Positions 1 through 64,000 of a DNA stretch of 64,000 nt are shown here, in pieces (position 1 is the first letter of the stretch; every line of letters starts with the position of its first letter). Made by a program: the position numbers and the translations under genes. Source of the DNA: a virus (lineage: Duplodnaviria; Heunggongvirae; Uroviricota; Caudoviricetes). The stretch lies in IMG/VR virus record IMGVR_UViG_3300043172_000799, positions 28,944 to 92,943 of that record; one strand, written 5' to 3'. The notes beneath the pieces were generated by a model. That model had not been told where the DNA came from. It saw only the letters and a list, made by a program, of their open reading frames with translations, and made no database searches.

Positions 1-308
1 TCTTCCGTTGTTTCATCAGTATAAGTAATATACCATTTATAGTTTTTTTGATGTATTCCAGATACTAATAAACCGAATTCATTTATTAAAACATTCAGTC
101 TATTTCTAGTAACATTTGTTTTATATCCGGCATTCGTTACTTTTAAAAGAGTAATTTCATCTGTATATCTTATTTCTGCAATTATTGAACTATGTAAACG
201 TACAATAGTTAAACTTTCATGCTCGTTATAGTGTGTAGATGTATTGTTCTTACTCCAATTCTTTTTTGCTTTGATTGCTTCAATCATTTCTTTTTCAATT
301 GTTTGCAT
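1..308 (-). CDS. Conserved-looking phage hypothetical protein, truncated by window start (MQTIEKEMIEAIKAKKNWSKNNTS...)
   Basis: Not in ORF track. Read manually on - strand from ATG at 308 with AAGGAA RBS; open to position 1. Confidence 0.7.
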   Translation of the reverse strand, partial: MQTIEKEMIEAIKAKKNWSKNNTSTHYNEHESLTIVRLHSSIIAEIRYTDEITLLKVTNAGYKTNVTRNRLNVLINEFGLLVSGIHQKNYKWYITYTDETTE

Positions 309-396
309 AGATTTAAATTCCTTATACATTTTATTTAAACAAAATAAATTGTTTAACTAAATGCAGTAATAAAGATTACTGCATAAAATTAAAAAA

Positions 397-1017
397 TCAA
401 TTCTTATCTTTTAACCACTGTATAGACTGATTTTCAAGAATTTCCATGTCATAGCAAACCTGAGAAATACAACTGTCAAGCAATATTGCTTGTCCTGTTG
501 TTTGTCTTCCCCATATAGTTAATCCATAATTTTCTATGATAATTTCCCCTTGTTCTTCTAATTTTCCCGCTAAAAAATCAGAAACAATCCAGTATTCATA
601 AATTTCTTGAATTTGGTTAAATTCCATGTCTTCCAGTGTTTCAATTTTACCTTGAAAAATATCAAGAAATTTTTGAGCTGTTTCATGTTTTTTTACAAAT
701 ATAGAAAAATATTCATTATCTCTATATCTAAACATTTCTATTTTATGAAAATAGTAATCTTTTATTTCTTCCAGCTCTTCAATTTTGCTTTCAATTTCTT
801 CAATTTTTTCATCTCTGTCACTTTCAAACATTTCACCAAATTCATCTGAATACCCATAATAAGAGATATATTCTATGATATCAATACCCTTTTCATAATC
901 TAAGCTGTTCAATTCTTGCAATTCGGCAACCATACTACTAACACAAGCATAAACATGAATTCCTACAAATTTACTTTTAATTTCCTGATTTTTAGAGCTG
1001 TTCATTTTTTCTATCAT
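397..1017 (-). CDS. Acidic phage hypothetical protein
   Basis: 206-aa ORF with AGGA RBS downstream of a repeated promoter unit; E/D-rich; C-terminal motif EYWIVSDFLAGKL...WGRQTTGQAI. Confidence 0.8.
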   Translation of the reverse strand: MIEKMNSSKNQEIKSKFVGIHVYACVSSMVAELQELNSLDYEKGIDIIEYISYYGYSDEFGEMFESDRDEKIEEIESKIEELEEIKDYYFHKIEMFRYRDNEYFSIFVKKHETAQKFLDIFQGKIETLEDMEFNQIQEIYEYWIVSDFLAGKLEEQGEIIIENYGLTIWGRQTTGQAILLDSCISQVCYDMEILENQSIQWLKDKN

Positions 1018-1033
1018 ATAGACATCCTATAAT

Positions 1034-1482
1034 TTTATTTAAACAATTTCAATTAATTGCTTATCAATCCATACTATAATAATAAATAATATGGATCAAT
1101 CAATAATCAATTAAAGATCAATTACATTTTCAGATAGTGCCCAGTTATACAAACATTCATCATTTAGAATCCATGTTTCTAACTCTCCATAAATTTCTGA
1201 TTTACTACTATCAATTAAAAAATCATTGTCAATACAATTTGCAGAAATTAAGGAATTTATTATTTCTTCCTTGTGTTGGTCAATAAAATCCTCTATTGAC
1301 ATAGAATTACTTTTAAGTTCTTCAATTTCATTTTCCAGTTCTTCAAGTTCACTTTCTTTTTTTTCAATTTTTTCCGTTAGAGTTTCTTGATACATGTTTA
1401 TACTTCCTGTAGTTTATTTAAACAAAATTAATTGCTTATCAATCCATATTATCACAATAAATAATATGGATCAATCAATAAT
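1034..1482 (-). repeat. Two ~70-bp direct repeats (1034-1107, 1413-1482), each carrying a minus-strand sigma70-type promoter
   Basis: Near-identical TTTATTTAAACAA...TTAATTGCTTATCAATCCATA...AATAAATAATATGGATCAATCAATAAT. On - strand these read TTGATC-N17-TAGTAT and TTGATC-N17-TAATAT. Confidence 0.85.
1111..1395 (-). CDS. Small acidic coiled-coil hypothetical protein
   Basis: 94-aa ORF, GGAAGT RBS, lies between the two promoter repeats. Confidence 0.75.
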   Translation of the reverse strand: MYQETLTEKIEKKESELEELENEIEELKSNSMSIEDFIDQHKEEIINSLISANCIDNDFLIDSSKSEIYGELETWILNDECLYNWALSENVIDL

Positions 1483-1652
1483 TAATTTAAAATATTGGCT
1501 ACTGCTATAATATGTTCATTACTACAACAGTTAATTTCAGCATGTTTATCAGTTTCAAAAATCCTAGCATTTTGTAAATTACTAGTATAGGAATTTTTTC
1601 TTCCTGCCTTATTAACAAATTTACTATCTTTGGTTCTTACTAATACATACAT
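1482..1652 (-). CDS. 56-aa hypothetical protein (MYVLVRTKDSKFVNKAGRK...)
   Basis: Below ORF-track cutoff; GGAAGTGTAAAC-ATG start, TAA at 1484-1482. Confidence 0.6.
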   Translation of the reverse strand: MYVLVRTKDSKFVNKAGRKNSYTSNLQNARIFETDKHAEINCCSNEHIIAVANILN

Positions 1653-1760
1653 GTTTACACTTCCTTAAAATATTTGATATACTCTAATAATAACTAGAAT
1701 TTTCATATTGTCAACAGAATTCATAAAAATAATACTTTCATAAAATAATTTAAATAATTC

Positions 1761-1789
1761 TTGACAAGCTTTTAAACATGGTATAATTT
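1761..1789 (+). promoter_or_regulatory. sigma70-type promoter for the rightward early cluster
   Basis: TTGACA at 1761 followed by TGGTATAAT(TT). Confidence 0.6.
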
Positions 1790-1821
1790 TTATAGTATCT
1801 TATATTAAGGAAGTGTAAAGA

Positions 1822-2046
1822 ATGATTAAAACAACGATTAAAACAATTAAAGAAAATTTTACTTTTATGGGTAGAAGATTTTTAAAAGATGATACTTGCA
1901 TAATAACGGAAAAAGAAATTTTCCATTGTTATATAGGGGATAGAACAAATTCAATAATTGCTGAAAATTTATTTACTAATGAATTTGACTCAATGCCTAC
2001 AGCAATACACAACGAATTATCAATAAATATTATTGGAAATTCATAA
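1822..2046 (+). CDS. Hypothetical protein
   Basis: 74-aa ORF with AAGGAAGT RBS. Confidence 0.65.
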   Translation: MIKTTIKTIKENFTFMGRRFLKDDTCIITEKEIFHCYIGDRTNSIIAENLFTNEFDSMPTAIHNELSINIIGNS

Positions 2047-2115
2047 TTGACTTATAGGATACATTAATATAATATTAGTGTATCTTATTAAATCAATTAT
2101 TAAGGAAGTGAAAAA

Positions 2116-2313
2116 ATGACACTTGAAGAAATATGTGAAAGCTTATGTACATATGATGCAAGAAGTCCTGACTATGAAATGCATATACAATGCATTTCAG
2201 CAGACTTGACTGAAATACCCGAACCACGGAATAATTGCAAATGTGATAATTGTTTTTATGGACGTGATAAACTAGCTATAGAAATATTAAAATATAGGGA
2301 TAATCACTCATAA
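2116..2313 (+). CDS. Small Cys-rich hypothetical protein (CxCxxC)
   Basis: 65 aa, AAGGAAGT RBS, NCKCDNCFYG motif. Confidence 0.7.
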   Translation: MTLEEICESLCTYDARSPDYEMHIQCISADLTEIPEPRNNCKCDNCFYGRDKLAIEILKYRDNHS

Positions 2314-2327
2314 AGGAAGTAAATAAA

Positions 2328-2597
2328 TTGTTTAATGAATATGGTAATAAAATAAAATATCTAATGCAAAGTAAACTGATATATTCAATACCTAATTATG
2401 GGCAAATTCCACGAATTTTTACTGAGCAAAGTTTTTATGAATATATTTTAGTTTGTGAAAATCTTACACATACAAGTTTACAAATTCCATTAGATGTGAT
2501 GAAGGCTCAAACATTTGCGGATAATAACAATTTAAAAAGAATTTCAAGTTTTGGACATATAGCACTATGGGAAGAAAAAGAGAATAAGGAAGTATAA
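2328..2597 (+). CDS. Hypothetical protein
   Basis: 89-aa ORF, TTG start after AAGGAAGT. Confidence 0.6.
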   Translation: MFNEYGNKIKYLMQSKLIYSIPNYGQIPRIFTEQSFYEYILVCENLTHTSLQIPLDVMKAQTFADNNNLKRISSFGHIALWEEKENKEV

Positions 2598-2599
2598 AA

Positions 2600-2869
2600 A
2601 TGAAAAATACAAAAATAGACAACTTTGATGAAATGACAAAAACAGGAGAGGAAACAACCAGATTGCTCTCTGTAAGGTTAAAAATTCCAGTGTCAAAATT
2701 TGAAATCTATAGAGATAACCAGTTTAAATTTCCTAGATATATTATAAGAATTAATCATAATGATCATGATATTACTCTAGATCGTATGACACTAAATATC
2801 TTGTTATCCGTGTATAGCTTTCAATATGTAGCTTTTGATGAAGAAAATGATATTTATATATATTTTTAG
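2600..2869 (+). CDS. Hypothetical protein
   Basis: 89-aa ORF, AAGGAAGT RBS. Confidence 0.65.
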   Translation: MKNTKIDNFDEMTKTGEETTRLLSVRLKIPVSKFEIYRDNQFKFPRYIIRINHNDHDITLDRMTLNILLSVYSFQYVAFDEENDIYIYF

Positions 2870-2898
2870 ATTAACATAGTAAAAAAGAAGTAAATAAA

Positions 2899-3645
2899 AT
2901 GATAGACATTTTTAAAGAACTGAAATCAGAGAAAAAAGAAAATTGCAAAGTTAACGGTTATGACAATATAAAAAATACTTGCAATTATTTATTGGAAGTG
3001 CTGGAAGATAAAAAATATTACAATCATTACAATAAAATGCAATTTTCAATAAATGCAAAATTATGTAAATCTCATCACTTTGCAGACTCTGAAGATTGTA
3101 AAAATGTAATAATTGACATTTTAAAAAATCAATACAATGTCAATAAAGATTATGAAAAAGTTTTTAATCTTCTTAATATATCAGATGAAGAAATTATGGA
3201 TTTACATAATTATTGGATTGAAGACAATCAAGGCTATATAAAAGAAATTCTTTCAGATTCTGTCATCTATGATGAGACTGAAATAAAGGAAATTCTTTCT
3301 ATTATTAAAAATGATTCAATTGGTTTTTATGGTAGAAGTGGTGGGAACTTATGTTTTAATACTGATATAGATTTTAATGAAGAACTGGAAACAATTATAC
3401 ATTGGATTGATGAAGATTACATAAAATATGAGTATGATTACAATAGACTGCAATCAGATGTAAAAGAATGGTTTAATTGTATCATGGGATTAAAATTTGT
3501 ATTAGATGATATTAAAACATTGATTGATGGTTCAAGTTTTCATGATGAATTAAAATTTAGATATGAAATTGAAATAGAAGATAATACAGAAATTCAGGAA
3601 ATTATTATTAATGAGTGCAAGCAATTAAATTTAGATATAATATAA
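2899..3645 (+). CDS. Acidic phage hypothetical protein
   Basis: 248-aa ORF, D/E-rich, GFYGRSGG motif. Confidence 0.8.
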   Translation: MIDIFKELKSEKKENCKVNGYDNIKNTCNYLLEVLEDKKYYNHYNKMQFSINAKLCKSHHFADSEDCKNVIIDILKNQYNVNKDYEKVFNLLNISDEEIMDLHNYWIEDNQGYIKEILSDSVIYDETEIKEILSIIKNDSIGFYGRSGGNLCFNTDIDFNEELETIIHWIDEDYIKYEYDYNRLQSDVKEWFNCIMGLKFVLDDIKTLIDGSSFHDELKFRYEIEIEDNTEIQEIIINECKQLNLDII

Positions 3646-3658
3646 GGAAATAAATAAA

Positions 3659-4285
3659 ATGAAAGAAAAAATAAAGGGATTTTTACCATGTTTTGATGGA
3701 TTCTATAATTCAATGTTAGAATTTGACTATGATATGTGTATCTACAATATTGAAGAGGATAGGCAAGAAAAAGGAATTATACAAAAATTCGACAGTGATA
3801 AAATAGAAATAGACTATAAAAGTTACTGCAATGATATGTCTATTAATGCAGTACAGACAATTGGCGAACCTCTGTTAGATATGAACTTGATTGTATCTGT
3901 TGAATTTGAGAATTTATATAGCCCTAGAGAATATAATTTTGAAACAGATTCTATAAATTGTATTTATTCCATAACAGAAGAAAACAAGAAAAATATACTG
4001 GAATATATTAAAAATAATATAGATGAATTTGAAACGTATATAAAGGATAGATATACAAGTCGTTCCGGTTTTATGTCATTTTATTCTAATGATTTTAGAC
4101 AATGGATAAAAGAATTTGAAAGCTGGAATATGGAAAAAATTGACCATAAATTCAGCTCAGTACTTGAATTCATACTTCTTAATGAAGAGGAACAATATTA
4201 TTACTCTATGGAAATTTCAGAAAACTTTACAATCAGTAATTCTTGTGATCAGTATATCACTAATTATGATGAGCTGTTAAAATAA
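3659..4285 (+). CDS. Acidic phage hypothetical protein
   Basis: 208-aa ORF; motifs LPCFDGFYNS, SPREYNFETD, YTSRSGFMSFYSN. Confidence 0.8.
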   Translation: MKEKIKGFLPCFDGFYNSMLEFDYDMCIYNIEEDRQEKGIIQKFDSDKIEIDYKSYCNDMSINAVQTIGEPLLDMNLIVSVEFENLYSPREYNFETDSINCIYSITEENKKNILEYIKNNIDEFETYIKDRYTSRSGFMSFYSNDFRQWIKEFESWNMEKIDHKFSSVLEFILLNEEEQYYYSMEISENFTISNSCDQYITNYDELLK

Positions 4286-4303
4286 AAAAAGGAAGTAAGA
4301 AAA

Positions 4304-4486
4304 ATGAGTATAAAGGAATTACCAGGATACATTGAAAGTTATATTAAAAAATTACCTCCTTGTAAAAAATGCGGATGTTTATATCACTATGGATATAGAG
4401 ATTTATTAAGTATTGAATCTACGGTGAAAATAAAATGTGATGCTTGCCAGCATGAGAGACTAGTTTTATTTTCAGATATTTTATAG
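4304..4486 (+). CDS. Small Zn-ribbon-like protein
   Basis: 60 aa with CKKC and CDAC. Confidence 0.6.
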   Translation: MSIKELPGYIESYIKKLPPCKKCGCLYHYGYRDLLSIESTVKIKCDACQHERLVLFSDIL

Positions 4487-4656
4487 TTTAATTTCTTTGT
4501 ATTGACTCGTCACTGCATCGGAATTTTAAAGTGGTATGAATATATAAGAAACTTGAAAAGATTGAAATTCGGTTTTTTCAAGTTATTTTCAAAAATAATT
4601 ATTATTTATATTGTTATTTTTGAAAATAAGGTTTATCTTCTTATTAAGAGGTAATT

Positions 4657-5349
4657 ATGTTAAATAGTAAAATTATTGAATTGAAAAAATCAGTTTTGAA
4701 AACAATCTTAAGTTCTGAGAATTGCAATCATGAGCAAGCATTGAAAGCATTTTCAGAATATTCTAAATTAGATGTATGCGAAGCTGAAAAAGAATTTCAT
4801 CTTTACTATGTTAGACATAGTTCAAATTTAGGAATAGTTCCCAACTTAAGAAAGGTTGGTTAAAATGTCAATAACTGAAAAAGAAATTCACTGTCAGAAA
4901 TTGGCACTGGAAGAGATTTCATGTCATAACGATAATAATGTTTTAATTATTGTACAATATAATAATTATTGTATTCCGGTTACTTTCAGAAATATAATAA
5001 ATGAATTTGAATTAAAATTTAATCGTGTTCCTACATATATTGAATTAATTAAAAAATGTGAGAAGATATTAAATATTGATTTATATAAAATAGCATAATA
5101 CAAAAAAGTTGGTTAAAAATGAAATATAATATAATCTTTAATAAGCAAGTAATCCCATATAAAATTGTAATGAAATTAGTATATTTTAACAGATACTTTG
5201 ATAAATTTTATTGTCATTCTTTTTTAGAAAATGGCTTTCGATTAAAAGAGGATTTACTTTTCATACTTGAGACCACGGAACAATTAACAGATTTTACTAA
5301 AAAATTTGATTGCATTATACAGCAAAATAATATTATTATATTTGTATAG
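4657..5349 (+). CDS. Three small hypothetical ORFs (4657-4863, 4856-5098, 5119-5349)
   Basis: Tightly packed or overlapping same-strand ORFs from the track. Confidence 0.55.
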
Positions 5350-5362
5350 AGGGAAAATAAAA

Positions 5363-5719
5363 ATGAAAAAAATCACTATTCTAACCTTGTTACTTTTGTT
5401 TCTGATCAGTTGTAAAAACATTACTTCATCAATTGAATATTATAAAATTCAGTTCATAAATAATTCTGATTATAGTATCTATGTAGTAGAATTCGAAGGG
5501 GAAACATTTCCAGAATTTACAATTGAACCAAATTCAAAAATAACTGTTATTTCATTGTGTCCTCCGTATTATTTTAGTTATGCATATGATAATAAAACAT
5601 ATTATTATGATAGTTCTGACTATATGCCAATAGATGAAATTAGTATTATGTCTATTTTAAATGATAGTGTAATAGAATTTAGAAATATAATAAAAGAGGA
5701 GAAAATTAAAAATGGATGA
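5363..5719 (+). CDS. Predicted lipoprotein
   Basis: True start is probably ATG 5363 (GAGGGA RBS): MKKITILTLLLLFLISC = basic N-terminus, hydrophobic stretch and lipobox Cys. Confidence 0.7.
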   Translation: MKKITILTLLLLFLISCKNITSSIEYYKIQFINNSDYSIYVVEFEGETFPEFTIEPNSKITVISLCPPYYFSYAYDNKTYYYDSSDYMPIDEISIMSILNDSVIEFRNIIKEEKIKNG

Positions 5720-5951
5720 ATTTATCAAAATTATTAATCAGTTAAGAAGGGCCAATAAAAATGATTGGTTTTATACTGATTATCAAACTAGCGGAAAAAA
5801 GATTGTAATAAAATGTTACAATACTTATCTACAGATTTTAAGGATTGATAATATCAATTATGGCGGATTAATGGATATCTCTGTTAAAAAGTTCAACAGT
5901 GAATTGGAAAGTGTTTACAAAATTGCAGTAGGGGAAATTAACAATGGATAA
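5712..5951 (+). CDS. Hypothetical protein
   Basis: 79-aa ORF overlapping the upstream stop. Confidence 0.7.
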   Translation: MDEFIKIINQLRRANKNDWFYTDYQTSGKKIVIKCYNTYLQILRIDNINYGGLMDISVKKFNSELESVYKIAVGEINNG

Positions 5952-6078
5952 TTTGTATTTGTGTTTTAATCCAAAATTTGACAATGATTTATTTAACGAT
6001 TTAAATGAGGATTACAGGGAAAATGATAATTCTGAATTTGACAGTACGGAAGAAATTCCAGTTGAATTTGATTATTGA
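5944..6078 (+). CDS. 44-aa highly acidic peptide (MDNLYLCFNPKFDNDLFNDLNEDYRENDNSEFDSTEEIPVEFDY)
   Basis: GGGGA RBS, overlaps upstream stop; below track cutoff. Confidence 0.5.
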   Translation: MDNLYLCFNPKFDNDLFNDLNEDYRENDNSEFDSTEEIPVEFDY

Positions 6079-6130
6079 CATTTTATAGGATATATAAATA
6101 TAATGTTTGTATAAATATAATGTTTGTATA
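6075..6130 (+). promoter_or_regulatory. sigma70-type promoter with a tandemly duplicated 17-bp -10 unit
   Basis: TTGACA 6075, TATAAT 6099; TATAAATATAATGTTTG occurs twice (6093-6109, 6110-6126). Confidence 0.65.
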
Positions 6131-6156
6131 TCTTATTAAGATTTTAATATAAGGAA

Positions 6157-7248
6157 GTGGAAAAGATGAAAAAAATTAATGGTTATTTTGAAAACAATAT
6201 TGACATGAATTTGAATGATACTCTACAGAAATTAAAGAGTACTTTCTCTACTGAGAATTTAAAAGAAATGTCATTTTGTTTTGATTCTGAATTTGACAAT
6301 ATGAAGGCAGTAATTGAAAATATTATTGACCAGATAGAAAACACGACAGAAATTGAAAAATTAGAAAAGTATAGAGAAATTTTCATTGATTCATTTACTG
6401 AAAAATTAAATGAATATCTGACAGGTTCATTTGAATATTACGAAACAGAAGATTGGGGAAGTGAATATTTTAATGAAATGCCTAATGATGAAATTCAAAT
6501 AAAGGGCACTGATTATTATGGTGATAAAAAAGATATAAAAAACAATGTTATTTCTTTACTTGAAAACTTATCTATAGGTATAATTGACTATATGGAATTC
6601 TCTTTTAATAATCCTGGCTTTGTTCATTTTAATCCTGAAAATGACATTTATTTCTCTCAGGGGAATTTGGGAGAATTTGAAACACAAATAGATGATGATA
6701 TGTCAACAGAACTTAAAAAATTAAGTGATGAAGATAAGGAAGAAATAAAAAGCAATTTAGATTTTTATACATCGGATTTCGAATTATTTTATAGTAATGT
6801 AAGTTATGCTTATTATATTTATAGCATTTCATTCAATGATTTTTTCAGTAATGTATTAGATTGTATAGCTTTTGAAGACAATAAGGAAGAAATAGCCATT
6901 TTATATAATCTGTATAGAAGTGTAAAAAATGACTATGCCATAGAAACAGAAATAGCAAAAAAAATTATTGATTTATATTACTGTGAAGAAATAAGTAAAA
7001 GAGACTTTCAGAATATAATAAAAGAAAATGACTTTATTTTATCTGAAAATAAAAAACAATATTGTAAAACTTCCAATAACAAAAAAATTGAAGCTGTTCT
7101 ATTTACTACTAGATTAAAATTAGTTAATAGCTTTCCTTTTTATTTTGACTGTCATTATATAAATAAGGAAAAAGAATTTAAAAGCTGGATGATAAAGGAT
7201 AAAAAAGATTTTATCGACTATATTAAAATATTTAATGAATTGGATTAA
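6157..7248 (+). CDS. Large acidic hypothetical protein
   Basis: 363-aa ORF, strongly D/E-rich, AAGGAAGT RBS. Confidence 0.8.
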   Translation: MEKMKKINGYFENNIDMNLNDTLQKLKSTFSTENLKEMSFCFDSEFDNMKAVIENIIDQIENTTEIEKLEKYREIFIDSFTEKLNEYLTGSFEYYETEDWGSEYFNEMPNDEIQIKGTDYYGDKKDIKNNVISLLENLSIGIIDYMEFSFNNPGFVHFNPENDIYFSQGNLGEFETQIDDDMSTELKKLSDEDKEEIKSNLDFYTSDFELFYSNVSYAYYIYSISFNDFFSNVLDCIAFEDNKEEIAILYNLYRSVKNDYAIETEIAKKIIDLYYCEEISKRDFQNIIKENDFILSENKKQYCKTSNNKKIEAVLFTTRLKLVNSFPFYFDCHYINKEKEFKSWMIKDKKDFIDYIKIFNELD

Positions 7249-7252
7249 AACT

Positions 7253-7288
7253 AAAAAGCACTAATCATATAAAATTAGTGCTTTTTTT
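7253..7288. terminator. Intrinsic (bidirectional-type) terminator
   Basis: AAAAAGCACTAAT / ATTAGTGCTTTTT stem followed by a T-tract. Confidence 0.8.
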
Positions 7289-7330
7289 ATTGACAGTAAT
7301 TAAAAATAATGATTATTAAGGAAGGATAAA

Positions 7331-7804
7331 ATGAAAAGAATTAACGACAGATTGAATTATTTGAATTCGGCTATTCAGAAAACTATGGATTTATATGACA
7401 TGGGAAGTATAAACAATGAAACGTATAAAAAAGATATTGAACACTTAACAATCAGAATAGATGAAATTGAATTCGGAAGTGGTAACAGATACAATAATTT
7501 ATTTGACTGTTCAATAAATGACTTGATAGAATCTATCAAAACATTGGAAGAAATTGAAAGTAATCACGTTGAAAAGATAAGGCAATTAACAGAATTAGAA
7601 AAAACATATCTTCCACTTACTGAAGAAATAACAGAAAAATCAGATTGTATAGAAATTTCTTATGTTCCTAAGTTGGGAACAATTGAAATTTCAGATAATA
7701 ATACAGACAATCACATAGGATTGACTCTTGAAGATATTCAGGAGATCGTACAGATTGCACGGGAAAGGAATTTCAAAATAGCAAATAGAATTGATTTAAA
7801 ATAA
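7331..7804 (+). CDS. Hypothetical coiled-coil protein
   Basis: 157-aa ORF, AAGGAAGG RBS. Confidence 0.75.
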   Translation: MKRINDRLNYLNSAIQKTMDLYDMGSINNETYKKDIEHLTIRIDEIEFGSGNRYNNLFDCSINDLIESIKTLEEIESNHVEKIRQLTELEKTYLPLTEEITEKSDCIEISYVPKLGTIEISDNNTDNHIGLTLEDIQEIVQIARERNFKIANRIDLK

Positions 7805-7954
7805 CGTTTATTGATCTGTGTACTGCCTGTACTGCATTTTATAGTAATAGTGATATGTTGACATGTTTTATTAAATAAGATGCAATACAGCTCTTTTATA
7901 TACAAAATAAATATTTTCTCATTATTTTAAAAATAAATTTGACTTTATAGAATT

Positions 7955-8653
7955 ATGGAATTATCTTTGTTATATACCATAGGAAAGGATGAAATTATGA
8001 ATGATGTTAGAATGAACATAGCCAACGAAATTGACTTACTGACTAAAAAAGCTGAAAAAGAAAATGATCTGCATATGAAGACACTTATTAGAAAACAGAT
8101 TAAAACATTATTTACTGCGCTTATGGAACTAAACAAAATTCAGGATGAAATAATCAATATTTAAATAATCAGCTTATAGAATAAAGCAATATAATCAAAT
8201 ATTGCTGTATTTCATTAAACTTATTATAGGGGGAATGATGAAACGAAAAATAAAGAATCCAACAAAAAAGCAGATATTATCCAGAATTTGGTTAGATTCT
8301 GATGGTTACTGGTATAAGGCTGAAAATAAATCTAGATGTTCATGGCCTGCTTATTATATTGACGGCAGGCATGTATCTTGTAAATGGTTTAATAGTAGAT
8401 TTTCAAAGAAAGGATAAAAATTATGATTAATGTAGTAGAAAAGTATGTAACTAATGATAATACTTATTTTGACACAGAAGCAGAAGCAGAAGCATATATT
8501 GTTGATAGAGCCTGCTCAGAACTAAATGAGAAATTCAAAAAAATGGAAACCTATGATTTAAAACATAGGGACCTATGTACTATAATTAGTGGTTTATATG
8601 GAAGTTATGAGAGGTTAGTAGAAACAAGGGATTTTTTAATTAAACTTTTGTGA
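7955..8653 (+). CDS. Three small hypothetical ORFs (7955-8164, ~8202-8417, 8423-8653)
   Basis: Same-strand ORFs in track with plausible RBSs; true starts of the first two may be internal ATGs. Confidence 0.55.
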
Positions 8654-9540
8654 TATTGTAGAGAACGTAAATGGATTATACACAATACTGGATAAGATGT
8701 TATCAGCATACCCACCATATAGCCTATACATTATTGTATAGGCTTTCCTATCTGCATACATTACACAGAATCAACGCAATACAATAATGGTATTAAATAT
8801 CCAATACACATAGAAGATACACCACAGCTATTCTACAGAGCAATTAACACACATATACAGATATACTTATAGTAACATATATTCTTTATCGTATTTATAC
8901 GATAGATTATTATGTATTTTAGTTATTACATAATATGTGCACACATATGCACATAACATTAGTCCTATCATTTATATTACAGTAGTATACAGCTACTGTA
9001 ACAGTTATACAGTATAGCTATAGTAAATTATATAATGTTTGTCTCTCCTGAATAAGATTGAATAAAAGATAAAATGAATAGCTGAAATAGTTAATTGCTT
9101 GTAGTATAGCAAGTTAAAAGAATACAGCGCAGACAACAGACATTAATCCTATAGTTTACATAGGTAAAGAATGACTTCAAAAGCAATTGATTGATCAATA
9201 TTTATTTTTTATTTCAGCTTACATGTATACTGTACAACACACAGCATAGTACAACACACATTATTATATGTAAAATGAATTGATTAGAATAAATAATCGC
9301 TTGCTTTATACACTGCTTATACTAGTTTGATTGACGTAAGATAGGCAAGGCTAAGTTAGGGTGCCCATTCCTAAGTTAGTTGCCCCTAACTAACTTCCTT
9401 GATATCAGACACGGGCAATTTTGTAAAAAATCACACCATTTTCATAGAATTCGCCCTTAGTTACATTTAAACCCCTAAGAAGGCACCCCCCATTTTTCCA
9501 CAGCAAATAAGTTGTTCTCTGAATTTTTTCTAGAAAAGTC
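8654..9540. other. Long non-coding interval (candidate origin, genome terminus or module junction)
   Basis: No ORF of 60 aa or more for ~900 bp; hairpin AGCCTATAC/GTATAGGCT near 8721-8745; repeated ACAG motifs; GC-richer patch ~9340-9500. Confidence 0.45.
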
Positions 9541-9569
9541 TTGACAAAACTCTCCTATAGGGTTAGAAT
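9541..9569 (+). promoter_or_regulatory. Consensus sigma70 promoter
   Basis: TTGACA-N17-TAGAAT upstream of GGAGG RBS and ORF 9597. Confidence 0.8.
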
Positions 9570-9596
9570 AGGTAATAAAACAAATTTGGAGGATAT

Positions 9597-9821
9597 ATGT
9601 TATTAGAAATTAGTAAGATGAGCATCGACCAGCTAAAGGCAGAAATACTTAACATTGAGGAAATGCCCTGCTCTGAAAGTTATTGTAGGTTTAATGATTG
9701 TGGGATGTGTATGCAAAAATACTGTACAATAGATTATGACTCCCAACAAGAAGCATGGGATAGATGTGAAGAACTGGAAGAAGAATTAAAAAGGAGGAAC
9801 AACAGTGAAAATGCGAGTTAA
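9597..9821 (+). CDS. Small Cys-rich hypothetical protein
   Basis: 74 aa, GGAGG RBS. Confidence 0.7.
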   Translation: MLLEISKMSIDQLKAEILNIEEMPCSESYCRFNDCGMCMQKYCTIDYDSQQEAWDRCEELEEELKRRNNSENAS

Positions 9822-10455
9822 AAAAGATTTAATGAAAATGGCTAAGAATGCCAGACATGGGACAGTTAATGCCGACATGGTAAAGCTAGAAGGGAGGATC
9901 ATAGAGGTGGAAGAATATTCACATCCTATATATGATTACAGGGGGGGTGGTTGGAGCTGGAAAAAAGAATGGCTAGAATCCTATGATTTCTCACATATCA
10001 GCACTGATACGTTGGTAAGGGAAAGACAGGATAATCTAATGGGTATAACCTGTGTAAACCTATCTTGCTTCAGTGGATTCTGTCCTTTTGATAAAACAGA
10101 TTTGTGTGACACTTCGACAGAAGCAGATGAAGAAAGAATCAAGCTTGTTAAAGAAGAATTAGAAAGGAGAGAAACAATGGAATGGAAGCCAGTAAGAGGT
10201 GAAAGGGTACTAATAGGAGATTCGGAAAATGACATTAAAGAAGAAGCTATATTTTTAGCTAAAATTGAAGGCGCAAAGTATCCAGTAATAGTTGTTGATG
10301 GTTACTATGAGGAAGAGTTTGAAAATGGAGAGGAGTTTGATATTGATATGTTCAAATGTATAAAACAAATTCCTAAGAAAACAGAGCTTACATTGCAGGA
10401 GATAGCTGATAAGTTCGGAATGGCAGTATCAGATATAAGGATTAAAGATGCCTAA
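9805..10455 (+). CDS. Phage hypothetical protein
   Basis: 216 aa; ends ELTLQEIADKFGMAVSDIRIK, a C-terminus seen in many phage proteins. Confidence 0.75.
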   Translation: MKMRVKKDLMKMAKNARHGTVNADMVKLEGRIIEVEEYSHPIYDYRGGGWSWKKEWLESYDFSHISTDTLVRERQDNLMGITCVNLSCFSGFCPFDKTDLCDTSTEADEERIKLVKEELERRETMEWKPVRGERVLIGDSENDIKEEAIFLAKIEGAKYPVIVVDGYYEEEFENGEEFDIDMFKCIKQIPKKTELTLQEIADKFGMAVSDIRIKDA

Positions 10456-10652
10456 TATAAAATGTTTAGATAATGATTGCCAGAATTGCAATTCTTATTT
10501 CAGTAGGCATGGGTGGTTTGATCATCCCAAATATAAATGTAGAGTTATTGAATTTACTTGTGTCTACAATGGAACCAGCACATTCAATGAAAATTGGGAA
10601 AAATTGGAATGATTTAACAAATAATATTCATGTATTAAGGTGGTAGTGATAA

Positions 10653-11574
10653 ATGATGAAACTAAAAAAGAAGCCAAATATATCGTATATAACAATACAG
10701 ATAACAGAAAATAAGGACGGAAGTAGTACCTTTAATATCCATGAACTAATTCCTAAAAAAGCATTGACTTCATTGACTTCATTAACTAAAGTTCTTAATG
10801 CTAAAATAAGTGATTCGTTGAGAAAAGTAGGAGCAGAGGAGGAATAGTTTTGGGTATAGGTTTAATAAAGATAAAAGACAAGTATTTTGAGTGGTCTACT
10901 ATTGTAGATGCTCCAGTAACACTTTCTATGTCTCTCAGAGAGTTGAAAGCTTACACTAAATCAGAATATGGCAAATCAGGAATGAATGAACTAGAGGAAA
11001 GAATACACCGTTGTGAAATGTACGGGACATCATTTATGGGTGGTGGGAATGTTGAAGATATAGTTTCTAGAAATAGAGCAGGATTTGAAGAGGCATGCCT
11101 TACTATGGATGAAATCTATAATATCTATCGGAATAAAAAGAATTATAACCGTGTTTTTAAGGACAAGAAAAATGGAAAATGAAGAGAAATTCTTTTGTTG
11201 GGGTTGTGGTAAGGTAGAAATCCCTGAGCCTGTATCTTGCTGTTCTGGTCATGAATGTGGTTGTATGGGTCAACCTATTGATCCTCCTTTCTGTTCTGAT
11301 GAATGTCAAAGAGAATGGAGTAGTAACCGGAAAAGCGTAACAATTCCATTTGAGGAATTAAATTAAGGGAGATGAAAATATGGTAAACCATTTTATTGAG
11401 AATGTCATGATAAGAGATTGCATCATAAACATGTTGTCAAGTCCCCCGTATCCTTTTGATCAATATGAAATCGACGACTTAGAAGAAGTTTTAAAAAAAT
11501 ATGAAAATGTTGTTGATGAAAGTATTAAAATGGCTGGAGCTATGGATATTTTAATTAAAGGGGAGAACCCCTAA
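10653..11574 (+). CDS. Four small hypothetical ORFs (10653-10847, 10850-11182, 11172-11366 Cys-rich, 11380-11574)
   Basis: Contiguous ORFs with RBSs. The third probably starts at ATG 11172. Confidence 0.65.
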
Positions 11575-11594
11575 TTGGGAGGCAGAGGAGGGGG

Positions 11595-11882
11595 GTGATA
11601 ATAGCAATTGATTATGATGGAACAATTACAGCAGATCTTGGAATGTTTATCCAGATCATAAACCTTATGAAAGAATCTGGCCATACACCAATAGTGGTGA
11701 CGATGAAACATAAGCATGAAGAGGACAGTGTTTTAAATAATATGGTTTCTAAATTAGGGAACGACACTTCAGTTTATTACACCGGCAGAAAAGCAAAGAA
11801 AGACTTCATGCTTAATTTAGGAATTAAAGTTGATATCTGGATAGATGATAATCCTCATTGGATACTAGAGGATTCTAAATAA
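11595..11882 (+). CDS. Minimal HAD-superfamily phosphatase-like protein
   Basis: IIAIDYDGT (HAD motif I) and IWIDD (motif IV). Confidence 0.7.
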   Translation: MIIAIDYDGTITADLGMFIQIINLMKESGHTPIVVTMKHKHEEDSVLNNMVSKLGNDTSVYYTGRKAKKDFMLNLGIKVDIWIDDNPHWILEDSK

Positions 11883-11885
11883 AAC

Positions 11886-11912
11886 AAAACCCTATATAGA
11901 TATAGGGTTTTT
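11886..11912. terminator. Bidirectional terminator between convergent gene sets
   Basis: AAAACCCTATA-TAGA-TATAGGGTTTT. Confidence 0.85.
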
Positions 11913-12004
11913 CTTACTTCACTTCTTTGGATTAAGCCATGTCAATATTATATTACTGATATACTGTGATATCCTGTACTCTACCCATGAAGGTGATCGT
12001 TTTT

Positions 12005-12229
12005 TCACTTTCTCTCCCATTCATCCCGAATATTCCATGAAAACATATATTTACACACTTCTGAATGTCTACAATCCTGAATATTTGCTAGACCTGTATA
12101 ATGCACATTTTTGCAATTACCGCAACATCGAGAATCAATTATCTGTTGTTCTAGTTCTTTGATGCGGGATTGCTGCGCGTGGTTTATATTGTATTGGTCT
12201 TTAAATCCTACAAGCTGGTATTTCAGCAC
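12005..12229 (-). CDS. Small Cys-rich hypothetical protein
   Basis: 74 aa with RCCGNCK motif. Confidence 0.55.
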   Translation of the reverse strand: MLKYQLVGFKDQYNINHAQQSRIKELEQQIIDSRCCGNCKNVHYTGLANIQDCRHSEVCKYMFSWNIRDEWERK

Positions 12230-12253
12230 TCCAATCTCTTCCTGTGCTTTCTT

Positions 12254-12772
12254 TCAGGCGGTGGTGTAGCCTGATTCATATGCAAATCCTATATCTGAAG
12301 AAAAACTATGCCTTAAGAATAATTGTGGTTCTTTTTTAAAAGCCTCTCTTATCTCATCACTGGTAGACTGCTTTTTGTCATCAATGTCATCTGGATGACT
12401 ATTACTGTCATTGTAGAATGATCCTCCCGGCTCTTTGCTTTCAAAATTCAATTGCTGATTATTTGTTCTGCACATATCCTGCATTGCTTCTAATTCTGGT
12501 GATGGCTCTTCACCCGTCCCGTTGCAGTTGAGACATCTTACTTTATTTAGGGTTACACCATAAAGCCATCCGTTACCCCTGCATGTTTTACACTTCATTC
12601 TGATCTCTTGTACAGATCGAGGATTAATTGCCTGTTTCGTTCTATATTTTATATTGTATGGTTGTTTATCTCTATCTCTCTTTTCTTTTTCAGCATCCTC
12701 TCTACTCTCATAAAATCCATTGTGCTCTATAACTCCATCATTGTTTAAACATGTAAGTTCATATATTATCAT
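12254..12772 (-). CDS. Hypothetical protein with DnaJ-type CxxCxGxG zinc-finger pair
   Basis: CKTCRGNG and CLNCNGTG. May be two fused or abutting genes. Confidence 0.6.
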   Translation of the reverse strand: MIIYELTCLNNDGVIEHNGFYESREDAEKEKRDRDKQPYNIKYRTKQAINPRSVQEIRMKCKTCRGNGWLYGVTLNKVRCLNCNGTGEEPSPELEAMQDMCRTNNQQLNFESKEPGGSFYNDSNSHPDDIDDKKQSTSDEIREAFKKEPQLFLRHSFSSDIGFAYESGYTTA

Positions 12773-12776
12773 CTCT

Positions 12777-13270
12777 TCACTCCCCTATCTCGTCGTATGT
12801 TACACCGGTTATTTCTGATAATAATTCTCTGTGTAAATATTTATCTTCCTGTGATAAGAAAACATGGCACTTATCTAATATTTCTTTATATCCCTTAACC
12901 ACCTTCCTGAGATTGTTGGTTTGTTTTGTTATCTTGCCGGGTTCGTACATTCTAATCATAGATTTGTGGTCTACCTTGTATTCAACATCCGGCACCAACT
13001 CTCCCAATCTTTCTTCTATCATTCCACCGCCTCCCCAATTATCTTATTTATCTTATCAGCAACAAAACTAGCCAATGGATTTTGTGCCCAACCCATGCCC
13101 GTCCATGTTCTATGTCTATTTATTATCGACTGGATAGCATGTAGGGCACTTATTGCTTTATCCCTCTGTTTCTCTGTTTCACGCACCTTCACCTCTTTAC
13201 ATACTAATACTTGATTCATACCTTCATTAGTATAAAGTGTTTCTAAATCATATGCCTTGCATTTACTCAT
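12777..13270 (-). CDS. Two small hypothetical ORFs (12777-13022, 13019-13270)
   Basis: ATGA-type coupled minus-strand ORFs. Confidence 0.65.
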
Positions 13271-13447
13271 AATCTAACACCTTTCATCTTCTAATATTTG
13301 TACTCTTTCTTCAAGTTCTTCAATAGTGTTAACAGCTTTAGCTAAAATTACAGTCATTAGCTCCAAAGCTTCTGTCTGTTTCAAAGATGATTCTTTTAAT
13401 ACTTCTAATTTCCCATCTGTATCCATTTATTTTCCTCCATATCTTAT

Positions 13448-13658
13448 ATTATACACATTTTACTAATTTTGTCAAGTATTTCTCTTGACAATCTCTGCAA
13501 TATGGTATACTATCTATTTTATCAAGTGAATAGGGGAGAATAAAGAATATTGCATTGGATGTAGATACAAAGGTAATCACAGGCAGCCTGTGATTATTGT
13601 ACTGATGGGAACAAGAAAGATAAATTGTCTTGACAAATTCTCATTTATATTGTATACT
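13448..13658. promoter_or_regulatory. Divergent sigma70 promoters (leftward TTGACA 13475-13470; rightward TTGACA 13485 and 13630)
   Basis: TTGACA-N16-TATAAT (-), TTGACA-N17-TACTAT (+), TTGACA-N17-TATACT (+). Confidence 0.7.
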
Positions 13659-13676
13659 TATTAGATAGGAGGATTT

Positions 13677-14033
13677 ATGGCAACACAAGGAATGATTGTA
13701 ATTAAAGAGGATGGGAAAGTTAAGTTTAAAATCATTGCAGGAGATAATGGTTTTAATATACATAATATTCCTAGAGCAGAATTGATAACTGATTCCCCTA
13801 CGGAATTATATACTGTAGCTCAGAGACATAATGTAGGATGTGCAGATTGTTTAATAGTTTCTTATTTAGGGGATAGTAATGAAGTACGTCATTTCCATCT
13901 TGATATGAATCTAGATCATGAAAGTAATCCTTGGTATTGGGATCAATTTTTTAATCCCGATTTTAATCCACGTTGGAAAAATGGTGGTGTAGATCATTTA
14001 AGAACCATAAATGTATCTGAGGAGGATGTATGA
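13677..14033 (+). CDS. Hypothetical protein
   Basis: 118 aa, AGGAGG RBS. Confidence 0.75.
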   Translation: MATQGMIVIKEDGKVKFKIIAGDNGFNIHNIPRAELITDSPTELYTVAQRHNVGCADCLIVSYLGDSNEVRHFHLDMNLDHESNPWYWDQFFNPDFNPRWKNGGVDHLRTINVSEEDV

Positions 14034-14134
14034 GTGCAGTATTAATTATTATTTCTATAGTTATGGCTTTTGCCGGAGTAGAAGGATGGGGTTGGTTCTT
14101 ATTTGTAGCAGTTTTAATAGACTAGGGGGGAATA

Positions 14135-14584
14135 TTGACATTCATTAGGTTTGGAGGGCTGTCTCTGGTCAATCAAAAAGAAAGATATAAACTGGACTCA
14201 TATCACGCCCCTCCTGCCAGAAAGGGACTATACTGTTTTCATCCAGAATTTGTAGTTCCATTCCTATATTATTGGAAGAAGGATGGAAGAAAGGATTTAG
14301 ATTCTAATAAGCGTGTATTCAAATACAATGGATATATCTGGACACATATTTATTTCCCTAAGTTAGAAGCAAAAGGATATTATTTTGACCATAATAAAGA
14401 ATGGCATTTGACACATACACGTTATTTGGAGAAAATATTTTCTAAAGAGATTGCTTCTATGAATAAATGTTTATTAGGAGACAAATATATGGGCAAATCC
14501 CTTCTTAAAGAAAATCTAAGTAGATATGCTTGGAGATGGAGTAGTAAAGATCATATGGAATTATTTATTAGTGATAAGGTATAA
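14135..14584 (+). CDS. Phage hypothetical protein
   Basis: 149 aa, TTG start; RFGGLS...HAPPARKGLYCF...SKDHMELFI motifs. Confidence 0.7.
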   Translation: MTFIRFGGLSLVNQKERYKLDSYHAPPARKGLYCFHPEFVVPFLYYWKKDGRKDLDSNKRVFKYNGYIWTHIYFPKLEAKGYYFDHNKEWHLTHTRYLEKIFSKEIASMNKCLLGDKYMGKSLLKENLSRYAWRWSSKDHMELFISDKV

Positions 14585-14595
14585 AAGGAGAAAAG

Positions 14596-15165
14596 ATGTT
14601 TAAGAAAGACAAAAAAATTAAAGAGTTAGAGAACAGAATACAGGGTATGAGTGAGATAATCACTGACTTTGAGCGAAGTATATTTAAGGTAGAGGTGTAT
14701 GAAGATTGCTCTTTGATCACAAATAAAGCTCTCTATGGAAGATCTGCTGTTGAAATCGAGGTGATAGAGACTAAAAATTTTATTATAGACGGAGCTTTCG
14801 ACGGAAAGAAAGTATCTTTCAAATTGAAGCATCCTAGAACACGCCGATAGGAGGATATATTTGTTAAACAAAATTTGGAAAAAATGCAAGCATATATTTA
14901 CTACACTATTACAGCACCGTCCTATTCCACAGCGATATGATATGCATAATATCACAGAATGGGATAGTCTCAAATGAATATAGTGTTTGTAGTGCAATAT
15001 AGGGAACATGCATATCTGTATATTGATCAAGTATATTGTGTCACGGAGACAGAGGAAGATGCCATCATAGCCTGTGAGATATTGAATGGGCTGGATGAGG
15101 TAGCTACTTCTGGCTATGAGAAGGTTGATTATGTAACATATGGAGATTTTGTGGAAAAGGATTAA
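14596..15165 (+). CDS. Small hypothetical ORFs (14596-14850, 14974-15165)
   Basis: ORFs with AGGAG RBS; a short ORF also lies between them. Confidence 0.6.
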
Positions 15166-15167
15166 GT

Positions 15168-15866
15168 ATGAGTAGAGCAGAAAGGAAGCATAATAAGAAT
15201 GCCTCAGAAAAAGAATTGATGAAGTTATACCGAAGACAGAATTATTTATACAGAGAAATGGGGAAATTAGGGTATAGGGAATTAGAGATTCCAATAAGAC
15301 ATGGATATGAAAAAAGATATGTTTTAAGAAGTGATATTGCCAGAAGCAAAAAAGCACATTTTCTAAATAGTATTCTATCCTTGGTTAATAACCCTATTCA
15401 TAGTGGAAGTAAAAAATTTCTAAATAAAGACTATGAAACAAAGAAATATATCCCTATGGAGCATAAATTAGGGTATATTTCTAAAAAAGAGTATGGGCTT
15501 CTTACCCCGAAAAAGCAATCTTATTTTAATGAATATTATAATAGGGGTTGGAAAGTGAACTATGTATTTGTAGGGTACACTTTAAATCTCCCTATGTGGA
15601 TGTTCTCTACGAAGATCAAATCACATTATATTTATAGAGTTAAAATAACAGATGATGAGATGCAGGATGAATATGATGAAATACGCAATTACTTCTCTAC
15701 TAATAACCTCTGGATAAAAATAGACCATGTTTTAGGTATCAGTCAGAATTATGATGATTGGTGGGTGACGGGAAGAATAGCTAAGGATAGGGATCTGCGA
15801 ATAGAAGCAGATAAGGAAATTGTAGAAGCTTATTACTCATATATTAGTCATAATAGGGAAAATTAA
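15168..15866 (+). CDS. Basic hypothetical protein
   Basis: 232-aa K/R/Y-rich ORF. Confidence 0.7.
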   Translation: MSRAERKHNKNASEKELMKLYRRQNYLYREMGKLGYRELEIPIRHGYEKRYVLRSDIARSKKAHFLNSILSLVNNPIHSGSKKFLNKDYETKKYIPMEHKLGYISKKEYGLLTPKKQSYFNEYYNRGWKVNYVFVGYTLNLPMWMFSTKIKSHYIYRVKITDDEMQDEYDEIRNYFSTNNLWIKIDHVLGISQNYDDWWVTGRIAKDRDLRIEADKEIVEAYYSYISHNREN

Positions 15867-16179
15867 GCATATATGACTAATATATTAGTCATTAAGGAGA
15901 GGATATGAAGGTATTTAAAACAGGATTATCATTTAAAAAAGGTTATATAGCAGGGGGTATCTCTATGGTGTTGATTATTATGATAGTTCGATTTTTTTTA
16001 CTAATGGTTTGAGTTTTATTATTAAGGAGATATATAATGGAAGATTATAAAGAATGGGGGTTTGGTAGAGCAATGACTTACGTTGGATATGATGAAAGAG
16101 AATACAGTAAATGGAATGAAGGTACTGGCTCTAAGCTATGGATAAATAGAGAGAAGTTTAACCCTATAATCTAACTATA

Positions 16180-16216
16180 CACTTGTGTGCCCCATACTCA
16201 AACTATATGATATAAT
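16180..16216 (+). promoter_or_regulatory. Candidate late promoter, copy 1
   Basis: CACTTGTGTGCCCCA then TGATATAAT; motif is 14/15 identical to 28953-28967. Confidence 0.5.
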
Positions 16217-16247
16217 AAATTATATAGTTTGAACAGGAGGCACACAA

Positions 16248-17006
16248 GTGTCAGAAGAAGATAATAAAGAAGAACTCACCACAAATCAAAAGAAATCTCA
16301 GGCTCAGCGAAAGAGATGGGATAGGAATGCAGAGATAACCACTGGGAAACACTCTGATAGAAGATCCAAACGATATGACTTCAAATGTTTTGAGGGAATT
16401 AGATTATCTGCCATGCAAAAAGAGTTTGTGGTGCGGTTCATGGACCCCCCATATAATGGAATTAGAAAGAATCGCTACAAAGCATATTTGGAAGCAGGAT
16501 TTACAGCATCTAATGATAATAGCTTAAAAGCAAATTGTACGGCAGCCTTAAATAAAAGCAATATCAAGGAAGCAATCCTAGCATATCAGAAGTACGCACT
16601 TCAAAATTTAAAAATAGAAGCAACCTCACAAAACGTTGATGCCCTGCGATTAAGAGCCACATATTCAGTGTCTGACTTTTATGAGACAGATGGCACTCCA
16701 AAACCTTTAGATAAAATATCTCCAGAAATGCTAGTCGTTATAGATGATATAGATGTTGATTGGAAATTATCTAATAAGGCTGAAAAGAAAATAATTAAAT
16801 ACACGCTGGCTAATCGTGAGAAAGCTATGAAGTCTTTACAAGAAATACTAGGTATTATGAAGACTATGGAGACTATGGAGATCAGTGTGCCGGTTAGTAG
16901 TGGCAAGAATGCTATTGAAAATATAGGACAGAACAAGGATGCAGGTCCTAGAATCTCCATGAATATCACAGTAGGCAATCCTGCGAAGAAGGATTCTGAT
17001 GGCTAA
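16248..17006 (+). CDS. terS: Terminase small subunit
   Basis: Immediately upstream of terL; HTH-like N-terminal region (LSAMQKEFV...YKAYLEAGF) and the typical D(F/L)YxxDGxxKPL / K.L.(N/D)REKA.K.L pattern. Confidence 0.75.
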   Translation: MSEEDNKEELTTNQKKSQAQRKRWDRNAEITTGKHSDRRSKRYDFKCFEGIRLSAMQKEFVVRFMDPPYNGIRKNRYKAYLEAGFTASNDNSLKANCTAALNKSNIKEAILAYQKYALQNLKIEATSQNVDALRLRATYSVSDFYETDGTPKPLDKISPEMLVVIDDIDVDWKLSNKAEKKIIKYTLANREKAMKSLQEILGIMKTMETMEISVPVSSGKNAIENIGQNKDAGPRISMNITVGNPAKKDSDG

Positions 17007-19695
17007 GAAAGATTTAAGGAAAGCAAATAATATTCAAGATGTCAACTTTGACTTTAATTTATCTGAGAAACAATATGAAGCATTAGTTTCAATTGCAACA
17101 GAATTATTTTTTGGTGGAGCAAAAGGAGCTGGCAAAGATCAGGCTTTAGATACATTATTTTTAACTCCAACTGGGTTTAAAAAAAATATAGAATTAAATG
17201 TCGGAGATAGAATATGTAACCCTGATGGATCAATATCTAAAATACTACAAACACATCCAATTGAGAAAAAGAAAAAATATGTTTTACATTTCCGAGATGG
17301 GAGAAAAGCAGAATGCGGTGCAGATCATATTTGGTATGGGGCAAGAAAACATAACAAGTATCAGAGTTCTTGGAACGAAACAGGATGCACAAAAACAGCT
17401 AAAGAGATATATGCAATAACTAAAAGAGAAAAATTGAAATCTAAAAGAGAATGGTTCCGAATACCATTACCAAATCCTGTTAAATTTGATAACATTTATC
17501 AAAATAACAGAACAATTGAACCTTATTTGTTGGGAGTACTACTTGGAGACGGTTGTATTACAGGAAATAACCAAACTAAAATTTCTACAGTAGATCAAGT
17601 GCATATGCTATCACAATTTTCTGAATATAACTTTAGAATTGTAGACTTCTCTAAATATAATCTTGAAAAAAACAAAAACTTATTTGATTTATTTTTTACT
17701 GGGACACAGTGGAAAACTTTAGATAAGAATCTCAATAAATTAGGATTATTAGGAACCAGAAGTGCTACTAAGTTTATTCCAGAAGAATATAAAATTGCAC
17801 CCAAAGAAGTCAGGTTAGCTGTGTTACAAGGATTATTAGATACGGATGGAAGTGTAGATTGTAGTACTAGAAATGTAAGATACAGTTCTACATCCTTTCA
17901 ATTAGCAGAAGATGTTGCTTGGTTGGCTAGAAGTTTAGGCTTTTACGCTTCTGTACAAATAAAAAAAGCAAGAGATAAAGTAGAAAAAGATGGCACAATA
18001 TACCATTGCAAAGAAGGAAGAATAGTTTTTATACGAACATATAATGATTCACAATTATTCAGACTGGAAAGACATAAAGACAAAGTAAAATCTGGAGTAG
18101 TAAGACCATTAGGATTATCCGTTGTAGATGTTACAATAGAAGAAGAAGTTGAGATGAGATGTATTTCAGTAGACAATCCCAACGGTTTGTACATCACTGA
18201 AGAGTTCATAGTTACACATAATTCACATCTTATCAGATATGCTTCTATATTATATTGTCTGGCAGTACCAGGACTTCAGGTATACCTATTTAGACGAACC
18301 AGTAAACAAGTTAGATCTAACCATCTATATGGATCTACTGGATATCTTAGTGTGCTCAAGCCATTTATAGATGCCGGAGTTGTAGATATAAATCAATCAG
18401 ATAATAGAATAGACGTTTTTCATGAGGGAAAAGCAACATCTTCTATATTTCTCAGGCATCTGCAACATGAATCAGATGTTGAGATATATAGGGGCTGTGA
18501 AATCCATTTTTTAATAATGGATGAGCTTACACATTTTACTTCTTATCAGTATAAGACTCTTAGAAGTTGTGTACGTTTAGGTTTGAAGATTGACTATACA
18601 GAATTACAGAAAATGTATCCTTTTATGGTAGAAGGATTTTTTCCGAGGATATTGTGTGCATCAAATCCAGGATCTGCTGGACATTCATGGGTTAAAGCAA
18701 GTTGGATTGATAGACTTGTTCCAAATGTTATAGAGAGGATGCCTGACGAGGACGGAGGCATGTTACGGCAGTTCATCCCTGCTAAACTTGAAGACAATTA
18801 CCATCTTATGGAAAGTGATCCATCATATAAGGCAAAACTTATAGGTGTAGGTGGAGATGCTTCTAAGGCTATGCTCGATGGAAATTGGGAGATTGCAAGT
18901 GGATCTGCATTGGCAGATTGTTGGGATAAACGGTTTAACGTGATGCCACCATTTGATATACCTTCAAGTTGGGTAATAGATAGAGGTTTTGACTGGGGAT
19001 CAGCCAAACCTTTCGCTTGCTGTTATTTCGCTGAAGCATCAGGATCTACTGCTACTCTTCATAATGGTAAGACATTCACTCCACCAGAGGGGACAATATT
19101 TATGATTGGGGAACTGTATGGAAACAATCCGGCAGATTCAGACCCAGACACGGGAGGCAAGTTATCTGCCAGACAGATAGGAGCTAGGATAAAAGAATAT
19201 GAGGGATCTGTAGAATGGGGGCATAGAGTAAGGGCAGGAGCAGGAGATGGTCAGATATTTGAGGCAAATAGAGCAGGAACAGAGGAATGCATAAATGATA
19301 ATCTACTGAAAGGATATAATCTGGAAATAGTAGAAGGTGATCATGCTTCTTACATTAACCAATATACTGAGGAATTGTTCACAAGAGCAGATAAATCAAA
19401 AGGATCTCGCAAAAAAGGATTGGAGCTTTTACGCTCTTATCTAATAGATGCTCACTGGCAAGAAATAATTAGTGATACTCCTGAGAAGAATGAGTTTATA
19501 CCACCGGAGGAAGCAGGATTGGTATTTTTTGAAAATTGCAAGAATGCTATAAGAACTCTTCCTACTATTCCAAGAGATGAGCATGATCCAGAAGATGTGA
19601 ATACAGAAGCACCCGATCATATATATGATGTTGTTAGATACCGTCTGGCATCTAATAGACCAAAATTTACAAGGCTAACCCTATTAGGGGTGTAG
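16999..19695 (+). CDS. terL: Terminase large subunit containing an intein
   Basis: Walker A GGAKGAGK|S split by the intein, Walker B FLIMDELTHF, ASNPG coupling motif, nuclease DRGFDWG and DHIYDVVRY. Confidence 0.95.
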   Translation: MAKKDLRKANNIQDVNFDFNLSEKQYEALVSIATELFFGGAKGAGKDQALDTLFLTPTGFKKNIELNVGDRICNPDGSISKILQTHPIEKKKKYVLHFRDGRKAECGADHIWYGARKHNKYQSSWNETGCTKTAKEIYAITKREKLKSKREWFRIPLPNPVKFDNIYQNNRTIEPYLLGVLLGDGCITGNNQTKISTVDQVHMLSQFSEYNFRIVDFSKYNLEKNKNLFDLFFTGTQWKTLDKNLNKLGLLGTRSATKFIPEEYKIAPKEVRLAVLQGLLDTDGSVDCSTRNVRYSSTSFQLAEDVAWLARSLGFYASVQIKKARDKVEKDGTIYHCKEGRIVFIRTYNDSQLFRLERHKDKVKSGVVRPLGLSVVDVTIEEEVEMRCISVDNPNGLYITEEFIVTHNSHLIRYASILYCLAVPGLQVYLFRRTSKQVRSNHLYGSTGYLSVLKPFIDAGVVDINQSDNRIDVFHEGKATSSIFLRHLQHESDVEIYRGCEIHFLIMDELTHFTSYQYKTLRSCVRLGLKIDYTELQKMYPFMVEGFFPRILCASNPGSAGHSWVKASWIDRLVPNVIERMPDEDGGMLRQFIPAKLEDNYHLMESDPSYKAKLIGVGGDASKAMLDGNWEIASGSALADCWDKRFNVMPPFDIPSSWVIDRGFDWGSAKPFACCYFAEASGSTATLHNGKTFTPPEGTIFMIGELYGNNPADSDPDTGGKLSARQIGARIKEYEGSVEWGHRVRAGAGDGQIFEANRAGTEECINDNLLKGYNLEIVEGDHASYINQYTEELFTRADKSKGSRKKGLELLRSYLIDAHWQEIISDTPEKNEFIPPEEAGLVFFENCKNAIRTLPTIPRDEHDPEDVNTEAPDHIYDVVRYRLASNRPKFTRLTLLGV
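17137..18222 (+). mobile_element. 362-aa intein with LAGLIDADG homing endonuclease (class 3 signature)
   Basis: Inserted between K46 and Ser of Walker A; ends IVTHN|S; LAGLIDADG motifs LLGVLLGDG and LQGLLDTDG; W in block B (DHIW), C in block F (MRCI), T in block G (VTHN). Confidence 0.92.
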
Positions 19696-19708
19696 TAAAG
19701 GACAAAAT

Positions 19709-21481
19709 ATGGGATTAGAAAATTTACTAAACCACCCCTTAGTGGGAATAAAAGAAAGAGGACAGATTTTAAATTTCTCTGTTAACACTATGCATCCAGA
19801 ATATACAGAATGGACACCTATTTGGAAAAAATGTAGAGATGCAAGAATAGGGCAGCGTGCAATAAAAAGTGCAGGGATAACTTATCTCCAAAAAATGAAT
19901 GGGCAAAGCCCACAGGAGTATGAGAACTATAAAGAGAGAGCACAATGGTATGGTGCTACTGGACGTACTGTAGAAAGCTACTTAGGTATGATATACAGAA
20001 AAGAACCACACATTGTAATTAAAGAGAGTAAAAGTTCTACGAATGTAGTTGAAAAAGAACTTTTTGATAAAGATGTTTACTACTCATTGACATCCTCCAA
20101 AGGGAAATCTTTCAGTTCTTTATCTAGAGATGTAGTGGAAGAGCTTATTGTGGTAAATAGAGTAGGAATGCTAATAGATTATCCTTCCATAGATCCAATG
20201 TTATTAGAGGGTATGAGTAAATTTGATTCTGAAAAGATGAACTACAAGCCATTGCTTTCTATGTATAAGACAGAAAGTATTATAAACTGGCACTATGAGT
20301 ATATTAATAATATCCCTATTCCTGTACTATTTGTTCTTAAAGAAGAAATATACGATACTGCTTCTATGGGAGCACTATCACCTACAAAAGTAGATTCTTA
20401 TAGAGTATTATTCTTAGAACCGTATTTCCCAGAAGATGGGGTATTAAGAGGAAGATATAAAGAAATGTCTTTCATCGAAACAACTATTAAGGAGAGAGGT
20501 GTAGAGATTTTAGTTTCTTCAGCAACTAATATTGGGTATCCACAAAAAGATGGGGAATATATTGACCATATCCCGTTCTATATTATGACAGATACTGGTA
20601 TAGAATTCACAGAAATAAAAGACAGTATGATATATGACTTATCTGAAACTAATATTGGACACTATCGTAATAGTGCTGATTGGGAGAATGAACTTCACAT
20701 TGTTGGTGCTAAGACTGCTATATTTCCAGGTTGGGATAAGAAGACTAATGGTAATCCTGTACTGGGAGGGGCACTTGCTTGTTCTAAAGGTTGTGAGCCT
20801 TATATGTTGGAAGCTTCCTCAGACAGTGGTAATCAAAAAGAAATGGATGCTAAGGAAATGCGAATGAGTGTTTTAGGTGCTGAGAGGATATCCCAGAAAG
20901 GACGATATATGCCTTCTACCGAGACAGCTAAATTAAATACTTCCAGTGAAGCATCTACATTGACGGGTATGGCTACATTTGCCAGTGAAGCATTCTCTGA
21001 AATATTAACAGAGCAATTACAATGGGATAAGAATAATGATTATGTTGTAGATTTGACATTAAATACGGATTATTATCTCGATGATATTTCTGGAGATGAG
21101 TTACTTAAATGGATGGATGCGTACCAAAGAGGTGGTATTTCTTATGATATTTATTATTATAATTTAGAGAAAAAAGAAGCTTTTCCTCCTGAATGGGATA
21201 AGGAGAAAGAATTGGCATCTTTAGAAGAATCACTTGAAAGACAAACAAATCTTCAGGATGAAAAATTCATATCATTATCTGAAAGACTAGCAGAATTGGA
21301 AGATGTAAATTCCACAATTACAACTACCTCTACTGGAAATACTATGATGTCACTTTCTACAGCAGAAAAAGGGGCTGGTCAATCTACCAGTGTAGAATTG
21401 GATACTTCTAAACAGCGTAACAATGAGACTTCTGGAACTGGTGGAGCAACACCTATAGAAACAGAAGAAATTGAAGAATAA
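19709..21481 (+). CDS. Portal protein (DUF4055-like)
   Basis: Follows terL; HPEY..W..W..CRD..G...IK.AG..YL...YENYKERA.WY.ATGRT pattern. Confidence 0.88.
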   Translation: MGLENLLNHPLVGIKERGQILNFSVNTMHPEYTEWTPIWKKCRDARIGQRAIKSAGITYLQKMNGQSPQEYENYKERAQWYGATGRTVESYLGMIYRKEPHIVIKESKSSTNVVEKELFDKDVYYSLTSSKGKSFSSLSRDVVEELIVVNRVGMLIDYPSIDPMLLEGMSKFDSEKMNYKPLLSMYKTESIINWHYEYINNIPIPVLFVLKEEIYDTASMGALSPTKVDSYRVLFLEPYFPEDGVLRGRYKEMSFIETTIKERGVEILVSSATNIGYPQKDGEYIDHIPFYIMTDTGIEFTEIKDSMIYDLSETNIGHYRNSADWENELHIVGAKTAIFPGWDKKTNGNPVLGGALACSKGCEPYMLEASSDSGNQKEMDAKEMRMSVLGAERISQKGRYMPSTETAKLNTSSEASTLTGMATFASEAFSEILTEQLQWDKNNDYVVDLTLNTDYYLDDISGDELLKWMDAYQRGGISYDIYYYNLEKKEAFPPEWDKEKELASLEESLERQTNLQDEKFISLSERLAELEDVNSTITTTSTGNTMMSLSTAEKGAGQSTSVELDTSKQRNNETSGTGGATPIETEEIEE

Positions 21482-21487
21482 AAGTAG

Positions 21488-21516
21488 TTGACAGATAACT
21501 AAAATCATGATATAAT
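21488..21516 (+). promoter_or_regulatory. Consensus sigma70 promoter inside the head module
   Basis: TTGACA-N17-TATAAT. Confidence 0.8.
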
Positions 21517-21600
21517 TAGCGTATATAAAAATAAAAAACCACCTCTTCTAATACAATAGGATTGGTGGTCTTATCTATCTAGTCAAAATAGGAGAAAACA

Positions 21601-21756
21601 ATGCCAGTACAACGAAGTACCTCAAATGGAAAACCCTGTTATAAATGGGGATCTCAAGGAAGATGTTACACATATACAGCAGGAGATGAAGAAAGTAGAA
21701 AAAGAGCCAAAGCTAAAGCAGAAGCACAAGGAAGGGCTGTACATGCTAGTAAATGA
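21601..21756 (+). CDS. 51-aa basic phage protein (MPVQRSTSNGKPCYKWGSQGRCYTYTAGDEESRKRAKAKAEAQGRAVHASK)
   Basis: Strong AGGAGA RBS directly upstream; missed by the track. Resembles a recurrent small phage family (G.P.YKWG..G.CYTY). Confidence 0.75.
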   Translation: MPVQRSTSNGKPCYKWGSQGRCYTYTAGDEESRKRAKAKAEAQGRAVHASK

Positions 21757-21926
21757 AGAAGAAAGAAGCAGAATTGATAAGGAATTTTTTGACAGCATTG
21801 TAATAGCTGAATTATCTTGTGTAAAACTTGATGAAAAAGAAAAGATATCAAATTTAGATTTTAAGCCAGAAGATCTAAATTACTTCTCATACACATTTCT
21901 AAAATAAAATCAAAAAGAGGACTCCT

Positions 21927-23015
21927 ATGTCAACAGCAACAAATCAATTGCAGGATCTATCTGTAAATAATCAGCATTTAATTGAGCAACATAAAAATGA
22001 AATTATTTCTACAATGCTGATCTTTTTTAAGCATATGGAAAAACTAATAAATAAGGAAATAAAAGCATCATTTGATGATACAAAAACAATAGTGGATAAG
22101 AATGCATTAAAAAGGAGATTAAATGTAATTCAGGAAAGGGAATTAAATAAGATACAAAAACAGATAACAAAGGATGTACATAAATTTTTAGGATCACAGG
22201 CAAAGAACTATGAAAAACAATTGAAAGGTGTCTTGAAAGACGTTTCTAAATATATAAAAGTGCATAGTATTAGTGAGAAAGCTTTGAAACATAATTATGA
22301 TAAAGAGCCTATTGTTATGGAAAAAGGATCATACAATACACTTGCTTCTTTATGGGCCACTTTCTTTCTGAGTGTAAGAACCAATTTAAATCAGAACACA
22401 GAATCTGCATATAAGTTAAAGAAAACTACCAGAGAGTATACTAGTGATTTAAATAGAGGCTATAAAATTAGTGAAAATAGTTTGAATGGGATTATAGCCG
22501 TATATATACAACAGGCAGTTGGAAGTGCAGCCAAATCTGTTAATGGTGTAAATGAAGAGTTCATTCGTGGGTATTCATGGAGTTCCGTACTTGACAGTAA
22601 AACGAGTGATTTTTGTATTTCTCACGCATATAGATTTTGGATTTATAATCACCCTGAATTGAGTACATTAGAAGCAGAGATTTACAGCCCTGCCCATTTC
22701 CGTTGCCGTGCCAGTAACCCCCCAATAATAAAATCATATAGAGAATTAGGAATATCTGCCAGTGAATTAACAACATCTCAGAAATCACTATTGGCAAATA
22801 GTAAAACAGAGACATTGACCTACAATCAGTTTTTTGAAAGACAGACGGAGAGTGTGAAGAAGGAAATATTAGGAGTTGTGAGATATAATGCATACCAACA
22901 AGGAAACTTAGATGTTTCTGCGTTCTATACAAGAGATGGAAGAAAACTCACATTAAAACAACTAGAAAAAAAGAATATTCAGATAGCAGATGAATACTTG
23001 AGATATGTCAATTAA
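21927..23015 (+). CDS. Head morphogenesis protein (Mu gpF / SPP1 gp7-like)
   Basis: SVLDSKTSDFC and PAHFRCR motifs; follows the portal. Confidence 0.88.
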   Translation: MSTATNQLQDLSVNNQHLIEQHKNEIISTMLIFFKHMEKLINKEIKASFDDTKTIVDKNALKRRLNVIQERELNKIQKQITKDVHKFLGSQAKNYEKQLKGVLKDVSKYIKVHSISEKALKHNYDKEPIVMEKGSYNTLASLWATFFLSVRTNLNQNTESAYKLKKTTREYTSDLNRGYKISENSLNGIIAVYIQQAVGSAAKSVNGVNEEFIRGYSWSSVLDSKTSDFCISHAYRFWIYNHPELSTLEAEIYSPAHFRCRASNPPIIKSYRELGISASELTTSQKSLLANSKTETLTYNQFFERQTESVKKEILGVVRYNAYQQGNLDVSAFYTRDGRKLTLKQLEKKNIQIADEYLRYVN

Positions 23016-23032
23016 AGAAAAGAGGGAAAATA

Positions 23033-23224
23033 GTGGAAAATGATGTAAATAACTATAAAATAAACATTCCAGAACAGAGTGAGTGGGTCTGTTATATGTT
23101 TGGGAATAAACCTGATGGGATGGGGATGCGTTATATACCTTCTGTCGGGAATGTCCCAAATGTGTTTGTTAGGTTTATGATGAGAATATGTTTTGGATGT
23201 ACTTGGATAAAGGAGAATAAATGA
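23033..23224 (+). CDS. Small hypothetical protein
   Basis: 63 aa, GTG start, ATGA overlap with the next ORF. Confidence 0.6.
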   Translation: MENDVNNYKINIPEQSEWVCYMFGNKPDGMGMRYIPSVGNVPNVFVRFMMRICFGCTWIKENK

Positions 23225-23289
23225 CAGTAACAGAATGGTTATTAGAGAAACAGCCTAATCCAATTGGAAGTGACAATTTTTATGGGTGA
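23221..23289 (+). pseudogene. Orphaned 5' end of the phosphoesterase gene (MTVTEWLLEKQPNPIGSDNFYG*)
   Basis: Strong AAGGAG RBS; aligns with N-terminus MTRIQWLLGNIPNPTESSDFYY of ORF 24417. Confidence 0.7.
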
Positions 23290-24445
23290 GGCAGTGGTAG
23301 AGCAATTTGATACATTTACTGTAGATATTCCCCTTCTATCAAAAACACATAAATCCTATTATAAGGCATATATGTTTTTAAAGACGGGACTATTATATTG
23401 CACTAAATGTGGAGAATTGCTAGAGTTTGATAAATTTGGCAGTAAGAAAGAATGTATCCCATTCTACAAAAGAAGTCAATGTCTTGACTGTGAGAATAAG
23501 ACCAGAGGTTTCTCATACAGAAATGAAAGTCTGACCTCTAAAAGATATGCTAATGATGGGATACCAAATACATTATTTAATGATTTTGAAGTTTTGCATC
23601 AAGATGATGCAAAACACCTACCAAAAAGCCAAAAGACATACTACAGATTGTACATGTTTTTAAAAGAAAAACTTTTATACTGTGGTAAATGCAATAAACT
23701 GTTAGATATAGATAAGTTTCGATTAGATGACAAAAAAGTATTATTTGGTAGGAGAACTTATTGTCATGCTTGTGAGCTTAAATACTCTAGAAGTACGAAT
23801 GTTAAGGAAAAGCGTTCAAATAACCATAAGCTAAAGTATGTAGAAAATAGAGATCACATTTTAGAATATCAGGAAGAATATCGACAGAATAATAAAGAGA
23901 AGATATCTAAAAGGAATAAGAAATATAGAAAAGAAAATAAAGATAAAATAAAAGAATGGCAATCGGAATACTATAATGAGAATAGAGATGAGAGAATTAA
24001 ATATGTTATTGGGTATACAAAGAAAAGAAGAAAGAAAGACCCATATTTCCGAATGAAATTGATTTATAGGAAACAATTGTGGAGAGTGTTTGCTGGAGAG
24101 GAAAGAGAAATAAGATCAAAGGAACTGTTAGGGTGCAGTTACGAGGAGTTTTTAGAGTACTTGGAACTCCCAGAAGGGAAAGAGTATACAGACTTTGAAT
24201 TAGACCACGTAATACCCATAGAAGCCTTTAACATTTGTGAGGATAGTGAGAAAATTTTATGTTCTCATTACACAAACTTTCAATTATTATCTAAACGGGA
24301 TAACAGAAGTAAGAGTGATTTCTGGGAAGGAATAAGGTGGAGAGATGTAAGTCCAGAAGATAAGAAAAGTGCAAGATTAGAAATATTAAACAAAATAAAA
24401 AGGGGAGCTATTAACAATGACAAGAATCCAGTGGTTGCTAGGTAA
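23282..24445 (+). CDS. Free-standing HNH homing endonuclease
   Basis: Two CxxC Zn-ribbon repeats, EYR.EN.EKI coiled repeats, ELDHVIP...CSHYTNFQLL...DNRSK HNH core. Track start is TTG 23264; ATG 23282 is the likelier start. Confidence 0.88.
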   Translation: MGEAVVEQFDTFTVDIPLLSKTHKSYYKAYMFLKTGLLYCTKCGELLEFDKFGSKKECIPFYKRSQCLDCENKTRGFSYRNESLTSKRYANDGIPNTLFNDFEVLHQDDAKHLPKSQKTYYRLYMFLKEKLLYCGKCNKLLDIDKFRLDDKKVLFGRRTYCHACELKYSRSTNVKEKRSNNHKLKYVENRDHILEYQEEYRQNNKEKISKRNKKYRKENKDKIKEWQSEYYNENRDERIKYVIGYTKKRRKKDPYFRMKLIYRKQLWRVFAGEEREIRSKELLGCSYEEFLEYLELPEGKEYTDFELDHVIPIEAFNICEDSEKILCSHYTNFQLLSKRDNRSKSDFWEGIRWRDVSPEDKKSARLEILNKIKRGAINNDKNPVVAR

Positions 24446-25628
24446 TATACCAAATCCAACAGAATCTTCAGATTTCTACTATTTGATGGATGATTTCTCA
24501 GCAGAGTTTGGGGAAACTCCCATTGATAATTTCAAGAGATACGCCAGAAAAGCTATGGGAGAATACAGAGATCAAACATCTCCAGAAAACACACTAACAA
24601 CAGAAATTACAGATAATGGGTTAGAAGTAAAATTAAAATCGTTTGGGATAACTACAGAAGAAGGAATCAGGAAACAAGCAGGATTATCCGTAGAAGAATG
24701 GGATTGTTCTGCTTTCAGGGTAAAATCCTCCCAGAATGAACAGAACCCTTGGCATTCAGTTAATGCTGAATTCCGAAAGAAGAAGGAGCTTGCATTTCCC
24801 CTAATTCAGCAAGCAGAAGTTAAGATAGAGCAATATGAAAATGTTGCTAGAAAACCATCAGACACAACAGTAAATGTATCTGATCTCCATGCACCGATGC
24901 ATGATGAGAAAGCTATGGATATCTCTATACAGGTTATGAAAGACCTATATCCTTCAACCGTAGTTATAAACGGAGATGCATTAGATCTTACTGATTTCTC
25001 TGATAAGTTTTTAGCGTCTTTGGAATGCCGAAATCAAACACAGAAGGGAATCAATGCCGTTGCAAAGTATATTGGGCAGATAAGACAGGTTTGCCCAGAA
25101 GCTAAAATAGTATTTATGGAAGGGAATCATTCAAATAGAATGAGAAAAGTAATCCTTAAAAATGTAGCAGGAGCTATAGGATTAAAGAGAGCTGATAATC
25201 TTGATGGATATGAAGCCCTTTCCGTACCAAATCTTCTTTGTTTAGATACGCTAGATGTAGAATGGCAACCATATCCTGAAGGTGAGTATTGGGTTAATGA
25301 GAATTTAAGATTTCATCATGGAGAGAAATTAAACTTAAACAATATAGCTAATGAAAGTTTTGTAAACCAAGTAATGGGGCATAATCACAAGCATCTCATG
25401 GTAAGTAGGACAAAGCATATATACAATGGCAGGAAGCAGATATGGGTAGCTTCCTTCGGATGTATGTGTATGATGGATGGGAGTGTTCCTTCAGTAAGTA
25501 GCCATTCTGATTGGCAGAGTGGCTTTGGGGTTGTGTATCATACAGGAACTACTTGCCAGCCTATCCCTATTTACATCGAAGATGGGAAAGCTTTATTTGA
25601 AGGCAAGGTTTATGAGGCTAGAATTTAA
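24417..25628 (+). CDS. Calcineurin-like metallophosphoesterase
   Basis: SDLH, NGD, EGNH, HHG, GHNH motifs in canonical order. Confidence 0.88.
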   Translation: MTRIQWLLGNIPNPTESSDFYYLMDDFSAEFGETPIDNFKRYARKAMGEYRDQTSPENTLTTEITDNGLEVKLKSFGITTEEGIRKQAGLSVEEWDCSAFRVKSSQNEQNPWHSVNAEFRKKKELAFPLIQQAEVKIEQYENVARKPSDTTVNVSDLHAPMHDEKAMDISIQVMKDLYPSTVVINGDALDLTDFSDKFLASLECRNQTQKGINAVAKYIGQIRQVCPEAKIVFMEGNHSNRMRKVILKNVAGAIGLKRADNLDGYEALSVPNLLCLDTLDVEWQPYPEGEYWVNENLRFHHGEKLNLNNIANESFVNQVMGHNHKHLMVSRTKHIYNGRKQIWVASFGCMCMMDGSVPSVSSHSDWQSGFGVVYHTGTTCQPIPIYIEDGKALFEGKVYEARI

Positions 25629-25748
25629 ATATACCCTATAAGGTATAAAAGGAGAATATACCCCATAGGGTATAGGATGGAACATCCACAAGGTCAGTAC
25701 AAGTTGTTTCTTTTCGACGAGAGTTTCTTGTACTGATTTAATTTTTAC

Positions 25749-25862
25749 TTGACAGACCCTCTTTCCTGTGGTATGCTTTATAGGCATATTACAGGAGGAG
25801 GGTTTTTTGTTAGTAGATAAAATATTTTTATGCTTGACAAATACCTATTACTGTGTTAGTAT
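25749..25862 (+). promoter_or_regulatory. Two tandem sigma70 promoters upstream of cas12f
   Basis: TTGACA(25749)-N17-TATGCT and TTGACA(25834)-N17-TAGTAT. Confidence 0.8.
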
Positions 25863-25895
25863 TTAAATAGATCAAAAATATAAAGGAGATATTTA

Positions 25896-27239
25896 GTGGG
25901 CAATGTGTTGACAAAGCTGATACAGATAATACCAGATGATGATATTAATGGTACGTATAAAATTATACGTGATTGGATGTACCATAGTACATCACTTGCA
26001 AATCTTATTATGACTGAGACATATGTAATAACACAAAGAGCAAGAGCCTTGTGCACTGCTCAGCCTGAATTAGATTATTTTCAGGCTGTTGCAAAAATGA
26101 AGGTTGAACGTGTTGGAAGTTATATTGGTAAAGTCACAGAAAAGACAATAGGTAGTAGTTTTGGGTATTGTTTATCTAAATCCCCTAATTATGCAGAAAA
26201 TATTCCAGGGGCTATTCGTACCAAAATAGATAAGGTGGTTGGACAACACTTTCAAGCAGATGTAAAAACCAATGGATTGCTGAAGGGAAATTGTTCTCTT
26301 AGATCTTACAGCCGTAAAAACATGGCTGTATATCTACCCAGTAGTAAGGGTGCTTCTAAGTTTACTTGTGAGGATGGTAACTACTATTTTAGTACCATTA
26401 ACAAATTGCGATTTAAAGTATTTTTAGGTAGGGACAATAGCAAAAACAAATTAGCTATTGACAGGATTATTTCTGGTGAGTATAAAATGCCTGATGTATC
26501 CATAAAGATTAAGGATAATAAAATATTTGTATTGGCACCTATAACAATTGAAGTAACAGATTTGGGATTAGACCCAGAGCTATCAGTTGGTGTAGACTTA
26601 GGAATTACTATTCCTGCGGTGTGTGCATTGTCCACTGGATTAGATAGAGCATTTATAGGTAATGGCACTGAGATAGTCAACTACCGTTTTTCTATGCGAA
26701 GAAAGAGAAAAAACTTACAGAAGAGTTTAACATTGTCTACAGGAGGAAGAGGAAGAGGAAAAAAACTAAAAGCATTAGAAAGGATAAGTAGTACTGAAAG
26801 TAATTGGATAAAGACTAAAAATCATTTAATTTCTAAAAAAATTATTGATTTTGCATTGACAAACGGAGCAGGAACTGTTAAGCTTGAATTATTAGAAGGG
26901 TTCACCAAAGAACATTCTTCCAACATTGTGCTAAAAGATTGGACGTATTATCAGTTAGGAGAGATGATACAGTACAAAGCAAAAATAGCTGGAATTGTAG
27001 TAGTACGGATAGATCCTTATCACACTTCACAGACATGCAACGTGTGTGGACATTCTACTAAAGAGAACAGACCTAAAGGTACAAAAGGTCAAGCATACTT
27101 TAAATGTGTGTCTTGTGGGCATAAAACCAACGCAGACCTTAATGCTGCACGGAATATTGCAAAATCGACAAAGATAGTAACTAAGAAGAAGGAATGCCAG
27201 TACCACAAATTGAAAAGTAACTTAATAGAAGTATCTTAA
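25896..27239 (+). CDS. cas12f: Cas12f-like (TnpB-derived, type V-F) RNA-guided nuclease, 447 aa
   Basis: RuvC-I VGVDLG, RuvC-II VKLEL, Zn finger CNVC/CVSC, RuvC-III NADLNAARNI; Cas12f1-like segments DRIISGEY, GGRGRGKK, WTYYQL..I.YKA..AGI.V..IDP..TSQ.C; adjacent CRISPR array. Confidence 0.88.
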   Translation: MGNVLTKLIQIIPDDDINGTYKIIRDWMYHSTSLANLIMTETYVITQRARALCTAQPELDYFQAVAKMKVERVGSYIGKVTEKTIGSSFGYCLSKSPNYAENIPGAIRTKIDKVVGQHFQADVKTNGLLKGNCSLRSYSRKNMAVYLPSSKGASKFTCEDGNYYFSTINKLRFKVFLGRDNSKNKLAIDRIISGEYKMPDVSIKIKDNKIFVLAPITIEVTDLGLDPELSVGVDLGITIPAVCALSTGLDRAFIGNGTEIVNYRFSMRRKRKNLQKSLTLSTGGRGRGKKLKALERISSTESNWIKTKNHLISKKIIDFALTNGAGTVKLELLEGFTKEHSSNIVLKDWTYYQLGEMIQYKAKIAGIVVVRIDPYHTSQTCNVCGHSTKENRPKGTKGQAYFKCVSCGHKTNADLNAARNIAKSTKIVTKKKECQYHKLKSNLIEVS

Positions 27240-27244
27240 TGATT

Positions 27245-27313
27245 CTTCTGGGGCGGTTTCACGTCCTTATGCTGAGGGAGATTTCTCCGCTCTGGCAACC
27301 ACATATTATTTTT
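27245..27313 (+). ncRNA. Predicted compact tracrRNA / omega-like scaffold
   Basis: Hairpin GGGGCG-[GTTTCA]-CGTCCT whose loop is the reverse complement of the repeat 3' end TGAAAC; second stem 27271-27296; CCACATATT (27299-27307) pairs with repeat nt 16-24; followed by a T-tract. Confidence 0.7.
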
Positions 27314-27442
27314 GCGAAGTGGTTACAAACAACACCTTATTTGCAGTAAGATGAGACACAGAGATGTTTTGGTATATTCTTGTATAGGTTCGCACTTTTA
27401 GTGTTGTAAGTACTTGTTTTGGTGAGAGTTATTTTATAGGCA
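27311..27442 (+). promoter_or_regulatory. CRISPR leader (type I-C-like)
   Basis: AT-rich ~130 bp before repeat 1, with inverted TGCGAA (27313) / TTCGCA (27389) and candidate extended -10 TGGTATATT (27370). Confidence 0.65.
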
Positions 27443-27786
27443 GTCACATCTTACATAGGTGTGTGGATTGAAACAGTATTAGATGGAATAGACAAATCCT
27501 TGACTAAGTCACATCTTACATAGGTGTGTGGATTGAAACGACGTATGATGCGAGAGAAGGCAATCAAGGCAGGGTCACATCTTACATAGGTGTGTGGATT
27601 GAAACAATTCTGATTCTGAGTATTTTATTATCTTTTTGGGTCACATCTTACATAGGTGTGTGGATTGAAACCATGCCCTTTTTTGAGACAGACAACTATT
27701 TTAAAGTCACATCTTACATAGGTGTGTGGATTGAAACTGGTATATTGTTGCAATTGTCTCAATCACGTCACATCTTACATAGGTGT
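27443..27786 (+). CRISPR. CRISPR array: 5 identical 32-nt repeats GTCACATCTTACATAGGTGTGTGGATTGAAAC plus a truncated 6th; 5 spacers (33, 34, 34, 34, 29 nt)
   Basis: Repeats start at 27443, 27508, 27574, 27640, 27706; the copy at 27767 has only the first 20 nt. Spacers: AGTATTAGATGGAATAGACAAATCCTTGACTAA; GACGTATGATGCGAGAGAAGGCAATCAAGGCAGG; AATTCTGATTCTGAGTATTTTATTATCTTTTTGG; CATGCCCTTTTTTGAGACAGACAACTATTTTAAA; TGGTATATTGTTGCAATTGTCTCAATCAC. Confidence 0.98.
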
Positions 27787-27885
27787 ACTGAAAATCTTAG
27801 TAAAGGCGATGACTGGGAAGAAGATTTTGAAGAAGAATTAAAGTTTATGGGCAAACACGCCGATGATATAAGTATAAGAAATTAA
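27787..27885 (+). pseudogene. 3' remnant of an HNH endonuclease gene fused to the truncated last repeat
   Basis: Reads TENLSKGDDWEEDFEEELK...*, matching the C-terminal N..K.D.WEE motif of the neighbouring HNH (DNLEKLDKWEEDL). Confidence 0.65.
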
Positions 27886-27888
27886 AAA

Positions 27889-27940
27889 CTGTCTTTTCTC
27901 TCGCGCGAGACTGGCAGAAATGTCAGGAGAGAGGAGACAG
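27889..27940 (+). promoter_or_regulatory. Structured 5' leader sequestering the RBS of the HNH gene
   Basis: 14-bp stem CTGTCTTTTCTCTC/GAGAGAGGAGACAG covering AGGAGA, enclosing hairpin CTGGCA-GAAA-TGTCAG. Confidence 0.7.
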
Positions 27941-27947
27941 GATTTAT

Positions 27948-28799
27948 ATGACAGAAGAAAAATATCTCATTACAGAAAAAGGCAGAGAATGCCCTAAATG
28001 TGGTGAGTTTAAAGAATGGGAAGAATTTGGCAAGAGAAAAGGTAGACCATCTGGATATGCCAGCAGTTGTAAAGAATGTGGCAGGAAGTATGCTAGGAAA
28101 TATTCAAAAAGTAATAAACAAAAAATAAATCAATATGCAAAAGAGTACCGAAGTAACAACAAAGAGCAAATAGAGGAGTATATGGTTGGCTACCGTACTA
28201 CAAATGCTGAGAATACTAAAGAGTATAATAAAAGATATAAGGAAGAAAATAAAGAGTCTCTTAAAGAACATTACTTAGAGAATTTTGAAGCTACAAGACA
28301 TATTAGAGAGCAATATTATTGTAATAATAAGGAAGTGATGCAGTCTAATAATAAGAGATACCGTCACAACAACAAAGAAGGAATAAAAGCTAAAGCCAAA
28401 AGATATGATCTGGAAAATAAAGCTAAACGAAATTATAGAAATAAGGAGAGACGTAAATCTGATCTTAATTTTAAAATAGTTACCAGCTTACGCTCCAGAA
28501 TGGGTAATGCTTTGAAAGCTCAAAATTCTGAGAAATTTTTTCATGCATTAGATATATTAGGATGTTCTCCAGCAGAGTGTGTTAGTCATCTGGAAAAACA
28601 ATTCACAGAGGGTATGTCTTGGAGTAATCATGCAAAAGACGGATGGCATATAGATCATATTAGACCTTGTGCTTCTTTTGACCTAACTATTCCTGAACAG
28701 CAAAAGTTATGCTTCCACTACACAAATTTACAACCTTTATGGTGGTATGATAATTTAGAAAAACTGGATAAATGGGAAGAAGACTTAGATAATGAATAA
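27948..28799 (+). CDS. Free-standing HNH homing endonuclease
   Basis: N-terminal CPKC...CKEC, YRxNNKE repeats, WHIDHIRPCASFDL...CFHYTNLQPLW..DN core. Confidence 0.92.
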   Translation: MTEEKYLITEKGRECPKCGEFKEWEEFGKRKGRPSGYASSCKECGRKYARKYSKSNKQKINQYAKEYRSNNKEQIEEYMVGYRTTNAENTKEYNKRYKEENKESLKEHYLENFEATRHIREQYYCNNKEVMQSNNKRYRHNNKEGIKAKAKRYDLENKAKRNYRNKERRKSDLNFKIVTSLRSRMGNALKAQNSEKFFHALDILGCSPAECVSHLEKQFTEGMSWSNHAKDGWHIDHIRPCASFDLTIPEQQKLCFHYTNLQPLWWYDNLEKLDKWEEDLDNE

Positions 28800-28884
28800 A
28801 ATGTAACTCGCAAGAGATTTGTCTGGAAGGTGACAACCGGACGTAAAGACCTTTCTTAAGCGAAAGGCTAGGATCATCCTATTT

Positions 28885-28912
28885 AAGACACCCTTAATTG
28901 GGTGTCTTTTCT
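28885..28912 (+). terminator. Intrinsic terminator closing the accessory island
   Basis: AAGACACCC-TTAATT-GGGTGTCTT followed by TTCT. Confidence 0.8.
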
Positions 28913-28952
28913 GTTTATAACTCCAATCCAACCAAATTCCCTCCAAATCACT

Positions 28953-28988
28953 CACTTGTGTGCTCCACAGTAAATCATAATGTACACT
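28953..28988 (+). promoter_or_regulatory. Candidate late promoter, copy 2
   Basis: CACTTGTGTGCTCCA then TACACT 30 nt after motif start; upstream of scaffold and capsid genes. Confidence 0.5.
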
Positions 28989-29120
28989 TAGGTAAGATCA
29001 AATAAGAAACTAATGCCTCAGCAGAAGCCTAGGGACTTTGGATCTGCCCATCAGTAGATGTGGCTATATTAATTTTTAATTCTCATATTATTTATGAGGG
29101 CAATTAACAGGAGTTAAACG

Positions 29121-29915
29121 ATGCCATTTTTCGACGAAGTAGTAATCCCAAGTTTAAAAGAAGATGTTGATCCAAGTACAATTGAAGTAGGATTCAATGA
29201 GTATGTGACAAAGCAGAATGAGAGTTTTTCAAAGGGACTCAGGGAAAATCGTGATACGATTCTAGAAGAGAAAAAATCCCTAGCAACCCAAATGAAAGAA
29301 GTTCAAGAGCAGTATGCTTTCCTAGAAGGGAAAGAGTTCAATGCTGATGCATATAACAAAATGAATTCGGATTTAGAATCCTATAAATCATCTGCCAATA
29401 AAGATGAAGAAGAGTTTAGACAGCAATTGACCGATCAATATGAAAAAGGTAAAAAGTCTTATGAGGAGACAGTAACCCCGACTATCAATTCACTTAATCT
29501 TAAACTAGAAGAAGCAGTTAAGTCTAGGGATACATACCAGAACCAGTATAAGAACTACCTTAAAGATAGTGCTCTCAGAAAAGCTGTATCAGATATAGGT
29601 GCAGACATGGATGAGTGGACGTTTGAAGGTTTTAAGACTTCAGCCAAGATTGATTATGATGATGGAGGAGGTATCAAAGATATCTCTGTTAAGCATGATG
29701 GTGGATATATCCCAATCGAGGATTGGTCCAAGATCTTCCCAACGACTGACCGAGGCAAGAAAATGATTAAGCAGCCCATAAACGGTCCAGGTGGTGGAGC
29801 AAAAGGGTCAGGATCAGGAACTGGTGGAGCTGTTACTTTAGAAGACATTAATAATATGGAAGATGCTGGGGCACGTAGAGTTGCACTAGCTAAATACATG
29901 GAAGGTAAAAAGTAA
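29121..29915 (+). CDS. Capsid scaffolding protein
   Basis: Acidic coiled coil with Gly-rich C-terminal linker, directly before the major capsid gene. Confidence 0.75.
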   Translation: MPFFDEVVIPSLKEDVDPSTIEVGFNEYVTKQNESFSKGLRENRDTILEEKKSLATQMKEVQEQYAFLEGKEFNADAYNKMNSDLESYKSSANKDEEEFRQQLTDQYEKGKKSYEETVTPTINSLNLKLEEAVKSRDTYQNQYKNYLKDSALRKAVSDIGADMDEWTFEGFKTSAKIDYDDGGGIKDISVKHDGGYIPIEDWSKIFPTTDRGKKMIKQPINGPGGGAKGSGSGTGGAVTLEDINNMEDAGARRVALAKYMEGKK

Positions 29916-29958
29916 TAAACTTTTTATTATATTTTAAGTAGAAAAAACGGAGGCATAT

Positions 29959-30798
29959 ATGTCAGTAGAAAATTTTAAACCAACGATTTGGTCAGACCTT
30001 ATTTTTATGGAGTATGACAAATCTTTGGTATTTGCACCCCTGATGAACAGGGATTATGAAGGCGAAATTCAGGCAGGTGGATCATCTGTAAAGATTAACG
30101 AAATTGGTGATGTAACTACCAAAGCATACACAGGAACAGTTGCTTATGAAGATCCAAAGGATGCTTCAAAGTTCCTTCTTATAGATCAGGAATTTTATGC
30201 TGCCGTTAAGGTAGAGGATATTGATCAGGCACAGGCAAAACCAAAGGTTATGGCAAAAATTGCTAATCGTATTGGTGTTTCTCTTGCAGAAACAATGGAT
30301 GAATATCTGGCAAGCCTCTCTGCTGAAGCAGGGATCACTTCCGGTCTAGGTACTGAAGCTGTTCCTATTTCCATCACATCAGCAAATGTAACTAATTACC
30401 TTTCCCTTGTTGCACAGGGTATGGACGAGCAGAATTGTCCACAGGGTGGGAGGGTCGCAGTTGTCCCCCCATGGTTCGTGCAGAAGCTTACACTTGCAAA
30501 AATCACACTTGATACAAACAACAGTGATACACTCTCTACAGGTTTTGTAGGAAACTACTACGGATTTGATTTGTTTATGAGCAACAGTGTAGAGCATAAT
30601 GCGGCAGTTTGGTACAAGCCAATGTTCTTCCTAAGAAATGATTCTATTGCTTTTGCAGAACAGCTTGTAAGAACTGAAGGAATGAGAGCAGAAAATTCTT
30701 TTTCTGATCTTATGAGATCTCTTACAGTATACGGTGGAAAAGTAACTCGTCCAAACTCTTTGGCAGTACTTACATGTGCTTTTGGTGCAGAGAGCTGA
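29959..30798 (+). CDS. Major capsid protein (P22-coat-like family)
   Basis: F.P.IWS...NRDYEGEI...G.SVKIN.IG motif, IDQ..Y.A.KV.DID, YG.KV.RP. Confidence 0.88.
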   Translation: MSVENFKPTIWSDLIFMEYDKSLVFAPLMNRDYEGEIQAGGSSVKINEIGDVTTKAYTGTVAYEDPKDASKFLLIDQEFYAAVKVEDIDQAQAKPKVMAKIANRIGVSLAETMDEYLASLSAEAGITSGLGTEAVPISITSANVTNYLSLVAQGMDEQNCPQGGRVAVVPPWFVQKLTLAKITLDTNNSDTLSTGFVGNYYGFDLFMSNSVEHNAAVWYKPMFFLRNDSIAFAEQLVRTEGMRAENSFSDLMRSLTVYGGKVTRPNSLAVLTCAFGAES

Positions 30799-30821
30799 GA
30801 TTAATTAGAAAGGATTTCTAA

Positions 30822-31112
30822 ATGGCAAGAGCAAAAAAAGAGGATAAAGTAGAGGCGAAAGTCCCTACTTTAGATCCTAAAAAAGTTGAAGAAGTTGTTG
30901 AAGCGAAAGTGGATGAGCTTGTTATTGAAGAGGTTGATGAAGCTAAGGCTGAAAAACCTGTAGTAAAAGACAAAGAGCCTGAAGTTAAAATTGAAAAAAC
31001 TGAAAAGCCTGAAGTCAAAGAAAAAGTAGAAAAAACTCCTTGTGAGAAATGTTCTATAAAGTTTGGTAGTCCAGCTTGTAAAAGTTGTATTATCTTCAAA
31101 CGTATGAAATAA
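30822..31112 (+). CDS. E/K/V-rich low-complexity protein with C-terminal CxxC...CxxC
   Basis: 96-aa ORF after the capsid gene. Confidence 0.65.
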   Translation: MARAKKEDKVEAKVPTLDPKKVEEVVEAKVDELVIEEVDEAKAEKPVVKDKEPEVKIEKTEKPEVKEKVEKTPCEKCSIKFGSPACKSCIIFKRMK

Positions 31113-31124
31113 TTGGAGGAATAA

Positions 31125-31487
31125 ATGGCTAGAAGTGCAGTAACTGTAGCAAATTTGCTAAAGTATAATACAGCGTATGATATTACCGCAGATGCAATTG
31201 ATCTGGCAAATGATCATAGCATTGATATTACAGATATCAAAGATGATCTCTTTATGGTGATGATTGAGAACACAAGTACTCTTGCAGGTACAGCAACATT
31301 CGTTGCAAGTGCTTTCAACTCTGAAAGTGGACAGGGTGATCTTGTTGTCACAGTTGGTGATAGTGCAATTCAGGTGATCACACTTGAATCAGCAAGATTC
31401 AAAGGATCTGACGGTCTTCTCCTGATTGATATGGCATCTACAGGTGCTCTTGCAGGTAGAATTTTTGCATCAGAATTACCTAGATAA
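31125..31487 (+). CDS. Putative head decoration / minor structural protein
   Basis: 120 aa, beta-rich composition, ESARFK..DG motif; position after capsid. Confidence 0.55.
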   Translation: MARSAVTVANLLKYNTAYDITADAIDLANDHSIDITDIKDDLFMVMIENTSTLAGTATFVASAFNSESGQGDLVVTVGDSAIQVITLESARFKGSDGLLLIDMASTGALAGRIFASELPR

Positions 31488-31498
31488 AGGAAGTAAAA

Positions 31499-32107
31499 AT
31501 GGATAAAAGTGTAGTCATTCTTGGAACTGGCATGACACTTTCTAAATTCAATAAAAGTGAACACAATGGCTCTGAAATATGGGCTGTTGGTTCTGCTTTT
31601 AAAGTACTAAAAAATACAGACATTAATATAGATAAATATTTTTGTTTACATAACAATGAAACACTAGAATTTGACGGAGATATCATCGACCAAAATAAAT
31701 ACCCATTGCAATCGATTATTTCAAAATTTAACAGTAAATTCTTCACAAACTCAATATCTTATATGATAGCATTTGCTTTATATAATGATATCAAAAAGAT
31801 ATCAATCTACGGAGTTGATATGGATTCTGAGAGTGAGTACGAATTTGAACGTCCTAGTGTTGCTTATTGGATGGGTTTTGCAAGAGGATTGTCGGTAGAA
31901 GTAGAGATTGCTTCTAACATTGACAGTCCTATTTTTTTGTATGGATTTGAAGATTATAGCCCCTTAGTAAAGAGGCTTACAGATAGAATGAATTGGTCTA
32001 AACAAATGGCTGACAACTACTTAGAAGAAAAAGATGTTCGCAGAGCAGATCAGTTTATAGGACAATACGCTGATAATAAATATTGGCTTAGAGAATTAAG
32101 AGGATAA
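31499..32107 (+). CDS. Rossmann-like hypothetical protein (sialyltransferase/MptE-like fold candidate)
   Basis: VVILGTG, IWAVG, NSISYMIAFA, I.IYGVDM, EY..ERP motifs. Confidence 0.5.
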   Translation: MDKSVVILGTGMTLSKFNKSEHNGSEIWAVGSAFKVLKNTDINIDKYFCLHNNETLEFDGDIIDQNKYPLQSIISKFNSKFFTNSISYMIAFALYNDIKKISIYGVDMDSESEYEFERPSVAYWMGFARGLSVEVEIASNIDSPIFLYGFEDYSPLVKRLTDRMNWSKQMADNYLEEKDVRRADQFIGQYADNKYWLRELRG

Positions 32108-32176
32108 TAATAGAGAAAACAATAATGATCTACAGGAATAGACCTGACTGTTTCTCATAACCATACGGAGGAAAGT

Positions 32177-32473
32177 ATGTCAGAAACAAACGTAACAACC
32201 CATAATATAGAAAGAATAACATCTCCTTTACAAATTTTACTAACAGAGGGAAGTTCATATCCTTATGACCTATCTTCCAATAGTATAAGTAGAATTTCAA
32301 TATCTAATAATACATCTACTGAAATTACAATAGTATTAACAGATATTAGTACAGTAGAAAGAAGTATAAGATTAACAGCAAATAAGAATTTTGAATCTCC
32401 TGTCACACAGTTGAGTTCAATTAATACCAGTGCAATCACTAGTTTTGATATAGCTCTTTTCGGAGGTGCATAA
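32177..32473 (+). CDS. Small virion-associated protein
   Basis: 98 aa, GGAGG RBS; N-terminus shared with ORFs 39299 and 40099. Confidence 0.6.
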   Translation: MSETNVTTHNIERITSPLQILLTEGSSYPYDLSSNSISRISISNNTSTEITIVLTDISTVERSIRLTANKNFESPVTQLSSINTSAITSFDIALFGGA

Positions 32474-35400
32474 TATGGGATATTCAGGTGGTGGAGAAGG
32501 AATTGGAATCAAATACATAGATGCTACACACAGACTATCTATTGATCCAGAGACTGGAAATATAATAGCAGAAGAGTTGGTTGATGATATATGGCAACCT
32601 GGGTCGTTTGAAGCTGGTGCTAATTCGTTTTGGCTCAGATATGTTGGTCTTGCAGGTATAGGACATCATTTAGCAACTGAGTTAAAAGATGGGCATTTTC
32701 ATTTTTTTGCTCATTCAGAATTTGATGGGGAATTAACCACTCAGGATACCCAGATAATTTATGCATATAATTATGAGGCAAGGAGAATCTACCAGCCTGA
32801 CGATAGTACTACTTTCACAGGTAAAAATATAGAGTTTACTTTTCCTTCAGATGTTCACGTATTGGCAGAAAATGTTTATTACAAAACAGGTCCGACAGGT
32901 CCAACAACTCCAGTAAAAATTCAAGTATGGAAAGGAAGTGATGATACAGGGTTAAAGGTATTTGATCAAACTTATCCTGCTTCTGATTTTACGGCTGATT
33001 CTGAAATACAGTTAGCATATAACGGGTATGTAGAGTATGATGAGGATCAGACTTATTTTTTAAGATATTCCTGTGATACTGCTTTCTCATTAAAAGCAGA
33101 TGCAACAACATCATATGTATGGTTTGCAGCTGATGTTTCAGATGTCAGAGAAGATAGTATACTGCAAGTAAGATCCTATGAAAGCCGTAGTGATGGTGTT
33201 TATAGCTTTACTTCCGGTGAAGACTGGGCAATAGAGAATAATAAAATATATATATGTAATGCTACAGGAACTCAGACAGGAGATTTTGCAAGCAATTCTG
33301 ACAAATGGGAAACTATTGGTGATTCTCATATTACTTACAATGAAGTAGCAAATTATGCATCATTACCTGACCCTGCTGAACATACATCTAAAATGTATAT
33401 AGTTCTTAATTCAACCGGATTTGACTGGAATAGAAGAAAAGGTTTATATCATTCTGACGGCGTGACATGGACAAGATTATCAAATGTTTCATTTGAGGTG
33501 ACAGACGCAGACGCACTTTTTAGAGATGATCTTGACAATAGTAAAATAGCAAAATTTGAATTATCAGAAATCTCAGCAGATACAACTAGAACTTATAACT
33601 TTCCTGATGTTTCTGGAAGAATATTTGTCGACGGAATGACTGCTGATGTTATGTTGAATGGGGATTTGAATCTTAACAGTGCAGGTAAAATTGTTAATAT
33701 GGTTAATCCCACCCTTGACCAGGATGCTGCAACTAAAAATTATGTGGATTCTCATAGTGTTAATGGAGCATGGACAAGAACAGGAACAGTATTAAGCCCT
33801 ACAAATGCAGGAGACACAGTAGGATTTGGAACAGATGTTAGATGGAATACTAGAGCAAACACCGGTGCAAACTTAGAACTCCAAGACGCAATCCCCGAGT
33901 ATTACAATTCTGAACTAGATCTATGGATACCAACAGGTATTGCAGCAGGTTCAGAGGGTTTATGGATTGGTGATACTCAGATTGTGCCTTACAACGGACT
34001 AACTTCATGGAAAACCAGAACAGGTGAAATAACTCTCCCAGTTCACGTTCACCATGATTTAGACTATATAGGGACTGATCAAAGAGCACATTATAGAACT
34101 GGTATTGATAGACTTACTAATTTTGTTATTCAACCTATTGTTACTGACGAATGGGTTGGGACTTTACTACCTCATTATGGGACTGCATTTATAGGTGGAG
34201 TATTTCACTCATTTACTACTGTTGCAGGTAATACAAAGCCAAATGCAGCAGTTGAATTTTACATATTCACTGGTCATATAACCAAAGCGCAATTCTTCGC
34301 TGATAAAGTAACTAACAGATTACTTAAGACATATATTCCTGCTTCTACTTGGGATTATGAAATAACACCATTTACTATTGAATTTGAAGCTGGGTTAGAA
34401 TTACACATTGGAGAAGAATATACTGCTTTTCTTTATAGTCCTGATGGAGATTTTTCATTTTTAGGGGCACCAGATCCAATATGGAATCCTTGGGAAACAG
34501 AAGAAATATTCCAACCATTTTTTGAAGTAGATGTCACTCGCCAGGAAATTAGATATACTATCGATTATGGCGATGATGAAAATGTTACTGTACCGAGTAA
34601 TCTTTTCTCAACTGCTGGTGATATTGCAGCAATGACTGGAAATCTATTTGCCTTTGGAGAAACTGGAGAATCAACCAATACTATGATTGGTGGCGCAGGT
34701 ATTAATGCTTTAAGTTTAAATCAAAGTATTGGTATAGGTTTTGATGCACTATATAATTCAACAGCACTACAAAATGTAATTAGTATAGGTCATGCATCAG
34801 GTGCAGGATCAAGTGGTGAAGATTGTTTATACTTAGGAAAACAAGCTGGTGAAAATAATACAGTTGACGGTAAACTCTTCATTGCAAATGTTACAGACGT
34901 TTTATTAGAAGGAAGTTTTACTGATAAGTGGCTTAAGGTTCATGGTGAAATTACAACAGAATTTCACGGTGGCTTTGGTCATTATGAAAACTTAGCTTTT
35001 ACATCTGAAGATATAATGCTTGACGATGACGGTGCGTGGAGAAATATAAATTCCGTTTCTTCTACAGAAGGACACACAGCACCAAATGGAGAAGATACTG
35101 CTGTTCAGTATAGTTTCGGTTGGATGGGTCTAGTGGCAAAAGGATACTGGAATGATTTTGAAGAGGCTACTGAATATACGGTTTCAGTTTGGGCGAAATT
35201 TATCAGTGGTGATGGTGCAGTTTTTAGAGTAAATTTAGGTGGTGATGGAATAAGTGGGCCAAGTATAACAACAACTTCTGAATGGGTTCGTTATGAAATG
35301 CCTCTTACCTCTGGGACAGCCAATGGTGAATTACACCTCTGGAAGATGACTAGTACCGGAATTATTCAATTTTGGGGATGGCAGATTAATACAGGTAATA

Positions 35401-38400
35401 TAGCACTACCTTATATTAAAACACATAGAAATCCAACTGAATTAAACTATGGTAGTTGGACAAATGGTTATTTACCTGATACAAATATTCACGGTAATTT
35501 GACTTTAGGTGTTGATACTTATGATCTCGATAGAAACAAATTAAATATCATAACTGATGCTGGCAATAATTTAGCTCAGCCTCTTAGATTGATTACTAAT
35601 GCTTCTGGAGCCGGAGCTGCTACTGGAATAATCTTTCAAACAACTTCTCTTATACACCTATATGGAAAGGGTGGTATATTCTTTGAATCAGATGGTTCTG
35701 GTTATGGTCAAGGAAGTCTGCATCTTTGTAATGCTGGTAGTGGGACTGCTGATGTCACCATTGCTCATTCTGCAATAAAAATTGATAGCTCTCGTAGAGT
35801 TGGTGTTGGAATGAATTATGCTGATGTTCCAAAAGCTAATCTTCATCTTGTAGCTAGTAATGCTACCTCTGCTTTTGATACAATAGCCAATGATCGAGGT
35901 ATGATCATTACCGGCAAAGAGGGATACACCAGATTGTACTTTGAGTCAGCGAATGCCGCAACTAATCTTGGGACTTTTGTTATTGATAATAATTATGGAC
36001 AATTAAGATTCGGTTCATTGAATGATGGAGCACTGACAGACAGACAAGCTCATTTTATTGTTCTGGATAGTGCTACTGGATTCATTGGGATAGGACATAA
36101 AGATCCTCTAGCTCGATTAGATGTTAGTGGTGATGCAATTGTAAGTACAGAATTGACTGTTGGAAAATATGCCACAACCGCTGGTAAAATTACAATACTG
36201 GACAGTGGCAGTAAAACAGAACCACCTGAGATATTTTCAGACGCTCTTGGGAATTTAACACTTAAAGCTACTGCAAATACAGCCAATATTATAATGAATA
36301 TTGATGGATTCCAAGGATACTTTGTAGTCCAAGACCAAACTGATACTAACTTAATGACAGTTAGACACACTACAGGCAATACATGGATTAAGGGTACTAC
36401 TACTTTGGGTGGGAGTTTAATCTTAGAAGATCCATCAGTTACTTTTGATAGTACCCTTGTATTTAATGATGGTACAAGAGATAGATTATCTTTACAGTCA
36501 ACCATAGCTATAATTAGTTCTGCTAATGGGTATTCAAGTTTCCAGATATTTGATTCATCAATGAAAATGGTTCAGGATTCAATAGCCAGAATAGGTGTTG
36601 ATGGTGAATCATCATATTTAAGGTCACATAATGAAAATAACTTATTAGTTGTTGATAACACAAATACAACTATTACGGGCCCTTTTAATGTAAATGGAAA
36701 TACAGTTATAATGGGTGATGTGACTGTAGATGGTGAATTGTATCATCGGGGTGGACCTAAAGGTGCAACTGGAATATTACAAAACTATGTAGAATTTTCA
36801 CATGAATATGTTGACCCAGGAAATTTCAATCTCTCTACTACATGGTGGTGGCATAATGAAGCTGAGAATACTATAACATCTGTAACTGAAGCTGCACCTG
36901 ATTTATCAGATAGTGCAACCAGAATAGATATTGGTGATGGCGGATTTTATGATGATATAGTAATCCTTAGAGGATTTAAAAACACTAATCCATTGGCTAA
37001 TGATACTACATATACAGTCAGTATGTGGGTTAGACTAGAAAGTGGTGATGGTGACTTTTTAATAGCTGCTACTACTAACAGTGAAATAAGGATTGCAACA
37101 TCTGAATGGAAAAGATATTGGTATACGTTTACTACTGATTCAAGTGTGGAGCATTTGGTTGAGATACATAAGAAAACAGCTTTAGGTACTTTTGATATTT
37201 GGGGTTGGCAAGTAGTTGACGGAGAAAATTTAACTCAATTCGTACCAGGTTTTGGTGATCCAAGTCTATATCTGAGTCCTGATTGGGGAGCATCAGTTAA
37301 TGGCGAGTTTGTAGTTAATAATGCATTTAGAGATGTTTTTAAAGTGCAGTCAACAGGAGGAAGATTTAATTTTTTCAATAGTAAAAGTGGTCAATCTACT
37401 GAGCCTGGAGGATTATGGATTCACAATGTTACGAGTGGAGATGCATCTCTTTCATTTTCCGCAGGATTAGCAGATAGATGGACGATATATCAAGATGCAA
37501 GCCAACAATACCGTTTTAGATTTTATAATTCCGCTATTGATGAGTCCGTTTTAGCTATAACAACTGTAGGAGACCTTGAACTTAATATAGCTGATGCTAA
37601 AATTAAATCTTCCGACGGCACCGGTTACTTTCAATTTGGTTATGGTGGTGATATCCTTTGGAGGGATGTTGACAATTCAGTTGATAGGTTTGAAGTAAAT
37701 AATACAAATACACATTTACGTTCTCCTGATGGGGATAATGATATTGCTGTTAATAATATTGGTGTTGCCATAGGTATTAATTCAACTTCTGGTAATTTCT
37801 TAGTACATGATGAATCTGCTGTTGAATTATTCAATATAGACAAAGATGGTAATACAAGATTTACAGGGAATTCAGTTATTAATAGTCCAACGACTACTGG
37901 TCTTGCGCTTAATATCCAAGCTAATGATTTAATAACTGGAATGGCTCTCAGTGTTGCAAGTAATTCTGCTGATACTTCAACTAGAAATTTAGTTCGTATT
38001 CTAAATGATAATGCTTTGGCCACTGGAACGACAGCTTTATCGATTCAGCAAGATAGTACCGGCCTTGCTTTGGAAGTAATTGGAAGTGCGAAATTTGATA
38101 CGGACACTTTATTTGTTGATTCAGTAAATCACAGACTAGGAGTCAATAATTTATCGCCTAATGTTGACTTGGATATCAATGGGAATGCCGAAGTTCATGG
38201 TTCGAATCCGACCAATACATGCTTTTTGGTTCAAAATAGTAATTTAACGACAGGTATTTTATCCTACTTTTACAGTGATTCAACCAGTTCAGAAGAAAGA
38301 GAATTAGTAAGGATTCGCAACACCAGTGGTGCAGCGGATATGACCACTTGCTTTGCACTTCATCAAGATGCAAATCACATAGGATTACATGCACATCTTC

Positions 38401-38948
38401 ATGGAGTCACTACGGGCGTCGGTATGCAATATGATGCAGATTATTTAACAACAGGTACTTTAGCCAATTTTCATAGCAATTCATCGAGTGCACAAGTAAG
38501 GTCATTAGTAAAGATTAAAAATGATCATATTTCAGCTACAGGCACTTATTGTTTAACATTGCAAAATGATGCCAGTGCAATGGGACTTCATGCAGATGGA
38601 TGTGGTATTAAGATTAGTGGCGGTGGAGCTTTTCATATTGAAGATGGAAATGTGCTGCTTAATGGTGACGATGCAGATCTTATCCTTAATGGTGGAGCAG
38701 ATATGACAGTGGATGGTAATTTATCTATTGTAACCTTAAAAAACGGTGCAAGTATACATATTCAAGATGATGGAGTTATTCTTATGACCACTGGTACCTT
38801 TGCATGGTCAGGTGCTGGAGAATTTATCCCACCACAATTGTCACAAACAACAATTGATGCGATGGCAAAGACAAAAGGGATGATGTGGTACAATACAACA
38901 TTCGATAAACATCAAGGATATGACGGCACAATCAGAAACTTTTATTAA
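32466..38948 (+). CDS. Very large fibre/spike-like structural protein with duplicated carbohydrate-binding-like modules
   Basis: 2160 aa, G/T/S/D-rich; DAATKNYVD fibre motif; two similar modules (YTVS.W.(K/R)...EW.RY...WGWQ). Confidence 0.7.
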   Translation: MHNMGYSGGGEGIGIKYIDATHRLSIDPETGNIIAEELVDDIWQPGSFEAGANSFWLRYVGLAGIGHHLATELKDGHFHFFAHSEFDGELTTQDTQIIYAYNYEARRIYQPDDSTTFTGKNIEFTFPSDVHVLAENVYYKTGPTGPTTPVKIQVWKGSDDTGLKVFDQTYPASDFTADSEIQLAYNGYVEYDEDQTYFLRYSCDTAFSLKADATTSYVWFAADVSDVREDSILQVRSYESRSDGVYSFTSGEDWAIENNKIYICNATGTQTGDFASNSDKWETIGDSHITYNEVANYASLPDPAEHTSKMYIVLNSTGFDWNRRKGLYHSDGVTWTRLSNVSFEVTDADALFRDDLDNSKIAKFELSEISADTTRTYNFPDVSGRIFVDGMTADVMLNGDLNLNSAGKIVNMVNPTLDQDAATKNYVDSHSVNGAWTRTGTVLSPTNAGDTVGFGTDVRWNTRANTGANLELQDAIPEYYNSELDLWIPTGIAAGSEGLWIGDTQIVPYNGLTSWKTRTGEITLPVHVHHDLDYIGTDQRAHYRTGIDRLTNFVIQPIVTDEWVGTLLPHYGTAFIGGVFHSFTTVAGNTKPNAAVEFYIFTGHITKAQFFADKVTNRLLKTYIPASTWDYEITPFTIEFEAGLELHIGEEYTAFLYSPDGDFSFLGAPDPIWNPWETEEIFQPFFEVDVTRQEIRYTIDYGDDENVTVPSNLFSTAGDIAAMTGNLFAFGETGESTNTMIGGAGINALSLNQSIGIGFDALYNSTALQNVISIGHASGAGSSGEDCLYLGKQAGENNTVDGKLFIANVTDVLLEGSFTDKWLKVHGEITTEFHGGFGHYENLAFTSEDIMLDDDGAWRNINSVSSTEGHTAPNGEDTAVQYSFGWMGLVAKGYWNDFEEATEYTVSVWAKFISGDGAVFRVNLGGDGISGPSITTTSEWVRYEMPLTSGTANGELHLWKMTSTGIIQFWGWQINTGNIALPYIKTHRNPTELNYGSWTNGYLPDTNIHGNLTLGVDTYDLDRNKLNIITDAGNNLAQPLRLITNASGAGAATGIIFQTTSLIHLYGKGGIFFESDGSGYGQGSLHLCNAGSGTADVTIAHSAIKIDSSRRVGVGMNYADVPKANLHLVASNATSAFDTIANDRGMIITGKEGYTRLYFESANAATNLGTFVIDNNYGQLRFGSLNDGALTDRQAHFIVLDSATGFIGIGHKDPLARLDVSGDAIVSTELTVGKYATTAGKITILDSGSKTEPPEIFSDALGNLTLKATANTANIIMNIDGFQGYFVVQDQTDTNLMTVRHTTGNTWIKGTTTLGGSLILEDPSVTFDSTLVFNDGTRDRLSLQSTIAIISSANGYSSFQIFDSSMKMVQDSIARIGVDGESSYLRSHNENNLLVVDNTNTTITGPFNVNGNTVIMGDVTVDGELYHRGGPKGATGILQNYVEFSHEYVDPGNFNLSTTWWWHNEAENTITSVTEAAPDLSDSATRIDIGDGGFYDDIVILRGFKNTNPLANDTTYTVSMWVRLESGDGDFLIAATTNSEIRIATSEWKRYWYTFTTDSSVEHLVEIHKKTALGTFDIWGWQVVDGENLTQFVPGFGDPSLYLSPDWGASVNGEFVVNNAFRDVFKVQSTGGRFNFFNSKSGQSTEPGGLWIHNVTSGDASLSFSAGLADRWTIYQDASQQYRFRFYNSAIDESVLAITTVGDLELNIADAKIKSSDGTGYFQFGYGGDILWRDVDNSVDRFEVNNTNTHLRSPDGDNDIAVNNIGVAIGINSTSGNFLVHDESAVELFNIDKDGNTRFTGNSVINSPTTTGLALNIQANDLITGMALSVASNSADTSTRNLVRILNDNALATGTTALSIQQDSTGLALEVIGSAKFDTDTLFVDSVNHRLGVNNLSPNVDLDINGNAEVHGSNPTNTCFLVQNSNLTTGILSYFYSDSTSSEERELVRIRNTSGAADMTTCFALHQDANHIGLHAHLHGVTTGVGMQYDADYLTTGTLANFHSNSSSAQVRSLVKIKNDHISATGTYCLTLQNDASAMGLHADGCGIKISGGGAFHIEDGNVLLNGDDADLILNGGADMTVDGNLSIVTLKNGASIHIQDDGVILMTTGTFAWSGAGEFIPPQLSQTTIDAMAKTKGMMWYNTTFDKHQGYDGTIRNFY

Positions 38949-38959
38949 CAGGAGAAAAA

Positions 38960-39241
38960 ATGAAATTAAATGTGAACTTTGAGATTTTTGATCTAAATGA
39001 CAAGGCAGTACCGGAAAAGGCAAGCAGGTTTATAGCAGAAATGCTGCTGGAACATAAAGGTGATTCGTTAAAACTATATGAACTCGCAATCAAAATCAAC
39101 AAAAATGAATCAATTGAAATAGATACAACAGATTTAAAACTTATTGAAGATGCCGTAAAAGGGAATCCAAAATATACGAATCTTGTAAAGGGTGCTATTT
39201 TAAAAGAGATAGAATCTCAGAAATTTTTATCAAATAAATAA
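38960..39241 (+). CDS. Small protein, possible fibre assembly partner
   Basis: 93 aa directly after the fibre-like gene. Confidence 0.55.
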   Translation: MKLNVNFEIFDLNDKAVPEKASRFIAEMLLEHKGDSLKLYELAIKINKNESIEIDTTDLKLIEDAVKGNPKYTNLVKGAILKEIESQKFLSNK

Positions 39242-39298
39242 TAAACATCATGGCTATGTTTTAAGGAACCAACATGGGATTTAAGGAGGCAAACTATT

Positions 39299-40087
39299 AT
39301 GCCAGAAACAAATAGTACTACGCAGAAGATTGAAAACATATTAGCAATATTATCAGGAACATCGTCCGCTTCAGAAGTATTTGTTAATAAATTTGGAGAG
39401 AATATAGATATAGATACTGCTGATACCGCAGGAGCATTGACACAAGTTATTTGGCCTATTAAACGTACTGTACAGGATTACCCATTTCTGGATGCTCCAA
39501 TAGCATTAACTATACAATCAGATAGTGCAAGTGATACATCATTATCAGGTGTAGGAGCACAAACAGTATTTGTGTATTACCATGATTTAAATGGGGAGGC
39601 ACAAGTTGAAACAATATCATTGTTAGGAGTAACTGAAATTACATTACCTACAAATTCGTATGGTGTGTTTAGAATAGAGGTAGATGAATCTGGATCATCA
39701 AATACAAATGTAGGAACTATTACTGTTGAGAATGGTGGTACAATATATGCTGTGATTTTACCAGGAGAAGGGCAAACACAAATTGCTGTACAGAGAATAC
39801 CCAATGGTATAGTAAGTGCTACAGTAAAATATGCCAGAACAACATATGCCAGAACAGGAAATAATAATCTAGCAACTTTGCGATTAAAAGTAAGAAAAGC
39901 TAATGGAACAAAATTAACAAAATTAAATGTAAATCTTGTATCAACTGGATTGGTAGATTTTGAAAGATATTATCAAGTTGGAGGAATTGTATTAGAAGCA
40001 GGAGACTGGGTTTACTGGGAATGCACAAGTGTGGATACTAACGATACACCTCTTGCTGGATATTTTGATATTATAGAAAATATGTAG
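39299..40087 (+). CDS. Virion structural protein
   Basis: 262 aa, beta-rich; KFG.N..ID motif. Confidence 0.6.
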   Translation: MPETNSTTQKIENILAILSGTSSASEVFVNKFGENIDIDTADTAGALTQVIWPIKRTVQDYPFLDAPIALTIQSDSASDTSLSGVGAQTVFVYYHDLNGEAQVETISLLGVTEITLPTNSYGVFRIEVDESGSSNTNVGTITVENGGTIYAVILPGEGQTQIAVQRIPNGIVSATVKYARTTYARTGNNNLATLRLKVRKANGTKLTKLNVNLVSTGLVDFERYYQVGGIVLEAGDWVYWECTSVDTNDTPLAGYFDIIENM

Positions 40088-40098
40088 AGGGGAACATT

Positions 40099-40656
40099 AT
40101 GCCAGAAACCAATGTAACAACAAATAATATAGAGAAATTAGCAACTCTATCTGGGGATTCTCCTATAGGAATAACTACAATATCTATACAAGAGAGTGCT
40201 TTTATAAATGGAAGGGCATTTACCCATTCTGATTATACACTAGGTGTTTTAGCGGATAATGTAACTAATTATTTATTTGATCCAACAGCTTGTACATGTG
40301 ATCAGATAGTAGCAGAAGTACCTATATTTAATGCCACATCAGGTCCGGTTACAATAGAATTTTTTGCAGGAACAATAGTTTCAGCTAATGGTACAGAATT
40401 AGACTCTTTTAATAGACGTTCAGGTGGAGATATTCCAGAAGCAAAACTATATATTGGACCAACAATAACTTTTGATGGGGCAAGATTTAGTGGAATAATA
40501 CTTACTGCAACAGAGGCAGCTCAAGGGGATACAGGAGCAGTCACAGTTAGTGGATTACCATTTGAAGTTAGTAAGTCAATTAAAATATTGATTAGAGTAA
40601 CAAATGCAAACGGTGTAAATAATATTGGTAGGCGTTTTGATTGGGTGGAAGCATAA
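40099..40656 (+). CDS. Virion structural protein
   Basis: 185 aa, beta-rich. Confidence 0.6.
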   Translation: MPETNVTTNNIEKLATLSGDSPIGITTISIQESAFINGRAFTHSDYTLGVLADNVTNYLFDPTACTCDQIVAEVPIFNATSGPVTIEFFAGTIVSANGTELDSFNRRSGGDIPEAKLYIGPTITFDGARFSGIILTATEAAQGDTGAVTVSGLPFEVSKSIKILIRVTNANGVNNIGRRFDWVEA

Positions 40657-40708
40657 TATACAGAATAGAATAAAATAAAATTAATACAAAAAATTACAGG
40701 AGATATTA

Positions 40709-41020
40709 ATGGAAGAAAATTACTTGGATTTATGTGCAGAATTGGCAACGAGATTCGAAGAGGATCTGAAAGCTCTTATGAATAAAGAAGTGGCTGAAAT
40801 GGAATTCTTAAATCAGAAAGATTTTAAAAAATGTGAGGATAGGGCAGATAAGTTTTTAAAACTTGCAACAAAAAGAGTTTCTAAAATTTTAGCATTAGGT
40901 ATTGCTAAACACAGAGAAGATAAGCATGGAGAAGATACTTTGGAAGAGCAGGCATCACTAATGGCTGGATTGGAGCCGGATGATGTAGAAGTGGGAGTTA
41001 TGGGATGGTGGAGTCAGTAG
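40709..41020 (+). CDS. Hypothetical protein
   Basis: 103 aa, AGGAGA RBS. Confidence 0.65.
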   Translation: MEENYLDLCAELATRFEEDLKALMNKEVAEMEFLNQKDFKKCEDRADKFLKLATKRVSKILALGIAKHREDKHGEDTLEEQASLMAGLEPDDVEVGVMGWWSQ

Positions 41021-41445
41021 ACAAGGCACGATATGTTTTACTTATATCAAGTATTTTGGTTATGTTTCTAAATTTATTTGATTCAATTAATCAGGGAGTA
41101 CCTTTTTCTCACTACATATTCTATGTATTGAGTTTATTGGTCTTATGCATTGTTCTTATGTTTATCCATAAGAACTTTGTAGTAGCAATAGTATTAGCCC
41201 TTATGGGGCTTTTAACTATGATAGATACTGCAACCCCAAATTATTTATCTGGTGGTATAGTATTTTTTATATTTTCAATGAATATTTTTAAAAGTAATAT
41301 TTTTTCATTTTTTATATATTTTCTAACTATGTTAATAGTTATTGGTTCACATGTATTTAATGCAATATCCCCTGCTGATGCTATCAATGTTTTAATTGCA
41401 TATGCTGTGATTTATTTACTAAATCATTTTCTAGCTGATCAATAG
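41005..41445 (+). CDS. Multi-pass membrane protein
   Basis: 146 aa with about 5 hydrophobic segments. Confidence 0.7.
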   Translation: MVESVDKARYVLLISSILVMFLNLFDSINQGVPFSHYIFYVLSLLVLCIVLMFIHKNFVVAIVLALMGLLTMIDTATPNYLSGGIVFFIFSMNIFKSNIFSFFIYFLTMLIVIGSHVFNAISPADAINVLIAYAVIYLLNHFLADQ

Positions 41446-41455
41446 AGGAGGCTAT

Positions 41456-41770
41456 ATGAATAAATTGGGGGAAGTTTTGCTAAATGAACAAACACGCGTA
41501 ACTATAAGTATAGCCACTCTTTTAATAGTTATTGGATTTTCTATAACAGCCACATTTACCTTTACCACTTGGAAAACAAAATTTGAATCCCAATTGGAAT
41601 ATGTAGATACACAACTTGTTGAAGAAATAACAGAACGAAAACTAGCAGATGAGGAACTTATGGATGAGTATAAAGAAACCAAATCTCTTTTGATTGGAAC
41701 ACAAACAAATTTGGTAGAGATACAAACAGATCTTAAATGGATAAAAAGCTTTTTAATGAATAATGAATAA
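41456..41770 (+). CDS. Single-TM coiled-coil protein (holin-like / XhlA-like)
   Basis: One N-terminal TM, coiled coil, ends EIQTDLKWIK. Confidence 0.5.
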   Translation: MNKLGEVLLNEQTRVTISIATLLIVIGFSITATFTFTTWKTKFESQLEYVDTQLVEEITERKLADEELMDEYKETKSLLIGTQTNLVEIQTDLKWIKSFLMNNE

Positions 41771-41783
41771 TGAGGAATAGAAG

Positions 41784-42326
41784 ATGAATGTAATATTTAT
41801 CATAGAAGACGGCACAGCTAAATCTGATGCAACATCATATGTGTCTGTAGAAGATATGAAACAATATTTTTTTAATGTTGGGTATGATTATGATAGCTTG
41901 ACTGATGACGATATTAAAAGACTATTAAATAAGAGCACTTTTTATATAGACACAAACTATGACTTTCCTGGGTATCGTCAAACAGGGACACAGAGTTTGA
42001 CATGGCCTAGATCCTCTGCATATTACCTGGATGGATACAATATAGATGAGTCTTATATTCCACCTGAGATTATTAATGCAGTGTGTGAAACAGCCAATTT
42101 AATCAACACTGGATCAGATCCTTTTGCTACAATTAGTAAAGATGGGAAAGTAATAGCTGAAAGCAGTGCTGTAGACGTTATTAAAGAGAGCACCAAATTT
42201 GAGGAAGGATCAGTTCTTTATAGTGATGTGTACGTAATTGTAGATTCTGCATTATATAGATTAACAGGTGGTGTAAGTAATAACTTCACACTTAGTGTTA
42301 TTCGAACGGGTGGGGATTCAGCTTAA
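41784..42326 (+). CDS. Head-tail adaptor (DnaT-like family)
   Basis: IIEDGT...A.SYVSV and Q.L.WPR motifs. Confidence 0.75.
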   Translation: MNVIFIIEDGTAKSDATSYVSVEDMKQYFFNVGYDYDSLTDDDIKRLLNKSTFYIDTNYDFPGYRQTGTQSLTWPRSSAYYLDGYNIDESYIPPEIINAVCETANLINTGSDPFATISKDGKVIAESSAVDVIKESTKFEEGSVLYSDVYVIVDSALYRLTGGVSNNFTLSVIRTGGDSA

Positions 42327-42342
42327 AATAAGGAGATTAAAA

Positions 42343-42738
42343 ATGGCAACTAATTTATATTTGGCAGATAGCCAAGAATATATAACAGCAGATACGATGG
42401 ATGATGCTGTGACAAAGTATTTTCAGGACAAAGGGGTGTACCCAACATCTATAGCACTATTTAAGGATTCTACATTTCTTATCACAGAATCTACAGTAGT
42501 TGCTGTAACACCTGAAGTTCTTCCGGCAGGAGCAGTAACAGCAGGAGCAACCGTTTCACCAAGTACACCAGTGTATATAAAGGAAGGGGATCAAATAACA
42601 CTAACAGCCACAGGAGCAGGGGCTTTTCCAACTTTTGTAAATTGGGAAATAGATTCGGTGGAAGTTTCTACAGATAATCCATATACACATACAGCTACAG
42701 ACATTGCTGTGACGATAAGTGCAAACTTCTCTGCATAG
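42343..42738 (+). CDS. Small structural protein with a C-terminal beta-grasp/InlB-B-like repeat
   Basis: Probable start ATG 42343 (AAGGAG RBS); ITLTATG.G.F.TF.NW..D...S.DNPY. Confidence 0.6.
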   Translation: MATNLYLADSQEYITADTMDDAVTKYFQDKGVYPTSIALFKDSTFLITESTVVAVTPEVLPAGAVTAGATVSPSTPVYIKEGDQITLTATGAGAFPTFVNWEIDSVEVSTDNPYTHTATDIAVTISANFSA

Positions 42739-42767
42739 AGGAGTTATCCTCTATTTGGAGATAGAAC

Positions 42768-43178
42768 ATGGCTAAATTTAATTACCAAAAAACATTAGCT
42801 ACATCTCAGAGATTGATAAATAAGTTTGGTAATCCAATTACTATGACAAGAGCGTACAACGCCTCCCAATGGGATCGTGTCTATGATCCGGTAACAGAGT
42901 CATTTACTTGGACAAACACCACCACAGGAGCTTCACAGAGCACAGAACCGGCAGATGAGGTTACAATAGCAGATGGTGCATTAGTTGGAATTGATGAAGA
43001 GCTATTGGAAAATAGTTTAGTCAAAAAAAGTGATAGTAAGCTTTTGGTTGTGGGGATTGACGAACCACAGGTTGGAGACACATTTATTGTTAATGGGAAA
43101 GTATACGCTTACATTGCTCACATATCTATTAATCCTGCTGGTGTGAATGTTTTATACAAAGTAGCTCTCCGAATTTAA
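42768..43178 (+). CDS. Head closure / head-tail joining protein
   Basis: RLINKFG, YDPVT, G.LV...D.K.LV motifs; neck position. Confidence 0.7.
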   Translation: MAKFNYQKTLATSQRLINKFGNPITMTRAYNASQWDRVYDPVTESFTWTNTTTGASQSTEPADEVTIADGALVGIDEELLENSLVKKSDSKLLVVGIDEPQVGDTFIVNGKVYAYIAHISINPAGVNVLYKVALRI

Positions 43179-43196
43179 TTTTTATTAGTATAACAT

Positions 43197-43282
43197 AGCA
43201 GGGTAGAGAAGCGGTCATTCTCAGCGGTCTCATAAGTCGCCAGCCTTAACAGGCTTCGTCAGTTCGAATCTGACCCCTGCTA
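43197..43282 (+). tRNA. tRNA with CAT anticodon (Met/fMet/Ile2 unresolved) and a long variable arm
   Basis: Acceptor AGCAGGG/CCCTGCT, D-stem GAGA/TCTC, anticodon loop CT-CAT-AA (CAT 43231-43233), V-arm AGCCT-TAAC-AGGCT, T-arm GTCAG-TTCGAAT-CTGAC; no encoded CCA. Confidence 0.85.
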
Positions 43283-43294
43283 ATAATATTATAG

Positions 43295-43354
43295 ATCACC
43301 TTCTCCTTTGCAAAGGCTGGTGATTAGTAATAGTCATCAGAAAGAGAAGGTGGT
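43295..43354 (+). promoter_or_regulatory. Structured 5' leader sequestering the RBS of the HNH gene
   Basis: ATCACCTTCTC/GAGAAGGTGGT stem over the SD, enclosing CTTT-GC-AAAG and CTGGTGATTA-GTAA-TAGTCATCAG. Confidence 0.7.
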
Positions 43355-43360
43355 TTTAAT

Positions 43361-44473
43361 ATGAGTAAGTATTCAAAGTATTTAATAGCTGGTATGGTGT
43401 TTAATGGCTGGGAAGTCATTAAACCTGACGTAGAAAGTAATGAAGGAAAACCGTCTTGTAGATGGTCATACAGGTGTAAATGTACAGATTGTGGTTTAGA
43501 GAAAGGGATTGATAAGAACAGATTGGCTTCTTTGAGTATAGGGCTTTGTGATCATAAGGGACAAAAGCAACATCCAAAATATTTAGAAAAGGGAACCACA
43601 TTTTCCGGCTGGGAAGTCGTAGAACCAGAAGAATCAAAGAACATCAGAGTTAAGCCTTCCGAATGGTTTTACAAATGTGTATGTCCTGTATGTGAAAATG
43701 AAAAACTTGTTAAAAGAACAACTTTACTTATTGGAGGTATAAACCCCTGTTCTCATGATGTTGTAAGAAACAAAAAGGGACGTACTTGCACAATGTGTGA
43801 TCAATTTTTATCATGGGATTCTTTTGGTGAAAAAGAAGATGGTTTTAACAGAAAAAATCATTGGTGTATTGGATGCACAAGAAAAAAGAGCACCCTATAT
43901 TATCATTCTGTAGAAAAGCTTGATATGCAAAATAATCCAGAAAAATATAGAGAAATAAATAAGGCTAAATATCAGAAGGATAAGGAGAATATCCAGAAAA
44001 AACATTCAGAATATTACTTTAGGACAAAGGAATCCCGTAGAGAGCATAAACGTAACTATAGAAAAAATAGATTAGAAAATGATTCCGCATTTAAACTGGA
44101 GTCTACTCTTCGCAATAGTATTTCCAGAGCTTTAAAAGCTTCTACATCTAAAAAGTTTTTATGCTCTAATAAAATGTTGGGTTGTACTCCGAAAGAATGT
44201 GTAGATTACCTTAATGATAATGAGTTTGGATATAACTTTAAAGATCATGGTATGTTTTCCTTGCATGTAGACCATATTATTCCATGTGCCTTTTTCAACT
44301 TGGATAATGCACTAGAACAATTGATTTGTTTCAATTATAACAACTTAAGGTTGTACCCAGCTAAGGAAAATTGGGCAAAACATGCCCACATAGAAGATAT
44401 GTGTCAGGATCTTTACCTTGAAATACAAAATGATGTCTTAAAAAAATATCCAGAATTGGAAGAAGGAATATAG
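43361..44473 (+). CDS. Free-standing HNH homing endonuclease
   Basis: Duplicated N-terminal modules (G..F.GWEV..P...W.Y.C.C..C), CTMC..CIGC, LHVDHIIPCAFFNL...CFNYNNL...EN..K. Confidence 0.9.
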   Translation: MSKYSKYLIAGMVFNGWEVIKPDVESNEGKPSCRWSYRCKCTDCGLEKGIDKNRLASLSIGLCDHKGQKQHPKYLEKGTTFSGWEVVEPEESKNIRVKPSEWFYKCVCPVCENEKLVKRTTLLIGGINPCSHDVVRNKKGRTCTMCDQFLSWDSFGEKEDGFNRKNHWCIGCTRKKSTLYYHSVEKLDMQNNPEKYREINKAKYQKDKENIQKKHSEYYFRTKESRREHKRNYRKNRLENDSAFKLESTLRNSISRALKASTSKKFLCSNKMLGCTPKECVDYLNDNEFGYNFKDHGMFSLHVDHIIPCAFFNLDNALEQLICFNYNNLRLYPAKENWAKHAHIEDMCQDLYLEIQNDVLKKYPELEEGI

Positions 44474-44474
44474 C

Positions 44475-44987
44475 ATGTCTAATAATAAAGATTTCATAAC
44501 TGATATTGCTAAGTTCAAAATAAAATCTGAAAACACTATAGATGATACAAGAAAATTCTTAGCTTTTGAGCTGTTTTCCCGTGTAGTTGATAGAACTCCC
44601 GTCGGTTTCCTATATGAACCAACATCAGGTAATACTAAGTTCAATTGGACCTGCACCATTAACACTCTACCAACCTCCATATTAAAGGGGGTCGATAAAA
44701 AGGGAAATGTAACTAAAGCTAGAATGGAAAAAGTCCTAGACAGAGTAAAATCTGATGATATAATATTTTTTTCCAACTCCGTAAGTCACATATTTCAGAT
44801 TGAAGATGGCCTATATCCTAAATCTCCTAGTGTAGGATCTTGGAATAAGCAGACAAAATCATACGAGATAAGAAGTTCTGGAGGCTTTTCCAAGCAAGCA
44901 CCAGCCGGAATGGTAAAATTAACACTACTTGCCTTTTCTAGTGTATCTAAAAATGCCATACGAAAGGCACAACGCCAAAATAGGTAG
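44475..44987 (+). CDS. Neck/tail-component protein (HK97 gp10-like)
   Basis: VVDRTPV, NW, S.QAPAGMV motifs. Confidence 0.75.
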   Translation: MSNNKDFITDIAKFKIKSENTIDDTRKFLAFELFSRVVDRTPVGFLYEPTSGNTKFNWTCTINTLPTSILKGVDKKGNVTKARMEKVLDRVKSDDIIFFSNSVSHIFQIEDGLYPKSPSVGSWNKQTKSYEIRSSGGFSKQAPAGMVKLTLLAFSSVSKNAIRKAQRQNR

Positions 44988-44996
44988 GAGTATCAA

Positions 44997-45410
44997 ATGA
45001 CGCAAAAAGACATTGAAAAAGCACTAGATTTTAGGATGGGTGAGTATAAGACAGTATATCCTATACCAGTAGAGTATCCTGATGTAGCATATACTCCTAT
45101 TATTGGTACATCATATTTAAAAATAGATTATTTAAATACCCCAACTATACAAGTTCAATTAGGAACGAAAGCTGCTGATAGAGCTACTGGGATATATCAA
45201 ATCACATTAAATGTGGAAAACAATAAAGGTTCCGCAGAAGCAACAAAAATTATCACTCAATTGAAAGAGTTTTTCAAGAGAGGAACAATTGCTTCGTACA
45301 ATGGCTTGAATGTTAGAATATTAGGTTTTTATTTAGGGAGTTATTCTTCCGAAGGGGATTATTACCGAGAAGTAGTGAATATTATTTTTCGGTCCGATAT
45401 ATCAAATTAA
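44997..45410 (+). CDS. Tail terminator protein
   Basis: Position before the tube gene; GIYQI...G.A...I...F.RGT pattern. Confidence 0.72.
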   Translation: MTQKDIEKALDFRMGEYKTVYPIPVEYPDVAYTPIIGTSYLKIDYLNTPTIQVQLGTKAADRATGIYQITLNVENNKGSAEATKIITQLKEFFKRGTIASYNGLNVRILGFYLGSYSSEGDYYREVVNIIFRSDISN

Positions 45411-45431
45411 AGTAAATTACGGAGGTAATAA

Positions 45432-46859
45432 ATGGCAAATGGATCAGAACGGTATTTAGCATACCAGAAAGAAACAATAGCTTCAACACTCCCTAGTCCG
45501 TTTGATGCACAAAAGCTGAGAGTGGTATCAGGAAGTGGTATTGAGAATGCCAGAACTAATATAAGTTCTGATGAAATTAGAGATGATAGACAGATTATAG
45601 TAGCAAGACTAGGGCAGAATGCCCCTGCACTAACAATACCAGGTGAGCTTTCATTTGAAAGTTATGATGACCTTATCGCCGGTGCAATGGGTAGCCTTTG
45701 GGTAGGAGATTATGATTTAAATACTATCACAGTAGATGTGGCAGCAGGAGCTACAATTACTACAGACGATGCTTCCACATGGCTAAGTAAAGGTGTTGCA
45801 GTAGGAGACTATATCACACTTACAGGATTGACAGTAACAGCAGAAGATGGAGTTTATTATGTAGACACCTTGGCTGGTGCTGTAATGACATTGGATCAGG
45901 CAGATGCCTCCACACCGGCTGCATTCACACTTGAAGCCGGTGCTGTTGTAAGAATCGCAGGAGCAAGAAAAGGTGGAGCACATGATGGTTCTACAAACAA
46001 CATAACTGTAGTAGCCTTGGCAAAAACCATGACTGCTGCTACTGCATTGTGGGTTACTACATTCAACATCCGTGTTGGTGATAGAGTATTCTTCGCAGGA
46101 TTTACAAATGCAGGAAATAATGGATTTCACAAAGTAGCTGCTGTTACAGATACAGTACTTACATTGAAGACTCTTACATTAGTGGATGAGGTTATGGCTA
46201 CAGCATTAGAAGTAGCAAATGCTTCGGCAATAATTGTGACTGGAGTTGATCTTCCAACATTTAGTGTTGAAGAAGGATTTAGTGATGTTTCCAGATATCA
46301 CCACATTACAGGAGCGAAGGTAGGTACGTGGAGTGCAACTATACAGACTGATAGTATTATAACTACTGAGTTTGGAATGAGTGGTGTAACTTATAGTGGG
46401 TTTGATACAACTACTGTAACTAACTCTCTTACAGATGGAAACATCAATGATGTGTTTGACTCATATACTGGAACACTAACAATACCAGGTGTCAACGATT
46501 GTGTAATTACAGGATTTGACTTCACGTTAGAGAACAACCTGAATGTAAGATATGCTCTTCTTCAAAGAGATGCATGTTCCATTGGTGAAGGTAGAATTAA
46601 CGTCACCGGAACAATCAGTGCTTACTTTCCTGATAGTACACTAAGTGAGATCTACAACAATGAGACAGAACTTAACGTAGCATTGTACTTTGAAGATCTC
46701 GATGGAAATGGTTATACTTTTGGATTTCCAAAAGTTAAGTTCACAACTGATTCTTTGGACATAGCAGAGAATGACGTAAGTGAGTCCATAGGCTTCACTG
46801 CCTTGGGGGGAGATGCAGACTTCAAAACTATGTATGTAATTAAGAACAGAGCAGTTTAG
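45432..46859 (+). CDS. Major tail tube protein
   Basis: S.EIR.DRQ, G..SFE, TG.ISAYF.D, FPKVKF motifs. Confidence 0.85.
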   Translation: MANGSERYLAYQKETIASTLPSPFDAQKLRVVSGSGIENARTNISSDEIRDDRQIIVARLGQNAPALTIPGELSFESYDDLIAGAMGSLWVGDYDLNTITVDVAAGATITTDDASTWLSKGVAVGDYITLTGLTVTAEDGVYYVDTLAGAVMTLDQADASTPAAFTLEAGAVVRIAGARKGGAHDGSTNNITVVALAKTMTAATALWVTTFNIRVGDRVFFAGFTNAGNNGFHKVAAVTDTVLTLKTLTLVDEVMATALEVANASAIIVTGVDLPTFSVEEGFSDVSRYHHITGAKVGTWSATIQTDSIITTEFGMSGVTYSGFDTTTVTNSLTDGNINDVFDSYTGTLTIPGVNDCVITGFDFTLENNLNVRYALLQRDACSIGEGRINVTGTISAYFPDSTLSEIYNNETELNVALYFEDLDGNGYTFGFPKVKFTTDSLDIAENDVSESIGFTALGGDADFKTMYVIKNRAV

Positions 46860-46940
46860 TAATTATTCCCCTACTTTTTAGTAGGGGATTTTAAACCAAA
46901 AAAAGAGAAACAAAACAAAAACAAAGAGGTAAAGAGAACT

Positions 46941-47312
46941 ATGAAAATTTCTAAATTTAACACAGTAGAAGCTTGCGAGAAGGGAGCATGGTTGACCATT
47001 CAGGACTTTGATGAGATGGACACAGATATTGAGATCAAAGTAATTGGTGTAGATTCCAAAGTATTCAAGAAACAGGTAAATAAACTTGCCAGACAGAATG
47101 AAGGTAAGAAAGTAAGTGATGCAGATAAACTAGAAGCGGAGACAATTCGTACTCTGGTAGCAATCACAACAGATTGGAAGAACGTTGAGGATGATGAAGA
47201 TAAAGCAGTTCCTTTTTCAAAAGAGGCTGTAGAAATTGTCTATACAGAATCCCCCTATATATGTGCACAAATTATTAAATTTGCGAGTGACCGTACAAAT
47301 TTTTTAGACTAA
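46941..47312 (+). CDS. Tail assembly chaperone (lambda G-like)
   Basis: Follows the tube gene; ends with a slippery site. Confidence 0.8.
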   Translation: MKISKFNTVEACEKGAWLTIQDFDEMDTDIEIKVIGVDSKVFKKQVNKLARQNEGKKVSDADKLEAETIRTLVAITTDWKNVEDDEDKAVPFSKEAVEIVYTESPYICAQIIKFASDRTNFLD

Positions 47313-47334
47313 AGGCATCCCGTTTAAAGGATGC
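47300..47334 (+). other. Programmed -1 ribosomal frameshift site
   Basis: T TTT TTA heptamer (47300-47306) followed by stem GCATCC/GGATGC; the -1 frame is open into ORF 47348-47710. Confidence 0.8.
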
Positions 47335-47347
47335 GGTAATAAGTAGA

Positions 47348-47710
47348 TTGTTGTTGGATACTCCCGATGAAAAAACAGGAGTATCTAAAAGAAAAAAATT
47401 AGAAAAGGTATATGAACAATCTGGTGTATTACCTCCTGAATTAGCAGATGAGGTTAGACCGGAGTTTTGGGATGAACCCATATTTAATATGTTTTTTGAG
47501 ATTTTTCAGAGAGGTCAAGAGTTCTACCAGACAATCTACTATTATCAACAAGTCATGGACTTAGAGCTTGATGGGGAAGATTTAACTATCTTATTACTCC
47601 TATGGAACACAGCAAGTAAGTACTTATCTGAAAAAGATAAAAAGGGTAAAGAAACAACCCCTAAGAATAACAAACCGGCAAGTAGACATACAGGAAAAAG
47701 ACGGAGGTAG
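47348..47710 (+). CDS. Tail assembly chaperone C-terminal (T-like) part, expressed by frameshift
   Basis: In the -1 frame from the slippery site; lacks a good RBS of its own. Confidence 0.75.
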   Translation: MLLDTPDEKTGVSKRKKLEKVYEQSGVLPPELADEVRPEFWDEPIFNMFFEIFQRGQEFYQTIYYYQQVMDLELDGEDLTILLLLWNTASKYLSEKDKKGKETTPKNNKPASRHTGKRRR

Positions 47711-47712
47711 GA

Positions 47713-50700
47713 ATGGCAAATATAACTACATTATTTATAAAAGTGGATTCAAATGGTGTCGTCACCGCTTCTAAGAATTTAAAAGGATTAAAAGATCAAG
47801 CTAATAAAGTAGTTCCTGCTGTAGCAAAAGTGACAGCAGGAACTAAGGCTCTAAATACATCTACAAAGGCAACAGCCGTCACACTGGCTAGTGCCTCTTC
47901 TGGTCTAAAGACTGTGGGTAGAGACTTGAATAGATATTCTCTACTTTTAGCAGGAGCAGGAACTGCGGTAGCTAAGTTTAGTTTTGACCTATCTAAAGGA
48001 CTGGGGCAAGTACAGACTTTAATACCCGATACAGGAAATAGAATATTTGAGCTAGAAGACGCTCTCAAAGATCTTTCTGTATCTTCAGGTGTTAGTTTAA
48101 ATAATTTAACAGAAGGTTTATACCAGACTATATCTGCATTTCAAGATAGTGCTGACACAATAGATATATTTACTCAAGCAACTGAAGCCTCAATAGCTGG
48201 TAATGCTAGAGTAGTTGATTCTATTGAACTAGCATCTGCTGTTACAAAAGCCTATGGTGACACAACTGCGAAAGCAACACAGAAGGTATTTGACTTGGCA
48301 TTTGAGACAGTTAGATTAGGTCAAACTACTTTCCCACAATTAGCAAATGGAATCCAGACAGCAACAGACAGTGCTGTACGTTTAGGGATATCTCAAGAAG
48401 AACTATTTGCTACATTCTCTGCATTAACAGGAGTTATAGGTGATGCATCAGAAGTTGCAACAAAGTTTAGATCAGCTTCAGCATCTTTATTAAATCCGAA
48501 TGAGAATCTGTTAAGATTATTTAAAGCCTTATCAGAACAGACTGGAGAGTCTATTAAAAATGGGAAAGATTTTGTAAAGGTAGCCGGTGGATGGCAAGAG
48601 GCATTAGCATTAGTAGTTGACACAGCAGAAAAAGCAGGACAGCCATTACAAACATATATTAGAAGAATTGAAGGTATAACACTTGCCAGTAGATTGGCTG
48701 GAAATTCAGCAGAGAAATATGCTTCTGACTTAGAAGATGCCAATAATGCTGTAGGAGCAAGTAAGCGTTCATATGATGAAGTAAAAGAAGGGATAGACTC
48801 CTTTAGACAATCTATCTTAGAAAGTAGACAACAAATTATAGTTGCAGCTACAGAAATAGGGGAAAACTTAGTACCACGATTAGCGGAGTTACTTGCAAAA
48901 ATTGCAGATGCAGTAACGTCTTTTTCTAATATGGATGATGAACTTCAACACTTTATAATAACTGTTGGAGCATCCTTAGCAGTATTAGGACCCTTTTTAA
49001 TTTTACTTGGGTCAATTGCTAGGGCAATAAAAGCAATACAGGCATTGAAAGCCTCTGCTACATTTATTTCATTAGCCACAGCACTTGGTGGTCCGGCAGG
49101 ATTGATTGCAATATTAGCAGTAGCAGTAACTGGTTTCTTATTACTAAATAGTACAATTGCAAAGTCTATTAAAACCCAGAAAGAATTGAGTGATGCTATA
49201 TCCTCCACTAGTGGAGTAGGTACTGCTTTCAATAATTTAGCAACCAAATATGAAACTGTGAATGATGTAACAACTGTTAACCGAGATCTAAACAAAGAGT
49301 TGGTTGAGCTATATCCAGAATTGTCAGAAAATGTAGATATATACAAGGATAGTCTAGGGGATGTATATAATGAATTAGTCAAAATAAAACAAATAAAACT
49401 TGAGTTAGCACTACAGGCTCAAATAGATACATTGCACGATTTGAGAGCAAATGCAAGAGAAGCTGGAGATGCTTATGCAGATATACTCCCAGAGTTTAGA
49501 GCATTATTTGATGAACTTGGAGGACATGAGGAATTCACTGGAGGATTTGAAGGATTTCTTCAAGCTGTGTCCAGTGGAGAAGTTGCTGTAGATAATTACT
49601 TAGGACTTATTAACAGATTCAGAATAAGGCAAGGGGAACTTAACATAGAGCAAGGAAAGTTTGCAGAAGTCTATGATGAAGTGCTGGAGAGAATAGAGTC
49701 TACCGGACTATTTGATGTGATAGCAGATGAAGCTAATATTCTTAAATTGATACCAAAGACCTTACAAGAGGTGTTAAACAAAACACAAGAGGAATTAGAT
49801 AAGAATAAGCCAGAAATAGATCTAACACTAGATGCAGATACAAAAGAGAAAGCTCTTAAAACTTGGCAAGAATGGTTTGAACAAATTACCGGAGTTGCTA
49901 AAGAAAGATTTGGGAATAGTGGAAAAGTTGCATCAGAGGAATTCATAGCACAAATAAAGAAAGCAACCTCAGACCAAGATATTCTTTCTCTTTTAATAGG
50001 TGAAGATTTAGATAATGTGAAGAGTGCAAAGTCTGAAATAGACAAGATGAAAAGTGCCTTATTGGAACTTGTAACAATTGCAAAAGACGAGGTAAAGGAC
50101 GGAGAGATTTTTGAATTTGATGATAAGAGCATTAGGACTTTGATTCAGGGAATCAATGAGGCAACAGATGCATTAAAAGGATTTCAAGCTCAATCTTTAA
50201 AAGATACTTTAAAAGATGATTTGTTAGCTATGGATAAGCTGAATGAAGCATTTGGTGAAGCTCCTGAGTCCTTTGATGCCTTAACAGCAAAAGCAGATGT
50301 TCTAGGAGAAGCTTTGGAAAAGGCACTAGAGCTAGATCTTGAAGGTACGGGATTTGTAGAGGATTTAAAAAGCCAATTATCTGAAGTAGAAGAAGCACTT
50401 TCCAGCACTTTTGAAGGTGCACAGAATAATGTTGTTGACTTTTTTGAGAAAGCCCAGAAAGCAATGTTTGAGTTTATGACCAATACAATGGGCATGGCTC
50501 CACAGGTGGCATTGGCCATATCTGAAATTGGGGTAGCGTTATTGAGTTTAGGTATTGATGGAATCACCTCTAGTTTTGAAGCACTCGGTAATGCATTTGC
50601 AGACGGTGTGGCTAGTGGAAAAGAACTTAATGATATTTTAGCAGATCAAGCATTAGCTATACTTGAAATGCTCCCACAATTATTTATTCAGGCAGGGTTA

Positions 50701-51216
50701 CAACTGATAGCCAGTGGAAACTACGCTGTGGGTATTGGGTTTGTGGCAGCAGGATTAACATCCTCCTTTTTGACAGGTCTGGCTAAGGGTAAAGCAGAAG
50801 CGGATGAAACTGCTAATGCACAAGGAAATGCATTCTCAGGTTCAAACATAATTCCGTTCGCTTCCGGTGGATCATTTACTAATTCAGTAATTGATTCTCC
50901 TACTAACTTTGCTTTTGCAAATGGTGGGGCACTAGGTCTAATGGGTGAAGCAGGACCAGAAGCTATACTACCTTTATCTAGAACATCTTCTGGAAATTTA
51001 GGTGTGGAAACTACCGGAATGGGTGGGGCAAATATCTCCATTAATATAATAAATAATACTGGATCTCAGGTACAGACAAAGGAAAGAAAAACTCCTGATG
51101 GAACACAGATAGAAGTTATCATTGGACAGGTTGTTGGAAAGCAATTAGCTAATGGTAAATATGATTCTGCCATGCAAGGCAGATACGGCACTAAAGTAAA
51201 AGGGATAGCAGTATAA
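47713..51216 (+). CDS. Tape measure protein
   Basis: 1167 aa, TP901-type core and lambda-type C-terminal GLMGEAGPEAILPL motif. Confidence 0.95.
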   Translation: MANITTLFIKVDSNGVVTASKNLKGLKDQANKVVPAVAKVTAGTKALNTSTKATAVTLASASSGLKTVGRDLNRYSLLLAGAGTAVAKFSFDLSKGLGQVQTLIPDTGNRIFELEDALKDLSVSSGVSLNNLTEGLYQTISAFQDSADTIDIFTQATEASIAGNARVVDSIELASAVTKAYGDTTAKATQKVFDLAFETVRLGQTTFPQLANGIQTATDSAVRLGISQEELFATFSALTGVIGDASEVATKFRSASASLLNPNENLLRLFKALSEQTGESIKNGKDFVKVAGGWQEALALVVDTAEKAGQPLQTYIRRIEGITLASRLAGNSAEKYASDLEDANNAVGASKRSYDEVKEGIDSFRQSILESRQQIIVAATEIGENLVPRLAELLAKIADAVTSFSNMDDELQHFIITVGASLAVLGPFLILLGSIARAIKAIQALKASATFISLATALGGPAGLIAILAVAVTGFLLLNSTIAKSIKTQKELSDAISSTSGVGTAFNNLATKYETVNDVTTVNRDLNKELVELYPELSENVDIYKDSLGDVYNELVKIKQIKLELALQAQIDTLHDLRANAREAGDAYADILPEFRALFDELGGHEEFTGGFEGFLQAVSSGEVAVDNYLGLINRFRIRQGELNIEQGKFAEVYDEVLERIESTGLFDVIADEANILKLIPKTLQEVLNKTQEELDKNKPEIDLTLDADTKEKALKTWQEWFEQITGVAKERFGNSGKVASEEFIAQIKKATSDQDILSLLIGEDLDNVKSAKSEIDKMKSALLELVTIAKDEVKDGEIFEFDDKSIRTLIQGINEATDALKGFQAQSLKDTLKDDLLAMDKLNEAFGEAPESFDALTAKADVLGEALEKALELDLEGTGFVEDLKSQLSEVEEALSSTFEGAQNNVVDFFEKAQKAMFEFMTNTMGMAPQVALAISEIGVALLSLGIDGITSSFEALGNAFADGVASGKELNDILADQALAILEMLPQLFIQAGLQLIASGNYAVGIGFVAAGLTSSFLTGLAKGKAEADETANAQGNAFSGSNIIPFASGGSFTNSVIDSPTNFAFANGGALGLMGEAGPEAILPLSRTSSGNLGVETTGMGGANISINIINNTGSQVQTKERKTPDGTQIEVIIGQVVGKQLANGKYDSAMQGRYGTKVKGIAV

Positions 51217-51596
51217 TGCCTACAATAATAGATTGGGATTCAACACTCCCACAATCATACATACAAAGTTCTTTTAATCACACACCACAAGGTAATGTAT
51301 TAAGAACAAACATGGATTCTGGGCCTGCTAAAGTGAGGAGGCTATTCACAGCAGTACCGGAAAATTATTCCGGTGTGATGGTGATGACTTCTGCCCAGTT
51401 AACAACATTTAAAACATTTTTTACTACAACTCTGGGGTATGGAATTAATACTTTCAACTTCCCAGATCCGTTCAATCTTTCTTCTACTATAGAAGTTAGA
51501 TTTAAAATAGATAGTAATGCTTCTCCATATCAAGTTACCCCTGATGCGGATACACTTGATTGGAGTATTACATTAAACTTGGAGTCTACACCATGA
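51216..51596 (+). CDS. Distal tail protein
   Basis: RT.MDSGPAKVRR motif after the tape measure. Confidence 0.75.
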   Translation: MPTIIDWDSTLPQSYIQSSFNHTPQGNVLRTNMDSGPAKVRRLFTAVPENYSGVMVMTSAQLTTFKTFFTTTLGYGINTFNFPDPFNLSSTIEVRFKIDSNASPYQVTPDADTLDWSITLNLESTP

Positions 51597-52069
51597 GTAG
51601 AAACATATCAAATACTGCTAGAATAGCTATAAATGCTCCTCAGACAGATCAGGTCTTTTTGGTGATTTTAACAATTGATCATCCAGATTTATCTTCTCCT
51701 ATGCGAGTTGTAAACAACAAACAGAGTGTTATATCAAATGGGGAAACATATATAGCTACAGCATTCAGTTTTATACCTCCTGCACAGGAGGATGGAGTAA
51801 TAAGTAATAGTCAATTATCTATTGATAATGTAGACAGACTAATGGTACAAGTAATAAGAACAATTAGTTCTCCTGCTGATATAAGTGCCAGCATAATTTT
51901 AGCTGATTCTCCTGATGTAGTGGAAGCAGGACCTTGGGATTTTAAACTTAGAGATGTGACGTATAACCGAGAAACCGTTTCTGGAGAATTGGTATATGCA
52001 AGTTATTTAAGGGACAATTTGGGTACTATAAAATATAAGAATATTAATTTCCCAGGATTATTCGGATGA
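51593..52069 (+). CDS. Tail tip protein (DUF1833-like)
   Basis: Probable start ATG 51593; LTI.HP.L..P.R.VNN, L.IDNV motifs. Confidence 0.75.
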   Translation: MSRNISNTARIAINAPQTDQVFLVILTIDHPDLSSPMRVVNNKQSVISNGETYIATAFSFIPPAQEDGVISNSQLSIDNVDRLMVQVIRTISSPADISASIILADSPDVVEAGPWDFKLRDVTYNRETVSGELVYASYLRDNLGTIKYKNINFPGLFG

Positions 52070-52473
52070 TAGATATAAATAAATATATAGGAATTCCTTA
52101 TAAAACAAAGGGATATGATTTTGATGGAGCGGATTGCTTTGGTTTAGTTAGGTTATTTCTTCAAAATGAGTTTGGAATGGCTATGCCTAAATTTGAACAA
52201 TACAACCCTGATGAGGATATTAAAGAAGTAGCAAAACAATTCAGTTTGAATATTCCTCTGATAGCAGGAGAAAGGGTGGACATCCCTGAAATAGGAGATG
52301 TGGCTTTGTTCCACTTTCGTGGAATTGCCAGTCATATTGGAATATACGTAGGGAACAATAGAGTACTCCATATATTAAGAGGAACTAATTCTACTTGTGA
52401 AGCTATTGATAGTAGAAGATTAAAAGGAAGATTAGAGGGTTATTATGGACTTGAACGAAAAAATAAAACTTAG
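52066..52473 (+). CDS. NlpC/P60 tail-associated peptidase
   Basis: YIGIPY, GADCFGL, HIGIY..LH. Confidence 0.9.
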   Translation: MIDINKYIGIPYKTKGYDFDGADCFGLVRLFLQNEFGMAMPKFEQYNPDEDIKEVAKQFSLNIPLIAGERVDIPEIGDVALFHFRGIASHIGIYVGNNRVLHILRGTNSTCEAIDSRRLKGRLEGYYGLERKNKT

Positions 52474-55400
52474 TGTTGTTCCGCATCCTTTTAAGACGGA
52501 ACGGATAGATTCTGAAGTAGATAGAAAAACATATAAAGAATTATTTGAAGAACATGTAGATACATTTCTTCCAATAGAACACGCATTAATTTTTGATAAA
52601 GATAGAAAAATTGCATTAGAAGATTTTGGTAATCTACCAGAATCTAACAATGTAATTATAAAAATGCTTCCGGCAGGAGATGATTCTGCATCCCCAACTG
52701 GAGCAAATGATTTTGGAGCACTTGGGCCATCATCCACTGGGAGTGGGGAAGGGCTAGGAACACTCCAAAAAACAGGTGGATTCTTACTTACAGTACTGGG
52801 AGCTATTCTTTTATTTACACCATTATCTCCCCTTGGGGGAATGATACTAGGTGCCGGACTATCCTTATTTTACACTGGAACTCAGACATATAAAACAGAA
52901 ACACCAGATCTATCAGGCACAGAAAGAGAAGCAGTTGTTACAACTCCATCCATTCGTGGAGCAAAAAACAAGACTAAAATTGGAGGGAATGTTCCTATCT
53001 TATTGGGAACACACTTATTAGTTCCCGACACAATTGCAATACCATATTCATCAGTATCAGGAAATGAGCAACGATTGCACCAATTATTTTGTTTTGGGTA
53101 TAATGATATAACAATAGATGAAAGTACATTAAAAATAGGTGATAATCCAATTTCTAACTATAATAGTTTTTTATACAATATACAAAAAAATACTAGTCCT
53201 CCTACGCATTACCCAAAAAGAATTATACAAAATAGTATTGGGTTAGAATTAGTAGGACCAGAAATACAAGGGACTACACCTACATTCCCATTATATCAAA
53301 TAACAAGTACTAACACAAGGCAAATTGATGTTGAAATAGTTTGGCCTAATGGAGTAGTATTCTATACCAATGAGGGTGAACCATCCTATCACGCAGTATG
53401 GTTTAGTATATTTCTTAGTAATTATGATGGCACAAATAGACACAGAGTGTATAACACATTCATGAGTGGAAGTGAAGCTGTAACCAAAAGAGGAACATAT
53501 CCCATTGTTTTAGACAATGATACATCTGGAGGATCTGATTATTACGATGAAAAAAGACAGTATAAAATAGAAGTATATCGAGTTACACCAGACTATAGTA
53601 ATTCCCAATGGGTAGATTCAACATATCTGGATAGTATCAAAAGTCACACTGCCTCATATGATTCAAATGTCTATTCTAATAACAGACCTGTAGACCCAAC
53701 CACACAAGGACAATTAGCTATTATTAGTGTTGATGTCCTAGCAGAAAATCAATTAAAAGGGGTAATTGATCAACTTAATGCTATTGGGCAATTACATACA
53801 CTTAAGTATGATGGAGTTGGATCTGGACCCACAGCATGGTCTGTAGCAGGAACTAATAATCCTGCGTCCATGTTTCGGTATATATTGCAAGATAGTAAGG
53901 TAAATCCACATCCAACAACAGATGCACAGATAGATTGGGCTTCTTTGGAAGAATGGTATACATTTTGTGTAACCAAAGAGTTTGAATGTAATGCCGTTTT
54001 AAATGGAAATATTACAGTTGCAGATGCATTAAATAATATTGCTTCAACAGGAAGAGCAGGATGGGTAACAATAGATGGTAAGTACTCCATAATAATAGAT
54101 GATGTAAAACCAGTTATCATACAGATGTTCACTCCACGAAATAGTACTAATTTTGTAGGAAGAAAAACATTTCCAGATAACGCTACTATGTTAAAAATAC
54201 AGTTCATAGACTCAACTACGGGATATACCTCTGCTGAAAGAGATGTGTATGTGAATGACGCTGTTCCAGATGATTCTGTTACTCAGTCGGTTAGTTTATT
54301 TGGAGCAATCTCATCTGATCAAGCATGGAAGATTGGAAAGTATATGTTGGCAACTAGCCTTCTACGTCCTGAAGCGTATAGTTTTACCGTGGATATAGAA
54401 AATCTAGTATGTACTAAAGGAGACAGAATATCTATAGCACATGATTCTGCCCTTATTGGGATTTCCCAAGGAAGAGTTAAGCTAATATTTGAAAGTGGTG
54501 GAGATACAGATGGGTTCACTTCTGATGAATTATTAAATTATGAAGCAGGAAAAGATTATGCAGTAAAAATTAGACTACAAGATGGAACTATAATTGAAGA
54601 GCCTATTGTAAATCAAGAAAGCTATACTGATTTTGTAGATTTTGTCACCCCAATAATAGGTACAGGCATCTTACTTTCCACAGAATTATTTTCTTTTGGA
54701 GAATTAGGAGAAGAAGTATTAGATCTTATAGTGGCTGGGATATCTCCGGCAGAAGGATTATCTGCATCCTTGACTTGTGTAGAATATTCTCCTGAAGTAT
54801 TTGATGCAGATTCAGGTGTTATACCTGAATACAATCCTGTAATAAGTAATCCTGGAGATGGCACAGTAGGTTTGAACTTCAGTACGTTATACGATCCAGA
54901 AAAATCTGCACAATATTTAGCATCACAAGATGCCATAAATGCAGGAAATATTGCAAGAGCAGGACAATCGTTGATTGCTTCAAGACCAGATGCATTTAGT
55001 GTTGTAGACCAAGCATTCGAAGTATGCATAGCTGACAGCGGTGAAATCATATTTGTAGATAGAACCACTAGTATACTATATAAGACCAGAAAAACAGATA
55101 GCTTCACAGGAACTCCTATAGGAGATGTGGTAGCGAGTAATCCAGCAAATGCAGGAGTGAATGGCTTTGGGAATTCTAGAATATTATATGTAAATAAGGA
55201 AGACAATGATAGAATATATTTAAAGAATATAACAGACTTATTAGATGGAACTCCGGTAACAACCAGTGGTGCAGAGCGACCACAATTTATAGGGAATGAT
55301 GAACTTCTTTACATAGGGTTTGATGGCTTTCTTTATAGAGGTGTAATTACGGATGCTTTAGATGGAGTACAAGTGACAACTTTTTCAATTGGGCATTATG

Positions 55401-56665
55401 TCCCAATATCCTCTTTAGAAATAATTTATTCAAATTGGAATGATGATTCAAAATTATACAGAAAAGCTAGTACAGATGACTTGGAGGGAACAATATTAAC
55501 CAACGTCTCTGCTGGTAGATTAGCTTATGCAAACGAGGGGAGTATTTATTACATAAACTATGATGATGGGCTACTAATTTACAAGATAAACATTGATGAT
55601 ACAATTACTGATGGGATACCGGCTTATCTTGCTTCTTTGGGTGTCACTGCTGACAGTGAAGGGAACGTTGTATTTATATCACTGTTTGACAATAGTACAA
55701 TATATAGTGGACTTCTTGATCTAGCTATTACAGATGGGTTTTTAGAAGCTTCGCCAAATGAGTTTACTTTATTGGGGGACTTACTTATAGGAAGTACTAG
55801 AATTTCAAATATCACTTCCGAAGCTTTGGATGAAATTGCAGTGAAAGACTCTTTCTACCATGAATATTTGTCGTTAGAAACAGTTGTGTTATTTAAAGGA
55901 AATGACTATGTAGTAGTAAATATTTCGGCTGGAGGCACATCTGTACAAGCAACAATAGAAGTAGCTGGAACACGTATTATATTAGATGCAAATAGGGTTA
56001 TTATTGATGGCACTGTAACAGCTAATTTATTAGAAGCAAGTGCTATAAATAGTAAGGCTAAGACAGATGGGGGATTTTACAAATCGGAATATGATTTAGA
56101 TTCGGGAGCACAGCTACTTAGAAGAGATGATGATACTATTATGCTCGATTTTGATGCAGATAGAACAGGAAGTGAGTTACTTCTTGGTGGAACATTAGTT
56201 GGTGTAGATGGAGAGTTTACCGGAACATTAACAGCAGTAGATGGGAGCTTCTCTGGAACACTAGATGCAGTTTCAGGAGTATTTGAAGGATTATCTGGTC
56301 TTAGAATGGAAGCGGTAGCCTACAGTGGAACAGAGACAGCATTCTACTACGACACTGGGAAGTCAAGTTCAACTACGGTAGTTGCAGGGACATTTTTCTT
56401 AGCAACAAGGGACATTTTCCTAATAGCAGGAGGATTTGATACACCAAACGCTTTATTTGGTGTACAATATTTATACAACACGTATAATGCCACAAATCGT
56501 GTAAACACAATGGATCTAACAGGGTTTGGAGATACAATTTCTGGATCTGTAGTTGTCAGAAGTGGTACTCTTCAGATTCAATTCATAAAAAATACAGCAG
56601 GGGCAGGAACATCTGCTAGTATGACGGCTATGGTAATTAGGCAACCAGATCCAGCTAGTCCGTAA
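52445..56665 (+). CDS. Tail tip / host specificity protein (lambda J-like)
   Basis: 1406 aa; tip-attachment signatures (SIRG..N, P.LLG, NNPAS, FTPRNS..F). Confidence 0.85.
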   Translation: MDLNEKIKLSVVPHPFKTERIDSEVDRKTYKELFEEHVDTFLPIEHALIFDKDRKIALEDFGNLPESNNVIIKMLPAGDDSASPTGANDFGALGPSSTGSGEGLGTLQKTGGFLLTVLGAILLFTPLSPLGGMILGAGLSLFYTGTQTYKTETPDLSGTEREAVVTTPSIRGAKNKTKIGGNVPILLGTHLLVPDTIAIPYSSVSGNEQRLHQLFCFGYNDITIDESTLKIGDNPISNYNSFLYNIQKNTSPPTHYPKRIIQNSIGLELVGPEIQGTTPTFPLYQITSTNTRQIDVEIVWPNGVVFYTNEGEPSYHAVWFSIFLSNYDGTNRHRVYNTFMSGSEAVTKRGTYPIVLDNDTSGGSDYYDEKRQYKIEVYRVTPDYSNSQWVDSTYLDSIKSHTASYDSNVYSNNRPVDPTTQGQLAIISVDVLAENQLKGVIDQLNAIGQLHTLKYDGVGSGPTAWSVAGTNNPASMFRYILQDSKVNPHPTTDAQIDWASLEEWYTFCVTKEFECNAVLNGNITVADALNNIASTGRAGWVTIDGKYSIIIDDVKPVIIQMFTPRNSTNFVGRKTFPDNATMLKIQFIDSTTGYTSAERDVYVNDAVPDDSVTQSVSLFGAISSDQAWKIGKYMLATSLLRPEAYSFTVDIENLVCTKGDRISIAHDSALIGISQGRVKLIFESGGDTDGFTSDELLNYEAGKDYAVKIRLQDGTIIEEPIVNQESYTDFVDFVTPIIGTGILLSTELFSFGELGEEVLDLIVAGISPAEGLSASLTCVEYSPEVFDADSGVIPEYNPVISNPGDGTVGLNFSTLYDPEKSAQYLASQDAINAGNIARAGQSLIASRPDAFSVVDQAFEVCIADSGEIIFVDRTTSILYKTRKTDSFTGTPIGDVVASNPANAGVNGFGNSRILYVNKEDNDRIYLKNITDLLDGTPVTTSGAERPQFIGNDELLYIGFDGFLYRGVITDALDGVQVTTFSIGHYVPISSLEIIYSNWNDDSKLYRKASTDDLEGTILTNVSAGRLAYANEGSIYYINYDDGLLIYKINIDDTITDGIPAYLASLGVTADSEGNVVFISLFDNSTIYSGLLDLAITDGFLEASPNEFTLLGDLLIGSTRISNITSEALDEIAVKDSFYHEYLSLETVVLFKGNDYVVVNISAGGTSVQATIEVAGTRIILDANRVIIDGTVTANLLEASAINSKAKTDGGFYKSEYDLDSGAQLLRRDDDTIMLDFDADRTGSELLLGGTLVGVDGEFTGTLTAVDGSFSGTLDAVSGVFEGLSGLRMEAVAYSGTETAFYYDTGKSSSTTVVAGTFFLATRDIFLIAGGFDTPNALFGVQYLYNTYNATNRVNTMDLTGFGDTISGSVVVRSGTLQIQFIKNTAGAGTSASMTAMVIRQPDPASP

Positions 56666-56699
56666 TAAGAAGGAGACAAATAAATGTCAAGATTAACTA

Positions 56700-56728
56700 T
56701 TGACATTTAGTTCTGTATATGATATAAT
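56700..56728 (+). promoter_or_regulatory. Consensus sigma70 promoter of a moron
   Basis: TTGACA-N17-TATAAT with extended TG. Confidence 0.8.
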
Positions 56729-56763
56729 TCCACATGAAGTAACAATAAAATAATGGGGGATTT

Positions 56764-57207
56764 ATGCTTAAGATTTTAAAAACAACACTATTGGTAATAA
56801 TCATTTTTTTGAATCTTGGTTGTGCAAATATACTGTACAACCAAGATGCCATCACAGAGACGTTTAATAATATAGACGAAATAGCTGAGGTCATGCGTTC
56901 TATTGAATATGTGGCAGATGTAAAAGAAAACTGGCAATTACCAGAAACAACATATGATAGAGGTGCAGGGGACTGTGAGGATCAAGCATCTTTGTTCGCA
57001 TATCTTATAATAACTTATTTACATGCTGAAAATGTGTATTTAGTAAGATGTGAAAAGTCCAATGGAGAAGGACATATGATTGTTGAATGGGAAGGTGTTG
57101 AATGGGAAGGCATTAAGGGAGTAAAGATAAAAGACTTTGATTCAAAGTATACTTTTACTTACCGAATGTCCCTAGCTACTTACATTATTTTGGCTACAAT
57201 AATGTAA
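56764..57207 (+). CDS. Lipoprotein with transglutaminase-like cysteine-protease motif (moron)
   Basis: Lipobox LGC; WQLPEET-like WQLPETT, GDCED, GHM (Cys-His-acid type). Confidence 0.75.
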   Translation: MLKILKTTLLVIIIFLNLGCANILYNQDAITETFNNIDEIAEVMRSIEYVADVKENWQLPETTYDRGAGDCEDQASLFAYLIITYLHAENVYLVRCEKSNGEGHMIVEWEGVEWEGIKGVKIKDFDSKYTFTYRMSLATYIILATIM

Positions 57208-57287
57208 GTAAAGAACATATCACAGAACATAGTCTCCTGTTAAATAATACACAATAAATGCGTTATTAAAATAGGAGAGACAATTAA

Positions 57288-59585
57288 ATGAGTAGATTAA
57301 TACTAGCAAATTCAGACTATGAGGATTTTGATACTACAGCAGGGGCAGACAGCACTACACTTTCTGCAATTATTGGAAAACAATATATCATAAAAAATAG
57401 CGGTACAGGGGGAAACCCCCTTACCGTAAATTATGGGGCAAGCTTATTAAATTTAGAGGATGGACAAGCATTTTATTTCATCTTTGATGGAACACTGTGG
57501 TCTACCCTTTCAGGGCAAGGTGGGGCAGGAGCTTCCATTACTGGGGAATTAGGAGAAGCAGTAACAGCAGGAGATGCACTTTATTTTGCTACTGATGGTA
57601 AATTATACATAGCAGATAATACTGACCCTACAAAAGTTATACTGGCAGGATTATCATTATCCACTGCTTCATCTAGTGAAACAATAATAGCACAAAAAGC
57701 AGGGCTGATAGATTTCTATTCTGGCTTAACAGTTGGTACAGCATATTACTTAGGAGCAACAGGAAATCTTATAGAAGAAAGTACCATTAGTGGAGGAGCT
57801 GAAACTGTATTCATAGGAGTAGCAGTTTCAACATCAGCAATAGACGCAAATATACAATTACCTTCCGCTGGCGGTGGTGGGAGCATAACTGAAGGTACAT
57901 TAGGTGAAACAGTTGCCCAAGCCAAGTTAACTTATTTTAAAACAGATGGAAAAATGTACCTTGCAGATAATACAGATTTTACAAAATCATTTTGTGTGGG
58001 TTTTACTTTAACAGCAGGAATATTAGATGATGAAGTAGAAGCACAAAAAGCAGGATCAGTGGATTTATTCACTGGCTTAACAATAGGCTCAGACTATTAT
58101 CTGGGCACTGCTGGAGATATATTATTAAAAAGTCAATTAGCAGATGGAGCACAGATTGTATACGTTGGGAGAGCGGTATCAACTACAGAAATGGATGCAA
58201 ATGTTCAACCTCCACAGCCGGTTGTACGAACAGGCGATTTTGATGAAATTGGAACAATAAAATACTTTTCAACATATAAAGATAGACCTTCTCTCTTACC
58301 ATTTGCATTTGATAATGCTATTTCACAAGGAACATATTCTCCGCTATTTGCAGAAGTTGGACACATGTTTAATGATGCCCATGTTGCTGCTGGGGATGCA
58401 GACTTGAGTGGATCTGGAACACTGTTCTATCCTACTCCTCCACCAGACGCATATGGGAGAATTGGTATTCCAACACAAGAATTTACAGATTTAGATGTGG
58501 ATATTTCTCTTGATAGAGCCACAGGATTAACTGGAATTGTGAATGCATTAAGAGATGGTACAGCTTTTAGATTTGAACTTATTTCAGGAACTGTTCCAAC
58601 AGGCTTAACAGATGGAACTATTTATTATGGTCGTTTTGGTGATGGTTTTATGGATTTTTACCCAACAGAAGAGGATGCAATCGCAATTACTAATCGGGTG
58701 GATATAACCACTACTGGCTCTGGTACTTTCAGACTGACTCAAGAAGGGATTAGTATTGATGATGCAGTTGAAGATCATAATCATGGAGCATCTCTTGATA
58801 ATAGTGGTGTTGGTGGTGTAGGTGGAGCATTAGTAAGAGGAGTAACAAAGGATACTGAAAGCTCAGATGGAACATTCGTGACAGGTGTGAATGGTGCAAA
58901 CATCTCCAACGAAACAAGACCGAATACTTTCTACGAGTTCGCATATATTAAAGCAGAATCTATCACACCATCTGGTGAAGCTGTAAGCGCTTTGAGATAT
59001 GTCGAGGATTGGCAAACTTGCCCTCAACTCGGCAATGATGTAGTTATCAACCACAAATTAGGGATGCTCTTAGATGATGGATTACAAGTTATAGTACTTG
59101 GAAGAGATGCGGGGGGAATAATTTCTATACCATTCCATTTTAGATCGGATGTAAATGTAAATTATGGTTTAATACCTACAGATGTGGATATAAACAATAT
59201 ACTCATACAATCAGGAGATGCGTCGTCCCAAAGAATATTAGATAATAGTGGGCTTTTATCTATCATTATTGATATTAAAGTAGTAGTCACCAAACCAAAC
59301 CTTGTATCAACTTTCTACAACACAAATAACAGACAAGTCTATGATATTGCTGATGCTGTAGATGTGACTTACAATTTACCAGATGCTTCAAATACTCTTG
59401 ATGAAATTGTAGTAAAAAGGAGAGGAGCTGGAACTGGTAAAGTATTATTTAATACTCAGTCAGCACAGACTATTGATGGTAATATCCCTAGTACTTACGA
59501 ACTGGAAAATGCAGTAAAAGACATATTTGTAGTTTTCCCATCTGGTGGGAATTGGTTTATCAAAATATATAGTCTTATAGTGTAA
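57288..59585 (+). CDS. Tail fibre protein with tandem ~110-aa repeat and tail-collar-like segment
   Basis: Two GGG.ITE/G.LGE.V...DGK.Y.ADNTD...GLT.G..YYLG..G modules; IGTIKYF, Y..LF..VG, ETRP motifs. Confidence 0.75.
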   Translation: MSRLILANSDYEDFDTTAGADSTTLSAIIGKQYIIKNSGTGGNPLTVNYGASLLNLEDGQAFYFIFDGTLWSTLSGQGGAGASITGELGEAVTAGDALYFATDGKLYIADNTDPTKVILAGLSLSTASSSETIIAQKAGLIDFYSGLTVGTAYYLGATGNLIEESTISGGAETVFIGVAVSTSAIDANIQLPSAGGGGSITEGTLGETVAQAKLTYFKTDGKMYLADNTDFTKSFCVGFTLTAGILDDEVEAQKAGSVDLFTGLTIGSDYYLGTAGDILLKSQLADGAQIVYVGRAVSTTEMDANVQPPQPVVRTGDFDEIGTIKYFSTYKDRPSLLPFAFDNAISQGTYSPLFAEVGHMFNDAHVAAGDADLSGSGTLFYPTPPPDAYGRIGIPTQEFTDLDVDISLDRATGLTGIVNALRDGTAFRFELISGTVPTGLTDGTIYYGRFGDGFMDFYPTEEDAIAITNRVDITTTGSGTFRLTQEGISIDDAVEDHNHGASLDNSGVGGVGGALVRGVTKDTESSDGTFVTGVNGANISNETRPNTFYEFAYIKAESITPSGEAVSALRYVEDWQTCPQLGNDVVINHKLGMLLDDGLQVIVLGRDAGGIISIPFHFRSDVNVNYGLIPTDVDINNILIQSGDASSQRILDNSGLLSIIIDIKVVVTKPNLVSTFYNTNNRQVYDIADAVDVTYNLPDASNTLDEIVVKRRGAGTGKVLFNTQSAQTIDGNIPSTYELENAVKDIFVVFPSGGNWFIKIYSLIV

Positions 59586-59618
59586 ATAATGGAGGCTTTG
59601 GCCTCTAAGGAGAAATAG

Positions 59619-60140
59619 ATGAAAAATGGAACAGTAATACTTACATATCCTAGAGGTAAGTTTGATAAGTGGTACGTGAACTTCGTAATATGGTGTATCC
59701 AAAAAGTAACTAAGTCAAAGTACATTCACACACAAGTATGGGTGGATGGATATATGCTAGAAACGGTTCACCCCAGTGGATTCCAAAAGAAGAAGCAGAC
59801 TCCAGAGAAAAGAGAAGGTCTTGATTTCTTAGAACCAATTAGGGACCTAACACAGAAAGAGTGTGATTCTATTACAGCATATTTTGATGATAAAATTCGC
59901 AACAATATTCCCTATGGATATGCAAAGCTTTTCCTTAGTTTCATACTTGCATGGTCAAGACCCTTCTGGGAGAAAATCAAATGGATTCCTTTTCAAGAAG
60001 ATAAAATTTGGGGTAATCATTGCTCTTCAGGAGTAGATGAGGCTTTTAAGTTTTCTGGGATTGATATTCTGCCTAATGGGTATGAAGAGATAACATCCCC
60101 TAGCGATTTCATTCAATCAGATTTTTTTATAATTAAATAG
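59619..60140 (+). CDS. Permuted papain-like (YiiX/YaeF-type) peptidase/amidase
   Basis: S.Y.H before PYG, with CS near the C-terminus and TSPSD. Confidence 0.7.
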   Translation: MKNGTVILTYPRGKFDKWYVNFVIWCIQKVTKSKYIHTQVWVDGYMLETVHPSGFQKKKQTPEKREGLDFLEPIRDLTQKECDSITAYFDDKIRNNIPYGYAKLFLSFILAWSRPFWEKIKWIPFQEDKIWGNHCSSGVDEAFKFSGIDILPNGYEEITSPSDFIQSDFFIIK

Positions 60141-60150
60141 GAGAAGATAC

Positions 60151-60585
60151 ATGGAATATACATTAGGTAAAAACACAACTAAGAATCTAGAATCAATTTT
60201 GGAATCTGGTAAAGAATCTTCCAAAATATTGGTTAATGCTGTAAAGGATTTTATTCATGATACGCCAATAGATTTTTGCATTATAGGAAATGGTGGGTAT
60301 CGTACAACAGAGGTACAGCATGAATTGTTTCTTGCTGGTAATTCAAAATGTGATGGGATTAAGAATTTGTCAGAACATCAAAAAGGGCTGGCTGTTGATC
60401 TTGTCCCATGGATTAGTAACAAATCCTCATGGGATCGTGACAGTTGTTTGTATCTTGCCGGTGCTTTCATGGCATATTGTAACAGAATGAATATCCCAAT
60501 TACAGGTGGTGCAGATTGGAATGGTGATGGTAATTTGAAAGAGGCATTTTTTGATCCTTGCCATTTCCAGATAAAGGAGTTATAG
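60151..60585 (+). CDS. Endolysin, peptidase M15 (L-Ala-D-Glu type)
   Basis: GYRT..Q..L, S.H..GLAVD, WGGDW-like GGADW, D..HFQ. Confidence 0.88.
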   Translation: MEYTLGKNTTKNLESILESGKESSKILVNAVKDFIHDTPIDFCIIGNGGYRTTEVQHELFLAGNSKCDGIKNLSEHQKGLAVDLVPWISNKSSWDRDSCLYLAGAFMAYCNRMNIPITGGADWNGDGNLKEAFFDPCHFQIKEL

Positions 60586-60588
60586 AAT

Positions 60589-60711
60589 ATGGAATGGAAA
60601 GATTTTACATTGAAAGAAAAAGTCAAAATGATCGTAATAGGACCATGGCTTTTAATAGGTGGTCTTATTAAAACTTTGTATCGTGGAATACGATTTAATG
60701 ATTGGGAGTAG
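60589..60711 (+). CDS. 40-aa membrane peptide
   Basis: MEWKDFTLKEKVKMIVIGPWLLIGGLIK...; below track cutoff. Confidence 0.45.
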   Translation: MEWKDFTLKEKVKMIVIGPWLLIGGLIKTLYRGIRFNDWE

Positions 60712-60760
60712 GAAACTATTTTGAATAAGTAGATAAATTGGATTGGAAAAGGAGTAGCAA

Positions 60761-61006
60761 ATGAGATTTTTTAATAAAGCATGGAAAATCTGGGGTGAGA
60801 AAGGGAAGATAGCATCCATTATAGGATTCTTCCTCACTGTTCCTGCAAATATTAGGACAACGTGGCTATACTTTCACGGAGTCACATTTACAAAAGAGGA
60901 TTTAACAGTATTGGTTGTAATGAATATGATTGGCATAATTTGGTTTATTTTGCCCAGCAGTATAACCATATCTGGTACACCTTTTAAATTAGAGATAGAG
61001 GACTAA
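60761..61006 (+). CDS. Putative holin
   Basis: 81 aa, two hydrophobic segments, AGGAG RBS, next to the endolysin. Confidence 0.6.
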   Translation: MRFFNKAWKIWGEKGKIASIIGFFLTVPANIRTTWLYFHGVTFTKEDLTVLVVMNMIGIIWFILPSSITISGTPFKLEIED

Positions 61007-61007
61007 T

Positions 61008-61277
61008 ATGAAACTAACACTAATTCTAATAGCAATTATATTTGTAGTAATTACAATAATCTTTATTAAGTTCAAGAGAAGTAAACCATCCACAAATTTA
61101 AAAAAAGATGAAAAGAAAAAAGAAAAGCTTTTGAAAAAGCTTTCGAAAATAGATGAATCACTTTCTGTTAGATATGAAAAAGTAACTAAGAAAGTAAATG
61201 ATATTAAGAAATCTACTTCTGAATCACAGGAAGCTATAGATAATAGCATGAATGATCTAGTAAGTAAAAAGGAATAG
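61008..61277 (+). CDS. Putative inner-membrane spanin subunit
   Basis: N-terminal TM followed by a charged coiled coil. Confidence 0.5.
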   Translation: MKLTLILIAIIFVVITIIFIKFKRSKPSTNLKKDEKKKEKLLKKLSKIDESLSVRYEKVTKKVNDIKKSTSESQEAIDNSMNDLVSKKE

Positions 61278-61279
61278 CT

Positions 61280-61774
61280 ATGAAGAAATTAAAAATATTA
61301 CTAGGTGTATTATTCTTATTGATATCTTTCAATATATTTTCTCAAGAAGAGTCTAAAATTGAAGTTTTAACTATTGACGGGGAAGAGTATAATGTGGTTA
61401 TTCCAGAAGATTATAGTAATTTAAAGAAAGCATATATCAGATCAATGACAGCATATCTTAAAACAAAGAATAATTATGAAACATTAAAATCAACCTTTGA
61501 TGAGTATCAGGAAGAAACTGATATACTCATTGCATCTAAAAATGAAGTTATAGCAGAACAGAAGGAATTGATAATTATTAAGGATGCCAGAATAAAACAA
61601 CTGGAGTCTGTTAAGGAAAGGTTTTCAATTATCCCTTCTGTGTATTACAGTATATCTGAAAATGGTTCTAGTGGAGGAGCAGGGGTTGGGTTTCTGTTAT
61701 TCAATTCCCTCTTCCTGCAAGCGCAGGGTGGATACCCTTTAGAAGCCAGATTTAGTATTGGGTGGAAATTTTAA
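61280..61774 (+). CDS. Exported coiled-coil protein, putative spanin-like
   Basis: Signal peptide, coiled coil and C-terminal beta-strands ending in WKF. Confidence 0.5.
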   Translation: MKKLKILLGVLFLLISFNIFSQEESKIEVLTIDGEEYNVVIPEDYSNLKKAYIRSMTAYLKTKNNYETLKSTFDEYQEETDILIASKNEVIAEQKELIIIKDARIKQLESVKERFSIIPSVYYSISENGSSGGAGVGFLLFNSLFLQAQGGYPLEARFSIGWKF

Positions 61775-61882
61775 AAAGCCCCAAACAAATGAGGCTTTCA
61801 ATTTGTTGATGTCCTATGTTATAGGATTTTTCATATAGTTTCTCTCTTTTTCCCTCCCTCCTTAATTGGTGGGAGGGTTTTA
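61775..61882. terminator. Terminator hairpins between convergent late and replication operons
   Basis: AAAGCC/GGCTTT stem at ~61777-61799 and CCCTCCC/GGGAGGG-TTTT at ~61852-61882. Confidence 0.65.
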
Positions 61883-61883
61883 T

Positions 61884-62153
61884 TTAATAAATACCATTTG
61901 GGAATGACTCATTAGATATAACACCTTTTTCCACCATCACATTATTCAATTCTCTTATAAGCTCTGTATTTATTTCTTTTTTATACATATCTAGTTTTAC
62001 AATAAGAGAAGTAAATTTGAAAAGCTTATTATCATTCACAGAAAATAGCTTGGACAATAGTTCTGATCCAATGAAATCCCCATCAGATTTAGCCTCAATC
62101 TCAATTAAAAACTTCTGTCCTTTTTCATACGGCATTGACATTTCTTTGCCCAT
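61884..62153 (-). CDS. Hypothetical protein
   Basis: 89-aa ORF. Confidence 0.6.
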   Translation of the reverse strand: MGKEMSMPYEKGQKFLIEIEAKSDGDFIGSELLSKLFSVNDNKLFKFTSLIVKLDMYKKEINTELIRELNNVMVEKGVISNESFPNGIY

Positions 62154-62798
62154 TTAATCCTCCCATCCTAATTCAATAATTGTATTATAGAGTATATGTC
62201 GGATATCATCACTATAACCAAACCTCTCCTGATTGATAATAATGGATTTTAGAATATCTCCATCATCTCTCATGGTAGCTGATTTCCAATCAGTTATCAT
62301 TTCCAACAACGATAACAAAGACATCTGTGAAAGATCTCCTGTAATAAACAATTTGTTCTCACCACAAAGTGGGCATACACCATCCAAATTTGATTCTTCT
62401 TCAGGATTCCAGCTTGTTTCACAATGAGGGCAGTACAAATGCTTATGGTGTTCTGGATGATGAGAATTTTCAGCATAGTGATGGTCAAGTGCCACTCCCA
62501 TTCCTTTAAGGAAACCCTTATACTCATCACTACCATAAGTAGATCCTGTTAACTTAGGTGTGTACTTATCAAACACTTCCTTTTCAGGTGGATGAAGTTT
62601 AGAGTAGTCATGATTAGTAAATCTATCATTTAAATTTATTAATACCCTTCCTCCAAACTCTTGTACCATTTCAATATGATCTAATGTCTCTTGTGTTGAA
62701 TCATATTTTTTCAGTTGACCTCGACAATTACACTTTCCTGCAACCCCACTTCCGCAGATTACACAACTTGCTTCTCTACAACTATCATAATGTCCCAT
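62154..62798 (-). CDS. HD-like protein (DUF5662-like) with inserted Zn ribbon
   Basis: HDYSKL, YGSDEY, HHY..N.HHPEH, EMITDW; insert CPHC...CPLC. Confidence 0.7.
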   Translation of the reverse strand: MGHYDSCREASCVICGSGVAGKCNCRGQLKKYDSTQETLDHIEMVQEFGGRVLINLNDRFTNHDYSKLHPPEKEVFDKYTPKLTGSTYGSDEYKGFLKGMGVALDHHYAENSHHPEHHKHLYCPHCETSWNPEEESNLDGVCPLCGENKLFITGDLSQMSLLSLLEMITDWKSATMRDDGDILKSIIINQERFGYSDDIRHILYNTIIELGWED

Positions 62799-63765
62799 TT
62801 CTTACCTCTTTTTCTTTTGGTCTATTCAAAAAAGAGAATTCACCAAATATTTCTTTCTCTTTTTCAACCCTTGTTTTTATAGCATCTTCTTTGTTTGTAA
62901 ACCTACCAATACGGAAGGTTTCACCTCTGTGTGTTATTCTAGCCACCCATCTATTTCTTGCACTATCGTATGTAACCCCTTTACAACCGGAGGTGTTGTC
63001 AGAGGGGGTTACACTATTTTGGGCATTTCCCGATTTGTCGGTTATTCTCAGGTTTATTCTTTTATTGTCTAAAGTGTCTCCGTTCCAGTGGTCAACTAAT
63101 TTTTTGAGAGGACGGTTACATAGGAGTGAATGCATACTAATTGATCTATAACCATAGCCTCTCCCCCTATTAGCATAGGCATACCCATTAGTTAAGCTCC
63201 AACAATACTCTTTAACCAAGTCATAGTCGTCCTTATCAATCACGGTAAATTCATGCTCTTTATTAAAAAAGAATATCTTAATGTAATCCCCACAATCTTC
63301 TACATGATTAACCTTATGCATAACCTTAGATATACTGTCTCCAGCAATTTTTCTAGAACAAGTACTGCATCTAATTGCTGTCCCACCTATTAGTGCTTTT
63401 CTAGTAGCTACCTTTGAGTTACCACAAGAGCAAGTACATATATACCTCCATAGATGTGGGGGCTTTGTTGCACCGTGCACACTAAGCTTAGAACTATGCT
63501 CCACGCCAACTATAGTTAATTCACCATATTCTGTACCGTCTTCTAAAAGTTCTGAGTTAGTAGTCACTAAACATCCACAGCTTTTTACATCCCCTCTGAT
63601 AATTTTATTTCTCTGAATAGATTTTATTTTACCACAATCACATTCACAAAAATATCTCCAAACGGAAGGGCGTTTTGTATTTCCTATGACACTTGTATCA
63701 TCCACTTTTATAATAGTTAATTTATTGTATTTCTCTCCGCTTTTTAGGTATGTTTTATACTTCAA
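62785..63765 (-). CDS. HNH endonuclease with AP2 DNA-binding domain
   Basis: VDHWNGDTLDNKRINLR, SG.KGV...WVARI...IGRF...EDA; N-terminal Y.C.CDCG repeats. Confidence 0.92.
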   Translation of the reverse strand: MKYKTYLKSGEKYNKLTIIKVDDTSVIGNTKRPSVWRYFCECDCGKIKSIQRNKIIRGDVKSCGCLVTTNSELLEDGTEYGELTIVGVEHSSKLSVHGATKPPHLWRYICTCSCGNSKVATRKALIGGTAIRCSTCSRKIAGDSISKVMHKVNHVEDCGDYIKIFFFNKEHEFTVIDKDDYDLVKEYCWSLTNGYAYANRGRGYGYRSISMHSLLCNRPLKKLVDHWNGDTLDNKRINLRITDKSGNAQNSVTPSDNTSGCKGVTYDSARNRWVARITHRGETFRIGRFTNKEDAIKTRVEKEKEIFGEFSFLNRPKEKEVRNGTL

Positions 63766-64000
63766 GCAGACCTCCTTATTTTACTATATCTTCCATCTTT
63801 AATAATCTCGATAACACGGTCTGCCCCACTTATGAGTTCATCCTCATGTGTGGATGTTATTACTTGTATCCCTAGCCTTGTGCACATCTCTTTTAAGAAC
63901 ATAGATGCACGATCCCTATAGTCTCTAGATACATGTTTAAATGGTTCATCCAGTACAAAGACAGGGGAACTCCTATCTGCCTGTAGTGACCACATAGACC
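63762..64000 (-). CDS. C-terminus of SMC/SbcC-like ATPase (recombination endonuclease subunit), truncated by window end
   Basis: VLDEPF Walker B/D-loop, Q.I..TH H-loop. Confidence 0.85.
   Translation of the reverse strand, partial: SMWSLQADRSSPVFVLDEPFKHVSRDYRDRASMFLKEMCTRLGIQVITSTHEDELISGADRVIEIIKDGRYSKIRRSA

Follow-up and report, generated by a model that had tools for sequence, protein, structure and literature searches.

A marine-sediment phage genome of 168,384 bp (CheckV completeness 100%) carries, within its head gene block, what is very probably a type V-F1 (V-U3-like) Cas12f interference module that works on a leader-array unit derived from type I-C. The window analysed is a 64,000-nucleotide stretch of this genome (positions 28,944 to 92,943 of IMG/VR record IMGVR_UViG_3300043172_000799); coordinates are those of the window and the features of the module lie on its plus strand. 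The module runs on one strand in the order cas12f, tracrRNA, leader and five-spacer array. It is the combination of a Cas12f1-type gene, a tracrRNA that covaries with the repeat, and a repeat and leader resembling those of type I-C that leads to the reading of a V-F1 effector on a type I-C-derived unit. The carrier is a lytic-type phage. Among the sequencing runs with matching DNA there is no RNA run, and the sole match is a marine sediment metagenome, probably the sample from which the phage came.

The cas12f gene (25896-27239) has a GTG start with an AAGGAG motif 7 nt upstream and is present as a single copy in the whole phage genome. Profile, PDB and fold matches all bear on its 447-aa product. 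The protein matches the Pfam model Cas12f1-like_TNB at 7e-23 and the NCBIfam model guided_TnpB at 1e-49. In a phmmer search against the PDB the best match is CnCas12f1 (8hr5, E 6e-64), other Cas12f1 proteins follow at 1e-56 to 1e-27, and ISDra2 TnpB reaches E 3e-7 only. The AF2 model (pLDDT 85) aligns over its full length with CnCas12f1 and AsCas12f with TM scores of 0.70-0.82 (AsCas12f about 0.8), but with TnpB structures at 0.55-0.58 only. The RuvC residues D234, E331 and D414 (in VGVDLG, KLELLEG and NADLN) and the intact zinc ribbon C381/C384/C404/C407 (CxxC...CxxC) align with those of CnCas12f1 and are invariant in 16 homologues, which upholds both the RuvC nuclease with three acidic positions and the likeness to Cas12f1 that the first-pass annotation had reported. 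The features that define V-F1 effectors are all found: a length of 400-600 aa, a tri-split RuvC domain at the C-terminus, a TNB zinc ribbon and homology to Cas12f1. In size the protein falls among CnCas12f1 (Clostridium novyi, PDB 8HR5), AsCas12f1, SpCas12f1 and Al3/Os/RhCas12f (422-497 aa), and it shares with the bacterial V-U3-type Cas12f1 proteins the full-length fold, the RuvC D/E/D residues and the TNB zinc ribbon. It differs from CnCas12f1 in being only about 45% identical over 330 residues, with an N-terminal part about 50 aa shorter, and from bacterial Cas12f1 in being borne by a phage inside a head gene block. Judged by homology and by the modelled fold, the protein is a Cas12f1-type V-F effector (V-U3-like) and not an IS-borne TnpB.

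Between cas12f and the leader lies a predicted tracrRNA of about 115 nt (27245-27362, ends approximate), recognised by covariation, duplex specificity and cofolding. In all homologous loci a conserved RNA block starts directly after the cas12f stop codon, and its 5' block GGGCG-RUYYCA-CGUCC is conserved in 10 loci. Stem 1 (27250-27267) has a loop, GUUUCA (27256-27261), that is predicted to pair with repeat nt 27-32; stem 2 (27270-27297) covaries across loci; and a split anti-repeat would pair 27299-27307 with repeat nt 16-24 and 27346-27357 with repeat nt 1-12. The stem-1 loop covaries with the 3' end of the repeat in four variants over ten loci, the loop and repeat end being TTTCA:TGAAA in one variant, TTCCA:TGGAA in L007, TCTCA:TGAGA in L097 and L099, and TCCCA:TGGGA in L083. 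The most stable duplex of the intergenic region is the one with its own repeat in 8/9 loci, L097 being the exception, and tracrRNA and repeat RNA cofold at -52.8 kcal/mol versus -41.0 kcal/mol for both folded apart. All conserved tracrRNA elements are intact in the phage locus. An Rfam scan of 25000-28500 gave no family above noise. The short structured RNA seen in the first-pass annotation is real, and its covariation and pairing with the repeat identify it, as a computed prediction, as the tracrRNA that couples Cas12f to the array. An array downstream, a tracrRNA between gene and array, a core of stem 1, pseudoknot and stem 2, and a lack of adaptation genes are likewise found in V-U3-type Cas12f1 loci (PMC12255294; PMC7229846).

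The array consists of five identical 32-nt repeats, GTCACATCTTACATAGGTGTGTGGATTGAAAC, starting at 27443, 27508, 27574, 27640 and 27706 (span 27443-27737). The spacers S1 (27475-27507), S2 (27540-27573), S3 (27606-27639) and S4 (27672-27705) are 33, 34, 34 and 34 nt long, and S5 (27738-27766) has 29 nt. The first-pass annotation had described these five repeats and the leader (27363-27442) correctly; to them is added a truncated sixth repeat (27767-27786), identical over the first 20 nt only. In active arrays, degeneracy of the terminal repeat is nothing unusual. The five identical repeats are compatible with activity without demonstrating it, and with so short an array and a truncated distal repeat the module could be static.

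The repeat had been said to have the form of type I-C repeats, and the evidence is now stronger than form alone. It is 28/32 identical to the repeat of Phocaeicola massiliensis OY726013, a verified type I-C locus with Cas5c-Cas8c-Cas7-Cas4-Cas1-Cas2 and an array; 27/32 identical to that of MT836291, which has Csd1-Cas7-Cas4-Cas1 and 31 repeats; and 27/32 identical to that of the type I-C array on a Bacillus thuringiensis plasmid (NZ_CP032609). Compared with type I-C repeats, the 7-bp hairpin of the repeat survives by way of a double change (C:G to U:A) and a G-U wobble. When leader and repeat of four Cas12f loci are aligned without gaps with those of two type I-C loci, TTCGC is invariant and equally far from the first repeat in all (27389-27393 in the phage, -54 to -50), and the leader-repeat junction reads CA/GT. 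The phage array thus resembles type I-C arrays (OY726013; NZ_CP032609; Xanthomonas citri, PMC9504256) in its 32-nt repeats built of GTC, a 7-bp hairpin and GTGGATTGAAAC, with 27-28/32 identity, in its 33-34-nt spacers, in the TTCGC at -54 to -50 and in the CA/GT junction. It differs from type I-C loci in that the phage has no cas5c, cas7, cas4, cas1 or cas2 (searched genome-wide) and in that its array is preceded by a class 2 effector and a repeat-pairing tracrRNA. By repeat and leader it belongs to the type I-C family, in a comparison that leaves the native repeats of As, Sp and CnCas12f1 outside, whereas by effector and adaptation genes it does not. The sequence comparisons indicate a type I-C ancestry for the array's repeat and leader. 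The exact repeat occurs neither in IMG/VR nor in any of 185,579 bacterial species genomes, so no host with a matching type I-C system has been identified. In the one Anaerotignum genome examined, the co-resident type I-C repeat is clearly unlike the repeat of the Cas12f array.

The unit is older than its place in this phage. The four nearest homologues of the protein are 60, 57, 51 and 50% identical, and wherever DNA was available to check their layout (L006, L008/L009 and L007), the tracrRNA and array lie directly downstream of the gene. In L006, L007 and L008 the cas12f-tracrRNA-type I-C array unit stands in other genetic contexts at 50-60% protein identity, so the unit predates this phage, which would have received it ready-made. 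The first-pass annotation had the array captured inside a virion head operon; that this happened in the present phage is rejected, since diverged relatives have the same unit. The same annotation had counted homologous loci without an array as evidence against its reading; every close homologous locus carries one, and that objection is removed. Of 225 more distant relatives, 105 have an array no more than 700 nt downstream. Relatives are also found on at least 114 IMG/VR contigs, with arrays nearby in 63 of the best 80; these came from a profile scan, a single-protein scan having given no match, and the phage's type I-C repeat is absent from these related viral loci. On these comparisons the leader-array unit was acquired before the divergence of a clade that unites the phage with three further contigs of mobile elements. 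In the Cas12f1 protein tree, separate clades have type I-C-like 32-nt repeats, type I-E-like 28-30-nt repeats and type I-B-like repeats of C. difficile.

In the phage, the head gene block has the order terminase, portal, head morphogenesis, HNH and phosphoesterase, then the module, then HNH, scaffold and major head protein, and the GC content of the module is the same as in its flanks. At the downstream boundary, the end of an open frame (27787-27885) resembles the C-terminus of the HNH endonuclease next to it. With the final 15 residues encoded by 27948-28799 it shares 9/15 (E 0.001 in a single comparison), and this resemblance suggests a remnant of a displaced HNH gene.

The likely working of the module can be outlined by homology with the solved Cas12f1 complexes. 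The pre-crRNA would pair with the tracrRNA twice, through repeat nt 1-24 with the split anti-repeat and through repeat nt 27-32 (UGAAAC) with the stem-1 loop to form a pseudoknot. The dual RNA would be bound by a Cas12f dimer, and the 5' part of the spacer would guide PAM-dependent cutting of double-stranded DNA by a single RuvC site. A Cas12f lineage probably joined a type I-C array, after which the tracrRNA would have evolved pairing to its repeat. During infection, the module is likely to be used for cutting competing mobile elements or host DNA.

New spacers would have to come from elsewhere. The first-pass annotation saw no cas1, cas2, cas4 or transposase gene nearby, and this holds for the whole 168,384-bp genome, where no cas1, cas2, cas4, cas5 (Cas5d) or cas7 and no Y1 tnpA (Y1_Tnp) was found, Cas8c and Cas3 having had no separate search. 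The lack of cas1, cas2 and cas4 that characterises V-U3 therefore extends across the entire genome. V-U3 Cas12f1 systems without adaptation genes still interfere with plasmids in E. coli (PMC7229846). The description of the module as self-contained is apt for interference and fails for spacer gain; the missing genes suggest that the module depends on host machinery for new targets. With no adaptation genes in the phage, the most likely supplier of new spacers would be a type I-C Cas1-Cas2-Cas4 of the host, which would work in trans at the conserved leader-repeat junction. Cas1 is present in 19/35 genomes holding relatives, many of them incomplete MAGs. A precedent for such adaptation in trans through a shared repeat and leader is type IV-A3, which uses the type I-E Cas1/2e (bioRxiv 10.1101/2023.06.23.546257). 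Like the phage, type IV-A3 plasmids are mobile elements without an adaptation module whose repeat and leader resemble those of an adaptation-capable class 1 system, but there the effector is class 1 and acquisition in trans has been shown by experiment, whereas here the effector would be a class 2 Cas12f with a tracrRNA, the carrier a phage and the putative donor type I-C. We regard it as possible, though doubtful, that the Cas12f lineage keeps the type I-C leader and repeat in order that the host Cas1-Cas2-Cas4 load the spacers while the phage Cas12f and tracrRNA interfere. Spacers would then be chosen beside a type I-C 5' PAM that a 5'-PAM type V effector could read, and the borrowing of class 1 adaptation would recur across the Cas12f1 family.

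Protospacers, which the first-pass annotation had proposed to look for together with a flanking PAM, did not emerge from the phage's own genome, INPHARED, PLSDB or IMG/VR. Elsewhere in the phage genome the spacers have no match at up to 9 mismatches; BLAST of the array against INPHARED phages and PLSDB plasmids gave repeat matches only and no protospacer; and none of the five spacers has an exact match in IMG/VR for its 5' 22-24 nt. Comparison of the phage spacers with the fetched loci, and of the arrays of those loci with the phage genome, gave chance-size matches of 13-25 nt only. The Anaerotignum Cas12f array (L098) has one marginal match among phages, overlapping a repeat, from which no PAM was inferred.

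A type I-C repeat and leader, with the 7-bp hairpin kept relative to type I-C repeats, would also suit a virus-borne mini-array whose crRNAs are used by host Cas5c and a type I-C Cascade-Cas3 against competing phages, cas12f being unrelated or a second user. Arrays of this kind are recognised by a repeat shared exactly with the host and by spacers matching related viruses. Viral mini-arrays were reportedly described by Medvedeva et al. 2019. Such arrays with host-type repeats are known (PMC11656645), but their repeats are identical to those of the host, and the exact phage repeat is in no genome searched. Were the array not used by Cas12f, the covariation of anti-repeat and pseudoknot loop with the repeat would have no explanation; the order of gene, tracrRNA and array persists at 50-60% protein identity; and the L007 repeat has lost its clean hairpin yet retains its tracrRNA pairing; this reading is unlikely. 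The same I-C-like repeats with their kept hairpin might instead, or besides guiding Cas12f, serve as RNA decoys (an RNA anti-CRISPR) that tie up host type I-C Cas proteins, and inhibition of host CRISPR complexes by viral RNAs that contain repeats has been described (PMC11656645). Regular spacer lengths (33-34 nt) and a dedicated effector and tracrRNA point to guide use, however, and there is no sign of a type I-C system in the host, which makes decoys a most improbable explanation.

The remaining alternatives concern the effector and the state of the locus. That cas12f is a mobile TnpB element of IS200/IS605 type, which has a right-end guide RNA of its own and adjoins the array by chance, might be supposed from the best NCBIfam model, which is the generic guided_TnpB subfamily, and from the many homologues annotated as transposase. 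The module indeed resembles IS200/IS605 TnpB with its omega or reRNA in the ancestral RuvC-TNB core and in an RNA of stem 1, pseudoknot and stem 2 just downstream. It differs in having no TnpA, no transposon ends and a single copy in the genome, and its guide would come from the array crRNA and not from a transposon end. The downstream RNA pairs with the repeat and has no guide of its own, among solved structures the nearest relatives are without exception Cas12f1 proteins associated with CRISPR, and arrays stand beside all close homologues. An IS-borne TnpB is rejected as scarcely credible, given the lack of TnpA, the single copy and an RNA coupled to the array. A decaying or frozen relic, which arrived by recombination into the HNH gene and no longer acts, could account for the truncated last repeat, the short last spacer, the HNH tail remnant as an insertion scar and the lack of spacer targets in the databases searched. 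The reading frame is nevertheless intact with all catalytic and zinc residues, the five repeats are identical, every conserved tracrRNA element is preserved and the GC content equals that of the flanks; a degenerate last repeat is ordinary in active arrays, and we consider a relic very unlikely.

Phage-borne Cas12f arrays without adaptation genes are already common. Virus-encoded CRISPR-Cas systems have been described (Al-Shayeb et al. 2022, Cell, according to the account in PMC11656645), and the module resembles them as a compact phage system without adaptation genes; its place between the portal/head-morphogenesis and scaffold/major-capsid genes is unusual. The literature searched holds no statement that Cas12f arrays carry class 1-type repeats, an absence that is no proof of novelty. 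The passage of a TnpB-derived nuclease to a CRISPR effector through the array of another type is a proposed route that is hard to document (PMC10691335), and the V-F1 reading would make this locus a concrete, datable example of such attachment to an array that already existed and belonged to a different CRISPR type, with leader motif, repeat and co-evolved tracrRNA all visible at one locus. If a host type I-C integrase does feed the phage Cas12f, adaptation in trans would extend from IV-A3/I-E to class 2 and to phages, and the PAMs of both systems are predicted to be compatible. If the pattern recurs across Cas12f1 clades, a class 2 effector would have switched repeatedly onto class 1 arrays. 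On the practical side, the module offers one more 447-aa Cas12f with a defined (predicted) tracrRNA, ordinary for genome editing.

Both sigma70 promoters named in the first-pass annotation exist as sites, each a 10/12 consensus match with an extended -10 TG, but the region has 8 promoter-like sites where shuffled sequence gives 8.8, so the sites are consistent with promoters without being evidence for them. The second (25834-25862, TTGACA-17-TAGTAT, with TG), 34 nt upstream of the cas12f start, is likely the cas12f promoter. A weak 9/12 match in the 3' end of cas12f (27210-27237, TTGAAA-16-TATCTT) would start the tracrRNA near 27245, and another weak 9/12 match (27351-27378, ATGAGA-16-TATATT, with TG) is the promoter-like site for the array. 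The first (25749-25777, TTGACA-17-TATGCT, with TG before the -10), a consensus match only, overlaps a 17-bp terminator-like hairpin with a T run (25762-25808), which probably either terminates the upstream phosphoesterase operon or has a regulatory role.

The module at 25749-27794 is a phage-borne Cas12f of type V-F1/V-U3 on a leader-array unit derived from type I-C. The analysis confirms the locus described in the first-pass annotation (a Cas12f gene, an RNA, a leader and an array, with no adaptation genes). The system itself and the I-C origin of its array stand; what was proposed there on where and when the array was captured, on self-sufficiency and on targets does not.

The gene (25896-27239) encodes a 447-aa product that matches the Cas12f1-like TNB domain of Pfam (7e-23) and the RNA-guided TnpB-family model of NCBIfam (1e-49). 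Among solved structures, the top match by sequence is CnCas12f1 (8hr5; E 6e-64, residues 114-443), followed by Al3Cas12f, RhCas12f, AsCas12f, SpCas12f1 and Un1Cas12f1, with ISDra2 TnpB reaching only 3e-7. The AlphaFold2 model (mean pLDDT 85) gives TM of 0.70-0.82 in full-length matches to CnCas12f1 and AsCas12f, and only 0.55-0.58 against TnpB structures. Alignment to CnCas12f1 places RuvC-I at VGVDLG, RuvC-II at KLELLEG and RuvC-III at NADLN and shows the CxxC...CxxC ribbon to be present; the catalytic and ribbon positions are invariant in 16 homologues. The gene is thus an intact one of Cas12f1 type, and the alignment, the homologues and the fold match all bear out the Cas12f1-like protein with unbroken RuvC acidic positions that had been claimed. 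It occurs once in the phage genome, where no Y1 transposase was found.

All related loci share a conserved block directly 3' of the stop codon, made up of GGGCG-RUYYCA-CGUCC, a second stem and ...CCACUC...ACC. The six-base loop of stem 1 is reverse-complementary to the 3' end of the repeat, and the two change together across loci: loop TTTCA goes with repeat end TGAAA in the window and in the related loci L006, L008, L100, L084 and L098, TTCCA with TGGAA in L007, TCTCA with TGAGA in L097 and L099, and TCCCA with TGGGA in L083. Stem 2 covaries as well (e.g. CUGAGG/CUCUGG vs GUGAGG/CUCAC). In each locus an anti-repeat follows the conserved block; that of the window is split into 27299-27307, pairing with repeat nt 16-24, and 27346-27357, pairing with nt 1-12, with a small hairpin between the halves. 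The cofold is predicted at -52.8 kcal/mol, vs -41.0 when each RNA folds by itself. When the intergenic region of each of nine loci is paired with its own repeat and with those of the others, the own repeat is the most stable partner in eight, the exception being L097. Because of the covariation, the predicted pairing of tracrRNA and repeat is supported, and the short structured RNA noticed at first is, by this covariation and duplex specificity, a real tracrRNA. We infer its ends, processing and binding.

The array is regular, with five identical 32-nt repeats, a sixth that retains the first 20 nt only, and spacers of 33, 34, 34, 34 and 29 nt. The degenerate copy is at the gene-distal end, which fits a leader positioned next to the gene. 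Spacer 5 (27738-27766) agrees over its first 13 nt with the module's own leader at 27370-27382 in 12 of 13 positions and diverges completely beyond; by present knowledge a match of 13 nt is shorter than a Cas12f guide needs, and it probably arose by chance.

In BLAST searches of phage and plasmid collections, the array matches only arrays with similar repeats, and the three that were checked are all genuine I-C loci. MT836291 from human faeces (27/32 identity to the window repeat) has Csd1/Cas8c, Cas7, Cas4 and Cas1 with 31 repeats; Phocaeicola massiliensis OY726013 (28/32) has Cas5c, Cas8c, Cas7, Cas4, Cas1 and Cas2 with an array; and the B. thuringiensis plasmid NZ_CP032609 (27/32) has annotated cas3-cas5c-cas8c-cas7c-cas4 adjoining the array. 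The Xanthomonas citri repeat (PMC9504256) has the same build as the I-C repeats compared here. Relative to these, the 7-bp hairpin of the window repeat is kept, with one C:G to U:A double change and one G-U wobble. When the first repeat and the 70 nt of leader before it are aligned without gaps across four Cas12f and two I-C loci, TTCGC is invariant at -54..-50 and the leader-repeat junction is CA|GT. The likeness therefore extends beyond the shape of the repeat and points to I-C ancestry of the whole leader-repeat unit; repeat identity and shared leader motif uphold the I-C-type repeat claimed earlier. MT836291.1 itself is an 11-kb unverified record deposited as 'Bacteriophage sp.' with a complete-looking cas8c-cas7-cas4-cas1 block; the record is bacterial DNA misfiled as phage or else a I-C system carried by a phage.

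Cas1, Cas2, Cas4, Cas5 and Cas7 are all absent from the 168,384-bp genome of the phage, which accordingly is without adaptation genes. By analogy with solved Cas12f1 systems, a Cas12f dimer would load tracrRNA:crRNA and recognise a 5' PAM, and RuvC would cut double-stranded DNA. In I-C and type V alike, the PAM-proximal spacer end is the one adjoining the repeat-derived 5' handle, so the orientation is compatible with spacer addition in trans by I-C machinery. Host Cas1-Cas2-Cas4 of type I-C may add the spacers, as the leader and repeat homology suggests and as type IV-A3 systems do with I-E machinery (bioRxiv 10.1101/2023.06.23.546257).

The closest proteins have 60, 57, 51 and 50% identity and, wherever DNA is available, all carry tracrRNA and array immediately 3' of the gene. 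The repeat is identical and in five copies in L006, has one mismatch in L008/L009 (the locus of the 57% relative) and is a diverged 32-nt repeat in L007, where the tracrRNA has changed to match. Synteny is thus conserved in diverged relatives, and the module therefore predates the phage, which contradicts the proposed capture inside its virion head operon. The refuting condition set in the first-pass annotation, homologous loci that never carry the array, is likewise contradicted. Phage- or plasmid-like genes surround these loci (integrase, HNH, RNase H, ParA, KfrA, collagen-like fibre protein). Among 225 more distant relatives, an array lies within 700 nt downstream of the gene in 105 and upstream in 33. 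In IMG/VR, relatives turn up on at least 114 contigs, with arrays nearby in 63 of the best 80, so phage-borne Cas12f arrays as such are common. Virus-encoded CRISPR systems without adaptation modules are likewise described (PMC11656645), and arrays, but not Cas1/2/4, accompany the greater Cas12f branch (PMC10691335). Of 35 genomes with relatives, many of them incomplete MAGs, 19 have Cas1.

An additional, degenerate repeat (~63% identical) stands in the leader at L008:3050-3081 and L009:1944-1976, 39 nt before the first true repeat, and resembles the stand-alone repeat-like regulatory elements described for CRISPR leaders. In another relative (L073/L075: 4014-4518), the strand that carries the gene and the tracrRNA 5' block reads the repeats as GTTTCAATC..., the reverse complement of ...GATTGAAAC, and the array apparently runs in the opposite direction to the gene.

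In an unrooted FastTree tree of 128 relatives, with local support values only and 30 unresolved forks, 32-nt I-C-like repeats occur at three separate places (the window clade, L084 with L098, and L031); the number of repeat switches is not to be read from this tree. A 33-member clade has mostly 28-31-nt repeats resembling enterobacterial I-E repeats, such as GTGTTCCCCACAGGCGTGGGGATGAACC; that of L017 has 21/28 positions in common with an enterobacterial-type I-E repeat. In the clade of relatives with such I-E-like repeats (L017, L029, L058, L090, L094, L101 and ~25 more loci; 34-39% identity to the window protein), no more than 110-160 nt separate gene and array, so that a tracrRNA would have little space. 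A Clostridioides clade adjoins C. difficile-type arrays. In six loci from the Clostridioides difficile chromosome and IMG/VR contigs (L117, L225-L229), arrays of 30-nt repeats flank the Cas12f relatives on both sides and arrays of 29-nt C. difficile-type repeats are nearby, with several arrays per locus. Other clades have 36-37-nt repeats, the usual length for Cas12f. In Anaerotignum sp. MSJ-24, 26 kb separate a 14-repeat Cas12f array from a 50-repeat type I-C array (G001 contig C8: 64485-65390 and 78000-96000; L098, L179); their repeats differ and the junction TTGCT|GTCGC is common to both.

The IMG/VR virus record has a CheckV completeness of 100%, its portal protein has at most 28% identity to any deposited phage, and a marine sediment metagenome is the only sequencing run that contains the window DNA. 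By PHROG matches, the order is large terminase (16999-19695), portal (19709-21481), head morphogenesis protein (21927-23015), HNH endonuclease (23264-24445), metallophosphoesterase (24417-25628), the module, a second HNH endonuclease (27948-28799), scaffold (29121-29915) and major head protein (29959-30798). The GC of 0.34-0.38 across the module is that of its flanks. An open frame at 27787-27885, 3' of the truncated sixth repeat, ends with NLSKGDDWEEDFEEE..., which has 9/15 identity to the C-terminal end of the second HNH endonuclease, and appears to be the remaining tail of an HNH gene displaced by the module. Directly 3' of the phosphoesterase gene (25628-25674) are two near-identical palindromic units of 20 nt, AATATACCCTATAAGGTATA and AATATACCCCATAGGGTATA; they are 27 nt apart and may be of operator or terminator type.

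What the first reader, a model, noticed from the sequence alone, without database searches (positions are those of the whole stretch)
27245..27313. Very compact predicted tracrRNA with a loop pseudoknot to the repeat 3' end
Seen: right after the cas12f stop, hairpin GGGGCG/CGTCCT presents loop GTTTCA, the exact reverse complement of the repeat's last 6 nt (TGAAAC). A bulged stem (27271-27296) follows, then CCACATATT, which pairs over 9 bp (3 G-U) with repeat nt 16-24, then a T-run. Established: Cas12f1 guides pair the tracrRNA with the repeat in two places, including a 5' stem-loop pseudoknot, and known ones are well over 100 nt. Inference: this is a naturally minimal ~60-70 nt scaffold that adapted an omega-RNA fold to a type I-C repeat, which would be useful for compact genome editors.
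Basis: partly seen in the sequence, partly recalled or inferred. Interest (0 to 1): 0.8.

Follow-up and report, generated by a model that had tools for sequence, protein, structure and literature searches.

The report
Compact phage Cas12f tracrRNA, confirmed
The short RNA-like element just after a phage's miniature Cas12f gene is very probably its real guide-scaffold RNA (tracrRNA): it has the known Cas12f design in an unusually short form and is matched to a CRISPR array, leader included, of the host-type I-C kind.

Summary
Observation confirmed.

On its own the 9-bp pairing is no better than chance. Comparison makes it real. Three homologous loci and about 40 further phage Cas12f loci carry the same module on the gene strand. 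Both contacts change with each locus's own repeat (e.g. loop GTTCCA with repeat end TGGAAC). No permutation reached the observed score (0/20,000 and 0/5,000).

The architecture is known. Published OsCas12f, RhCas12f, Al3Cas12f and uCas guides have the same order: pseudoknot hairpin, stem 2, anti-repeat. Three things differ here:
- Stem 2 is only 26-28 nt and there is no stem 3/4, so the core is 58 nt.
- A conserved extra 5' hairpin (27227-27249, spanning the stop codon) makes about 81-87 nt the likelier natural size.
- The repeat and the 132-nt leader are of type I-C kind, and the phage has no Cas1.

Cores of 54-61 nt are common in this phage family. No RNA data could be obtained.

The parts
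25896..27239 (+). cas12f gene, 447 aa, type V-F1-like. The RuvC acidic residues and the zinc-ribbon cysteines are conserved.
   Evidence: Pfam PF07282 Cas12f1-like TNB, E 6.8e-23. Best solved relatives: 8hr5 at 6e-64, Al3Cas12f 9nzo at 3e-56, RhCas12f 9nzp at 5e-51. D234, E331, D414, C381, C384, C404 and C407 are invariant among 11 homologues. Single copy in the 168-kb phage, which has no TnpA.
27227..27249 (+). Extra 5' hairpin (AGAAG...CTTCT plus an inner 3 bp) that abuts the pseudoknot hairpin. Its loop contains the cas12f stop codon. Probably the 5' part of the natural tracrRNA.
   Evidence: RNAfold -5.9 kcal/mol, 1.5% of shuffles as good. A hairpin of 4 bp or more abuts the pseudoknot hairpin in 13 of 21 modules, with unrelated sequences, against 2.5 expected. 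Published Al3Cas12f and MG119-2 sgRNAs begin with such a hairpin.
27250..27267 (+). Pseudoknot hairpin: stem GGGGCG/CGTCCT. The loop GTTTCA (27256-27261) pairs with repeat nt 27-32, TGAAAC, just 5' of the spacer.
   Evidence: Covariation of loop with repeat end across 18 non-redundant modules: 95 of 108 positions against a permutation mean of 73.2 (sd 3.2), 0 of 20,000. Stem: 5 of 6 pairs show changes on both sides and 99.4% of cells are paired.
27271..27296 (+). Stem 2, a bulged hairpin with a conserved GAG/CTC core and loop ATTT. Here only 26-28 nt, against about 54-68 nt in L006 and L009 and about 60-70 nt in published guides.
   Evidence: RNAalifold on the 4 close loci. 7 of 9 pairs show changes on both sides in 30 distinct sequences. 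Length comparison.
27299..27307 (+). Anti-repeat A, CCACATATT, pairs with repeat nt 16-24, GGTGTGTGG. A 2-nt linker (AT) separates this target from the pseudoknot target.
   Evidence: It sits at the same position in L006 (CTACACACT), L008 (CCATACATT) and L009 (CCATATGAC against GTCGTATGG). Permutation test over 20 modules: 157 against 110 (sd 6), 0 of 5,000. In 16 of the 20 modules the helix ends 6-8 nt before the repeat's 3' end.
27309..27313 (+). T-run after the anti-repeat. A possible 3' end of the tracrRNA, but not a canonical terminator.
   Evidence: Seen in the sequence. The terminator scan did not call it. Absent in L008 (TTT only).
27311..27442 (+). CRISPR leader of type I-C kind, with TGCGAA (27313-27318) and TTCGCA (27389-27394). 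The latter lies exactly 48 nt before the first repeat.
   Evidence: It aligns with the leader of the true I-C locus MT836291.1 (L219), which has GCGAACC...GTTTCGCAC and TTTCGCA-N48-repeat. A Megasphaera I-C leader also carries TGCGAA motifs.
27346..27357 (+). Element B, GTAAGATGAGAC, complementary to repeat nt 1-12 at 11 of 12 positions. It lies inside the leader and its role is unexplained.
   Evidence: (I25). At the homologous position: L006 GTAAGTTGTGAC, L008 TGTAGGGTG (2 G-U), L009 AACTGCAA against repeat TTGCAGTT. Duplex energy -11.7 kcal/mol.
27443..27798 (+). CRISPR array: five identical 32-nt repeats of I-C type (stem CACATC/GGTGTG followed by an 11-nt tail TGGATTGAAAC). Spacers are 33, 34, 34, 34 and 29 nt. 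The sixth repeat is truncated.
   Evidence: Repeat hairpin -7.3 kcal/mol.

Best explanation
The interval is the tracrRNA (guide scaffold) gene of a phage-borne type V-F CRISPR-Cas12f system.

The RNA is read from the + strand just after cas12f. It folds into a small 5' hairpin (27227-27249), a pseudoknot hairpin (27250-27267) and a short bulged stem 2 (27271-27296), and ends in a single-stranded tail (27299-27307).

The tail pairs with nt 16-24 of a repeat in the array transcript. The hairpin loop pairs with the repeat's last six nt, directly 5' of the spacer. This rebuilds in two pieces the scaffold that a Cas12f dimer binds, and the spacer is presented for DNA targeting next to a 5' PAM.

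The design is that of the characterised Os/Rh/Al3/uCas Cas12f guides, with stem 2 cut to 26-28 nt and no stem 3/4.

The array and its 132-nt leader are of the type I-C kind, and the phage has no adaptation genes. New spacers are therefore probably supplied by a host I-C Cas1-Cas2-Cas4.

Shown here: the sequence elements, their conservation, and covariation of both contacts and both stems. Inferred: that the RNA is expressed, where it starts and ends, that it binds the protein, that the complex cleaves DNA, and where spacers come from.
For: - Layout. The order gene, module, leader, array recurs in all three DNA-recoverable close homologues, at 50-60% protein identity (L006, L007/L008, L009).
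- Compensatory changes. L009's repeat ends TGGAAC and its loop is GTTCCA. Its tail CCATATGAC matches its repeat GTCGTATGG.
- Wider family. A covariance model built from 5 loci finds 44 modules in 84 sources, all on the gene strand. 64 of 80 related phage loci have mini-arrays beside the gene.
- Permutation tests. Loop against own repeat end: 95 of 108 against 73.2 (sd 3.2), 0 of 20,000. Tail against own repeat: 157 against 110 (sd 6), 0 of 5,000. The geometry is mostly fixed, with the helix ending 6-8 nt from the repeat end in 16 of 20 modules.
- Stems. 94.4% of cells paired, 12 of 15 pairs with changes on both sides, 0 of 500 shuffles. The slid controls give 37-44% paired. RNAalifold on the 4 close loci finds the same helices independently.
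- Tandem modules. L158, L167 and L177 each carry two tracr-plus-array modules, each tail matched to its own repeat.
- Published guides of relatives have the same order. Al3Cas12f: 5' hairpin, GGGCGC-GUUGGA-GCGCCU, stem 2, anti-repeat, with crRNA ...UA-UCCAAC. Os and Rh guides start at the pseudoknot hairpin (PMC13186708 supplement).
- The protein is a Cas12f1 relative with intact catalytic residues.
- The RNA folds as three hairpins with a free tail. Cofolding with repeat nt 13-32 gives the predicted duplex.
Against: - No expression data.
- The promoter-like site at 27210-27237 is a 9/12 match in a region where such matches are not above chance (7 found, 10 expected). It would start the RNA near 27244, inside the 5' hairpin.
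- The T-run is not a canonical terminator and is missing in L008.
- The anti-repeat duplex is weak (9 bp with 3 G-U, -9.6 kcal/mol). It must compete with the repeat's own hairpin (-7.3 kcal/mol), and with a full-length repeat the cofold keeps that hairpin.
- In RhCas12f the distal part of stem 2 is needed for activity (PMC13186708), so a stem 2 this short could mean weak activity.
- The alignment used for the pair counts was fitted to the model, and many of the loci are related to one another.
Confidence: 0.85

Rival explanations
1. The module is real, but the natural tracrRNA is much longer than about 90 nt. Either it starts well inside the cas12f coding region, as a TnpB omega-RNA does, or it runs on through the T-run into the leader to include element B (27346-27357). 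B would then pair with repeat nt 1-12 and help open the repeat's own hairpin. 'Very compact' would then be wrong for the natural RNA.
For: Element B is complementary to repeat nt 1-12 at 11 of 12 positions. It is positionally conserved and changes with the repeat in L009 (AACTGCAA against TTGCAGTT) and by G-U-preserving changes in L008. The B duplex is the strongest of the three contacts at -11.7 kcal/mol. The T-run is not a proper terminator and is absent in L008. TnpB omega-RNAs overlap the gene's 3' end (established knowledge).
Against: The sequence between the stop codon and the module is not conserved apart from the abutting hairpin. Second modules in L158, L167 and L177 start 1-2 nt after the previous array, leaving no room for 5' stems. 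In L135, L143, L153 and L137 the tail is only 3-16 nt from the first repeat, so no B-type domain exists there. The region holding B aligns with a true I-C leader. Published Os and Rh guides start at the pseudoknot hairpin and end at the anti-repeat, and they work.
Confidence: 0.2
2. The array mainly serves the host's type I-C machinery, as a phage mini-array loaded into host Cascade or as an RNA decoy against it. The Cas12f-linked module would then have only a secondary or regulatory role.
For: The repeat has the full I-C layout (hairpin plus 11-nt tail). Its nt 16-32 are identical to those of a true I-C repeat, and the leader is I-C-like. The phage has no Cas1, Cas8c or Cas5d. Phage mini-arrays and repeat decoys are known (review PMC11656645).
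Against: The module next to cas12f co-varies with the repeat, which only makes sense if Cas12f uses these repeats. L009's repeat has lost the I-C hairpin yet keeps both tracr contacts. Dual use is not excluded.
Confidence: 0.06
3. It is the 3' part of a TnpB omega-RNA, or the right end of an IS200/IS605 element that happens to sit beside an unrelated array.
For: The protein matches OrfB_IS605 weakly (PF01385, below cut-off), and many database homologues are labelled transposase.
Against: The phage has no TnpA and only one copy of the gene. The best solved relatives are Cas12f effectors. The module co-varies with the repeat. The gene-module-array unit travels together in different phage contexts.
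Confidence: 0.03
4. The hairpins are only 3'-UTR or terminator structures of cas12f, and the complementarity to the repeat is chance.
For: The 9-bp tail helix alone is within chance. The fold z-score is only -1.5.
Against: No U-tract follows either hairpin. The covariation and permutation results rule out chance.
Confidence: 0.02

Closest known systems
Al3Cas12f / Cas12f-MG119 and uCas guide RNAs (PMC13186708; bioRxiv 10.1101/2023.02.03.527072)
   Same: The gene is followed by the tracrRNA and then the array, with no other cas genes. The RNA order is small 5' hairpin, pseudoknot hairpin whose 6-nt loop pairs with the repeat's last 6 nt, stem 2 with a GAG/CUC core and a bulge, a short A-rich linker, and a 9-nt anti-repeat. 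The crRNA reads anti-repeat target, 2 nt, pseudoknot target, spacer. There is no stem 4. Locus L138 has the same loop (GTTGGA) and repeat end (TCCAAC/T) as Al3Cas12f and uCas.
   Different: Stem 2 is 26-28 nt here against about 65 nt, which gives a 58-nt core (81 nt with the 5' hairpin) against a tracr part of about 107 nt (134-nt sgRNA). The repeat is 32 nt and of I-C type with an I-C-type leader, not the 36-nt ...ATATCCAAC repeat. The protein is 447 aa and only distantly similar (E 3e-56).
OsCas12f1 and RhCas12f1 guide RNAs (PDB 9nzq, 9nzp, 8j12; PMC13186708)
   Same: The guide starts at the pseudoknot hairpin, followed by stem 2 (UCGAG... or CUGAGGG...CCACUCGG), with the anti-repeat at the 3' end.
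   Different: They have extra stem(s) between stem 2 and the anti-repeat, and a long stem 2 whose distal part RhCas12f needs. The scaffolds are 131-140 nt.
Un1Cas12f1 (Cas14a1) tracrRNA
   Same: A hairpin loop pairs with the repeat's 3' end (R:AR-1) and a 3' anti-repeat pairs further 5' (R:AR-2). One RNA binds a protein dimer. This is from my knowledge of the published structures and was not tested here.
   Different: Un1 has two further stems 5' of the pseudoknot hairpin. Its tracrRNA is about 140 nt and its locus has cas1, cas2 and cas4. Protein similarity is weak (7l48, E 2.6e-28).
ISDra2 TnpB omega-RNA
   Same: A pseudoknot links an upstream element to the segment just 5' of the guide. The RNA gene lies at the 3' end of the nuclease gene (established knowledge).
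   Different: The omega-RNA is one continuous RNA ending at a transposon end. Here the scaffold is split into tracrRNA and crRNA, and there is no transposon. Protein similarity is very weak (8bf8, E 3e-7).
Type I-C CRISPR arrays and leaders (e.g. MT836291.1; Megasphaera UMGS111)
   Same: A 32-nt repeat starting GTC and ending TGGATTGAAAC, with the hairpin in the same place. Spacers are 33-35 nt. The leader has GCGAA / TTCGC motifs and TTCGCA 48 nt before the first repeat.
   Different: No class 1 cas genes are found in the phage. The array is coupled to a class 2 effector through a matched tracrRNA.

Membership tests
Type V-F (Cas12f1) tracrRNA of the Os/Rh/Al3/uCas architecture | Encoded beside a cas12f gene that has an intact RuvC and zinc ribbon | tested here: met
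   PF07282 at 6.8e-23. PDB hits to Cas12f effectors down to 6e-64. Catalytic D/E/D and four Cys invariant.
Type V-F (Cas12f1) tracrRNA of the Os/Rh/Al3/uCas architecture | CRISPR array adjacent and in the same orientation | tested here: met
   Five exact repeats starting 204 nt after the stop codon, + strand.
Type V-F (Cas12f1) tracrRNA of the Os/Rh/Al3/uCas architecture | Hairpin whose loop pairs with the repeat's 3' end (pseudoknot) | tested here: met
   6 of 6 Watson-Crick pairs in the window. Co-varies across 18 modules, 0 of 20,000 permutations.
Type V-F (Cas12f1) tracrRNA of the Os/Rh/Al3/uCas architecture | Stem 2 with a conserved GAG/CUC core and a bulge, directly after the pseudoknot hairpin | tested here: met
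   The same motif is in the published guides. It is much shorter here.
Type V-F (Cas12f1) tracrRNA of the Os/Rh/Al3/uCas architecture | 3' anti-repeat pairing with the repeat just 5' of the pseudoknot target | tested here: met
   9 bp to nt 16-24 with a 2-nt linker. Co-varies, 0 of 5,000 permutations.
Type V-F (Cas12f1) tracrRNA of the Os/Rh/Al3/uCas architecture | Expressed as a stable small RNA that binds the Cas12f dimer and supports PAM-dependent DNA cleavage | not testable with these tools
   Only one DNA run (marine sediment) holds the sequence.
TnpB omega-RNA / IS200-IS605 element | Transposon context: TnpA or element ends, guide directly after the scaffold, usually several copies | tested here: not met
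   No Y1 transposase and a single copy in the 168-kb genome. The scaffold is followed by a leader and an array, not by a single guide.
Type I-C CRISPR array | 32-nt repeat with a stem and an 11-nt 3' tail ...TGGATTGAAAC, and 33-35-nt spacers | tested here: met
   Nt 16-32 are identical to the repeat of the I-C locus MT836291.1.
Type I-C CRISPR array | I-C-type leader | tested here: met
   Aligns with the MT836291.1 leader and shares TTCGCA-N48-repeat. This rests on one clear and one partial comparison.
Type I-C CRISPR array | Adjacent cas3, cas5, cas8c, cas7, cas4, cas1 and cas2 | tested here: not met
   No Cas1, Cas8c or Cas5d in the whole phage record. The Cas8c control rang in no reference genome, so that one blank is weak.

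The most novel reading that the evidence does not exclude
Phage Cas12f lineages repeatedly retune a very small tracrRNA (two short contacts of 6 and about 9 nt) to whatever class 1 repeat their host uses: type I-C here, and I-B-like and I-E-like repeats in other phage loci. This would let the phage take over the host's array type together with its leader. It could then gain spacers through the host's Cas1-Cas2-Cas4, whose 5' PAM and spacer polarity suit a Cas12 enzyme. It might even load host pre-crRNAs into the phage nuclease, since nt 16-32 of a true I-C repeat are identical to the phage repeat.
Probability: 0.2. Interest if true: 0.8.

Novelty: new variant of a known kind. Interest (0 to 1): 0.55.

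Why it matters
The long guide RNA is one of the main practical limits of miniature Cas12f editors. Characterised natural guides are 129-156 nt, and even an engineered scaffold published in 2026 is 136 nt. This locus and its relatives are natural systems whose conserved scaffold is 58-81 nt. With the 17 repeat nt and a tetraloop that gives about 80-100 nt, paired with a 447-aa protein. It also shows which parts evolution treats as dispensable: distal stem 2 and stems 3/4.

Biologically, this is a class 2 effector coupled by a matched tracrRNA to an array and leader of class 1 (I-C) type, in a phage without adaptation genes. That makes one question directly testable: can a phage nuclease live off the host's spacer-acquisition machinery or its crRNAs?

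Tried and rejected
- An exact-pattern scan for the pseudoknot hairpin (GGGGCGGTTNCACGTCC) in viral and metagenome contigs gave only chance matches apart from the known loci.
- The first related-loci search with the single protein found nothing in viral contigs. The alignment-based search worked.
- Rfam gave no meaningful match in 25500-28200.
- RNAalifold on the leader region predicted no consensus structure, because MAFFT could not align the variable-length leaders. I first read the TGCGAA/TTCGCA pair as a second RNA domain of the tracrRNA. I dropped that reading once the region aligned with a true I-C leader.
- Protospacer searches found no target, so no PAM could be derived. I searched the spacers against the phage's own genome and all fetched loci, against GenBank phages (which matched only on repeats) and against IMG/VR with one spacer core.
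- Sequencing runs: no RNA holder is listed, and only one DNA run (marine sediment) holds the sequence.
- MAFFT misaligned distant modules, so covariation with the repeat was scored with my own scripts and not with the count of structure pairs.
- The 'Cas12 hacker' preprint and the Cas-delta paper turned out not to bear on this locus.
- One paper reading failed on a search term that was too short.

Full report
**What is in the window.**
The window lies in a 168,384-bp virus record that CheckV rates as complete. An ORF at 25896-27239 (+) encodes a 447-aa protein with the Cas12f1-like TNB domain (PF07282, 6.8e-23). Its best solved relatives are Cas12f effectors: 8hr5 at 6e-64, Al3Cas12f 9nzo/9nzr at 3e-56, RhCas12f 9nzp at 5e-51, then Os, As and Un1Cas12f. 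ISDra2 TnpB scores only 3e-7. The RuvC D/E/D residues and four zinc-ribbon cysteines are invariant among 11 homologues.

A CRISPR array starts 204 nt after the stop codon. It has five exact 32-nt repeats, GTCACATCTTACATAGGTGTGTGGATTGAAAC, spacers of 33-34 nt, and a truncated sixth repeat. The phage carries one copy of the gene and no Cas1, Cas8c, Cas5d or TnpA.

**Checking the observation.**
- the hairpin GGGGCG/CGTCCT at 27250-27267, with loop GTTTCA that is the exact reverse complement of repeat nt 27-32;
- the bulged stem at 27271-27296;
- CCACATATT at 27299-27307, which pairs with repeat nt 16-24 (9 bp, 3 G-U);
- a T-run at 27309-27313.

RNAfold gives these two hairpins. Taken alone the evidence is thin. 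439 of 500 shuffles of the intergenic region contain a helix of 9 bp or more against this G/T-rich repeat, and the fold z-score is -1.5. Only the exact loop match is unlikely by itself.

**Comparative evidence.**
Four homologues share 50-60% protein identity (P0002-P0005). DNA could be fetched for three of them. All three show the same order of gene, module, leader and array (L006, L007/L008, L009).

L009 is the informative one because its repeat has diverged to GTTGCAGTTTACGCGGTCGTATGGATTGGAAC. Its hairpin loop is GTTCCA, matching the new repeat end TGGAAC. Its tail is CCATATGAC, matching the new nt 16-24, GTCGTATGG.

An alignment-based search of IMG/VR returned 80 more distant phage loci at 31-44% identity, and 64 of them have mini-arrays beside the gene. 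A covariance model built from five loci found 44 modules in 84 sources, all on the gene strand. Many are only 54-61 nt long.

On that alignment 94.4% of cells pair and 12 of 15 pairs have changes on both sides. No shuffle of 500 reaches this, and slid controls pair at 37-44%. The caveat is that the alignment was fitted to the model. RNAalifold on the four close loci finds the same two helices independently.

For 20 curated modules I scored the two contacts to each module's own repeat against permuted repeats:

| Contact | Observed | Permutation mean (sd) | Permutations reaching observed |
|---|---|---|---|
| Loop against last 6 nt of repeat | 95 of 108 | 73.2 (3.2) | 0 of 20,000 |
| Tail anti-repeat helix score | 157 | 110 (6) | 0 of 5,000 |

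In 16 of the 20 modules the anti-repeat helix ends 6-8 nt from the repeat's 3' end. That leaves a linker of up to 2 nt before the 6-nt pseudoknot target.

Distinct loop and repeat-end pairs include GTTTCA/TGAAAC, GTTCCA/TGGAAC, GTTGGA/TCCAAC, GTTCAG/CTGAAC, ATTTTG/CAAAAT, ATTTAC/GTAAAT and GTTTTG/CAAAAC. L158, L167 and L177 carry two tandem tracr-plus-array modules, each tail matched to its own repeat. The CnCas12f1-like loci (L192 group) fit the loop rule poorly, at 3 of 6 positions.

**What it is.**
The supplement of PMC13186708 lists working guides of relatives.
- OsCas12f and RhCas12f guides begin at a hairpin (AGGGCCGACUUCCCGGCCC; ACGGCUGAUUUAGCAGCCG). A stem 2 with a GAG/CUC core follows, then extra stems, then the anti-repeat.
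- The Al3Cas12f guide has a small 5' hairpin, GGGCGC-GUUGGA-GCGCCU, a long stem 2, an A-run and a 9-nt anti-repeat. Its crRNA part is UCAAGUGAA-UA-UCCAAC.

This is the window's architecture. Only the sizes differ. Stem 2 is 26-28 nt in the window and L008, 54-68 nt in L006 and L009, and about 65 nt in Al3Cas12f. There is no stem 3/4.

The uCas preprint describes the same gene-tracr-array layout with 36-nt repeats ending ATATCCAAC and no other cas genes. It reports that the 5' stem can be removed without loss of activity, but that a single-nucleotide kink cannot. PMC13186708 reports that deleting distal stem 2 is harmless in OsCas12f but harmful in RhCas12f.

**The 5' boundary.**
Directly upstream of the pseudoknot hairpin the window has another hairpin at 27227-27249 (-5.9 kcal/mol, 1.5% of shuffles as good). 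Its loop holds the stop codon. A hairpin of 4 bp or more ending 0-1 nt before the pseudoknot hairpin occurs in 13 of 21 modules, with unrelated sequences, against 2.5 expected (p about 6e-8). It corresponds to the 5' hairpin of the Al3Cas12f and MG119-2 guides.

The conserved RNA is therefore 27227-27307, which is 81 nt, or 87 nt with the T-run. The 58-nt core (27250-27307) is the part that published work on relatives suggests is sufficient.

The promoter-like site at 27210-27237 is weak, and such sites are not above chance in this region. It would start the RNA near 27244. The true ends remain open.

**The region between tracrRNA and array.**
I first took the conserved inverted pair TGCGAA (27313-27318) and TTCGCA (27389-27394) for a second RNA domain. 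It varies in a way that keeps the two arms complementary: CGCGAACC/GGTTCGCG in L009 and ATATGCGAAC/GTTCGCATAT in L006.

MT836291.1 changed that reading. It is a true I-C locus with Cas8c, Cas7, Cas4, Cas1 and Cas2, then a leader and 31 repeats. Its repeat, GTCACACCCTTCGTGGGTGTGTGGATTGAAAC, shares nt 1-6 and nt 16-32 with the window's repeat. Its leader has GCGAACC...GTTTCGCAC, and TTTCGCA exactly 48 nt before the first repeat, as in the window. It aligns with the leaders of L006 and L009. A Megasphaera I-C locus, with Cas8c about 1.3 kb from the array, also has TGCGAA motifs in its leader.

So 27311-27442 is an I-C-type leader that was taken up together with the array.

**An unexplained element.**
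Inside the leader sits element B (27346-27357), complementary to repeat nt 1-12 at 11 of 12 positions. It is positionally conserved and changes with the repeat in L009. Its predicted duplex (-11.7 kcal/mol) is stronger than the anti-repeat's (-9.6) and than the repeat's own hairpin (-7.3). It could help open the I-C-type hairpin, or it could be a leader feature acting at the DNA level. I leave it unexplained.

**Mechanism.**
The steps supported by sequence evidence are given above. The rest is inference.

A Cas12f dimer binds the tracrRNA. The tail and the loop clamp the 3' 17 nt of a repeat, and the following spacer directs cleavage of DNA next to a 5' PAM. With a full-length repeat the cofold keeps the repeat's own hairpin, whereas with nt 13-32 it forms the predicted duplex. 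Trimming, or help from B or the protein, is therefore probably needed.

Type I and type V systems share crRNA polarity and a 5' PAM on the non-target strand, and both favour T-rich motifs (established knowledge). Spacers acquired by a host I-C Cas1-Cas2-Cas4 would therefore be usable by this nuclease. The phage's lack of Cas1 fits that idea.

**Novelty.**
The fold is known. The new points are:
- the very short natural form, which is widespread in this uncharacterised phage group;
- the coupling of a class 2 effector to a class 1-type array and leader through a retuned tracrRNA.

I found no paper describing either point, but the library searched is incomplete. Other phage loci carry repeats that I judge, from my own knowledge of typical repeats, to be I-B-like (L192-L197, L201) or I-E-like (L139), each with its own module. 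This hints at a general habit.

**Limits.**
No protospacers were found, so no PAM could be derived. Many of the compared loci are related, so the counts overstate the number of independent events.

Other first-reader notes on this same locus exist in the scan. Their readings of an I-C-like leader and of a self-contained system without adaptation genes agree with my tests.

Noticed in passing
L192-L197, L201 and L139 (related phage loci): Other phage Cas12f loci have arrays whose repeats look like host class 1 repeats. L192-L197 and L201 have clostridial I-B-like repeats (e.g. ...ATGAGATGTTTTTAAAT, GTTTTATATTAACTATGTGATATGTAAAT). L139 has an I-E-like repeat (...CGCGGGGATGAACC). Each has its own tracr module. 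The type assignment is from my knowledge of typical repeats and was not tested.
   Followed up: partly
L158, L167, L177 (about 4380-4840 in each): Two tandem tracrRNA-plus-mini-array modules follow one cas12f gene. The second module starts 1-2 nt after the first array's degenerate last repeat. Each anti-repeat matches its own repeat (TTTGTGTAAT against ATTACACAAA; ATCTATGTAAAT against TTTACATAGGT).
   Followed up: partly
L133: 2828-2960, 4320-4460, 5314-5370: Three tracr modules (loop GTTCAG) are each followed directly by very short repeats of about 19 nt (TATATAAGAAGGACTGAAC) separated by only 11-16 nt. This would be an unusually compressed array, if it is one.
   Followed up: no
window 27346-27357: Element B is an inverted copy of repeat nt 1-12 inside the leader. 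It is conserved in position and co-varies with the repeat in L009. Its role is unknown.
   Followed up: partly
window 27738-27750 and 27370-27382: The first 13 nt of the short last spacer (TGGTATATTGTTG) match the leader (TGGTATATTCTTG) at 12 of 13 positions (family D20). This could be chance or a duplication. The leader copy overlaps a promoter-like extended -10 element.
   Followed up: no
window 25628-25674: Two 20-nt near-identical palindromic units (AATATACCCTATAAGGTATA and AATATACCCCATAGGGTATA) lie just upstream of two strong promoter-like sites (25749 and 25834, 10 of 12 matches each) ahead of cas12f. They may be an operator.
   Followed up: no
L213: about 7740-7793 (MAG labelled Desulfotomaculum): A solitary I-C-like repeat (...CTCTCATAGGTGTGTGGATTGAAAC) sits about 20 nt upstream of an ORF start, with no array around it.
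   Followed up: no
L008: 1940-1982: A degenerate extra repeat copy (CCCTTACACAGGTGTGGATTAAAAC) lies 7 nt before the first full repeat. The repeat-proximal part of these leaders may derive from decayed repeats.
   Followed up: no
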